A stretch of 32,000 bases of DNA from Candidatus Electronema aureum (GTDB taxonomy: Bacteria; Desulfobacterota; Desulfobulbia; Desulfobulbales; Desulfobulbaceae). This document shows, in pieces, positions 1 through 32,000 of this stretch. The translations under genes were made by a program, and so were the position numbers. The stretch's first letter is position 1. Each line of letters begins with the position of its first letter. Below the pieces are notes generated by a model. It had not been told where the DNA came from and ran no database searches. It saw only the letters and a program-made list of their open reading frames with translations. The stretch lies in assembly GCA_004284765.1 (NCBI GenBank), contig NQJD01000008.1, forward strand, positions 64,490 through 96,489, given 5' to 3'.

Positions 1-619
1 AGGCGTGCTGCTGCTCACCGGCAACGACCTTGCTGCTGATCCGCAGAGCGCAGGCAGCGTGGTGATTGAAGGCACCCGGAACGGCAGCGCAGTGCAGACA
101 CGCCTGCTGCGGGTCGGACCAAGCGAGATCATGCTGATGCCGGACATCCCGGCGCAGGATAATTCGTGGAATAACGAATACACAGTCACGGTCAACGCCC
201 GCTACAGCGAGCATGGCACGCCGCGCACCGGCACATGCAGCCGCAAGCTGCGCACGCCGCTGCTGATCAACGGGCTGGCGTTTGAGACCGGCCCCGGCAT
301 CCTCAGCGGTGAGACAGACGCGCCTACTGCGCGGTTGAGCAGCGGCACGGCCAGCGCGTCCGAGCTACTGCGCATTCAGGCTCTGGTGGACAGCCGCACC
401 GGTCAGCTCACCTTGCGCCTCCTCGACATGCAGGAAGGCGGCAGGGCAGGCGCGGCGGTCGCAGTGACAGTGGATGGAGACTACGAGCTGCCCGGCTTCA
501 GCGGCTCGGCGGTGCAGTCGCTCACCATTGCGGTTGAGAATCTCGCCGGACTGATCAGCCTGACACGGGACAACTACAGCGGCAGACTGGTGGATGTGTT
601 GGATGTGAGGATAGAGTAA
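1..619 (+). CDS. 3' part of an HU-HIG/DUF4469-like putative DNA-binding protein, cut by the window edge; paralog of 14670..15746
   Basis: The frame is open from the window edge (frame of nt 2) to the stop at 617-619. About 50% aa identity by eye to the C-terminal ~200 aa of the 14670..15746 product. Shared motifs: GVLxLTG, PDIPAQ..WNNE, HGTPRTG, LRIQA, LLDM, GFSGSAV, YSGRLVD(V/I)LDV. Confidence 0.7.
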   Translation, partial: GVLLLTGNDLAADPQSAGSVVIEGTRNGSAVQTRLLRVGPSEIMLMPDIPAQDNSWNNEYTVTVNARYSEHGTPRTGTCSRKLRTPLLINGLAFETGPGILSGETDAPTARLSSGTASASELLRIQALVDSRTGQLTLRLLDMQEGGRAGAAVAVTVDGDYELPGFSGSAVQSLTIAVENLAGLISLTRDNYSGRLVDVLDVRIE

Positions 620-752
620 GGTCATCGTCCCGGCGGTCGTCCTGTTTGAGATAGGGTAGCCGCTGCCACCTTCCTTCCTCGCTCGGTTCTTCTCAGTCCG
701 CAAGCACCCTCTGCTGGAGACACCCTAGTGTCTCTGGCGGAGATACCGTAGT

Positions 753-770
753 ACCTAATGTGCAACTCTT
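753..770 (+). repeat. Solo copy of the MITE terminal repeat (acctaatgtgcaactctt)
   Basis: 18/18 nt identical to the outer 18 nt of the 21-bp terminal inverted repeat at 3944-3964 and 4200-4220. No partner repeat was found nearby. Confidence 0.5.
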
Positions 771-956
771 GAAGAAAATGCCCAATCCATTGGGCGCATC
801 CTGTAGAATAGCGGTGTCTAAGCCCTATTCACAAGGAGCGCGCCAATGGATCGAGACAGTTTTATTATCGCTGTCTTTCTGATTGGTTGCTCTATAGATC
901 GACTCAAAAGAGTGTTTCTATTGTCCTGCCGTCTGTAACTCAACTTGTGATGAAGA

Positions 957-1568
957 ATGAAAAGAACGATAGGTCTGCCGGTAATAGCTGCATTGTTTTT
1001 GCTGACATTATGGCCAGCTCCTACGCTGGGGCAGTGGAACATGGGCAAGACGATTAAAGACCTGCTTACCAAACGAGCCGAAGCAAAAGAAGAAAAGAAG
1101 AATGCGCAAGACCCTAAAAAGACACCAGCTCGTTTCAAGGACACCGGCGATGGTACCTTGACTGACAGTGCCACTGGCTTAATCTGGCTGAAAAATGCCA
1201 ACTGCCCCGTCTTTTTCAAGGAAGATACCGCTACCAAGAACAGCCGCAAGTGGACGGATGCACGGGTCGCGGCCAGCCGCTTGGCTCATGGTTTCTGCGG
1301 CCTGTCCGATAGCTCCAAGCAAGGTGACTGGCGACTGCCTGATCGCGAGGAGCTACTCACTGTTGCTAAAGATATCACAGGTAAAGACAAATGGTTGGCT
1401 GGCAAAGCCTTCACCGGCATCCAACCATTCTATTACTGGTCATCCACTGTGGGCGACCTTTACCCAGACTACGCCTTTTATGTCGGCCTTGTCTATGGCA
1501 TGGATAGCCATGCCTTTCAGCTCAACAGCTTCCACGTGCTGCCAGTGCGGGGTAAGAAGAAGCCGTAG
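957..1568 (+). CDS. Secreted DUF1566 (Lcl C-terminal domain) family protein
   Basis: N-terminal signal peptide (MKRTIGLPVIAALFLLTLWPAPTLG). DUF1566-like motifs: TDSATGLIWLKNAN, GDWRLPDREELLTV, YWSST, FHVLPVRG. Confidence 0.75.
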   Translation: MKRTIGLPVIAALFLLTLWPAPTLGQWNMGKTIKDLLTKRAEAKEEKKNAQDPKKTPARFKDTGDGTLTDSATGLIWLKNANCPVFFKEDTATKNSRKWTDARVAASRLAHGFCGLSDSSKQGDWRLPDREELLTVAKDITGKDKWLAGKAFTGIQPFYYWSSTVGDLYPDYAFYVGLVYGMDSHAFQLNSFHVLPVRGKKKP

Positions 1569-1574
1569 CTCGCA

Positions 1575-2951
1575 TCAGCAGGGTGCGCTGCCCGGTGTAC
1601 GGGGAAAGGGAATCACGTCGCGAATGTTGCTGATGCCGGTGACGAACTGCACCAGCCGCTCGAAGCCGAGACCAAAGCCCGCGTGCGGCACAGAGCCAAA
1701 CCGCCGCAAGTCCAAGTACCAGCTGTACTCTTCCAGATCAAGCCCCGCCGCCCGCATTCGTCCTTCTAACAGCTCCAGCCGTTCCTCGCGCTGACTCCCG
1801 CCCACCAGCTCGCCAATGCCCGGCACGAGGATGTCCATCGCCGCCACGGTCGTGTCGTCGTCATTCAGGCGCATGTAGAACGGCTTGATCTGCTTGGGGT
1901 AATCCGTGACAATCAGCGGCCTGCCTGCCAGCTCCTCGCACAAGAAGCGTTCGTGCTCAGACTGGAGATCGCTGCCCCACTGCACCGGAAACTCAAACTG
2001 CTTGCCTGAGGTGCGCAGAGCCTCCACGGCCTCGGTGTAGCTCATTCGGGCAAAGGGCTGCGCCTGCACCGCCTCCAGCTTTTGCAGTAATCCCTTGCTG
2101 ACAAAGCGTTCAAACAACTCCAGTTCGTCAGCGCAATTGGCCTGCACGACAGCAACCAAGTCCTTGATCAGGGCTTCGGCAACGGCCATGTCGCCAGCAA
2201 GGTCGCAGAAGGCCATTTCCGGCTCCAGCATCCAGAATTCAGCCAAGTGCCGCGCCGTGTTGGAGTTCTCCGCTCTGAAGGTGGGGCCAAAGGTATAGAC
2301 GCGGCCATGCGAGAGGGCGAATATCTCGGCTTGCAGCTGGCCGCTCACGGTGAGACCAGCCCTTCGGCCAAAGAAGTCCTGCTGGAACGGCTCTGGTTGG
2401 CGCAGCTGCTTGCCCGTCAGGGCGGTGACAGTGAACATCTCGCCTGCGCCCTCGCAATCCGAGGTGGTGATGATGGGCGTGTGCACCTGAACAAAGCCCT
2501 GCTCGCGGAAGAAGCGGTGAATGGCAAAGTTCAGCTCAGAGCGGATGCGCGCCACGGCCCCGAAGGAGTTGGTGCGTGGGCGCAGGTGGCTGATCGAACG
2601 CAGAAACTCGACGCTGTGCCTCTTCTTTTGGAGAGGGTAGATCTCCGGGTCTGCCAAGCCGATCACAGTCAGGCGTTCCGCCCGCACCTCCACTGCTTGG
2701 CCTTTGGCGGGCGAGGCAGTCAGTCTGCCGCAGACCCTGACAGCGCAGCCCGTGCTCAGGCGGCGCACTTCGCTTTCGTAATTCGTCAGATTCGGCTCGG
2801 CCACCACTTGCAGCCCAGCCAAGCAGGAGCCGTCTGTCACCTCGATGAAGCAAAGACTGCCGGAGTCGCGGCATGTTCTCACCCAGCCCTGCACCTCCAC
2901 GGTCTGCTCTGCTGGGGCGGTATGAAGAAGCTCTTTGATGCGTGGAAGCAT
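1575..2951 (-). CDS. asnS: Asparagine--tRNA ligase
   Basis: Class IIb aaRS with the AsnRS signature [24 protein letters not shown] and C-terminal [10 protein letters not shown]. The start is set at the internal ATG (MLPRIKELL), which follows AGGAGAG. The 31-codon upstream extension to 3044 is unlike AsnRS N-termini. Confidence 0.93.
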
Positions 2952-3147
2952 GGTTTCTCTCTCCTGTGTTGTTATATGATCCAATCTCATGCTATGAAGC
3001 AGCGGGTAACGGCGCAGGCATTCAGCGAAGAAACCGTTTGACAAGACTGCGGCAGCACGTTACGCTGACTGCATCTGCCCTCCTTTTCTCCACCTGAACT
3101 GTCTGAAACCCTCATTACCCCGCTTCTCTATCTAAAGGATAACCCAG

Positions 3148-3402
3148 ATGGTCACCACAACGCTTGACATCCGCACCCTGCGCCTGAGCCTTGACGACGT
3201 GCTCGCCTTGGTGCGCAAAGGGGCCGCAGTCCTGCTCACGGAAGGCAGCGTACCGTTGGCCCGCTTGGTTCCCCTTGCACCGCCGGAGGCAGGCCGCATC
3301 CCTGGGCTGCACAACGGCAGCATGGAGGCAGCGGATGACTTTGATGCCTCGCTGCCCGATGACTTCTGGCGCAATCAAAGGCGGAGCAGGCCGCGCTCCT
3401 GA
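3148..3402 (+). CDS. Type II antitoxin-like protein (Phd/YefM- or DUF2281-like), with no adjacent toxin
   Basis: The product has the pattern LSLDDVLALVRKGAAVLLTEGSVPLARLVPL ... IPGLHNGSMEAADDFDASLPDDFW, typical of VapB/Phd-type antitoxins. AAGGA lies upstream of the ATG. Confidence 0.55.
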   Translation: MVTTTLDIRTLRLSLDDVLALVRKGAAVLLTEGSVPLARLVPLAPPEAGRIPGLHNGSMEAADDFDASLPDDFWRNQRRSRPRS

Positions 3403-3473
3403 GAGCTGTGATGCTGTCTTCCAGGAGTACCAAGCAGATGTGATATGGTGAGTGCGAAGCCCCGCGCGCCCCC

Positions 3474-4793
3474 TTATTCAATATTCCCGCTCCGCTGCAC
3501 CCGTGCTGTGCTCTCTGGGGCAATGTACCATGCTCCCCCAGTATTGCCACGAAGGTCATTATCCTCGAAGATGCCGCCTCCATCTAAAATCACCGCAATA
3601 CCCACACTGCTGTTCTGCGTGATGCGGTTGCGGCGCAGGATCGGGTTGCTGTCTGTCCTAATAATTAAGTTGCCGCCTGTCGTAATTACGCCTGGCATGA
3701 TCTCCACGCCAGGCCCCTCATTGGCGAATATCTCGTTGTCCTCCAGCGTCGCTTGGCTGTTCCTCATATAAATGCCGCCTCCGCTGTATATCGACGAAAG
3801 AAAACCAAAGCGGCCATTCATAAAGATACGGTTGCGGCGCAGGGTTGGGTTGCTGCCTGACATGATAATACCGTATAGTACGCCGTCAAATATCTCGTTG
3901 TCCTCCAGCGTCCCTTGACCATTCTCCATAAAGATACAGTAACACCTAATGTGCAACTCTTTTTAGCTTACAAGTTACACGAAATATCCTCTTGAAAATA
4001 CAGGAATTGTACTGAACAGCCGATATTGAAAACACCAGAGATCGTATGCGCAATGGGTTTGCTTTAAAACATTTCAGCAAATGAGAGCCTACTGTTTCCC
4101 GGCAAACTTCCTGATTATGTGCAGACGGCGAGATGCCCAAGTTGGGATCACAATCAAATTAAAATTGCAGTAAGACTGTCTTCAGCGACACACTATCCCA
4201 AAAAGAGTTGCACATTAGGTACAGTAACTATTCCCGCCATGAATGCGACAGCGGCGGATGAGTGGAGTTGCGCCCTTGTGGATTCTCACGCAGTCATTAC
4301 CGCTGCCTGAAATGTCGCAATCCTCTAGTTCAAGCTTGCCCTTGGCAATCGCGACACAGCAATACAGAGTTAGGTTGGCGATCCGTCCATTCTCTGCGTC
4401 AAACCGAACGGCATTGCTGCCATCACCTGCAATCATAATGTCGCTTCGCTCCCCTTCTCCTATGATCTCGACTGGTTTGTCAATCACTATGCTTTCTTTG
4501 TACAAACCAGGCCGAACAAAGATTCGGGTGCCTGCTTTTACGGCCTTTAGCGCATTAGTGATTGTTGCATAGTCGTCGTGATTGGACGAATCCACCACCA
4601 CGGTTGGTGGCCCGTTCGCATACTTATCATCCTTATTCACATAGCTCAGAAAGGCAAGTGGTGTCCGGCTCAATTCGGGTTCCTCCGCAGCGGTGTTGGT
4701 TGCTTGTTCCTGCATCAGCCGCATAATAACTGCGTTTCTGCCGCGCTGCAAGCGGTTCAGACTGCGGCGCGGCTGGTGACGGCACGGCATCAC
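3474..4793 (-). pseudogene. Right-handed parallel beta-helix repeat protein (NosD/pectate-lyase-like fold), interrupted by a MITE
   Basis: ORFs 4215..4793 and 3474..3956 both carry beta-helix repeat units (ATLEDNEIF, NPxLRRNRI). Removing 3944-4228 in silico joins them in frame: ...RIHGGNSYC-IFMENGQGTLEDNEIF... The result is one ORF of about 345 aa. Confidence 0.8.
3944..4220. mobile_element. 277-bp non-autonomous element (MITE) with perfect 21-bp terminal inverted repeats and an 8-bp target-site duplication
   Basis: The left repeat at 3944-3964 (acctaatgtgcaactcttttt) is the exact reverse complement of 4200-4220. Direct repeats acagtaac flank it at 3936-3943 and 4221-4228. The interior is AT-rich and has no ORF. 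Confidence 0.8.
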
Positions 4794-5115
4794 TGCCAGC
4801 GACGGCCTGCTATCATCCTCAGTGATGCTACGCTGCCACCCTAAGCAACACTATGCTGTCACTGCACGCGCCAGTGTAGGGGGAAAAATCTTTTACCCTT
4901 GTTGGCAATACCGGGCCGGTGCAGGAACATCACGCCCAACTCCCCAAGGCAACGCGGCAGCGGAGGGCTTGCAAAGCGTCTCCACTCTGCAAGCCGGACA
5001 CAAAAAAGGCTTGCCTGTAGCGCCCATCTTCATTAATGTTCGGGCTATTTCTTTTCTGCGCAGACCCGTACTTTTTGCCCAAGGCCAAGCCGCTGAATCC
5101 TGCCGAGACTCCATC

Positions 5116-5922
5116 ATGACTCTGCCCCGCATGACGACAGAAATTCTTCCCGACATTCAGAAGATGGGGGATTCGAGAGGTATTGCCATCAATAAGGTTG
5201 GCATCAAGAACTTTCGTTTACCAGTCTATGTGCAAGATCGGCTGAATAAAGGCCAGCATACTATTGCAGACTGTAGCATGTATGTGAATCTTCCCTGCGA
5301 TTTCAAGGGAACGCACATGTCGCGCTTTGCAGAAATCCTCCATGCGGAAGAATTTGCAGTCACGCTGCATTCTGTGAAAGATACCCTGCTGAAAATGACC
5401 CAGTTGCTTGATGCCAGAGACGCATATCTGGAGTTAGCCTTCTGCTATTTCATCAAGAAGAACGCACCGGTCTCCGGCATTGCCAGCATGATGGATTACA
5501 AAGTAACCCTGATGGGCGAGCTTGTTGACGGGAAGTATGCAATCTTCATCAAGGCCGTGGTGCCGATCACCAGTCTCTGTCCCTGCTCAAAGGAAATTTC
5601 GCAGTACGGTGCGCATAATCAGCGTTCTTATGTTACCGTAACGGTAGAGCTGAAGAAGTTTGTTTGGATCGAGGAAATCATCAGAATCATCGAAGACTCT
5701 GGTTCTTGTGAGGTCTATGGCATCCTCAAGCGGCCTGATGAGAAGTATGTGACCGAGAAAGCCTACGATAATCCCAAGTTTGTCGAGGATATCGTCCGAG
5801 ATATTGCTGTGCGTCTGAATCAAGACGACCGCATTGTCGCTTATGTAGTAAAATCAGAGAACGTTGAATCGATTCATAATCATTCCGCCATCGCGGTGAT
5901 CACCCGTGATAAGCGGCAATGA
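5116..5922 (+). CDS. folE2: GTP cyclohydrolase FolE2/MptA family (type IB)
   Basis: Motifs: LPDIQ...RGIAINKVGIKNFRLPV, FKGTHMSRF, and the Cys motif SLCPCSKEIS..GAHNQRS. The start is set at MTLPRM (5116). The 98-codon upstream extension from 4822 looks non-coding. Confidence 0.85.
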   Translation: MTLPRMTTEILPDIQKMGDSRGIAINKVGIKNFRLPVYVQDRLNKGQHTIADCSMYVNLPCDFKGTHMSRFAEILHAEEFAVTLHSVKDTLLKMTQLLDARDAYLELAFCYFIKKNAPVSGIASMMDYKVTLMGELVDGKYAIFIKAVVPITSLCPCSKEISQYGAHNQRSYVTVTVELKKFVWIEEIIRIIEDSGSCEVYGILKRPDEKYVTEKAYDNPKFVEDIVRDIAVRLNQDDRIVAYVVKSENVESIHNHSAIAVITRDKRQ

Positions 5923-5928
5923 ATCGTG

Positions 5929-7212
5929 CTAACGCCTTTTTTTGCTTTTCTTCTTAACCATCACCCGCTTGACTGACTTTCGCACCACGTTCTCCACGCC
6001 GCCGTTTTGCAGTAATGCCAGCACATCGTTGCGCCGATTAGCGGCTTGGTTGAGCAGAATCACATAGGCTTTGCCATCAACAAGATAGCCCGCGTAATTC
6101 CAAACTCCTTTCATACTGCCGGACTTGCTCGGCGTGCCAAGATGCTTGCGCAGCAACCAAGCGTGAGGTCGGAACGCTCGCAGCACTTCCAGCATCGCCC
6201 GCGCTGTCACCCGGTCGCCACGATATAGGCCGGAGCCATCCTTGTGAATAAGAGCAGCAGCGGTTTGCTGGCCGAGCTGTCGCTCCAACTCCTGATGTAC
6301 AGCCCGATCTGCCTTGCTCCACGTTGCGGGCCAGCCGAATTCTTCCGCACCAACTGCCAGATAAACCAGATTAGAGATAAAATTGGAGGAGTATTTGAGG
6401 AAGGAGGAAGTCAGTTCCTGCAAGTTCTTGCTGCTGCGGTGCTCGTAGAACAGTTTGACATCAGGCGGCACTTGCTTTAGGCTCAAATGACCTTGGCCGG
6501 GAATGCCTGCTTCCTGCTGGAGAGCACGGAAAAGTTGGGCCGTGTAGCGGGCCATTTCCCGGTTAGCATTGCAGCGGCCCCGGCAGATGTTGATCCGCGT
6601 CCACGTGCTAGGCGGCAGACCCGCCGCCAGCTCTGTCATCAGCGGCAGCAGCGGAGTATGCTCTTCGCCGGACGATACAAAGCCTTCTCGCGTCACCCGC
6701 ACTGGCACGCTATTGAAGTTGACCGCTGTCGGGCCGACCGGCGCGTCATAGGGATTGTCGCTAAACTCGCTGCCCGGCGACTGGTATTCAAGAGCGAAAT
6801 TAGAGGGATCAATGTAGATGGCATTAACCTGCCGCAGGCCGCGCTGCTTGAGTTCGGCGAAAATGAGGCGGATTTCCTCCGAGGTCAGCATGGGGTCGCC
6901 GAAACCTTGGATATAGAGACCGTCCTCCGCATCTGTGTAGAAACGGGTCTTGAAGCGGTATTCCGGCCCCAGAATGGCCAGCGCGGCCAGCGCGGTCGGC
7001 ACCTTGAGGATGCTGGCCGGGATGTAGGGCGTGTCAATATTGCAGCTCTCGACGATGTTGCCTTGCAGATCGGCGACCGCATACGCGCCGTTCTGAATCA
7101 GTCCGGCATAGGGCGGCGGGCAGTCGGCGGCAAGGGCGTTTTGGCCGACGGCAAGCAGCAGGGTTAAAAAAAGAGGAACTATATTGGAACACATGGTCTT
7201 CCGCATGTTCAA
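5929..7212 (-). CDS. D-alanyl-D-alanine carboxypeptidase/endopeptidase, PBP4 (peptidase S13) family
   Basis: Signal peptide present. SxxK motif (ASILK), SxN (YSSNF) and a KTG-like KSG (SKSGSMKG) occur in the expected order. The C-terminal tail is basic. Confidence 0.8.
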   Translation of the reverse strand: MNMRKTMCSNIVPLFLTLLLAVGQNALAADCPPPYAGLIQNGAYAVADLQGNIVESCNIDTPYIPASILKVPTALAALAILGPEYRFKTRFYTDAEDGLYIQGFGDPMLTSEEIRLIFAELKQRGLRQVNAIYIDPSNFALEYQSPGSEFSDNPYDAPVGPTAVNFNSVPVRVTREGFVSSGEEHTPLLPLMTELAAGLPPSTWTRINICRGRCNANREMARYTAQLFRALQQEAGIPGQGHLSLKQVPPDVKLFYEHRSSKNLQELTSSFLKYSSNFISNLVYLAVGAEEFGWPATWSKADRAVHQELERQLGQQTAAALIHKDGSGLYRGDRVTARAMLEVLRAFRPHAWLLRKHLGTPSKSGSMKGVWNYAGYLVDGKAYVILLNQAANRRNDVLALLQNGGVENVVRKSVKRVMVKKKSKKRR

Positions 7213-7239
7213 TCACTTGGGCTGAGAACTGCCCTCACG

Positions 7240-7533
7240 TCAGCTGTCAAATCTTTTGAGAGCCATCTTGTACACTTGGCTTTTATCCCGCTTGCCCACA
7301 GCGATGACTGCCACAACCAGCTCTTTGTCGCGCAACTGATAAACAAGACGATATCCGGCTCTGAGAAGTTTGATCTTGTAACAATCCTTCATGCCACTGA
7401 GCTGCGCACTTTGCACCCTCGGTTGCTCAAGCCGTTCTTTGAGTTTCTTGGCAAAGAGCGAACGGACGGTTTCATCCAAGCTGTCCCATTCTTTCTTAGC
7501 CTCCTGCTTGAAGACTAGCTTAAAGGTCATCAA
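7240..7533 (-). CDS. RelE/StbE (ParE superfamily) type II toxin
   Basis: Product of about 97 aa with FKQEAKKEWDSLD...LKERLEQPR...YKIKLLRAGYRLVYQ..D..LVVAVIAVGKRDKSQVY. It overlaps the upstream antitoxin gene by about 11-14 nt. Confidence 0.8.
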   Translation of the reverse strand: MMTFKLVFKQEAKKEWDSLDETVRSLFAKKLKERLEQPRVQSAQLSGMKDCYKIKLLRAGYRLVYQLRDKELVVAVIAVGKRDKSQVYKMALKRFDS

Positions 7534-7774
7534 GCTTTACCTCAATCTCAGGTTGGCTTTCCCGCCTCCTGACAAGTTCGGCCAGCTCGACATCTTCCAG
7601 TCTGTCCAACAGCATTTCGTAAAGCTCTGCCGGGACTGCATAGAATGCCGGTTCGTCATGATGAAGAATAACAACCGGAGCACCATGTCCCTGCTGAAGC
7701 ACGGCTAAAGGATTTTTCTGTAGTTCGCTTATTCCGGCACTGACATCGGCCAAGATTGAACGTGTGCGAGCCAT
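7520..7774 (-). CDS. Phd/YefM (StbD-like) type II antitoxin
   Basis: 84 aa with ISELQKNPLAVLQQGHGAPVVILHHDEPAFYAVPAELYEML. It lies directly upstream of the RelE-like gene and overlaps it. Confidence 0.8.
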   Translation of the reverse strand: MARTRSILADVSAGISELQKNPLAVLQQGHGAPVVILHHDEPAFYAVPAELYEMLLDRLEDVELAELVRRRESQPEIEVKLDDL

Positions 7775-7929
7775 GATGAGTTCCTCCTTCGCATCAGATG
7801 CGGCATGTTTTCAAATTGCTGTGGCTACAAGATACAGCGCGGAAGGAAAGGATGCAATCCGGCCAGTCGCTTGCGTTTGAGCAAGCACTTGGAAAAAATA
7901 GCAGGATAGTTATTTATAAAATATAAAAT

Positions 7930-9036
7930 TTACCATCCTAATAAATTAAACACACATTCGTTTGCACTTACAGCATCTGCCAAGTTGGTTTGAAATTTAA
8001 AAAAAGATGAAAATATGCTACCCCATCCTGCTTCATATGAAATATTTATTTGTTTTCCGCAGAATTGGTATGTCGCAAATGTATTTGCTGCACCTATAAA
8101 ATTATTAATTAAAATTACATTTCCTATAAAAGGGAGTCTTGAGAGAGGAAACTTTGTTGAAAAAACAGAAACGGCATCAGAAATACAAGTTATAACTGAG
8201 GACATGTCGCAGTATGCTTCTTTATAGCTCTTTCCAAGATTTCTTTCTCCGCATATTTTATTTAAATATTCGTCAACAACAGGAAATTCTTGAGTAGATG
8301 CATTGTATTCTGTTCCAGAATTTAGCCTGTCTTGGCATTTTTTAAAAAAATCACTACTGTCATCTTGATATATTTCAGAATAATGTATCATTTTAGATAA
8401 AACCCCTAACCATCCACTCCATTTATACCACGCTTCAGAACATTCTCTATACCATTCTCTATAGCATTGACTGTTTTCGTCAACATGATCACAAAATCTA
8501 CTTGCGCTTGCAAGTGAATACAGGTAACTGCCATTGCCTGTATCATATCTGTTAACCTCGCACGCATAAAGCATATCTATATCATGCGTTGTTGTTACGC
8601 TGCAATTATTAATGAATAATTGCATTATTTCGAAATAATCATCACTCTGTCTTATTAATTTTTCAAAATAGCTTGACATATAATGAGACTCGCAGAAAGA
8701 AGTAAGTCTTTCGATAGATTCGTAATTTTCTTTGTAATTTTGTATGAAAAATTCTTTATTATAATTTAGAACAACTGGAATTCCAGCTACGCGTTTTGAT
8801 AATGGAAATATCAAACAAAAAGAAAGACTTTCTATTTTATTTCTTATTTCTTCTTCTTTTCTTCTTCTCATCTCTTTATCCTTATCGTCAAAAAATGCTG
8901 CACCCGCAGAAGAGACTAATAGGACAAACAGGAAGGCAAGAAAAAATGAGCAGCGGGACAGGAAAGATATAGACCGCAAAGACATGATCATTCTCCAAAA
9001 AAGAGTGTTACGGAGCGGACAAGCAGGACTTTTCAT
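7930..9036 (-). CDS. Hypothetical membrane-anchored or secreted Cys-rich protein in a low-GC segment
   Basis: A 368-codon ORF is unlikely by chance in very AT-rich DNA. It has an N-terminal hydrophobic segment (FFLAFLFVLLVSSAGAAFF), about 15 Cys, and many Tyr/Phe/Asn. No family was recognised. Confidence 0.6.
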   Translation of the reverse strand: MKSPACPLRNTLFWRMIMSLRSISFLSRCSFFLAFLFVLLVSSAGAAFFDDKDKEMRRRKEEEIRNKIESLSFCLIFPLSKRVAGIPVVLNYNKEFFIQNYKENYESIERLTSFCESHYMSSYFEKLIRQSDDYFEIMQLFINNCSVTTTHDIDMLYACEVNRYDTGNGSYLYSLASASRFCDHVDENSQCYREWYRECSEAWYKWSGWLGVLSKMIHYSEIYQDDSSDFFKKCQDRLNSGTEYNASTQEFPVVDEYLNKICGERNLGKSYKEAYCDMSSVITCISDAVSVFSTKFPLSRLPFIGNVILINNFIGAANTFATYQFCGKQINISYEAGWGSIFSSFFKFQTNLADAVSANECVFNLLGW

Positions 9037-9124
9037 ATCACATTGGCGCGGTTAGGGCAATAAAAAAGGTGCGGCCTTTGCGAGCCTGTACCTTTTTTCA
9101 GCACGGTAACATGGCGTGGGATCC

Positions 9125-11650
9125 CTACGCCTCCCTCACCCCCGCCTTCACAATCCTTACCAACTCCGCCTGCTCGTCCTTCAAGCCAAAGACCGCTGCC
9201 AGCACATCCCTTGGCCCGACACCCGCTTCAGCGCAGGGATGATAGAGATCAAGCAGCAGCCTGCCGCCTTCGCCCAGCTTTAGCTTCCTGACGAACTCCT
9301 TCAGATCAAACTCACGGCTTTTGCCCTTGCGGCGGCGTGCCAGCAAGAAGCGTTCCGCGACCTGAAAGGCGGCGATGCTGTCTCTTGCCTGCTCGGCATC
9401 CACGCCGTCCGGCAGCAGGCAGTCATAGCTGATGATCTCGTTGACCGGGGCCTTTTTCTTGGCAAAAGCAAGGGCAGTGATGGCCATGAAGCTCGGCAGC
9501 TGGCGGTTCAGCTCGGCCAGCATCTCTGCCGGGCGGCGGATGGGTTCAGCGAGATCAACCTCGAAGAACTCGATCTCGCTTTCCACTCCAACCGGCAAGG
9601 CCGGGCTGAAGGAGACCTTGGGCGTGGGATTGAAGCCCTGCGAGAAGAGCACCGGCAGCCCGGCTCGCTGCAAGGCGCGGAAGACGAGGTTGAGCAGCTC
9701 CAGATGACCAATGAAGCGGCCATCGCCAAGGCGGGAGTAATCGGCGCGATAGCGGAAAATGGTCGGCTGACTGTTCTTGTCGCGCTCTTGCTTATGAACC
9801 GCAGGCGCGGCGCTTGCTGCTGCCTCCTTTGGCGGATTGACCAACGGCCTGATGCTCTTGAAATCACAGAGGCCGCAGTTCTGGCAACCTTGGTTGCGGC
9901 AGTCCGGGGTATAGGCGCGCTCTATGGCCCGCTCGTATTCGCGCTCCAAGAAACCGCGGTCAACACCGCTGCTGAGGTGATCCCAGGGCAGGACTTCGCT
10001 GCGGTCGCGCTGGCGCAGGTAGAATTCGAGGTCAATGCCCGCCCGTTCCGCCGCCTGCTGCCAGCGGGCCAGCGAGAAATGCTCGTTCCAGCCGTCGAGC
10101 CGCGCTCCGTCCCGCCATGCCTCTTCCAATAAACGCGAGAGCCTGCGGTCGCCGCGCGAGAACACGCCTTCGAGCAGGCATTGCTCCGGGTCATGCCACT
10201 TCAGTTTGTAGCCCTTGGGCGGCAGCTTCTTCATCAGCCGCTGGATGCGCTCTTTCGACTCATCGAGCGAAATCTGGCCGCACCACTGGAACGGCGTGTG
10301 CGGCTTTGGCACAAATGTGGAGACGGCCACATTGATGTCCGCCTTCTTGCCGCTCGCCTCACGCCGCGCCCGCGCCGCCAAGTCAACTATCGCGTCCACA
10401 TCCTCCAGCGTCTCGGTGGGCAGGCCGATCATGAAATAAAACTTGAGCACGCTCCAGCCTGCATTGAAGGCATCACGGCAGCCAGCGAGCAAGTCGGCCT
10501 CGGTGATGCCCTTGTTGATCACCTCGCGCAGCCGATCAGTGCCTGCTTCCGGCGCGACCGTGAAGCCGGTCTTGCGCACACGCCTGATCTGGGCGATGAC
10601 CTCCGGCGTGAGCGTGCCAACGCGCATCGAGGGAAGGGAGATAGAAACGCGCTCCTCGGCAAAGCGGTCCATCAGCTTGGTCAGCAGCTCCGGCAGGCAG
10701 GAGTAGTCGCCAGTGGAGAGCGAGAGCAGGGCCAGCTCGCCAAAGCCGGAGTTCTGAATGCCCTGCTCGGCCAGCTGCATCACCTGCTCGACCGTGCGTT
10801 CGCGCACCGGGCGGTAGATCATCCCGGCCTGGCAGAAGCGGCAGCCGCGTGTGCAGCCCCGCGCAATCTCCACGCCGAGGCGGTCATGCACCGGCTTGAC
10901 CATCGGCACGAGTGGGCGTTCGAGCAGCTCGGTCGGCGGCAGTTGGGAAACAATGCGGCGGCGGATTGTTGCATAGCCCGGCTTGAGCGGGAGGACAGCC
11001 TTGAGCTGCTGGCCTTCATACTGTGGCGTAAAGAACGCAGGCACGTACACGCCCTCGATCGCCGCCAGCCGATGCAGCTTTGCGCTGCGGGACAAGCCTT
11101 CCTGCTTGGCAGCACGCAAGGCAGCGGCGATCTCCAGAATCACCTCCTCGCCGTCGCCCAAGACAATGGCATCGAAGAAGTCGGCCAGCGGCTCCGGGTT
11201 CATCGAGCAGGAGCCGCCGCCGATGACCAAGGGCGCGTCCTCGCCGCGCTCTGCCGCCCGCAGCGGAATTTGCGCCAGATCAAGCACGGTGAGGATGTTG
11301 CTGAAGCACAGCTCATAGGGCAGCGTGAAGCCGATGACATCGAAGGCCGCCAAGGGCCGCCGCGACTCCAGCGAGAAGAGCGGCAGCTTGTGGCGGCGGA
11401 GCTGCTCCTCCATGTCCGTGTCCGGGCAAAAGCAGCGTTCAGCAGCCAAGCCAGGCTCGCGGTTGAGGATATGATAGAGTATCTGCAAGCCTTGGTGCGA
11501 CGTGCCGATCTCGTACAAGTCCGGGAAGATGAGCGCGAAGGCGAGATCAACCGCCGCGTAATCAGGCCGCGCCGCGTGCAGCTCGCCGCCGATGTAGCGG
11601 CCCGGCTTGCGCACCAAGGGAAGGATGGAGTCGAGGGAGAGTGTATTCAT
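9125..11650 (-). CDS. B12-binding-domain radical SAM protein (TIGR03960-like) fused to a radical-SAM-linked DUF2344/TIGR03936-like domain
   Basis: N-terminus is LPLVRKPGRYIGGE. The CxxxCxxC motif is GCTRGCRFCQAG. The C-terminal part contains GRFIGHLELLNLVFRALQRAGLPVLFSQGFNPTPK. Confidence 0.88.
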   Translation of the reverse strand: MNTLSLDSILPLVRKPGRYIGGELHAARPDYAAVDLAFALIFPDLYEIGTSHQGLQILYHILNREPGLAAERCFCPDTDMEEQLRRHKLPLFSLESRRPLAAFDVIGFTLPYELCFSNILTVLDLAQIPLRAAERGEDAPLVIGGGSCSMNPEPLADFFDAIVLGDGEEVILEIAAALRAAKQEGLSRSAKLHRLAAIEGVYVPAFFTPQYEGQQLKAVLPLKPGYATIRRRIVSQLPPTELLERPLVPMVKPVHDRLGVEIARGCTRGCRFCQAGMIYRPVRERTVEQVMQLAEQGIQNSGFGELALLSLSTGDYSCLPELLTKLMDRFAEERVSISLPSMRVGTLTPEVIAQIRRVRKTGFTVAPEAGTDRLREVINKGITEADLLAGCRDAFNAGWSVLKFYFMIGLPTETLEDVDAIVDLAARARREASGKKADINVAVSTFVPKPHTPFQWCGQISLDESKERIQRLMKKLPPKGYKLKWHDPEQCLLEGVFSRGDRRLSRLLEEAWRDGARLDGWNEHFSLARWQQAAERAGIDLEFYLRQRDRSEVLPWDHLSSGVDRGFLEREYERAIERAYTPDCRNQGCQNCGLCDFKSIRPLVNPPKEAAASAAPAVHKQERDKNSQPTIFRYRADYSRLGDGRFIGHLELLNLVFRALQRAGLPVLFSQGFNPTPKVSFSPALPVGVESEIEFFEVDLAEPIRRPAEMLAELNRQLPSFMAITALAFAKKKAPVNEIISYDCLLPDGVDAEQARDSIAAFQVAERFLLARRRKGKSREFDLKEFVRKLKLGEGGRLLLDLYHPCAEAGVGPRDVLAAVFGLKDEQAELVRIVKAGVREA

Positions 11651-11712
11651 GTCGTGTTATGTGAAAGCAGCCTGTGACCTTTTCTGGTTCTCCAGATAAA
11701 AGGCCGATAAGA

Positions 11713-12273
11713 TTAAGGCAAGGTGTTCGCAGGATGCTTGACGTGGATCAGCTTGGTGGTGTCAAAGCCGCGCTGCCGCGCCTGCTCAATGAAACGGGCC
11801 AGCAGCTCCGGCTCCACGGTCGGCGTGCGCGCGAGCAGCCAGAGATAGGAGTGATCCGGGCCGGAGACAAAGGCGTATTGATAGTTCTCCTTGTCCAGCT
11901 CGAAGATGACGTAGGAGCCGTAGAACGGGCCGAAGAAGGAGACCTTCAGATAGCCGGTGCCCGGCTCATCGACAAAGAACGCCTTGCCTTCCGCCTCCTT
12001 CCATTCCCCTTTGGCCGTGAGGAAGCCGCGATTCCTGACCGCCACGCCGCCGCCGTCGCGTAACGAGTATTCAGCGGTAACGCGCTCCATGCCCCGCTCA
12101 AACGAGTGATCCAGCCGGGCGATCTCGTACCATTTGCCCAAGTAGCGGCTGAGTTCAAAGCCGCTCACCGGGCTGACATTCTTCGGCATCCCAAGGCAGC
12201 CGCCGAGCGTCAGGGCGGCAAGCAGGGAAAGGCATCTGCGCAGGTTCATTGGTTTCATCGGTGCTTGTCTCAT
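11713..12273 (-). CDS. blc: Outer-membrane lipocalin lipoprotein Blc
   Basis: Lipobox LTLGGC. Lipocalin signature YLGKWYEIARLDHSFERG, then YLKVSFFGPFYGSYVIFELD. The true start may be the internal MKPMNL at 12258. Confidence 0.88.
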   Translation of the reverse strand: MRQAPMKPMNLRRCLSLLAALTLGGCLGMPKNVSPVSGFELSRYLGKWYEIARLDHSFERGMERVTAEYSLRDGGGVAVRNRGFLTAKGEWKEAEGKAFFVDEPGTGYLKVSFFGPFYGSYVIFELDKENYQYAFVSGPDHSYLWLLARTPTVEPELLARFIEQARQRGFDTTKLIHVKHPANTLP

Positions 12274-12313
12274 TGTTTGCCAGTTATAATGTCTGCCTGA
12301 CCCGAATGCGCCT

Positions 12314-12535
12314 TCACTTCCTTGTCAAAGGGTGCTGCAACTTCTCCATCTGATAAAGAATCTGCAAGCCTTGGTGCGATATGCCGATTTCGTACAAATC
12401 CGGGAAGATGAGCGCGAAGGCGAGATCAACTGTCGCGTAGTCAGGACGCGCCGCGTGCAGCTCGCCGCCGATGTAGCGGCCCGGCTTGCGCACCAAGGGG
12501 AGGATGGAGTCTAAGGAAAGGGCGGTGTTCATCAA
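12314..12535 (-). pseudogene. Duplicated 5' fragment of the radical SAM gene (first ~59 codons)
   Basis: 12351-12532 aligns with 11472-11650 at roughly 90% nt identity by eye, with one 3-nt indel. The ORF leaves homology after QGLQILY and stops after 73 codons. Confidence 0.7.
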
Positions 12536-12644
12536 GTGTCCTTGACAGTGGGAGCGGCGGAACGCGCCATGCGGCCTGCCTGTTGAGAGATGTCACCTCT
12601 CCTATACGGTGGAGAAAAGCAAGCAGAACAGCAGGGAAAATTGG

Positions 12645-14126
12645 CTACTCGTAACGGGCGGCCCAAATATCGTACTCGCTGATATCACGACCAAACATAT
12701 TGGGGCGGAAATCGTCAGTTTGGAGCCAGATGGCAAGAGCATTGCCCGCCGCATCAATCGCGATCTGAGGAACTTCCGCATTGTCTGCGTCGGTCGTGAT
12801 GGACTGGGCCTTCTCCCAGCCGCTGCCAAGGACATATCGACTGGCCCGGATATTGCAACCATTAACGACAATACCAGTTGGCTTGCTGCTGCACTGGCTC
12901 CAAACAGCAAGGGCATTGCCTGCTCTGTCGAAAGCGATCTTGGGATGATACGCATGGTTCATGGCAGCACCGGTTTCGATGCGCTGGGCCTTCTGCCAGC
13001 CGACATCTGCTGTGTAACGGTTGAACCAGAGGTTGGTCCGGTCGGCATCACGCTGACACTCGGACCAGACAGCAAGGCCATTGCCCGCTCCATCGAAGGC
13101 GACCTCAGGAGGTTCCGCACAGCCTGGTGCGCCGTTATTGATGCGCTGGGCTTTCTGCCAGCCGTTGCCTGCCACATAACGGTTGCTCCAGATATTATCC
13201 TCATGCCCGTTGTCGCGTTGCTGCCAAACAACAAGGGCGTTGCCAGCTTCATCCACAGCAATCTCGTGATTCGGACTTGCATTCTTCTTGATGATCTGTG
13301 CCTTCTGCCAGCCCTTGCCGACCTCATAGCGGTTAGACCAGAGATTTGTACACGTGGGATCTTCATCTTTCCCCCAGACGGCAATGGCGTTGCCTTTTTT
13401 GTCCATTGCAACTTTGAGAAGTTTTGGATGGACATTGACACCTATAACATCAGTGCCCCCAGCATCGGTCGCTATAAATTGGATATCACCCCAGCTTTTG
13501 CCTGACATGTAGTATTTAGCTATAATATTTCCTTCTAAAGTCCAAGCAACAACAACATTGCCTGCTTTATTCATTGCAATCCTGAGATCGGATACAGAAT
13601 TAGCATTTTTAGAATTGAATAAACCGTTAAAGAGGCTGGTCTCCTTGATTACCTGTGCCTCCTGCCAGTCTTTACCAGACTCGTAGCGATCAGTCCATAT
13701 TTTGCCACTCCGACTCGAAGCAACAATGGCATTTCCACGTCCATCAATTGCAACATTGGAATGGTATATGTCGTTGATTTGAATTGACCGAGCTGTTCCC
13801 CAGCCTCTGCCGGCCTTGTAACTATTGATCCACATATTTCTGCGGTCGTTGTCACTCTTCCACATATTTCCGCTGTTGTTGTCACTCTGATTCCAGAAAA
13901 CAATGACATCACCAGCCTCGTTGAACGAAACTTCGAGACTGTACTTTTCGGCATCATCACCAGCTTTGATATGTTTAGGAGCATGCCATGTCTTTTTATT
14001 CGCCGGTGCTGCCGGGGTGGTGCGGTCGAGCACATCAGCGGCACCGCCTGCTGGAACAGCAAGGCAGAGAGACGCAAGGATGGCCTTGCTGACAACGGTT
14101 CGGGCAAAGAAGGAGTTACGTCTCAT
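12645..14126 (-). CDS. Secreted protein with eight tandem ~45-60 aa repeats (propeller-like), family not recognised
   Basis: Signal peptide (AILASLCLAVPAGGAA). The recurring unit is p.IA.D..GNA.AVW....(variable)..W..RY..G.GW.KAQ.I, seen eight times. Confidence 0.75.
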   Translation of the reverse strand: MRRNSFFARTVVSKAILASLCLAVPAGGAADVLDRTTPAAPANKKTWHAPKHIKAGDDAEKYSLEVSFNEAGDVIVFWNQSDNNSGNMWKSDNDRRNMWINSYKAGRGWGTARSIQINDIYHSNVAIDGRGNAIVASSRSGKIWTDRYESGKDWQEAQVIKETSLFNGLFNSKNANSVSDLRIAMNKAGNVVVAWTLEGNIIAKYYMSGKSWGDIQFIATDAGGTDVIGVNVHPKLLKVAMDKKGNAIAVWGKDEDPTCTNLWSNRYEVGKGWQKAQIIKKNASPNHEIAVDEAGNALVVWQQRDNGHEDNIWSNRYVAGNGWQKAQRINNGAPGCAEPPEVAFDGAGNGLAVWSECQRDADRTNLWFNRYTADVGWQKAQRIETGAAMNHAYHPKIAFDRAGNALAVWSQCSSKPTGIVVNGCNIRASRYVLGSGWEKAQSITTDADNAEVPQIAIDAAGNALAIWLQTDDFRPNMFGRDISEYDIWAARYE

Positions 14127-14267
14127 CGCGTCACCTCAGGTGATAATTTTCAGCGGCACCGCCTGCTGGAACAGCAAGGCAGAGAGACGCAAGGATGGCC
14201 TTGCTGACAACGGTTCGGGCAAAGAAGGAGTTACGTCTCATCGCGTCACCTCAGGTGATAATTTTCA
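14036..14267. repeat. Perfect 115-bp tandem direct duplication (2 copies plus 2 nt) covering the SD, ATG and first 30 codons of the repeat-protein gene
   Basis: 14036-14150 is identical to 14151-14265 when read base by base. The following 'ca' also matches the start of the repeat. Confidence 0.9.
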
Positions 14268-14371
14268 AGAAGAAGTAAAATATATTATCAGAATATTGGC
14301 TCGGTGCGTGTCTTGTCAAGCATGTTATAGACGTTTATGGATGTGCGCTTCGCCTGTGCTCGCTCCAAAAC

Positions 14372-14516
14372 ACAGGTTAAGCTCCTGCTCTGGACAGGCT
14401 ATGCACAGAGGGAGCATAACGTTATGCTCCTGCCGAGCTTAACCTGTCTACAGCACGAGCATAGGCTATGGTTTGCGCCTGCCATAGCCTATGCTCTTTA
14501 ATCACCATAGCCTATG
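14372..14516. promoter_or_regulatory. Cluster of nested palindromes in a divergent intergenic region (candidate operator array or structured RNA)
   Basis: A 13-bp inverted repeat (14372-14384 with 14435-14447) encloses a perfect 20-bp palindrome, ggagcataacgttatgctcc (14411-14430). A perfect 15-bp inverted repeat, gagcataggctatgg (14457-14471), pairs with 14482-14496. A third half-site, ccatagcctatg, lies at 14505-14516. Confidence 0.4.
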
Positions 14517-14583
14517 TTCTGGCAAAGGCATGGGGCATCCTCTGGCAAAAATGCTCTGCGCTCCAGCATTGTTGACAATTCCA

Positions 14584-14612
14584 TTGACAAGACCGCAGCA
14601 CCGTTTTAATCT
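14584..14612 (+). promoter_or_regulatory. Candidate sigma70 promoter for the HU-like gene (TTGACA-17-TAATCT)
   Basis: ttgaca at 14584-14589, a 17-nt spacer, taatct at 14607-14612. AGGAGA lies about 8 nt before the ATG at 14670. Confidence 0.35.
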
Positions 14613-14669
14613 GCGGGAAAGCGGCAGCATCCTCCCTCCTTATCCCACCTTTCTTACAGGAGAACCAGC

Positions 14670-15746
14670 ATGACAACCATTCAATGGCGGCCCCAAGTCA
14701 ATGCCCTCACCAAGCCCCAATCCTACCGCCCGCAAGTGGTGCCGCGCGGCACATCCGGCTACGACAAGATGGCTGTCGACATCTCGACTGCTCATCCGGT
14801 GTATAACGCTGACCTGATTCGCTCGGTCGCGCCGCTGATCATGGACTGGATACAGCAGGAGCTGATCAGCGGCTTGCAGGTGACGCTGGAGGATGCCTTC
14901 ACCTTTCATCCCTCGATGACTGGAAAAATGGCCGGGCCGGATGACCCGCTGCCGAATGCCAATGAGCTGCTGCAAGTCAATGTGTACGCCGCCCGCGCCT
15001 TTGTCCAAGCTGTCCGCCAAAAGGCCAAGCTGGAGCGGCTGCCGATGAATGAGAAGCTGCCGCAGGTCACGTCAAGCGAAGACACCAAGCTCAAGCTGGC
15101 CGATGTCCTCAACCCGAACGGCGTGCTGCGCCTGACCGGCAGCAATCTCTGGTTTGATGAGAACGACCCGGACAGCGGCTGCACCATCAGCGGCACCCAG
15201 AGCGGCGTGAAAAAGCAGAGCACCTTCGCCTCAGTCTCCAACAGCGAGATACTGCTGGTGCCGGACATCCCGGCTCAGGCCCATCCGTGGAACAACGAAT
15301 GCGCCTTGAGCCTCACCACCCAATATACCGCGCACGGCACACCGCGCACCGGCATCTACCGCAGGCGGCTGCGCAGCCCGCTCACTGCGACGAAGATGGG
15401 CCACCCTAATCCGCCGGAGACCGGTATTCTTAGTGGCAATGGAGCCAGCCCCTTGGTCAGCATCAAGGGAGGGACGGTCTCGACAGACGAGCGGCTGCGC
15501 ATTCAGGCGGTTCTTGACGTGCAGGCAGACCGGCTGCTCTTCAGCTTGCTGGATATGAAGGAAAATGGCGCGGCAGGAGCAGAGGTGCCTGTGGCTGCGA
15601 ACGGGAGCTTCACCCTGCAAGGCTTCAGCGGCTCGGCAGTCAGCAGTTTGACGATCAGCGTGAATGACTATGCCAGCCTGAAGAAGCTGGTTCACGATCA
15701 GTACAGCGGCAGGCTGGTTGATATACTGGATGTGAAGGTGGCGTGA
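14670..15746 (+). CDS. HU-HIG-like N-terminal domain + DUF4469-like (Ig-like) domain protein, putative DNA-binding
   Basis: The N-terminus (NALTKPQSYRPQVVPRGTSGYDKMAVDI...LISGLQVTLEDAFTFHPSMTGKM) follows the HU-HIG pattern known from Bacteroidota. The middle segment LRLTGSNLWFDENDPDSGC resembles DUF4469. Assignment is from memory of the family pattern. Confidence 0.7.
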   Translation: MTTIQWRPQVNALTKPQSYRPQVVPRGTSGYDKMAVDISTAHPVYNADLIRSVAPLIMDWIQQELISGLQVTLEDAFTFHPSMTGKMAGPDDPLPNANELLQVNVYAARAFVQAVRQKAKLERLPMNEKLPQVTSSEDTKLKLADVLNPNGVLRLTGSNLWFDENDPDSGCTISGTQSGVKKQSTFASVSNSEILLVPDIPAQAHPWNNECALSLTTQYTAHGTPRTGIYRRRLRSPLTATKMGHPNPPETGILSGNGASPLVSIKGGTVSTDERLRIQAVLDVQADRLLFSLLDMKENGAAGAEVPVAANGSFTLQGFSGSAVSSLTISVNDYASLKKLVHDQYSGRLVDILDVKVA

Positions 15747-15929
15747 AGGATGCCGCGACTCCAGCGGGAAGAGCGGCCTGGCTTGCGCACCAAAGGCAGG
15801 GCGAACACAGGGTATCGCGGCTGCGCTCCTGCGGAGGATAACACTATCTTCCGGCAACGTGATGGTTAAACACGACAAGTCGTATCCCTATCCCTGCCCT
15901 AAGCCTGTCAGGTTGAAAGGGTGTCAAGG

Positions 15930-16706
15930 TCATGTTTGTTTGAACTGAGCCAAGGCCGCCTTGAGCATCTCCGCTGTGCCTTCATGTCCTGCGCTGGCAG
16001 CAATAAATCCGCCACGCTGTTGCACTAACTCTATCACCAGCTGCGATGCGCTTCGTAGCGTTAAAGGAAACACGGCATTTCGCAGCAAGGTCAAGTCATC
16101 ATCTGTATCACCTGCGGCGCATCGAATGTAATGGGTTTGCCCAAATGCTGCTTGAAAGGCTGCGTATTTATCCCCAAGTTTAGGGATAAGAGCTATCTTG
16201 CGCCTTCCAGCAATGATCCTGAACTGTTTACCTATAATAGTTGGCAGTTCTGCAATAAAAGCTGCTGCAAACTGTTGTTCTTTGACAGAGTAGAGTAGAA
16301 CAGACTGATGGCTTCCTTGATAATATTCTGTGTCAATCGCCAAATTGTGCTGTCGAACTATTTCTTTGATCTGAGCATGAGCAGAAGCAAGATTAACTTC
16401 GGATAATACTCTTTCATTCCAAGCAGGACAGCCGTCAATACGTGTTCCGTGTTCCAATATCCAGCCAGTAATCCGTAAACCAGCAGTAGCAAAATGCGCT
16501 CGAAAATCAGCAGTTGTTGTCATAGACCTGCCTGTTGCAACATAGAGATCGGTTAATTCTGCCAATTCAAGCAGTAGTTCAATGACACGGTAGTCTATGA
16601 CCGAATCAGTTGTCCGACCCCGGATAGGTAAACCATCTGGCAGCGGACTATTATGATTTAGAGTTCCATCAAGATCAAAGACAAAAGCTGCTTTTCTTCT
16701 TTCCAT
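15930..16706 (-). CDS. HAD-superfamily (IIB/Cof-like) phosphatase
   Basis: Motif I FVFDLDGTL, motif II YVATGRS, motif IV AAGDTDDDLTLL. The start lies 3 nt after the stop of the upstream HAD gene. Confidence 0.8.
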   Translation of the reverse strand: MERRKAAFVFDLDGTLNHNSPLPDGLPIRGRTTDSVIDYRVIELLLELAELTDLYVATGRSMTTTADFRAHFATAGLRITGWILEHGTRIDGCPAWNERVLSEVNLASAHAQIKEIVRQHNLAIDTEYYQGSHQSVLLYSVKEQQFAAAFIAELPTIIGKQFRIIAGRRKIALIPKLGDKYAAFQAAFGQTHYIRCAAGDTDDDLTLLRNAVFPLTLRSASQLVIELVQQRGGFIAASAGHEGTAEMLKAALAQFKQT

Positions 16707-16709
16707 CTT

Positions 16710-17447
16710 TTAGCTATGATGATCTGCTAATTTGGCATAAGCCCAGCGCAACATATCCTCTGCTGCTGCATGAGCAGTGAAAGGTGAGCAGTAACCGTTT
16801 TTTCCTTTTACAATCTCTTGTATTTCAGGACAGGCCGTACTCAGCGTAACTGAATGCGTGCTTTTCTGTAGCAGCTGCATATCGTTGAGATCGTTTCCTA
16901 AGGAAATGTATGGCTCGACATTGAACTGGGCAAGACCAAGCATCTTGTCAGGCATCTGAGGATAGATAAAAATCTTCGGGTGCTGATGACAAACATAACC
17001 GTTCTCTTGCGTTTCCTTTAACAGTTGCTGAACAAGAGCTGCTGGATTTTCATATCTGTTTGGTAGGATAAACCCTACAGAGCTTTCATACCCCAGAATT
17101 GGTTCCCAATCGACAGGAACCTTGTCTGCAAATCGCCATTTTCTTTTGTGTTGGTTTGTACTGCTTATATCAGTTTTGACAATGAAACCATTCTCAAGTA
17201 CAAACCCGGCAAAGTGTACTTTTGTAAGCTGATTGGTTATTTTTTCAACGCTAAAGGCATTTCTCCCGGTTGCAATAAAAGTCGGTAGTCGCTGACTGAT
17301 TTCAGCCAGCAGCTCAACAGTTTTACCAGAAAGATAGCAATCCCTTGAACGCCCTTTGATGATGTAGGATTCCGGCTCATAATGCAGAAGCGTTCCATCA
17401 AGGTCAACAACAACTGCTTTGTCGGGATGGCCTTTGCGTATGTCCAT
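16710..17447 (-). CDS. HAD-superfamily (IIB/Cof-like) phosphatase
   Basis: Motif I VVVDLDGTLL, motif II FIATGRN, motif IV SLGNDLNDMQLL. The ATG directly abuts the stop of the upstream gene. Confidence 0.8.
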   Translation of the reverse strand: MDIRKGHPDKAVVVDLDGTLLHYEPESYIIKGRSRDCYLSGKTVELLAEISQRLPTFIATGRNAFSVEKITNQLTKVHFAGFVLENGFIVKTDISSTNQHKRKWRFADKVPVDWEPILGYESSVGFILPNRYENPAALVQQLLKETQENGYVCHQHPKIFIYPQMPDKMLGLAQFNVEPYISLGNDLNDMQLLQKSTHSVTLSTACPEIQEIVKGKNGYCSPFTAHAAAEDMLRWAYAKLADHHS

Positions 17448-18440
17448 TTATCCGGCAATATGTAAAGAACAGGCAGCACGAGTGCGGTAATTTCGTAAAA
17501 ATTGCTGATTGTATTGCACTGGCACCTTGCGCTGATCAGCCAAAGTCAGCAGCAGTGAAAAATGCTCGCGCACATACTGGGCATCATCAACAAAAAACAA
17601 AGTGCTGGGCAAGGCGTTGATCAATGCCCTGCAAACTTCGTTACTGTGCAGACGCAGCTCAGTTTTTTGATAGAATTTTTCGCCGCCACCAAGCGGGAAC
17701 GCAGCAGGCCGGGAAGGGCCTGATTGGTACCAAGTGGCAACTAAGTCCTTGCGGACATAGCGTTCTGGAAATGTATAAGCCGCAAAAAAACTTTGCTCAT
17801 CAATAAAAAAAGTCCTTGAAAAGCCAAGCGTTGCCAGCCCTGTGAAACAGGCAGAAGGACAGAAAATGTCTTCTTGGCAGCCTGAAAAATCAGCCCAGCC
17901 CCAAGGATCATTGAGGACAGCCAAAGGCCCTGCACCAAGCCGAGCAAGTTCTCTGGCTACCCCGCCGCGCCCTGTCCAGCCGTCCACGAAAATAATTTTT
18001 CGTTCTGGAAAATCAGCCTGTAGGCGGGATAAGGCCACGCGGTCGATACCGATACCGACAAAAAGCGACAGAGCCGCTGCAACTGATCCGGGTAGCATTG
18101 TGCAGAGCCATTGAGCAATCGGAACGCCAGCCCTGAGAATCGCGGCAAAAAGCAGACGCTCTGGCTGCGGCTCCCATTGTATAATCGCCGCTGCGAGCCG
18201 TTGCGCCGCTTCCCGAATCTGCTCATTGTCAATTTCTACTGCCACGGTGTGCCAGAAATCATCATCAAGATCAGGTTCAGGTGAGGGAGCTGACCAAAAG
18301 GTATTTTCACCAGAGTATGCTTGATTCAAGCTGCGAAAACGATGTGGCTCGTCAAAAGGATGAACTTCTTCAAGAAGATTGACGTAGAGATGCTGCTGCC
18401 AGATATTTCCTTCCGCAGAAGGAAGAATCGCCTTGTGCAT
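17448..18440 (-). CDS. PRTase-fold protein of the StiP / PRTase_1 (Ter-cluster-associated) family
   Basis: IIFVDGWTGRGGVARELA and DIFCPSACFTGLATLGFSRT match the family-typical FVDGWTGKGAI and IPSACLNSTVSGL..SRT motifs, recalled from memory. Confidence 0.6.
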   Translation of the reverse strand: MHKAILPSAEGNIWQQHLYVNLLEEVHPFDEPHRFRSLNQAYSGENTFWSAPSPEPDLDDDFWHTVAVEIDNEQIREAAQRLAAAIIQWEPQPERLLFAAILRAGVPIAQWLCTMLPGSVAAALSLFVGIGIDRVALSRLQADFPERKIIFVDGWTGRGGVARELARLGAGPLAVLNDPWGWADFSGCQEDIFCPSACFTGLATLGFSRTFFIDEQSFFAAYTFPERYVRKDLVATWYQSGPSRPAAFPLGGGEKFYQKTELRLHSNEVCRALINALPSTLFFVDDAQYVREHFSLLLTLADQRKVPVQYNQQFLRNYRTRAACSLHIAG

Positions 18441-18460
18441 ATCAAATCGCCACGCAGAGG

Positions 18461-19381
18461 TTATGAAAGCGAAAACTCTTCAACAGTCATCCCCGTTGTT
18501 TCTAAATGATCTTTTACCTTATTGCCGATCTCGTGATCAGCTGGATCGTACAATAGATGTATTGGACTTTTTATACGTTGATAATTGTATAGAAAATAAT
18601 TGCAAAAATTCACCCTGCTTTTGATGTGAATTGTATCCACAGTCCAAGGGCTGAGTGTGATGTGCTGAAATGACCTGAAGACACGGGCAGCAACGAGAAA
18701 AACTGCTGTACTTACAGCTTCGCCAATCACGAAAAGATGCTCTCCGTAATGTCTCTTGATCAGGTGCTGTTTACCGAGTTCAGCTGCCACGTTTTCTATC
18801 ATATTTTCAGGATAAGATGCTATTATCGTGTTGCTATTTTCTATTTTGTTGCAATATTCAGCTGCGGAACCGTGAATGCCTGCCAAAGAGGCAGCAGAAT
18901 GAAAAAGATACGTTTTTTCTGAGCAGCCAACTAGACGAAAAAAATCATCTTTTTGCAGTTGAGAACGAGAATCAGCAAAGGAAAAAATTCGGAAGATTTT
19001 TGCGGAAACATGTTTCTGTATCTGGTTGAGTAAATTTTTCACTGTAGTGCCGGAAGTTATTTCATCTTCAACTATCCAAATTTCTTCATAATGACCTTCT
19101 GGCAGCGGCAAAATGTGATGCGGCCCGTGTGAATGAATTTCCTGAAAAGGGATACCTGATACGCCGACGCGGCGGGTGGAACATGTCCAGTTGCACGAAA
19201 TCTTTCGACGAAGTGCCTCCATATACATCAAAAATGACGGAACAATACCTGATTCCGTTAGCCCTATCAGTAACACTTCTCCTAAAACTGGCACGTAGTT
19301 CGCTGATTCTTCAAGCAATTGAGCCAAATAGCCGCTTCCCCGCTGAAGATGTGAACAGTCGGCAGGATGCAGTTTTCCCAA
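18461..19381 (-). CDS. PRTase_2 + TRSP-like phosphoribosyltransferase domain protein; N-terminus out of frame with its likely SD+ATG
   Basis: LLIGLTESG...CSTRR...F.EIHSHGPHHIL...IWIVEDEITSGTTVKNLL (PRPP loop). The annotated frame begins at a TTG with no SD. A GAGGTG-ATG at 19447-19449 lies one frame away across an A9 tract. Confidence 0.65.
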   Translation of the reverse strand: MGKLHPADCSHLQRGSGYLAQLLEESANYVPVLGEVLLIGLTESGIVPSFLMYMEALRRKISCNWTCSTRRVGVSGIPFQEIHSHGPHHILPLPEGHYEEIWIVEDEITSGTTVKNLLNQIQKHVSAKIFRIFSFADSRSQLQKDDFFRLVGCSEKTYLFHSAASLAGIHGSAAEYCNKIENSNTIIASYPENMIENVAAELGKQHLIKRHYGEHLFVIGEAVSTAVFLVAARVFRSFQHITLSPWTVDTIHIKSRVNFCNYFLYNYQRIKSPIHLLYDPADHEIGNKVKDHLETTGMTVEEFSLS

Positions 19382-19478
19382 GAAAGAAGCGGTGAAGGCT
19401 TCTTTTCTTAAAGGATTGTTGTCTCGCTGAATAAAAAAAAATCACGCATAATTCACCTCAATTGTGTGCGCATTCATC

Positions 19479-20171
19479 TTAGGGTTGCCAGCGATAGCCC
19501 ATGCCGTATTCGGAGCGAATGGCGTTAAAAGTTGAATCTACTTCTTGAAATTTATCCCTGATTCTACGAATATGAGCGGCAATAGCATTGTTCGTAACAA
19601 TTACGCTGGCCGCTTCCATTAGCTGGTCATGATTTTTGACATGACCGGGTCGCCGGGCTAAACAGAGTAAAATCCAAAATTCAGTCAAGGTTAAGCTGAC
19701 CGGCAGACTCCGCCAATGCACTTCCTTGCGGTCTTCATCAATGCGCAGGTTTTGATGCTCGATGATTCGGTTGTTTGTACTGTTGCTACGCAGTGCCTCA
19801 ACCGTGCGGAACAGGGCAGAAATACGGGCCGGCAGAAAGTCTAAGGTAGTAGTGTCTTTGGTCAGATAATCCCAAGCACCAAGCCGCAAGCCAGAGACCC
19901 GGTCCACGTCCGAGTTACGGGCAGTAAGAAAAATGATTGGAATTACCGGCGAAAGAGAGCGCAGATGCTGGCAGAGGTCAAATCCTCCCTCCATTTCCTC
20001 GCCGAGCATAATGTCTAATACGGCAAGGTCGGGCAGGGAGCGGTCAAAAGCAGCCACAGCTTCCTTGCGGCTGCTGTAGGAGCTGACCTCGTAACCTTCC
20101 CGATGCAAAGCCTGAGCATAATTGGCCTGCAATCTGAGATCGTCTTCGACGAGAGCAATACGGTAGGTCAT
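19479..20171 (-). CDS. OmpR/PhoB-family response regulator (receiver + winged-helix)
   Basis: Receiver motifs: IALVEDD, DLAVLDIML, IIFLTAR, GAWDYLTKD. The C-terminal part has LTLTEFWILLCLA...YGMGYRW. The start is set at MTYRIALVEDD (20171). Confidence 0.88.
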   Translation of the reverse strand: MTYRIALVEDDLRLQANYAQALHREGYEVSSYSSRKEAVAAFDRSLPDLAVLDIMLGEEMEGGFDLCQHLRSLSPVIPIIFLTARNSDVDRVSGLRLGAWDYLTKDTTTLDFLPARISALFRTVEALRSNSTNNRIIEHQNLRIDEDRKEVHWRSLPVSLTLTEFWILLCLARRPGHVKNHDQLMEAASVIVTNNAIAAHIRRIRDKFQEVDSTFNAIRSEYGMGYRWQP

Positions 20172-20379
20172 GGCGGCAGTGTGGGTAATGGTCTTTTTCA
20201 GCTGAAAATATCTGAAACTGTACCAGATATTTTTTTTTTTCACCACTCTGCTTTTTTCTTGTCATAATTCGTCACACTTTTTCTTTAGCAAGTCATGATT
20301 CAGCGGCAAAGCAGTCATGGTCATTACCCAAAATACTCATAGGTAGAAACATGAGATGAAGAACAGATGGAGAACAATC

Positions 20380-20577
20380 ATGATCACAGAAAAAATCAGC
20401 GGCAAACAGCCCTTGACTATAGACCCTGGCTCTCTGATGCTGGCAATGTATGTCCTTGCTGTGACCGCGTTGGTACTGTTTGGCTGGTTTGGTGCAGCTG
20501 GAGCAGGCGGTGAGACAAAGGTAGCGGAAACAGCGGTTGTAGCGGTTGTCCAGAACGTCACAGCTCAAGCTCAGTAG
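20380..20577 (+). CDS. Small single-pass membrane protein (hypothetical)
   Basis: GGAG lies 8 nt upstream of the ATG at 20380. One hydrophobic helix (LMLAMYVLAVTALVLFGWFGAAGAG). The ORF ends 9 nt before the next gene. A competing antisense ORF exists. Confidence 0.35.
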   Translation: MITEKISGKQPLTIDPGSLMLAMYVLAVTALVLFGWFGAAGAGGETKVAETAVVAVVQNVTAQAQ

Positions 20578-20586
20578 GCAACCATA

Positions 20587-21114
20587 ATGAACCGAACAGT
20601 TGAACTTGATTTAAAATATTGTCCCAAATGCGGCGATGAATATCGGGCTGATATTACTGTTTGTGCCACTTGCGCGATGAGCCTCCTCACCGGTAAGGCC
20701 GTGTTGGAGTTACGTCAGCAGGAAGAACAAAAGAAGGCTAACCGTCGTCGGCCTTTAAGCCCAGATGATGAGCTGATCAGTATTCGCAAGGGGCCGATCT
20801 TGCAGATGCAAATGCTTCAGACAGCCTTAAAACAAGAAGGTATTCCTTCGTTAGCGACAAGTGAGGACAGCGGTTGTGGCCAAGGTTGTGGTGGCCCTAG
20901 CTTAGTGATCCAAGTCCGAGCGTCTGATCTTGAGGATGTACAGGCTGTTCTCGTCCAAGACTATGTTCGCACCACCGGCCTGCACGAACATGGTATTTCT
21001 ATTGCAGGCACGGTCTTCGACACCGCCGCTGAATCGGCTGTTTGCCCGGCCTGTGGCTGCTGTTTTTCCACCTCACAAACCGCCTGCCCTGAGTGCGGTC
21101 TCTGCTTCGCTTGA
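20587..21114 (+). CDS. Double zinc-ribbon protein with a central DUF2007-like segment (hypothetical)
   Basis: N-terminal CPKCG...CATC and C-terminal CPACG...CPECG. The central segment LQTALKQEGIPSLA...VIQVRASDLEDVQAVL resembles DUF2007. Confidence 0.6.
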   Translation: MNRTVELDLKYCPKCGDEYRADITVCATCAMSLLTGKAVLELRQQEEQKKANRRRPLSPDDELISIRKGPILQMQMLQTALKQEGIPSLATSEDSGCGQGCGGPSLVIQVRASDLEDVQAVLVQDYVRTTGLHEHGISIAGTVFDTAAESAVCPACGCCFSTSQTACPECGLCFA

Positions 21115-21362
21115 CGTTCCCTCTCTCTCTTTTTCGCAGCTACCTCCCCTTTAGCTGTGAAAAAAAGAGAAAAGGGCGGCAGACGCGAAAAGTTATTTTT
21201 TTTTTCAGACCACATAAGGTACAATCTCCTTATTTCAAATGTCGCCTCGGTACGGGGCATGGATTAAATTACTGATAGGCAAAATTTTTGCTGCGGATTC
21301 AGCTTTTCTGCTGCATCTACGCGATTTGTTTTGCCAGAACGATGAACATTCAAGGAGAATCT

Positions 21363-22124
21363 ATGAAGAAGTTAGCTGCATATGCGGTGTTGGGCCTGAT
21401 GCTTGCTGGTGGATCAGCGGTAGCAGCGGTTGATAAGTTGGAGACCGAAGGACAGCGGTTCAGCTATGCACTGGGTATGGATTTCGGTTCCTACCTGAAA
21501 GGGCTGGGTGAAAACTTTGATCTCACCATCATTGAACAGGGCTTGAAGGACGCTTATACCCCTGGCTCTAAGCCCTTGATGACGGTTGAAGAAGCGGCCA
21601 AGGCCCAGCAAAATTTTGGCAAACGGCAGCAGGAAAAGTTTATGTCCATGCTGAAGGCGAATAAAGAGGCGGCTAAAAAATTTCTGGAAGAGAACAAAAG
21701 CAAGGAAGGAATCAAAACCACCGCTTCTGGTCTCCAGTACAAGGTTGTCAAAGAAGGCAGCGGCCCCAAGCCAAGCAATTCCGATACAGTCAAAGTACAT
21801 TACCGGGGCACTTTGCTGGACGGCAAGGAGTTTGACAGCTCGCACAAGCGCGGCGAGCCAGTTCGCTTCCGGGTTGACCAAGTTATTCCCGGCTGGACTG
21901 AAGGTCTCCAGCTGATGAATGCAGGCAGCGTGTTCGAGCTGTACCTGTCGCCTGAGTTGGCCTATGGCGATAGGGGCGCGGCTCCGGTGATTCAGCCCGG
22001 CTCTTTGCTCAAATTTGAGGTAGAGCTGCTGGAGATCGTTAAGGAAGAGCCAAAAAAGGTGGAAGAAGAGAAGGCAGAGGAGAAGCCCGTAGAGGCGCAA
22101 GAGCCAAAGGTGGAAAAACAGTAA
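21363..22124 (+). CDS. fkpA: FKBP-type peptidyl-prolyl isomerase, FkpA/Mip-like, periplasmic
   Basis: Signal peptide MKKLAAYAVLGLMLAGGSAVAA. FKBP core: TASGLQYKVVKEGSGPKP...VKVHYRGTLLDGKEFDSS...VIPGWTEGLQLM..GS...L.IP.ELAYG. AAGGAG lies upstream of the ATG at 21363. Confidence 0.88.
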   Translation: MKKLAAYAVLGLMLAGGSAVAAVDKLETEGQRFSYALGMDFGSYLKGLGENFDLTIIEQGLKDAYTPGSKPLMTVEEAAKAQQNFGKRQQEKFMSMLKANKEAAKKFLEENKSKEGIKTTASGLQYKVVKEGSGPKPSNSDTVKVHYRGTLLDGKEFDSSHKRGEPVRFRVDQVIPGWTEGLQLMNAGSVFELYLSPELAYGDRGAAPVIQPGSLLKFEVELLEIVKEEPKKVEEEKAEEKPVEAQEPKVEKQ

Positions 22125-22150
22125 TCCTGTTCGCCTAATACTGCGCTATT

Positions 22151-22184
22151 AAAGCCTGATCCTCCAAAGGATCAGGCTTTTTTT
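22151..22184 (+). terminator. Rho-independent terminator after the FKBP gene
   Basis: A 12-bp stem, aaagcctgatcc / ggatcaggcttt, with a 6-nt loop. A T-run follows (22178-22184). Confidence 0.8.
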
Positions 22185-22479
22185 ATTTCTAATGATGACT
22201 ATAAAATTTCAATCTATTCTGTAAAATCGAAAAGATAGCTTTGCCTGTAATTACGGTGCTGGTAGGAATATAAAAATGGGGGAAAACTATTATTTATAAA
22301 ATACAAAATATTTCACTCGTTATAATAATTACATTTTAAAACGGAATGTTACATGAGAAATATATAACGTGAGTACTAATCAATAGTATATCTTTTAAGA
22401 AGATAGATGATATATAATACAATGAAATTTAATAGTTTTATATAAATTTTAGCTAAATAATAATCATTATCATTTATTC

Positions 22480-22508
22480 TTGACAAGACCAATTTTTTGG
22501 CCTATCCT
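22480..22508 (+). promoter_or_regulatory. Candidate sigma70 promoter (TTGACA-17-TATCCT) at the end of a ~290-bp very AT-rich spacer
   Basis: ttgaca at 22480-22485, a 17-nt spacer, tatcct at 22503-22508. This implies a leader of about 180 nt before the ATG at 22694. Confidence 0.45.
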
Positions 22509-22693
22509 GAAAATAAGGGATGCTGCTTATTAACTGAGCGGGGTGCCGAACTTTCTGGTTGGTGCGGGTAGATTTATCCCGCGCCGGAAAGTTGAGAAAA
22601 GCCACAGCCGTCGCGAGGCGGTGTCGGAAAGCCACGGGTCTCCATTTTGGAGACAGCCGGGTTGCCTGCTTCACATATACCAGGGAGGGTATC

Positions 22694-23386
22694 ATGAAAA
22701 CAACTCAAACAACATTAGGAGGAAAATCAAGTTTACAGAAAAGAATGACTGCGCTGGCCGGAATTCTGTTGGCCGCCGCCCTCGGTGCCTGCCAAGCCAA
22801 GCCGGAGTCTGCTCTTTCTGTCCCTCATGCCGACACAGTCAGCAATGCTGATCAAAGCGGCTGGATTTCATTAAGCAATGTGGTGTCGGAAGCTGAAGCG
22901 GCCACAGCTGCTCCTGCCGCCGGTTACGGAGGCAAAGGAACAGTTGATCCGGCAGCAATGGTGGCAGCGCATAATCGTTGGCGGACAAAAGTCGGTGTAT
23001 CATCCGGACTCAGGTGGTCGGACAAGCTGGCTGGCGTGGCTCAAGGCTGGGCGAATCAGCTGAAAAACGAAGGCTGCGCTATGTACCACAGCGGCAATGG
23101 CTACGGTGAGAACATTTACAAAGCCAGCGCACTGATGTGGTCGGATGGTCGTCGCGATTTACAGAAGAAAACACCGCAGCAGGTCACGGACAGCTGGGGC
23201 AGCGAAATCAAATTCTACGATTACGAGAGCAACAGCTGTAGCGGAGTCTGTGGTCATTACACCCAAGTAGTGTGGAAAAACACCCAAGAAGTCGGCTGCG
23301 CCATGTCGGTCTGTGGCGACAATTCGCAAATTTGGGTATGCAGTTACTATCCCGCAGGCAACGTAGTTGGTCGCAAACCGTACTGA
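22694..23386 (+). CDS. CAP/SCP/PR-1-like domain lipoprotein
   Basis: GGAGG lies 5 nt before the ATG. Lipobox ALGAC. CAP motifs: AAHNRWR..VGV, HSGNGYGENIY, CGHYTQVVWKNT.EVGCA, VCSYYPAGNVVGRKPY. Confidence 0.85.
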   Translation: MKTTQTTLGGKSSLQKRMTALAGILLAAALGACQAKPESALSVPHADTVSNADQSGWISLSNVVSEAEAATAAPAAGYGGKGTVDPAAMVAAHNRWRTKVGVSSGLRWSDKLAGVAQGWANQLKNEGCAMYHSGNGYGENIYKASALMWSDGRRDLQKKTPQQVTDSWGSEIKFYDYESNSCSGVCGHYTQVVWKNTQEVGCAMSVCGDNSQIWVCSYYPAGNVVGRKPY

Positions 23387-23410
23387 CCTGTTCAGCCCGG
23401 TAACTTATAC

Positions 23411-23448
23411 AGCCGCTTCCGGTGTCCTTCCGGGAGCGGCTCTTTTTT
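23411..23448 (+). terminator. Rho-independent terminator after the first CAP gene
   Basis: Stem agccgcttccgg / ccgggagcggct (12 bp, one G-U pair), a 7-nt loop, then tcttttttat. Confidence 0.75.
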
Positions 23449-23556
23449 ATCCTTTTTCACGTAAATACATGCGACGGGCTTGCTCAATTGCTTTTCTGCT
23501 GGTATAAAAGATTGTCCACTTTTTTATAACTACCACAACATGTCTGCTCTGCGCAC

Positions 23557-24183
23557 ATGATCACAAAGAAAACATTGAGCATTCTCCCTTCATCTTTTTT
23601 TCTCTCTATCTTCTGTCTTGCTGCCTGCGGCCAAACCCAGACCATCCGCGTGGATGTGTCTGCCGATCATCCTGACGGCGTTGTGCTGTTAGATGGGTAT
23701 TATGAAGAAACTGATACCTTTGCCGAAGGAGTAGGCACGGTTGATTCGACCGTGATGCTGGCCACCCACAACCGCTGGCGTTCTGAAGTCGGCGTTCCTG
23801 ATCTCGTTTGGTCGGAATCTTTAGCCCAAGCTGCACAAAGTTGGGCTGATCATCTGAGCAACAACGGCTGCTGCGCTATGTCTCACAGCGACAGCGGCTA
23901 TGGCGAAAATATTTACAAAGTCAGTGCCGTGGTTTGGTCGAACGGTCGCCGGGAAATTCAGAGCAGAAGTCCGCAGCAGATCGTTGACGGCTGGGCCAGT
24001 GAAGCCAAGGACTATGATTACGAAAACAACACCTGCAACGGCATTTGCGGTCATTACACTCAAATAGTCTGGCGTGACACCACAGAAATAGGTTGTGCAG
24101 TTGCCGTTTGCCCGGATAAATCGCAGATGTTGGTCTGCAATTACGCGCCGACTGGCAATGTTGAAGGGCAAAAACCGTATTGA
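23557..24183 (+). CDS. CAP/SCP/PR-1-like domain lipoprotein (tandem paralog)
   Basis: Lipobox CLAACG. Motifs: ATHNRWRSEVGV, SHSDSGYGENIY, CGHYTQIVWRDTTEIGCA, VCNYAPTGNVEGQKPY. Confidence 0.85.
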   Translation: MITKKTLSILPSSFFLSIFCLAACGQTQTIRVDVSADHPDGVVLLDGYYEETDTFAEGVGTVDSTVMLATHNRWRSEVGVPDLVWSESLAQAAQSWADHLSNNGCCAMSHSDSGYGENIYKVSAVVWSNGRREIQSRSPQQIVDGWASEAKDYDYENNTCNGICGHYTQIVWRDTTEIGCAVAVCPDKSQMLVCNYAPTGNVEGQKPY

Positions 24184-24220
24184 ACCTTCTTCCTTTTCTC
24201 TTTTCTCCATCTTTCAGCAA

Positions 24221-24250
24221 GACAAGCCATTTTTGTTGAAGTGGCTTGTC
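24221..24250 (+). terminator. Hairpin downstream of the second CAP gene (weak terminator candidate)
   Basis: A 9-bp stem, gacaagcca / tggcttgtc, with a 12-nt loop. The downstream sequence is only moderately T-rich. Confidence 0.35.
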
Positions 24251-24379
24251 CCATTCTCTCCTGTTTTCATATTTCCTTGGCGATGTCACCAAGGGAGCCG
24301 AGATTGTTATTTTTTTGCCGCATATCTCCCTGTCAATCCGAAAACCTGCTGATAATAAAAGTTTTTCTCGGTCTTTCCT

Positions 24380-24408
24380 TTGATAAACTTGCCGCTTCGT
24401 GCTACAAT
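24380..24408 (+). promoter_or_regulatory. Candidate sigma70 promoter of the AAA+/FGE cassette (TTGATA-17-TACAAT)
   Basis: ttgata at 24380-24385, a 17-nt spacer, tacaat at 24403-24408. AAGGTGGA lies 7 nt before the ATG at 24499. Confidence 0.5.
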
Positions 24409-24498
24409 CTTTGTTCAGGCGGCTGCCACAAATCTGCGAGCCGCGCAAAACAAAACGTAATGTTTTCAATAAGAAAGCCGCCGAAAGGTGGATGAGAT

Positions 24499-25758
24499 AT
24501 GAACAGCAGTCATCATATACCCAAAAAAATCCGCGTAGCTCATCGGATCAAACTCGAGCGCTGCCAATCATGGGAGGAAGGCTTCCATGTTTTTGATGAG
24601 GAATCTGCCTTGGCTGTTGAAATGGCCTTGGCCACAGGTAGGCCCTTGTTGGTGCGTGGCGAGCCGGGCAGTGGCAAAAGCCAGCTGGCCCGCGCTGCGG
24701 CCCAAGAACTGAACCGCCGTTTCATCAGCGAGGTAATCACCTCTACCACTGAAGGCCAAAACCTGCTCTGGCACTACGATCCGGTGGCCCGCTTTCATGA
24801 GGCACAGATGTTGGCAGCAGAAGCAGCAGCCACGGCTCTTCGGCAGGAGAATTGGGAAGAGGATAACCAGGCTGATTCTGAAGAGATACCATCTGTTCCG
24901 CCGCAGCCAGAGGCTTTGAGTCGGAAAAAATCTATCCGCTATAAAAAGAAAAAAATCCTTCCGCAAAAACGGCAGCATCTGTTTCAAGCAATCAGTGCTG
25001 GTGCAGGCCGAGGCTTTTTGCCGGATCGAGGTAGTGCAGACCTGCATCCGGGCAACAGCATAAGTCCCGGCCCTTTCTGGTGGGCGATTGACTGCGTTTC
25101 CGCTCGGCAGCAGATCGGGCGATGCCGTTGGCCCTTGTATCAGCCGGGCTTTGATCTTGGCTTTTCGCTCGAAGAAGCGGCAGCGCAAGCTCAACGGGGC
25201 TTTGTTTTTCTGATCGACGAGATCGACAAGGCTGATTCTTCTCTCCCTAATGCTCTGCTGGAAGTGTTGGGCAACGGTGGCTTCCACGTGCCGTTGCTCA
25301 ATCAGACGGTGCGAGTGCCGCCCGGCTTTGCTTCACCGTTGGTGATTATCACCACGAACGAAGAGCGCGAGCTACCGCCCGCCTTTGTCCGCCGCTGTTT
25401 GGTGCTGCATCTCCGCTTTGATGATGAACATTATTTACGTACGTGGTGGAATCGGCAAGTAACGCAGCGGGCCGATCAGTTTCATCCTGACCGGGCCTTA
25501 GTCAAGTGGTTAGCCGAGCGCGGCGAACTGCATTTTGAACACGTTTTTTCCGTCAGAGTCCGAGAAAAAGCAGCCGAGCTGCTGGTGCGTGATCGGCGTG
25601 AGGCGCAACAGGCTGGGTTGATCAAACCGGGCCAAGCGGAATATTTAGATTTGCTTCGGGCGTTGCGGAATATGGCGGCGGCGAGCAGCGAGCAGCAACA
25701 GCTCGCCTTGCTGGAGCAAATCAGTCCCTACGTTTTCATCAAAGAAGCGCAGGAATGA
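24499..25758 (+). CDS. MoxR/AAA_5-type AAA+ ATPase with a long insertion between Walker A and Walker B
   Basis: Walker A is LLVRGEPGSGKSQLA (aa ~51-64). Walker B is VFLIDEIDKAD (aa ~236-246). Then IITTNEERELPPAFVRRC. The stop overlaps the next start (ATGA at 25755-25758). Confidence 0.85.
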   Translation: MNSSHHIPKKIRVAHRIKLERCQSWEEGFHVFDEESALAVEMALATGRPLLVRGEPGSGKSQLARAAAQELNRRFISEVITSTTEGQNLLWHYDPVARFHEAQMLAAEAAATALRQENWEEDNQADSEEIPSVPPQPEALSRKKSIRYKKKKILPQKRQHLFQAISAGAGRGFLPDRGSADLHPGNSISPGPFWWAIDCVSARQQIGRCRWPLYQPGFDLGFSLEEAAAQAQRGFVFLIDEIDKADSSLPNALLEVLGNGGFHVPLLNQTVRVPPGFASPLVIITTNEERELPPAFVRRCLVLHLRFDDEHYLRTWWNRQVTQRADQFHPDRALVKWLAERGELHFEHVFSVRVREKAAELLVRDRREAQQAGLIKPGQAEYLDLLRALRNMAAASSEQQQLALLEQISPYVFIKEAQE

Positions 25759-27767
25759 GCAGACCGCAGACCGTTAGCCGAGCTGATCTGCTTCGTCTGC
25801 TTGCTGCACAGCCGGACGTATCGCTACCCGCAGCCGCTCGACTGGCTGGGTATCAGCCAGCAAGAGAGCCGTCGGGTACGTTGCAAGCGCAAGAAAAAAC
25901 AGCAGACCAAGAAGCAAGCTACGAAACCGAACCTGCGGCAAGAAAGGAACTTTTTCCTGCTGAACACTTCTGGCATTTACAGAGACGCGAGCAGCTTCAG
26001 TCTGCGCAGAACCGTAGAAAAGGCAGTGAATTGCCTGCCAACCTGCGCCAGTTTCGTCCTTTGAGGGCAAAGGAATTGCAGTGTTCTGCTTCATCAACAA
26101 ACCACCCTACCCTGCTGCCCCTGCCCGTTCGCAAAAAAACAACTGTATCTGAGTTAGTTACTGCTGCTGCGCAATTTCGGCCTTTACCACGCAATTTCGA
26201 GAATACGCCTATCCAGCCTGTGCAAAAATCTGCTGCCGCTTTTGCGCTGGATATGCTGCGAGCCGGTCAGAATTCCGTTTGGTTAGAACAATTTTTGCTC
26301 CGCCTTGTCCGCACTTGGTTTGATCGTCGGAAAGATGCTACGTTGCTCGCTTACATTAAGCACGTGCTGGAGTTTCTGCCAGAAACAGTCTATCGGCAGC
26401 ATGATATTGCCAGCTTGCTTTACGGTATCGCTCACCGAGATATGCTGCGGCAGGGCGCAGTCATTCCGCCGCAATTTCGGCCTGAAGCAGTGTTGCAGAT
26501 CGCGCAAGAACCGCTGCCGTCTTTGCCTTGGCTGCTGATTCAAGAAGGCGAAGAGATTTTTCTTATCAACAGCCCGGAAACAGGCATTTGTCTGCTGAAA
26601 GGCAGCCGCATAGCCGCGTTAGAATTAAGTGCGGACATTCTCCTGCTGCATCGTGACGGACAGACAGAAACTGTGCCGGTGCAAACGTGGCAAGCTCTCT
26701 GCGCTTTGAATGATGCAGAAAACTTTTACCTTCAGACCTTGACCGAAAAGCTGCACATTCACACTTGCGCCCGACCGACGTGGGCAACGATGATCGGGAG
26801 AAATAGCCGCGAACTCTTTGCCGAAATTCTCTGGTTGGGCCGCAGCTATCGTCTGTACTGGCAGACACCGAGTGCCGATGCTGACGACATCGGGCAGTGG
26901 AAAAACTGCCACGGCCCGGTCGATACCGACCGCTTTGGCCTTGCCGCCTATATTGGCTTTTACGGCAAAGTGATGCAGCGGTTCCGCTGGTTAGAGCCAA
27001 GCCGCTTTCTCATGGGTTCACCAGAAGATGAGCCAGAGCGGGAGGCTTGGGGGAAGGAGACGCTGCACGAGGTGCGATTGAGTAAGGGCTTCTGGTTCGC
27101 TGACACCGTTGTCACCCAAGAGCTGTGGCAATTCGTGATGCGTAGCGATAATCCGGCGAAATTTCAAGGTCACGAGCTACCGGTTGAGAATGTAAGCTGG
27201 TTGGAGGTGCAGCATTTTCTTCAGCGGCTTAATGCGATGGTGCCGGGCCTCAACGCCCGTCTGCCCACCGAAGCAGAATGGGAGTATGCCTGTCGGACAG
27301 GTACAACCACGCCCTTTTCTTTTGGCAGTCAAATCACGCCAGAGCAGGTCAATTATCACGGCGCATTTCCTTATTGTTCCGGACAGAAGGGGATAAATCG
27401 CAGGCAGACAGTGCCGGTGAAAAGTCTGCCTGCCAATGCTTGGGGCTTGTATGAAATGCACGGCAATCTCTGGGAATGGTGCCAAGATTGGTGGTTAGAC
27501 GATTTAGGCCATGATGCAGCTCTTCATCCGCAAGGGCCGGAGAGCGGTGAATTCCGTGTAGCGCGTGGTGGCTCGTGGTTTCTTGGTGGCAAGGGTGTGC
27601 GCTCCGCTGTGCGTGGTCGCTTTGCACCCAATTTCCGCAATGACCGCATCGGGTTTCGCATCGCCCGTGATCACGAAACCACAATGGAAAGCAAAGTCGC
27701 GCCGCCTGCGGAAGAGATACCTGCGCCAGAGGTTTCCTTTCTGCGCCGTATTTTTGGCAAAAACTAA
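25755..27767 (+). CDS. Two-part protein: unrecognised ~430-aa N-terminal region plus a C-terminal FGE-sulfatase (SUMF1/DUF323, C-type-lectin-fold) domain
   Basis: The C-terminal domain contains FRWLEPSRFLMGSPEDE...HEVRLSKGFWFADTVVTQELW...PVENVSWLEVQHFLQRLN...RLPTEAEWEYACRTGTTTPF...WGLYEMHGNLWEWCQDW...RGGSW...IGFRIARD. Confidence 0.85.
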   Translation: MSRPQTVSRADLLRLLAAQPDVSLPAAARLAGYQPAREPSGTLQAQEKTADQEASYETEPAARKELFPAEHFWHLQRREQLQSAQNRRKGSELPANLRQFRPLRAKELQCSASSTNHPTLLPLPVRKKTTVSELVTAAAQFRPLPRNFENTPIQPVQKSAAAFALDMLRAGQNSVWLEQFLLRLVRTWFDRRKDATLLAYIKHVLEFLPETVYRQHDIASLLYGIAHRDMLRQGAVIPPQFRPEAVLQIAQEPLPSLPWLLIQEGEEIFLINSPETGICLLKGSRIAALELSADILLLHRDGQTETVPVQTWQALCALNDAENFYLQTLTEKLHIHTCARPTWATMIGRNSRELFAEILWLGRSYRLYWQTPSADADDIGQWKNCHGPVDTDRFGLAAYIGFYGKVMQRFRWLEPSRFLMGSPEDEPEREAWGKETLHEVRLSKGFWFADTVVTQELWQFVMRSDNPAKFQGHELPVENVSWLEVQHFLQRLNAMVPGLNARLPTEAEWEYACRTGTTTPFSFGSQITPEQVNYHGAFPYCSGQKGINRRQTVPVKSLPANAWGLYEMHGNLWEWCQDWWLDDLGHDAALHPQGPESGEFRVARGGSWFLGGKGVRSAVRGRFAPNFRNDRIGFRIARDHETTMESKVAPPAEEIPAPEVSFLRRIFGKN

Positions 27768-27769
27768 CC

Positions 27770-28537
27770 ATGCCCCGTCCTTCTCTTTCCCCCGTCCATT
27801 TCCCTTCGCCTTGGGCCTCCAGCTGGGGCGAGGATGCCTGCGGTCTCTGGCTGACGTTCAGTCTGAACGGCATTCGCCAGCTTTTCCGCTGGATCAGGCC
27901 GGGCAGCTTTCTGATAGGCGCACCGGAGGAAGAGACGGAAGGATATTTCCTGCCAAGTAAAGAACCCCAGCATGAGGTGCGACTACCGCAGGGCTTTTGG
28001 TTAGCCGAAACCGTTGTCACGCAAGAACTCTGGCAGATGGTGATGAAAAGCAATCCCAGCGGCTTTAGCGGGCCGCAGCATCCGGTTGAGCGCGTGAGTT
28101 GGCTTGATGCGCAGCACTTTCTCCAGCGGTTGAACGCCCTGATTTTAGGACTAACCGCCCGTTTGCCTACCGAAGCAGAATGGGAATATGCCTGCCGAGC
28201 CGGTACGACAACGCCTTTCTCGTTTGGCGAAGAAATCACGCCAGAGCAGGTTAATTACAATCCTAATGATGAAGAGGGAAAGAAGCTCTACCGTAGGCAA
28301 ACCGTGCCGGTGAAAAGTCTGCCAGCCAACGCTTGGGGACTTTACGAGATGCACGGCAATGTCTGGGAATGGTGCCAAGATGCTTGGCAAGATACGTTAG
28401 AGCAGGAGCGCGGCGATCTGCGTGTTGTACGCGGTGGCTCTTGGGTCTGCGGGGCCGGATATGTTCGCTCTGCTTGCCGCGACCGATATTATGATGATTA
28501 TACCAACGGCAGCATCGGTTTCCGACTGGCGATATGA
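27770..28537 (+). CDS. Stand-alone FGE-sulfatase (SUMF1/DUF323) domain protein; tandem paralog of the preceding C-terminal domain
   Basis: It has the same motif series (FRWIRPGSFLIGAPEE, HEVRLPQGFWLAETVVTQELW, RLPTEAEWEYACRAGTTTPF, WGLYEMHGNVWEWCQDAW, RGGSW...IGFRLA). The ATG lies 2 nt after the upstream stop and has no SD. Confidence 0.85.
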   Translation: MPRPSLSPVHFPSPWASSWGEDACGLWLTFSLNGIRQLFRWIRPGSFLIGAPEEETEGYFLPSKEPQHEVRLPQGFWLAETVVTQELWQMVMKSNPSGFSGPQHPVERVSWLDAQHFLQRLNALILGLTARLPTEAEWEYACRAGTTTPFSFGEEITPEQVNYNPNDEEGKKLYRRQTVPVKSLPANAWGLYEMHGNVWEWCQDAWQDTLEQERGDLRVVRGGSWVCGAGYVRSACRDRYYDDYTNGSIGFRLAI

Positions 28538-28593
28538 GGTTTCCTGCGCAGTGAGCTGAGTCGTGCCACGAAAGTGTCTTCATTTTCCAATTT

Positions 28594-28609
28594 TGTAAGC
28601 AACGCGACA
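28594..28609 (+). promoter_or_regulatory. NifA-type upstream activator sequence candidate (TGT-N10-ACA)
   Basis: tgtaagcaacgcgaca lies about 90 bp upstream of the -24 element. The motif is short and could occur by chance. Confidence 0.35.
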
Positions 28610-28687
28610 CGCTCGCCCTTCCCTTCCTGTACCTGTCTTTCCCAGCAACTATCTGGATAATCAAGAGAACCATTCTGAGTTCCCTTT

Positions 28688-28703
28688 TGGCATGGCTGTT
28701 GCA
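28688..28703 (+). promoter_or_regulatory. Sigma54 (-24/-12) promoter
   Basis: TGGCATGGCTGTTGCA matches the consensus TGGCAC-N5-TTGC(A/T) with correct GG/GC spacing. It lies about 40 nt upstream of the ATG at 28742. Confidence 0.6.
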
Positions 28704-28741
28704 ATGAAATAGGTGTTACCACCTATTTGCAAGGAGCAGCC

Positions 28742-30103
28742 ATGACTAAGCCACATCCTAACTACATCTCCACAACCAACGCCTGCAAACTGTGCCGACC
28801 GCTCGGCGCATGTCTGGCTTTCAAGGGCATTGAGGGCGCGGTGCCGTATCTGCACGGCTCGCAGGGCTGCGCCACCTACATGCGCCGCTATATCATCAGC
28901 CATTACAACGAGCCGATAGATATTGCCTCGTCCTCGCTATCTGAGAAGAACGCGGTCTATGGCGGCGGCCCGAATCTCAAGCTGGGCCTGACCAACGTGG
29001 CGCAGAAGTATCGCCCTGCCCTGATTGGCATTGCCACCACCTGCCTGACCGAGACTATCGGTGATGACGTAGCCCGCTATCTCTTAGAATACGCCAAGGA
29101 CACCGCAGGCTCGGAAGGCTTGCCGGAGTTCGTCCATGTGGCCACGCCGAGCTATGCCGGAACGCACATGGAAGGCTTTCACGGCGCAGTGCAGGCAGTA
29201 ATTGCGCAGCGGGCCAAGGGCGGACCGCGCACCGAGACCGTCAACCTGCTGCCCGGCTTTGTCTCCTCGGCAGATTGCCGCCTGCTCAAGGAGATCATGG
29301 CCGACTTCGGCCTGAACTGCACCATGCTGCCGGACTTGGCCGAGACCATGGACGGCCCGGCCCTGCTGGAGTACGAGAAGATTCAGTCTGGCGGCACGCC
29401 CTTGGCCGCGATCACCGCGATGGGCCGCAGCCAAGCCACCATCGAGTTTGGCCGTACCCTGAGCGACAGCCTCAGCGGCGGCCTTGCCTTGCAGAACACG
29501 TTCAAGGTCAGCCAGCACCGCCTTGGCCTGCCCATCGGCATTGAGGAAAGCGACCGCTTCTTTGCCCTGCTCGCCCAGCTGAGCGACCTGCCGATTCCTG
29601 AGAAATACCGCAAGGAGCGCGGCAGGCTGGTGGATGCCTACGTGGACGGTCACAAGTACGTCTTCGGCAAGCGGGCCATCATCTACGGCGAGGAGGACTT
29701 GGTTGTCGGCCTGACCGCGTTCTTAGCCGAGATCGGCATCATGCCGGTGCTCTGCGCGTCAGGCGGCACCTCAGGCAAGCTGGCCGCAGCGATTGCCGAA
29801 GTCACCGGCGACATACTTGCCGAGCAGCCGCAGGTGCATGAGGGCGCGGACTTCTTCGACATCGCCGAAATCGCGGAGAGCCTTGCCCCAGACCTGCTTG
29901 TCGGTCACTCCAAGGGCTATCCGATGGCCCGCAAGCTGAACATTCCGCTCATCCGGGTCGGCTTCCCAATTCATGACCGCGTGGGCGGCCAGCGCATCCT
30001 GCACCTCGGCTACAGCGGGGCGCAGCAGCTCTTCGACACCGTCACCAACGCCCTGATTGCCAAGAAACAAGACGATTCCTCTGTCGGCTACTCATACATG
30101 TGA
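28742..30103 (+). CDS. Nitrogenase component-1-type oxidoreductase, beta-type (NifN/NifK-like)
   Basis: CRPLGACLAFKGIEGAVPYLHGSQGCATYMRRYIISHYNEPIDIASSSLSEKNAVYGG is the NifK/NifN-type N-terminal signature (HGSQGC). AAGGAG lies 6 nt before the ATG at 28742. It directly precedes nifB. Confidence 0.8.
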   Translation: MTKPHPNYISTTNACKLCRPLGACLAFKGIEGAVPYLHGSQGCATYMRRYIISHYNEPIDIASSSLSEKNAVYGGGPNLKLGLTNVAQKYRPALIGIATTCLTETIGDDVARYLLEYAKDTAGSEGLPEFVHVATPSYAGTHMEGFHGAVQAVIAQRAKGGPRTETVNLLPGFVSSADCRLLKEIMADFGLNCTMLPDLAETMDGPALLEYEKIQSGGTPLAAITAMGRSQATIEFGRTLSDSLSGGLALQNTFKVSQHRLGLPIGIEESDRFFALLAQLSDLPIPEKYRKERGRLVDAYVDGHKYVFGKRAIIYGEEDLVVGLTAFLAEIGIMPVLCASGGTSGKLAAAIAEVTGDILAEQPQVHEGADFFDIAEIAESLAPDLLVGHSKGYPMARKLNIPLIRVGFPIHDRVGGQRILHLGYSGAQQLFDTVTNALIAKKQDDSSVGYSYM

Positions 30104-30117
30104 AGGAGCACGAGATC

Positions 30118-31392
30118 ATGAACCCTATTGACTACAATCGCCACCCCTGTTTCAATGCCAAAGTGAAAGGGCAGTACGGCAGAGTGCATCTGCCCGTGGC
30201 ACCCAAGTGCAATATCCAATGCAACTACTGCAACCGCAAGTACGACTGCGTCAATGAATCGCGCCCCGGCGTGACCAGCACAGTGCTCACGCCCGATCAA
30301 GCCTTGTACTATATGGGCAAGGTGCTGGAGAAGGAGCCGCGCATCTCGGTGGCGGGCATTGCCGGGCCGGGCGACCCCTTCGCCAACGCCGAGGCCACTC
30401 TGGAGACCATGCGCTTGATCCGCAGAACCTACCCAGAGACCATCCTCTGCCTCGCCTCCAACGGCCTGAATCTAGCCCCGCATGTGGAGGAGCTAGCGGA
30501 AATCGGCGTGTCGCACGTGACGGTGACAGTCAACGGCGTTGATCCGGCAGTCACCGAGAAAATTTACTCCTGGGTGCGGGACGGCAAGGTGATCTACCGG
30601 GGCAGGCAGGGCGCAGAGCTGCTCTTGGCCCGGCAGCTGGCGGCCATCGAGAAGCTGAAGCAGCACGGCATCACGGTGAAGATCAACACCATCCTCATTC
30701 CCGGCATCAACGAGCACCACATTCTTGATGTGGCCAAGACCATGAAGGAGCTGGGCGCGGACCTGCTCAACTGCATGGCCATGTTCCCCAATGCCGACAC
30801 GGTCTTTGAGGACATCCCGGAGCCGTCCAAAGAGGCAATGAACGCAGCCCGCAACGCGGCGGAGCAGTTCCTGCCGCAGATGCGCCACTGCACCCGCTGC
30901 CGTGCTGACGCGGTCGGCCTGCTGGAGGAAGACCGCACCGACGAGATGCGCGGCTGCCTCAGCGCCTGCGCCAAGCTGCCCAAACCTGCTGAGGCGGTGC
31001 GGCCTTACGTGGCTGTGGCGACGCTGGAAGGGGTTTTGGTCAATCAGCACCTTGGCGAGGCGGTGAAGCTGCAAATTTGGGGCCAGGACGGGCAGGGCGG
31101 CTACAAGCTGATTGAGGAGCGGCAGGCACCGCCTGCTGGCGGCGGCACGCAGCGCTGGTTCAACCTCAGCCGCATCCTTGGCGACTGCCAGGCCATTCTG
31201 ATCAGCGACTTAGGCGACGGCCCGAAGGAATTCCTCAGCCAGCGCGGCATCAAGCCGGTGGTGATGGCGGGCTTCATTGAGAAGGGACTGGAGGCGGTGT
31301 ACACCGGAAAAGGCTTTGCCCTGCTGCAAAGCCGGATGCGGAAATGCTCGTCGAAAGGAGCCTGCGTGGGCGCAGGGATGGGCTGCGGCTGA
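30118..31392 (+). CDS. nifB: Nitrogenase cofactor biosynthesis radical SAM protein NifB, with a C-terminal NifX-like domain
   Basis: HPCFNAKVKGQYGRVHLPVAPKCNIQCNYCNRKYDCVNESRPGVTS is the NifB signature. The C-terminus has VAVATLEGVLVNQHLGEA. The start is set at the ATG at 30118, 9 nt after GAAGGAG; the GTG at 30100 is an alternative. Confidence 0.92.
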   Translation: MNPIDYNRHPCFNAKVKGQYGRVHLPVAPKCNIQCNYCNRKYDCVNESRPGVTSTVLTPDQALYYMGKVLEKEPRISVAGIAGPGDPFANAEATLETMRLIRRTYPETILCLASNGLNLAPHVEELAEIGVSHVTVTVNGVDPAVTEKIYSWVRDGKVIYRGRQGAELLLARQLAAIEKLKQHGITVKINTILIPGINEHHILDVAKTMKELGADLLNCMAMFPNADTVFEDIPEPSKEAMNAARNAAEQFLPQMRHCTRCRADAVGLLEEDRTDEMRGCLSACAKLPKPAEAVRPYVAVATLEGVLVNQHLGEAVKLQIWGQDGQGGYKLIEERQAPPAGGGTQRWFNLSRILGDCQAILISDLGDGPKEFLSQRGIKPVVMAGFIEKGLEAVYTGKGFALLQSRMRKCSSKGACVGAGMGCG

Positions 31393-31415
31393 GAAACATC
31401 ATCGGGGTGTGGTGT

Positions 31416-31439
31416 AGGGGCACGACATGTCGTGCCCCT
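31416..31439 (+). terminator. GC-rich hairpin after nifB (possible terminator, no clean T-run)
   Basis: The palindrome aggggcacgacatgtcgtgcccct is followed by tgtagcttattcgttg. A second 8-bp hairpin lies at 31455-31477. Confidence 0.4.
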
Positions 31440-31695
31440 TGTAGCTTATTCGTTGTGATGGTTAGAGCTACCATCACAGGAGCCGGGGAGAGCTTGGCGT
31501 GCCCCTTAAGGTTTCATGAACGGCAGCCAAGGAGAAAACCCTGCATGCGCAAGGCAAGCAGGCGCGATTGGCGGATTGATTTTCTCTTCAAAGGTGCTGT
31601 CATGTTCTATAGTGTTTAAGTTTTAAATCAGTTGTGTTATAATTTACAACCTGAGAGGTTATTTTTTTATTTAACTAATTAACGTGTTACGTGAA

Positions 31696-31878
31696 ATGGC
31701 TAAAGCATACAGCAACGACTTGAGAGAAAGGGTGATCAAGAGTTATGAATCAGGGATATCCAAAGGAGAAATTCTTAATATTTTTATTATAAGTTTGGAC
31801 ACCCTGAACAGATGGATAAGAAAATACAACGAGACAGGAAGTGTTGAGCCTTATAAAAGGACAAAAAATATCGGGTAA
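31696..31878 (+). pseudogene. IS630/Tc1-family transposase N-terminal HTH fragment
   Basis: MAKAYSNDLRERVIKSYESGISKGEILNIFIISLDTLNRWIRKYNETGSVEPYKR matches the IS630 OrfA-type HTH. The ORF stops after 60 codons. No DDE region appears in any frame up to the window end. The context is AT-rich. Confidence 0.5.
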
Positions 31879-32000
31879 TAGAGATCTGTGAGTGATCAAT
31901 GAAATAAAATACAATCGTTGTAGTGATTAATAAATCTCCAAACAGATGCAGTTAAGTTTTCAATGCTTCTCGAAAACGACAATGTCTTCCTGACTAATGC

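Follow-up and report, generated by a model that had tools for sequence, protein, structure and literature searches.

A five-gene array on the minus strand

The window analysed here is a 32,000-nucleotide stretch of genomic DNA from the cable bacterium Candidatus Electronema aureum. Within it, five genes of interest and two associated features lie on the minus strand in the following arrangement:

19479..20171, minus strand: OmpR-family response regulator (PdsR-like), 230 aa; Pfam Response_reg and Trans_reg_C
19450..19478, minus strand: 29-nt spacer between the response regulator and PRTase_2 genes, with a Shine-Dalgarno sequence (GAGGTG, 19459-19454) read from the sequence
18461..19449, minus strand: PRTase_2 gene in two frames; PF15609 (the open reading frame listing had 18461-19381)
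19433..19441, minus strand: T9 homopolymer; candidate site at which slippage or a -1 frameshift would link the ATG and PRTase_2 frames
17448..18440, minus strand: StiP-like (former PRTase_1) protein, 330 aa; PF11202
16710..17447, minus strand: HAD-IIB (Cof-type) phosphatase 1 (HAD1), 245 aa; Hydrolase_3
15930..16706, minus strand: HAD-IIB-like phosphatase 2 (HAD2), 258 aa; Hydrolase_3

These coordinates bear out the initial annotation of a five-gene array at 15930-20171, with intergenic gaps of 20, 0 and 3 nt among the last four genes, and the motifs it listed are found in the translations (STRR..FQEIHSH, VEDEITSGTT, FVDGWTGRGG and PSACFTG...GFSRT). Its description of the segment as low in GC holds for PRTase_2 (0.41), HAD1 (0.43) and HAD2 (0.45) and fails for the StiP-like and response regulator genes (~0.505); the contrast arises chiefly from an unusually GC-rich low-coordinate flank (0.60-0.63), the high-coordinate flank being 0.52. 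Purifying selection acts on all five genes: in comparison with their counterparts in L005, the closest sequenced relative, pN/pS ranges from 0.05 to 0.35 with synonymous sites near saturation (0.05 for the response regulator, 0.20 for the StiP-like gene and 0.35 for HAD2).

Pfam scans of the 20 largest neighboring open reading frames in the window detected no TerD, TerC, TelA, ATP-grasp, lyase or histidine kinase, and tblastn searches of the window with the TerF, TerD, TerB and kinase proteins of L005 returned no matches, in agreement with the previously reported absence of Ter, ATP-grasp, lyase and kinase genes.

Two PRTase-fold candidates and two HAD phosphatases

Profile searches uphold the PRTase and HAD assignments. 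Read from its first in-frame canonical start codon, the PRTase_2 protein matches PF15609 with 50.6 bits (cut-off 28.8; profile positions 21-168), and with the reconstructed N-terminus described below the score rises to 58.9 bits and coverage extends to positions 8-168. It possesses a canonical PRPP-binding loop (VEDEITSGTT), and its AlphaFold2 model (pLDDT 87) gave 114 PDB matches at E<=1e-3, with all 50 of the 50 matches listed being type I PRTases or PRTase-fold proteins. The additional label TRSP did not survive, as PF12500 gave no match even at E<=1 in this protein or in its relatives P0243, P0258 and L002. The PRTase_2 proteins of cable bacteria also share an internal deletion.

The StiP-like protein matches PF11202 with 73.5 bits (cut-off 28.7), over profile positions 58-224 of 245 only. 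It belongs to a tightly conserved subfamily of 324-397 aa proteins found in Desulfobacterota, cyanobacteria and one planctomycete, sharing 44-79% identity with these relatives and 26-39% with canonical StiP. Of the six PDB sequences that a subfamily profile retrieved at E<=10, five are PRTases (an HGPRT at E=0.0066 and four UPRTs at 0.09-1.3), with the FVDGWTGRGG motif aligned on the PRPP loop. For the AlphaFold2 model, of moderate confidence (pLDDT 70), Foldseek gave nothing in the PDB at E<=1e-3; the hits it lists include L7Ae/Snu13/15.5K-type proteins (probability 0.93-0.98 over ~70-86 columns, with weak E-values of 0.1-0.2). We infer that these hits, for which the aligned part of the query is not reported, may fall on the C-terminal region and point to a PELOTA-like fold there, although Pfam detected no PELOTA_1 domain in the protein. 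The StiP family has been called a cysteine protease family after work in Acinetobacter baylyi (Reichert et al. 2013, as cited in PMC11994780). The protein described here shares Pfam family PF11202 with A. baylyi StiP but falls in a separate subfamily, whose profile points instead to a PRTase fold.

HAD1 matches Hydrolase_3 with 46.6 bits and the Cof subfamily at E=3.8e-12, carries DLDGT and GNDLND motifs and is the orthologue of the single HAD protein present in all clusters of this StiP subfamily. HAD2 scores closer to threshold (Hydrolase_3, 21.7 bits; cut-off 20.9) and carries DLDGT and GDTDDD motifs. By alignment, HAD2 is a truncated form, corresponding to the N-terminal domain of a protein that is 660-685 aa long in relatives: identity is 45% with a 685-aa Desulforhopalus protein, over residues 17-275 of the latter, and 63% with the N-terminal part of a 668-aa protein at metagenome locus L096. 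HAD2 lacks the ~400 C-terminal residues of these relatives, whose neighboring 429-aa gene is likewise absent.

A Ter island inserted between pdsR and pdsS and later split

In L005, the genes are contiguous in the order response regulator, PRTase_2, StiP, HAD, HAD, vWA-TerF-like, TerD, TerB and a 718-aa histidine kinase, with the vWA-TerF-like, TerD and TerB genes on the strand opposite to the enzyme genes and the kinase directly following them. Synteny between L005 and our window runs from FKBP to HAD2, with tblastn identities of 92% for the response regulator, 61% for PRTase_2, 79% for StiP, 69% for HAD1 and 61% for HAD2. A search for Ter genes elsewhere in the E. aureum genome, as the initial annotation had recommended, located the TerF-like, TerD, TerB and kinase genes as an intact block at a separate locus of the same 2.94-Mb chromosome (OW818638.1, 2352310-2374460), with 71-89% identity to L005 (80% for the kinase).

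The identity of the two regulatory proteins clarifies how this arrangement arose. The response regulator matches Response_reg (75 bits) and Trans_reg_C (44.8 bits), and its best NCBIfam model is TIGR03787, the dedicated sortase system response regulator, at 305.7 bits (cut-off 335.7), far above the next-best model, CreB, at 141.8 bits. The distant E. aureum kinase (P0125) matches TIGR03785 over its full length with 548.5 bits (cut-off 612.2) and is 65% identical to the kinase of strain B35. Orthologues of the regulator in Electrothrix laxa (85% identity) and strain B35 (81%) are found with their kinase: in E. laxa the two genes are adjacent, with the same zinc-ribbon (DZR) gene upstream, and in B35 they flank a sortase and a VIT-vWA target, which is the canonical layout. 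These matches and identities mark the regulator as an orthologue of PdsR and the distant kinase as an orthologue of PdsS, the two partners of the 'dedicated sortase system'. The E. aureum proteins resemble that system in matching both models end to end; they differ in scoring below both cut-offs, in being interrupted by Ter genes and physically apart, and in having no sortase or target nearby. Pfam scans of the window detected neither a kinase nor a sortase or VIT-vWA protein, and no sortase or sortase target is present within 10 kb of the E. aureum kinase.

Genome comparison thus shows that in the Electronema lineage a seven-gene island (PRTase_2, StiP-like, HAD, HAD, vWA-TerF-like, TerD and TerB) sits between pdsR and pdsS, and that in E. 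aureum it is broken between the second HAD and TerF, leaving pdsR and four enzyme genes here and TerF-TerD-TerB with pdsS elsewhere. Since pdsR and pdsS lie side by side in Electrothrix and B35, the island was inserted between them and split later, and this insertion is why the regulator adjoins the enzymes.

These observations bear on the earlier proposal of a Ter-less minimal module beside an orphan regulator, in which a self-contained, Ter-independent nucleoside pathway would be controlled by that regulator. The window itself, lacking any Ter gene or kinase, fits the proposal, as do the Desulfonema loci L003 and L008, whose PRTase_2-StiP genes have no Ter gene closer than 10 kb. However, in L005 the second HAD gene is immediately followed by TerF, TerD, TerB and the kinase, all four remain intact on the E. 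aureum chromosome, and the regulator is the orthologue of one normally found beside this very kinase. The proposal is thereby largely refuted, and we regard it as very unlikely. For annotation more generally, the case carries a caution: an orphan regulator next to enzymes without Ter genes came from the insertion of an island and its subsequent rearrangement, not from a new regulatory design.

The distribution of related clusters is in line with a Ter affiliation. StiP-subfamily relatives adjoin TerD/TerB in Desulforhopalus, Desulfocapsa, Calothrix, Dendronalium and others, and the PRTase_2-StiP-HAD core is Ter-linked in most subfamily loci, with a patchy distribution; TerC and TelA were seen in none of the loci examined (L005, the subfamily loci and the E. 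aureum TerF-TerD-TerB locus). The enzyme genes here also have lower GC3 than neighboring core genes. Ordinary nucleotide salvage by a housekeeping PRTase and nucleotidases might be entertained because the PRTase_2 model superposes on APRT, OPRT, HGPRT and UPRT structures and the protein has weak NCBIfam matches to HGPRT and an OPRT-like protein, but those matches score ~16 bits against cut-offs of 115-150, the family-specific profiles PF15609 and PF11202 do match, and neither the patchy, Ter-linked distribution nor the low GC3 suits a housekeeping role, leaving salvage extremely unlikely. With correct domains and relatives whose StiP genes lie beside TerD/TerB, the previously suggested affiliation with the Ter-associated PRTase/HAD biosynthetic module stands, and we conclude that the segment probably belongs to a stress-response island of the Ter type (TerB/TerD/TerF-associated), of which it would form the biosynthetic half.

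The spacer between pdsR and PRTase_2 is 29 nt long and contains no predicted terminator-like site, so the enzyme genes are probably co-transcribed with pdsR and hence under PdsS/PdsR control, though the adjacency may also be an accident of insertion that does not imply regulation. In Shewanella algae, the three neighboring sortase-system genes were expressed 126- to 799-fold more strongly in association with a PdsS mutation, and pdsS and pdsR 4.8-fold and 18-fold more strongly, respectively (PMC11580497).

A three-gene core distinct from the canonical Ter module

The Ter-associated PRTase/HAD module was predicted in 2012, when the PRTases and HAD proteins of Ter systems were proposed to yield a nucleoside-like product (Anantharaman, Iyer and Aravind, as relayed in PMC11994780 and PMC7824862), and forms with fewer enzymes are recognized (PMC11994780). 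For comparison, we verified the canonical five-enzyme form in Psychrobacter sp. BI730 (locus L086). Like it, the E. aureum module encodes PRTase_2, StiP and HAD proteins in one operon, with a TerD/TerB link in relatives and in L005. By contrast, ATPgrasp_Ter and C-C_Bond_Lyase, both present in Psychrobacter, are missing from the window and were also not found in the L005 cluster; TRSP scores 57 bits on the Psychrobacter PRTase_2 and is undetected on ours; the StiP-like protein has no sequence-detectable PELOTA_1; the gene order is PRTase_2-StiP-HAD rather than PRTase_2-HAD-StiP; a second HAD is present; and scores are markedly lower for both PRTase_2 (59 versus 175 bits) and StiP (73.5 versus 272 bits). 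Since ATPgrasp_Ter, C-C_Bond_Lyase, TRSP and detectable PELOTA_1 are all lacking, the product of this module may differ from that of the canonical one.

Combining the published Ter model with the anatomy described here, PRTase_2 would couple PRPP to a base-like nucleophile, with the StiP-like PRTase-fold protein acting on the same pathway, and the Cof-type HAD phosphatases would remove the 5'-phosphate to give a nucleoside-like product acting with TerB/TerD. Our comparisons define a compact, strongly conserved three-gene core of PRTase_2, StiP-like and HAD proteins without the ATP-grasp and lyase steps. Culturable Desulfobacterota and cyanobacteria carry this core, among them Desulforhopalus vacuolatus, Desulfonema ishimotonii, Calothrix and Nostoc, and it offers a simpler way into the search for the metabolite than the five-enzyme form.

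A conserved T9 frame break at the start of PRTase_2

The main PRTase_2 frame spans 19441-18461 and its first in-frame canonical start codon is a TTG at 19381, yet homology to the N-termini of relatives continues for 20 codons upstream of this TTG, up to a TGA at 19444-19442. This upstream coding sequence is reachable only from the Shine-Dalgarno sequence and an ATG in another frame (19449-19447), across a run of nine T residues (19441-19433). The same layout of Shine-Dalgarno, ATG, NNT, GA and T9 is common to the window, an independent E. aureum assembly (L001) and L005, where the Shine-Dalgarno is GGAGGTG; the DNA of the site was thus compared in two species, E. aureum and L005. Over the 20 codons after T9, these species differ by 10 synonymous and 2 non-synonymous changes (pN/pS 0.05), and the encoded residues are identical to residues 7-26 of the uninterrupted protein of Electrothrix sp. 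YB6. In an alignment, the predicted fusion protein (MRDFFFIQRDNNP...) matches the N-termini of P0243, L002, L006 and others, in which the motif R-[DE]-N-N-P-x-R..A.T.S.LGK is kept from Desulfobacterota to cyanobacteria. Because of the frame break, gene callers truncate the PRTase_2 N-terminus in several cable-bacterial genomes.

Given that this layout is common to two species, the T9 run is likely a recoding site of PRTase_2. Full-length protein would require a change of frame on T9, 8 nt after the ATG, most likely through RNA polymerase slippage adding one U, or alternatively through the ribosome slipping back by one nucleotide (-1) on U UUU UUA within the run; RNA structure prediction found no stimulatory structure 3' of T9 (z about 0). 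Runs of nine A or T are of a classic slippage-prone length, and in mxiE a U-run is used for fusing two open reading frames (PMC1088944). As in the slippage systems of Shigella flexneri mxiE and Thermus dnaX (PMC1088944), a short open reading frame with its own Shine-Dalgarno and ATG overlaps a long one with a T/U run at the junction, and one additional nucleotide gives a fusion colinear with single-ORF orthologues. In contrast to those systems, the PRTase_2 candidate site lies just 8 nt after the start codon and its run holds U UUU UUA, correctly framed for a -1 ribosomal frameshift.

Two other explanations of the frame break were weighed. Homopolymer tracts commonly vary through replication slippage, and the run could therefore be a mutational phase-variation switch that is off at T9 and on at T10, or else the protein could simply start at the internal TTG. 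All three available sequences are at the 'off' length, but a tract of exactly T9 in two species diverged to synonymous saturation, and again in the independent E. aureum assembly, argues against a switch, and a TTG start would leave the conserved N-terminal motif untranslated, in conflict with the pN/pS of 0.05; we therefore consider this pair of explanations rather unlikely.

Alternatively, the enzyme genes could be drifting to pseudogenes after the split, with the PRTase_2 frame break and the HAD2 truncation as early lesions. Consistent with decay, no start codon lies in the main PRTase_2 frame ahead of codon 21, HAD2 is short of its C-terminal residues and the 429-aa neighbor, and cable-bacterial PRTase_2 proteins have an internal deletion and, in several genomes, a truncated N-terminus in the gene calls. 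However, L005 shows the same features with its island unbroken, which dates them to before the split. Moreover, the four enzyme open reading frames are intact with pN/pS of 0.20-0.35 despite near-saturated synonymous sites, the 20 supposedly untranslatable codons have a pN/pS of 0.05, and Shine-Dalgarno, ATG and T9 are kept in both species. Decay is accordingly judged unlikely.

More tentatively, we propose that in Electronema the envelope-sensing PdsS/PdsR pair, having lost its sortase cargo locally, may through rewiring have come to drive a streamlined nucleoside-signal pathway of the Ter type, whose output would be throttled by conserved programmed slippage at T9, right at the beginning of the first enzyme gene. 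The T9 break is a new recoding candidate, by programmed transcriptional slippage or frameshifting, in a cellular gene that is not mobile; a T9-throttled PRTase_2 would, if true, be a rare example of a recoded gene that serves cellular metabolism and lies outside insertion sequences. The PRTase_2 gene call of Desulfobulbus sp. F1 begins at the same TTG, and it is solely from this gene call that F1 would be counted as a third T9 genome.

Gene content of the segment

Pfam searches confirmed the five minus-strand ORFs at 15930-20171 and the families that the initial annotation had claimed for them; the gaps of 20, 0 and 3 nt among the last four genes are likewise correct, and every motif quoted for the two PRTase-fold proteins was found in the ORF translations. 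The TRSP label on PRTase_2 did not hold up and this domain was ruled out, with PF12500 absent even at E<=1. For both HAD proteins, the nearest NCBIfam subfamily is Cof-type HAD-IIB.

Genes of the segment, with identity to their counterparts in the sister Electronema genome GCA_026645415.1 (L005)
19479-20171, minus strand: response regulator (RR), Pfam Response_reg and Trans_reg_C; 92%
18461-19381, minus strand: PRTase_2 (as listed), Pfam PRTase_2, 50.6 bits; 61%
17448-18440, minus strand: StiP-like protein, Pfam StiP, 73.5 bits; 79%
16710-17447, minus strand: HAD1, Pfam Hydrolase_3, 46.6 bits; 69%
15930-16706, minus strand: HAD2, Pfam Hydrolase_3, 21.7 bits, slightly over the 20.9 cut-off; 61%

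A domain scan of the 20 largest neighbouring ORFs detected no TerD, TerC, TelA, ATP-grasp, lyase or histidine kinase, in agreement with the earlier statement that Ter, ATP-grasp and lyase genes are missing from the window. These neighbours encode a zinc-ribbon (DZR) protein, an FKBP isomerase, CAP-domain proteins, a MoxR-like ATPase, FGE-sulfatase-domain proteins and nitrogenase-like, radical SAM, lipocalin and HU-HIG-like proteins.

A Ter island split between two chromosomal loci

In L005, the closest relative with a long contig, the gene order is FKBP, DZR, a small ORF, RR, PRTase_2, StiP, HAD and HAD, followed by vWA-TerF-like, TerD and TerB genes on the opposite strand and then by a 718-aa histidine kinase. 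Synteny with the window runs from FKBP to HAD2, where homology ends, and there is no trace of the TerF, TerD, TerB or kinase genes anywhere in the window; the junction between HAD2 and an HU-HIG-like gene is confirmed by an independent short-read contig of E. aureum (L001). On the same 2.94-Mb E. aureum chromosome (OW818638.1; 2,938,053 bp) we found a kinase orthologue whose neighbours on the opposite strand are TerF-like, TerD and TerB genes, at identities to L005 of 83% (TerF-like), 89% (TerD), 71% (TerB) and 80% (kinase). Since this orthologous block lies on the same chromosome, the "missing" Ter genes and kinase exist intact at a second E. aureum locus (L009), and the proposal of a Ter-independent module fails against both the sister genome and the rest of the E. 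aureum chromosome.

The compared stretches of the two E. aureum loci do not overlap except in a short multi-copy repeat, and no breakpoint repeats were found between the regions downstream of HAD2 and of TerF. This intergenic repeat occurs at 31608-32000 of the window and at 3924-4050 and 18504-18884 of the second locus; the final 127 bases of the window match a stretch near the TerF-TerD-TerB-kinase genes at 100% identity, and the 260 bases next to them match a further stretch of that locus at 95-98%. The exact position of TerF in the sister genome is occupied in the window by an HU-HIG/DUF4469-like gene (14670-15746, plus strand, 358 aa), which is GC-rich (0.605, GC3 0.77) and belongs to a multi-copy family, with 48% identity to a fragment (a partial paralogue) at window 2-613 and 52% to a copy at another position in L005 (1135-2211).

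The response regulator and its kinase partner

The best NCBIfam model for the RR is TIGR03787 (dedicated sortase system response regulator), with 305.7 bits where the cut-off is 335.7, and the kinase covers the full length of TIGR03785 at 548.5 bits (cut-off 612.2). In Thermodesulfobacteriota strain B35 the orthologous RR-kinase pair, whose RR is 81% identical to that of the window, adjoins a sortase and a VIT-vWA target, as in the textbook layout, and in Candidatus Electrothrix laxa 73 nt separate the RR (85% identical) from the adjacent kinase, and the same DZR gene again lies upstream. The simplest history starts from an ancestral order of DZR, RR, kinase; a seven-gene Ter island would have entered between RR and kinase in the Electronema lineage, giving the L005 state; and a single inversion or translocation that broke the cluster between the convergent HAD2 and TerF genes would have given the E. 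aureum state. By our reasoning, a single inversion from the L005 state suffices for the observed orientations and a single inversion from separate loci cannot produce them. The GC3 of the island genes is 0.34-0.45 compared to 0.54-0.56 for RR and kinase, which agrees with a foreign origin of the island. The RR, previously described as an orphan, thus has a partner in the kinase of the second locus and owes its position to the island inserted between the two. The identities of the genes and the insertion and split of the island count as shown. The segment is a genuine member of a known system, in reduced and rearranged form, and is of interest as an island captured inside a PdsRS pair.

PdsS/PdsR may control the enzyme operon. 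The spacer between the RR stop and the PRTase_2 ATG is only 29 nt long, and no terminator is predicted in it. A PdsS mutation in Shewanella algae went along with a 126- to 799-fold rise in expression of the three neighbouring sortase-system genes and with 4.8-fold and 18-fold increases for pdsS and pdsR, respectively (PMC11580497). Upstream of RR, between it and the divergent small ORF and DZR genes, a block at 20256-20326 with CATGAC/ATGAC repeats ~20 nt apart is conserved between E. aureum and L005 and not conserved in Electrothrix laxa; it is a possible OmpR-family (PdsR) binding site. A separate element, CAGTATATATCAAGCAG / ACGCAGTATATATCAAGCAG, recurs in both Electronema genomes in the region between the divergent TerB and kinase genes (L009 9818-10000; L005 14630-14743). 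As a regulatory motif common to both loci it was rejected, with no match in the window.

Relationship to the canonical Ter-associated module

The StiP-like protein of the window matches a protein of the freshwater cable bacterium Candidatus Electronema aureum at 100% identity. To place it we relied on a contig-level survey of StiP relatives, a sample rather than a census, in which counts refer to the matches listed. It belongs to a tightly conserved subfamily of 324-397 aa, with 49-79% identity among the protein matches listed and 45% for a Rhodopirellula locus among those listed by tblastn. Among the matches listed, the hosts are Desulfobacterota, cyanobacteria (Calothrix, Nostoc, Hormoscilla, Dendronalium) and a Rhodopirellula, and canonical StiP is merely 26-39% identical to the subfamily. 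The core in 14 subfamily loci is PRTase_2 and StiP, plus one HAD in most; these loci usually also carry TerB and TerD, often together with an Na/Ca exchanger or P-type ATPase. By contrast, the canonical module, as in Psychrobacter, has five enzymes: ATPgrasp_Ter, PRTase_2 with TRSP (175 bits), HAD, StiP with PELOTA_1 (272 bits) and C-C_Bond_Lyase. Compared with both, the window genes are reduced, divergent members of the known Ter-associated module. PADLOC defence models gave no match for the four enzymes or for TerF, TerD and TerB; weak, low-scoring matches were SduA for RR (E=1.3e-4, 19.6 bits) and PDC-M43B for the kinase (E=1.3e-4, 19.1 bits).

Those other subfamily clusters that include a HAD have a single one, to which HAD1 is orthologous. 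In Desulforhopalus/Desulfocapsa-type islands (L002 11782-15067; L006 11808-15069; the metagenome locus L096), two conserved proteins follow the HAD, the first an unannotated protein of 429 aa and the second a protein of 660-685 aa that combines a HAD-like N-terminus with ~400 residues without assignment. HAD2 corresponds to the N-terminal 275 residues of the latter, which comes after the 429-aa protein in Desulforhopalus, Desulfocapsa and a close metagenomic relative, and Electronema has lost the 429-aa gene and the C-terminal 400 residues of the HAD2 counterpart. Neither protein has a Pfam family, the sole marginal match being the L096 homologue to Hydrolase_3 (22.3 bits), and both may be uncharacterised enzymes of this module variant. 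That the 429-aa and 685-aa Desulforhopalus proteins are a diverged ATP-grasp or lyase was rejected, with no Pfam match at E<=1 and no BLASTP match to Psychrobacter ATPgrasp_Ter or C-C_Bond_Lyase.

Predicted structures and activities of the enzymes

The AF2 model of PRTase_2 is confident (pLDDT 87, pTM 0.90) and has 114 PDB matches at E<=1e-3, with all 50 of the 50 listed being type I PRTases or PRTase-fold proteins (e.g. PyrR); the canonical PRPP loop is present. Its C-terminal half (~residues 200-326) is modelled as a separate alpha/beta domain that by sequence is not TRSP. The model of the StiP-like protein is of moderate quality (pLDDT 70), and no PDB structure matched it at E<=1e-3. Searched against PDB sequences, the subfamily profile gave six matches at E<=10, five of them PRTases (HGPRT, E=0.0066; four UPRTs, 0.09-1.3), with FVDGWTGRGG aligned on the PRPP loop. 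Foldseek matched the model to L7Ae/Snu13-type proteins (probability 0.93-0.98, none at E<=1e-3), which hints at a PELOTA-like C-terminal domain as in canonical StiP. Residues C194, C198, H265 and C270 are invariant, and a published cysteine-protease activity of Acinetobacter StiP is cited in PMC11994780.

The four enzyme genes are under purifying selection: although synonymous divergence is saturated, their reading frames contain no internal stop and pN/pS is 0.20-0.35, which argues that they are functional and not decaying. The enzymes would make a PRPP-derived nucleotide that the HADs dephosphorylate, giving a nucleoside-like product acting with TerB/TerD; a PRPP-derived nucleoside-like product is the published comparative-genomic model as outlined in PMC11994780 and PMC7824862. 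The compact three-gene core (PRTase_2, StiP-like, HAD) is of interest as a possible route to the Ter metabolite.

A conserved frame break at the start of PRTase_2

Homology of PRTase_2 to the N-termini of its relatives extends 20 codons upstream of the first in-frame start, a TTG at 19381, and stops at a TGA (19444-19442). Slightly upstream of this TGA, and in another frame, are a Shine-Dalgarno sequence (GAGGTG, 19459-19454) and an ATG (19449-19447), followed by CGT GA and a run of nine Ts (T9, 19441-19433); as written, the ATG frame ends after 13 codons. The insertion of one T, or a -1 frameshift at the heptamer U UUU UUA within the run, would yield the product MRDFFFIQRDNNPLRKEAFTASFLGK..., which is colinear with MTNLHFFHLERDNNPRRKEAFTADFIGK of the Desulforhopalus/Desulfocapsa-type locus L006 and, from its fourth residue on (after MRD), matches residues 7-26 of the unbroken Electrothrix sp. 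YB6 protein exactly.

L005 has the equivalent layout (GGAGGTG, ATG TCT GA, T9), and T9 is also present in the independent assembly L001. Although E. aureum and L005 have diverged almost to saturation at synonymous sites (pS 0.67-0.82), the 20 codons upstream of the TTG hold 10 synonymous and 2 non-synonymous changes (pN/pS 0.05); with this N-terminus included, PRTase_2 scores 58.9 instead of 50.6 bits. The conservation in L005 and L001, the low pN/pS and the higher score together point to a layout that is real and under selection. Because the gene call of a Desulfobulbus sp. F1 protein (89% identical) starts at the same TTG and that of a Ca. Electronema halotolerans protein even further in, the protein gene calls of these two genomes suggest that the frame break is widespread in the genus.

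Full-length PRTase_2 would depend on slippage at T9, for which we favour RNA polymerase (transcriptional) slippage as the mechanism. Runs of nine A or T are a classic length for such slippage, and mxiE fuses two ORFs through such a run (PMC1088944). A -1 ribosomal frameshift on the heptamer is an alternative, and no stable RNA structure that could act as a frameshift stimulator was predicted after T9 (z-score ~0 in both species). Another alternative is mutational phase variation at T9, the run being nine Ts in E. aureum, L001 and L005. T9 is of interest as a conserved recoding candidate. Besides T9, the 32 kb hold just two A/T runs of at least 8, both of them longer: T11 (20230-20240) and T10 (21196-21205). 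These two are seemingly intergenic, T11 upstream of RR and T10 between the DZR and FKBP genes.

Other features of the window

A c-di-GMP-I-UAU riboswitch aptamer at 22592-22670 (plus strand; Rfam RF03168, 66.3 bits against a gathering threshold of 65.9, E=1.9e-12) lies upstream of a CAP/SCP-domain secreted protein (ORF 22559-23386), with a second CAP-domain gene next (23557-24183). The minus-strand ORF at 12645-14126 encodes a 493-aa predicted secreted or lipoprotein-like protein with many G-N-A-[IL]-[AV]-V-W-type repeats; it has no Pfam family and just a weak PDIAV-lipoprotein match (E=4e-7, 29.7 bits against a cut-off of 90). Two short adjacent minus-strand ORFs (3474-3956 and 4215-4793) both match right-handed beta-helix/NosD/pectinesterase models and may be pieces of one disrupted gene.

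Follow-up and report, generated by a model that had tools for sequence, protein, structure and literature searches.

A lineage-fixed MoxR-type ATPase and lectin-fold cassette of cable bacteria, probably a reduced descendant of a ternary conflict or sensor system

The three-gene cassette and its products

In the window, by which we mean the whole 32,000-nucleotide stretch of DNA that was analysed, three forward-strand genes (g1, g2 and g3) form one compact cassette (Table 1). The source is Candidatus Electronema aureum, and the g1 product is 100% identical to a protein of this organism. As read from the sequence, g1 and g2 share an ATGA overlap (25755-25758), and the g2 stop codon TAA (27765-27767) is followed by CC and then by the g3 ATG at 27770, which leaves a 2-nt gap without a Shine-Dalgarno element. 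The ORFs and both junctions lie where an earlier note on this DNA had placed them. The note had also described the unit as discrete and self-contained, and the flanks do differ in each of five cable-bacterial genomes. We found no mention of the cassette in the cable-bacteria literature.

The flanking signals proposed earlier were found as well. The site upstream of g1 is, by consensus match only, the putative sigma70-type promoter of the cassette; overall, the region has no excess of promoter-like sites (5 versus 3.0 ± 1.7 in shuffles). The hairpin further upstream is real and is a boundary or terminator outside the function of the cassette. On the downstream side, the sigma54-type site appears to belong to the next operon (nifN-like, nifB), and marks the other boundary.

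Table 1. Features of the cassette and its flanks, in window coordinates (aa, residues of the g2 protein)
Feature	Position	Strand	Description
Stem-loop	24221-24250	+	3' of the upstream CAP-domain gene; 13-bp stem, -19 kcal/mol, z = -4.9 (200 shuffles)
Promoter-like site, sigma70-type	24380-24408	+	TTGATA-17-TACAAT, TG before -10, 10/12 consensus positions; putative
Shine-Dalgarno of g1	24485-24492	+	AAGGTGGA, 6 nt 5' of the g1 ATG; read from sequence
g1	24499-25758	+	419 aa, MoxR-like (AAA_5) AAA+ ATPase; ORF list and Pfam
Walker A of g1	24658-24681	+	GEPGSGKS (g1 aa 54-61)
Walker B of g1	25207-25236	+	FLIDEIDKAD (g1 aa 237-246)
Sensor-1/Arg finger of g1	25351-25398	+	TTNEERELPPAFVRRC (g1 aa 285-300)
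g2	25755-27767	+	670 aa, FGE-sulfatase/C-type-lectin-fold domain at C-terminal end; ORF list and Pfam
g2 N-terminal motif	aa 7-33		VSRADLLRLLA...LAGY, family-wide
g2 linker	aa 34-165		Low-confidence; in the place of the relatives' vWA-like region
g2 middle module	aa 166-385		Helical bundle plus beta-sandwich
g2 lectin-fold domain	aa 385-642		FGE-sulfatase/C-type-lectin fold
g2 VR-equivalent segment	27564-27665	+	RGGSWFLGGKGVRSAVRGRFAPNFRNDRIGFRIA; scaffold fits TR/VR of relatives L006 and L015
g2 C-terminal motif	27735-27764	+	SFLRRIFGKN, 3' of a Pro/Ala/Glu-rich linker; putative membrane-targeting helix
g3	27770-28537	+	255 aa, lectin-fold-only; ORF list and Pfam
g3 VR-equivalent segment	28430-28534	+	
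Sigma54-type promoter-like site	28688-28703	+	TGGCAT-N5-TTGCA; sole match in window, 0.12 expected by chance

The assignment of g1 as a MoxR/AAA_5-type ATPase was borne out. Pfam AAA_5 scored 54.5 bits, the bpMoxR model stayed below its cutoff (20.5 versus 27), and all three motifs named earlier are present. Walker A, Walker B, sensor-1 and the Arg finger are intact, and the catalytic motifs are invariant. Cable-type ATPases fall into about 50 distinct 90%-identity clusters across Electronema and Electrothrix. Two inserts (at about aa 104-182 and aa 316-335) are specific to cable bacteria. The g1 core is 45-50% identical to CoxD-like ATPases adjoining VWA_CoxE genes. A PADLOC check of the locus, which the earlier note had proposed, matched no system: against the PADLOC-DB v2 system models no match was significant, the best for g1 being mad8 (23.5 bits), and g2 and g3 had none. 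The NCBIfam name "MadB family ATPase" was rejected for g1, which is a distant relative only (71 bits versus a cutoff of 475); every ATPase tested scored 58-127 bits against this model, and we found no paper that connects MadB with MoxR.

Both downstream products carry FGE-sulfatase domains, as had been claimed (Pfam, g2 aa 415-638, E 3e-41; g3 aa 41-254, E 8e-48), and g3 bears an N-terminal beta-extension with the motif FPSPWASSWGED. In fold family and in the C-terminal RGGSW...GFR scaffold they resemble both TvpA of Treponema (2y3c) and true FGEs (2q17, 1y1e). Unlike true FGEs (FGE/SUMF1), neither holds the complete pair of catalytic Cys, which lies as C-x4-C within the RGGSYLCHDSYC segment. 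When aligned to 2q17/6muj, where the partner of g3 is a Streptomyces FGE, g3 keeps the first Cys only, with a deletion over the second, and g2 has neither; Electrothrix g3 lacks both. Unlike DGR variable proteins such as TvpA, g2 and g3 show no diversification in the cable lineage.

The g2 protein ends in SFLRRIFGKN, which is kept in 21 of 22 cable orthologues. The E. coli MinD membrane-targeting sequence (MTS) is KGFLKRLFGG (PMC5471200); it shares with the g2 motif the pattern F-L-basic-basic-L/I-F-G, C-terminal to a flexible linker, although this likeness covers 7-8 residues only and the proteins are not homologous. We regard SFLRRIFGKN as a putative amphipathic membrane-targeting helix. With the g2 N-terminus as query, word-indexed searches for homologues returned only 17-20 close relatives, and an exhaustive search returned a family of at least 578 representatives. 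For the middle module no structural match was found. An adaptor shared by this module and the C-terminus of the effector proteins encoded upstream in relatives was considered on a tblastn match of E 6.7e-4, and was rejected: hhalign then gave a probability of 0.05%, and hmmsearch was empty in both directions.

Relatives of the cassette and its reduction in cable bacteria

We compared 5 cable-bacterial loci with 21 loci of non-cable relatives of the ATPase. In all 26 testable loci the ATPase gene is followed by a gene for a g2-like protein, mostly via an ATGA overlap, and by g3 too where the contig allows, so that the ATPase-FGE-FGE order proposed for a neighbourhood check is conserved. In non-cable loci an upstream ORF abuts the ATPase gene (20/20 testable) and encodes TIR_2, Trypsin_2 with or without Trypco1/2, Metallophos, PNP_UDP_1, DUF676 or TCAD9. 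Several relatives also carry HRDC, an RVT_1 reverse transcriptase (RT) and a template repeat (TR). Mismatches between TR and VR fall at template adenines (13/14, 16/17, 17/18, 20/22 and 16/18), which marks these DGRs as genuine. The canonical operon consists of a variable effector joined to a common C-terminal module, the MoxR ATPase, the g2-like protein, often HRDC, RT and TR, and a short lectin-fold protein; the targets that its retroelement hypermutates are the ligand-binding faces of the two lectin-fold domains. The canonical g2-like protein comprises N-terminal RADLLR helices, a probable degenerate CoxE-type vWA, the middle module and the lectin-fold domain, and measures 720-1290 aa in non-cable homologues.

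The claim that the ATPase lacks a vWA partner holds for this locus and probably fails as a description of the original state. The DxSxS motif is absent from g2 and g3, and the vWA-like family HMM gave 0.2 bits on the g2 of the window. This HMM gave at most 0.4 bits with filters off in 5/5 cable loci, and 86-256 bits in 21/21 non-cable loci. In hhalign the non-cable g2 region aligned with CoxE-type vWA in the same register, with weak scores (E 2.7e-4, probability 42%; E 2.4e-3, 12%), and D185 and D259 are nearly invariant in the non-cable relatives. Pfam VWA families had no match in 6 + 21 + 52 family members, and a profile search of PDB sequences for vWA found nothing. An AlphaFold2 model of the Oceanospirillum homologue was unusable for a fold search because its alignment held 9 sequences and its mean pLDDT was 43. 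The region in non-cable homologues is probably a degenerate CoxE-type vWA; since these homologues align with that domain weakly but in a consistent register, the missing vWA of cable g2 appears to be a secondary loss.

Cable bacteria lost three components in their common ancestor: effector gene, vWA-like region and retroelement. None of the 5 cable loci has an abutting upstream ORF, an RT or a TR. In the 32-kb window we found no third repeat copy or TR, no RT or HRDC by tblastn, and no match to an RT HMM. In a neighbour-joining tree without support values, the cable sequences form one monophyletic clade that branches from within the full systems, as sister to the DGR- and trypsin-bearing relative L089. 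What remains is three translationally coupled genes with their own putative promoter, intact ATPase motifs and frozen binding-site residues. In each of the cable genomes sampled the three ORFs are unbroken, and dN/dS values of 0.10-0.16 for g1, g2 and g3 indicate purifying selection. The VR scaffold RGGSW...R.A.R...IGFR is retained exactly at the C-termini of g2 and g3. Over 22 cable orthologues the VR-equivalent segment of g2 has a conservation of 0.84, versus 0.83 in the rest of the domain; that of g3 has 0.78, the same as the rest of its domain. These residues are conserved from Electronema to Electrothrix, and are fixed rather than variable. Differences between g2 and g3 affect every codon position and are not confined to template-adenine sites. 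The g1 inserts and the g2 C-terminal tail are new conserved features of the cable form.

Comparison with described systems and alternative readings

The earlier note could not map the arrangement to a named system. We found its layout in clade 5A ("DGR8-type") DGR loci of multicellular bacteria, where a MoxR ATPase, a CLec protein with a long N-extension and a short CLec protein were described (Doré et al., PNAS 2024; PMC10907252). The cassette likewise has its ATPase gene directly 5' of a long-N-extension CLec gene and encodes a short CLec-only protein, and we recovered homologous loci that have true TR/VR pairs. Unlike clade 5A loci, the window has no RT, HRDC accessory gene or TR, and its VR-equivalents are conserved, not hypervariable.

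The arrangement also fits the MoxR-vWA ternary conflict systems, among them the iSTAND-type MoxR-vWA-FGS systems (Kaur et al., 2020). In these, the vWA protein, in which strands 1 and 4 each end in a conserved Asp, is encoded immediately 3' of the ATPase and carries a variable effector or sensor domain, e.g. FGS, at its C-terminus; the third core component, a VMAP or iSTAND protein that bears its effector N-terminally, lies 5' of the ATPase. The cassette shares the MoxR-clade ATPase followed by a protein with a C-terminal FGS/lectin-fold domain. Its relatives share a candidate upstream third component bearing TIR, trypsin or other N-terminal effectors, CoxE-like N-terminal and vWA-like regions, TCAD9/Trypco1/Trypco2 neighbours and a link to multicellular or filamentous bacteria. 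The upstream ORF of the relatives is likened to the third component by position and effectors. In contrast to the ternary systems, the window has no third component, vWA or effector. The pairs CoxD-CoxE, RavA-ViaA, CbbQ-CbbO and NorQ-NorD resemble the cassette in that g1 is an AAA_5/MoxR-type ATPase translationally coupled to its partner; unlike such classical MoxR-vWA chaperone pairs, g2 has no vWA or MIDAS and ends in a lectin-fold domain.

The suggestion of an NTPase-centred conflict system stands for the family, whose members carry TIR, trypsin, Metallophos, PNP, DUF676 and TCAD9 effectors and DGRs; for the E. aureum copy a working conflict cassette is unproven because the effector is lacking. 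We consider it rather unlikely that the cassette still works against phage or in conflict, its ATPase and both lectin-fold sensors recognising an invader molecule and switching on an effector encoded elsewhere in the genome. The vWA-like domain, thought to couple to the ATPase, is gone, no effector lies in or beside any of the five cable loci, and the PADLOC models gave no match. Moreover, binding surfaces frozen across two genera are unusual for an arms-race receptor, and the sole candidate adaptor between g2 and effector proteins failed. These points are set against the immune-type context of the family (TIR, trypsin, PNP and TCAD9 effectors, DGR diversification), the differing position of the cassette between cable genomes, and the recruitment of effectors in trans via adaptor domains (Kaur et al.). 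An active DGR target, with RT and TR elsewhere in the genome, is scarcely credible: TRs are sometimes located elsewhere (Kaur et al.) and the exact VR scaffold is kept, yet the 32-kb window holds no third copy and tblastn on it found no RT or HRDC, the VR-equivalents are conserved between the two genera, and the differences between g2 and g3 extend beyond template-adenine sites.

In the alternative that the note had offered, metal-dependent proteins of the FGE family would be matured by a MoxR chaperone, on the model of NorQ/NorD or CbbQ/CbbO. MoxR ATPases are known maturation factors, the FGE-sulfatase Pfam matches are strong, and in one genome a sulfatase gene lies 1.6 kb upstream. Nevertheless, this reading is disfavoured, and in our judgement very improbable, because the FGE Cys pair is absent (g3 lacks the second catalytic Cys, g2 both) and because the same surface is hypermutated by DGRs in relatives, which is incompatible with a conserved active site. 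The nearest functional analogues are variable proteins of DGRs, TvpA among them. No client enzyme or complex shows conserved linkage to the cassette, as flanking genes differ in 5/5 cable loci. Decay of the cassette into an inert remnant heading to pseudogenisation would agree with the loss of three components and with a g2 shrunk from 860-990 aa to 670 aa; it is largely refuted by the selection data, and we hold it to be highly improbable in view of the intact ORFs, the low dN/dS, the invariant ATPase motifs, the many clusters of cable-type ATPases across both genera, and the gain of new conserved features.

Proposed working and meaning for cable bacteria

Collectively, our results make it probable that the cassette is, in identity and ancestry, a lineage-fixed, reduced descendant of a MoxR-vWA-lectin-fold ternary conflict or sensor system of the iSTAND type (Kaur et al.), which we equate with the DGR-associated clade 5A loci (Doré et al.). 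Its present-day function is much less certain. In the mechanism that we propose, g2 would be anchored on the inner side of the membrane through its MinD-like C-terminal amphipathic helix, and a g1 hexamer would engage g2 via the conserved N-terminal helices. Once the fixed lectin-fold surfaces bind one conserved ligand, g1 may use ATP to remodel g2 and g3. An output partner, if there is any, would be encoded elsewhere or have been replaced.

As a tentative and speculative extension, a hypervariable, retroelement-diversified antigen receptor may have become frozen and domesticated when cable bacteria arose. It would have dropped the suicide effector, the vWA coupler and the mutagenesis module, gained the ATPase inserts and the membrane-targeting tail, and now have a role that is conserved and specific to this lineage, at the cytoplasmic membrane of multicellular, electrically conductive filaments, e.g. 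in sensing a self or envelope-derived ligand and not an invader.

Few predicted immune-like sensors of multicellular bacteria are as elaborate as the parent systems. The cable form is a natural minimal version, a motor with two binding proteins, one fixed specificity and no toxic effector, and for this reason might lend itself more readily than any other family member to expression, localisation and the search for a ligand. The "domain-less" N-terminal extension of the family probably hides a degenerate CoxE-type vWA, which, if true, would connect clade 5A DGR loci with the MoxR-vWA ternary systems. In summary, the cable cassette clearly illustrates how an immune-type module has been reduced and yet retained under selection in one multicellular lineage.

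Gene content and coordinates of the cassette

The cassette comprises the genes of a MoxR-like ATPase (g1), a long FGE-sulfatase-domain protein (g2) and a short FGE-only protein (g3). The window derives from the cable bacterium Candidatus Electronema aureum, one of whose proteins matches the g1 product at 100% identity. An ATGA overlap joins g1 and g2, and g3 begins 2 nt beyond the g2 stop codon without a Shine-Dalgarno sequence. These ORFs, their junctions and the flanking signals had been described in an earlier note on this DNA, together with the Walker A, Walker B and sensor-1/Arg-finger motifs of the ATPase. All were located where the note had placed them, the DxSxS motif was found in neither g2 nor g3, as claimed, and Pfam bore out the AAA_5 and both FGE-sulfatase calls; the observation is thus confirmed. 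PADLOC did not recognise a known defence system in the cassette.

Coordinates of the cassette and of other features of the window
Feature	Position	Strand	Description
368-aa ORF	7930-9036	-	33% GC island in roughly 55% GC surroundings; no Pfam match
Radical-SAM/DUF2344 gene	9125-11650		5' end is the first copy of the 173-nt repeat
173-nt direct repeats	11469-11641, 12348-12520		91% identical; either side of the lipocalin gene
Lipocalin gene	11713-12273	-	
493-aa ORF	12645-14126	-	built of internal repeats (six or seven, each 150-174 nt, about 55 aa); no Pfam match
Perfect tandem duplication	14035-14267		115-nt unit, 2.0 copies, 100% identical
CAP/SCP-domain protein genes	22559-23386, 23557-24183		tandem paralogues, 68-70% nucleotide identity
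Strong hairpin	24221-24250	+	closes the CAP-domain gene upstream of the cassette
Promoter-like site	24380-24408	+	TTGATA-17-TACAAT with TG extension; consensus match
g1	24499-25758	+	419 aa; Pfam AAA_5
First g1 insert (aa ~104-182)	24814-25044	+	between Walker A and Walker B
Second g1 insert (aa ~316-335)	about 25444-25503	+	
g2	25755-27767	+	670 aa; Pfam FGE-sulfatase, aa 415-638
g3	27770-28537	+	255 aa; Pfam FGE-sulfatase, aa 41-254
Sigma54-type promoter-like site	28688-28703	+	sole TGGCAY-N5-TTGCW match in the window; ahead of nifN-like and nifB

The CAP/SCP pair lies directly 5' of the cassette and has lipoprotein-like N-termini; this adjacency is not kept in other cable bacteria. Elsewhere in the window, the 115-nt duplication takes in the start codon of the 493-aa ORF together with its ribosome-binding site and signal-peptide-like N-terminus, and is either very recent or an assembly artefact. 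The low-GC island may be foreign DNA.

In an AF2 model of g2 aa 1-412 (mean pLDDT 70.6), residues 160-340 were predicted confidently (85-95) as a helical bundle followed by a beta-sandwich, residues 9-30 formed two helices at moderate confidence, and residues 37-67 and 112-156 were poorly predicted. Foldseek found no match to the model in PDB or BFVD, so that the middle module of g2 is an orphan fold by that test. The nearest solved relative of g1 by sequence was a midasin AAA domain (E 1e-6).

Homologous operons and their published parent systems

Relatives of the g1-type ATPase number in the thousands. Loci were gathered by exact look-up and by scanning one genome per species. The earlier note had proposed looking for the ATPase-FGE gene order in other genomes, and it was kept at all 26 testable loci with a full-length family ATPase, each of which encodes the ATPase and then a large protein ending in an FGE-sulfatase domain. 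These loci span Gamma- and Betaproteobacteria, Myxococcota, Planctomycetota, Verrucomicrobiota, Acidobacteriota and cable bacteria. The two genes mostly join through the identical ATGA overlap, and the short FGE-only protein comes next wherever the contig is long enough. The remaining 58 scan loci carry a different, shorter CoxD-type ATPase adjoining VWA_CoxE genes.

Operons outside cable bacteria are larger: at 20 of 20 testable loci the start of the ATPase gene is abutted or overlapped by an ORF of 308-1053 aa, whose N-terminus carries TIR_2 (at four loci), Trypsin_2 (at five, with or without Trypco1/Trypco2), Metallophos (at three), or else PNP_UDP_1, a DUF676 esterase or TCAD9; the C-terminal 200-250 residues of these ORFs are mutually related. 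The TCAD9 match ("ternary complex associated domain 9"; E 8e-29), in the upstream component of a Holophagae relative (L014:7672-9984), ties the family directly to the ternary systems of Kaur et al. (2020). Further variation was observed among relatives: a g2 homologue whose middle module and lectin-fold domain are separated by an inserted TIR_2 (L011:10989-14222), g2 proteins with two or three tandem FGE domains (L008:4160-8041, L017:7766-11218), and a third short FGE-only gene 5' of the effector gene (L007:7385-8194, L012:4194-5009, L022:7154-8065). One g2 homologue of alignment A7 carries Response_reg and Trans_reg_C, a hint that the output of some variants is transcriptional.

Several non-cable loci also contain, between g2 and g3, genes for an HRDC protein and an RVT_1 reverse transcriptase together with a template repeat rich in AAC codons. 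When the template repeats were compared with the 3' ends of both FGE domains, nearly all mismatches fell at template adenines (13 of 14 and 16 of 17 at locus L006, 17 of 18 at L007, 20 of 22 and 16 of 18 at L015). This specificity identifies these loci as genuine diversity-generating retroelements (DGRs) with two targets. The accessory gene directly 5' of the reverse transcriptase encodes an HRDC-domain protein and is not Avd-type (L006:10740-11246, L007:14073-14570, L089:6382-6870). g3 aligns with Streptomyces FGE, human FGE and Treponema TvpA (E about 1e-17). It lacks the second Cys of the FGE catalytic pair, and g2 lacks both. The incomplete pair, taken with the fact that DGRs of relatives target this surface, argues for a ligand-binding lectin-fold domain and against an enzyme.

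Alignments of 21 and then 52 g2 homologues revealed three conserved features: an N-terminal motif (V/I)(S/G)RADLLRxL...LG(F/Y); a region hhhhDxSxxLxPFWxD ... VLILSDLG ... VLxPxP, in which each of two predicted strands ends in a near-invariant Asp; and a helical segment followed by a beta-rich one. In profile-profile comparison with a CoxE-type vWA alignment, the second region scored E 2.7e-4 (probability 42%) with 19 sequences and E 2.4e-3 (12%) with 139. The register was identical in both, with the first Asp on the DxGGS MIDAS strand and SDLG on the strand-4 Asp. Pfam found no VWA over 73 g2-family members, and a profile search of PDB sequences gave no match. Strands and helices alternate in this region in an AF2 model of an Oceanospirillum homologue, whose quality is too poor for use. 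A degenerate vWA in the non-cable homologues is likely but unproven.

The operon architecture of the relatives is already published. Clade 5A DGR loci have one long and one short C-type-lectin-fold target, the long one encoded just after a MoxR-like ATPase; an N-terminal extension in which no domains are predicted stands "in place of a vWA-domain", and Trypco1, Trypco2, TIR and peptidase genes lie close to them (Doré 2024, PMC10907252). Kaur et al. (2020) described iSTAND-type MoxR-vWA ternary systems in which the vWA protein begins with a CoxE-like part, its C-terminus is mostly an FGS domain, and the third component bears an N-terminal TIR or trypsin; they inferred that part of these systems acts beside the membrane. 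The earlier note was right to place the cassette among NTPase-centred conflict systems, and its statement that the arrangement could not be mapped does not hold.

Losses and conservation in the cable-bacterial form

We compared five cable loci (E. aureum, Electronema sp. PJ, E. halotolerans, a metagenomic Electronema and Electrothrix communis). At all five, the upstream effector ORF is absent, and none has a reverse transcriptase, HRDC gene or template repeat. With every filter off, the family HMM for the vWA-like region gave at most 0.4 bits here and 86-256 bits in each of the remaining loci; Electrothrix has a low-complexity stretch of ~190 residues at this position, and Electronema has nothing there. 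In a neighbour-joining ATPase tree (without support values), the cable ATPases formed one monophyletic clade embedded among complete systems, and the sister group of this clade included L089, a locus with Trypco1, Trypsin_2, a 940-aa g2, HRDC, reverse transcriptase and template repeat. The simplest reading is that the three losses are derived. The cassette indeed lacks a vWA, as the earlier note had it, and this absence probably reflects secondary loss, since all other loci scored carry a vWA-like region. Each of the five genomes has different flanking genes, so the three genes behave as a self-contained unit. A PF00884 sulfatase gene 1.6 kb 5' of the Ca. Electronema halotolerans cassette (L087:80-1723) is probably coincidental, since it is not present at the other cable loci. 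The cassette is a previously undescribed, reduced variant of a computationally described system type.

The reduced form is not in decay. Within Electronema, pairwise dN/dS was 0.10-0.16 for g1, g2 and g3, showing purifying selection, the catalytic residues of the cable ATPase are invariant, and the cable-type ATPase forms ~fifty 90%-identity clusters over both genera. The segments equivalent to the DGR variable regions keep the relatives' scaffold (RGGSW-xxx-G-xx-R-S/C-A-x-R-...-IGFR), and their binding-site residues are frozen: conservation was 0.84 versus 0.83 for the rest of the domain in g2 (22 cable orthologues) and 0.78 versus 0.81 in g3 (cable bacteria), and the g2 segment is nearly unchanged between Electronema and Electrothrix. 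Two traits are newly acquired and conserved in cable bacteria, namely a pair of ATPase inserts and a g2 tail. Of the inserts, both cable-specific, the first is long, charged and of low complexity, with a KKKK/RKK patch. In 21 of 22 cable orthologues, g2 ends in a Pro/Ala/Glu-rich linker and (S/L)(F/L)LRR(I/L/F)FG(K/R)x, a pattern shared with the E. coli MinD membrane-targeting sequence KGFLKRLFGG (PMC5471200). Tail-like C-termini also occur in two non-cable g2 homologues.

Proposed working of the cassette

By analogy with the parent systems, the lectin-fold surface would bind a ligand, and the MoxR ring would remodel its partner in an ATP-dependent manner, passing the signal on. The N-terminal helices of g2, universally conserved and retained despite loss of the vWA-like region, may be the docking element for the ATPase, and the C-terminal amphipathic helix could tether g2 to the inner membrane leaflet. 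The ligand would be one conserved molecule, and the output something other than a linked suicide effector. The cassette may still serve defence with a partner in trans, or it may have been repurposed. If it is a frozen receptor with a lineage-specific role in cable bacteria, the finding would gain weight.
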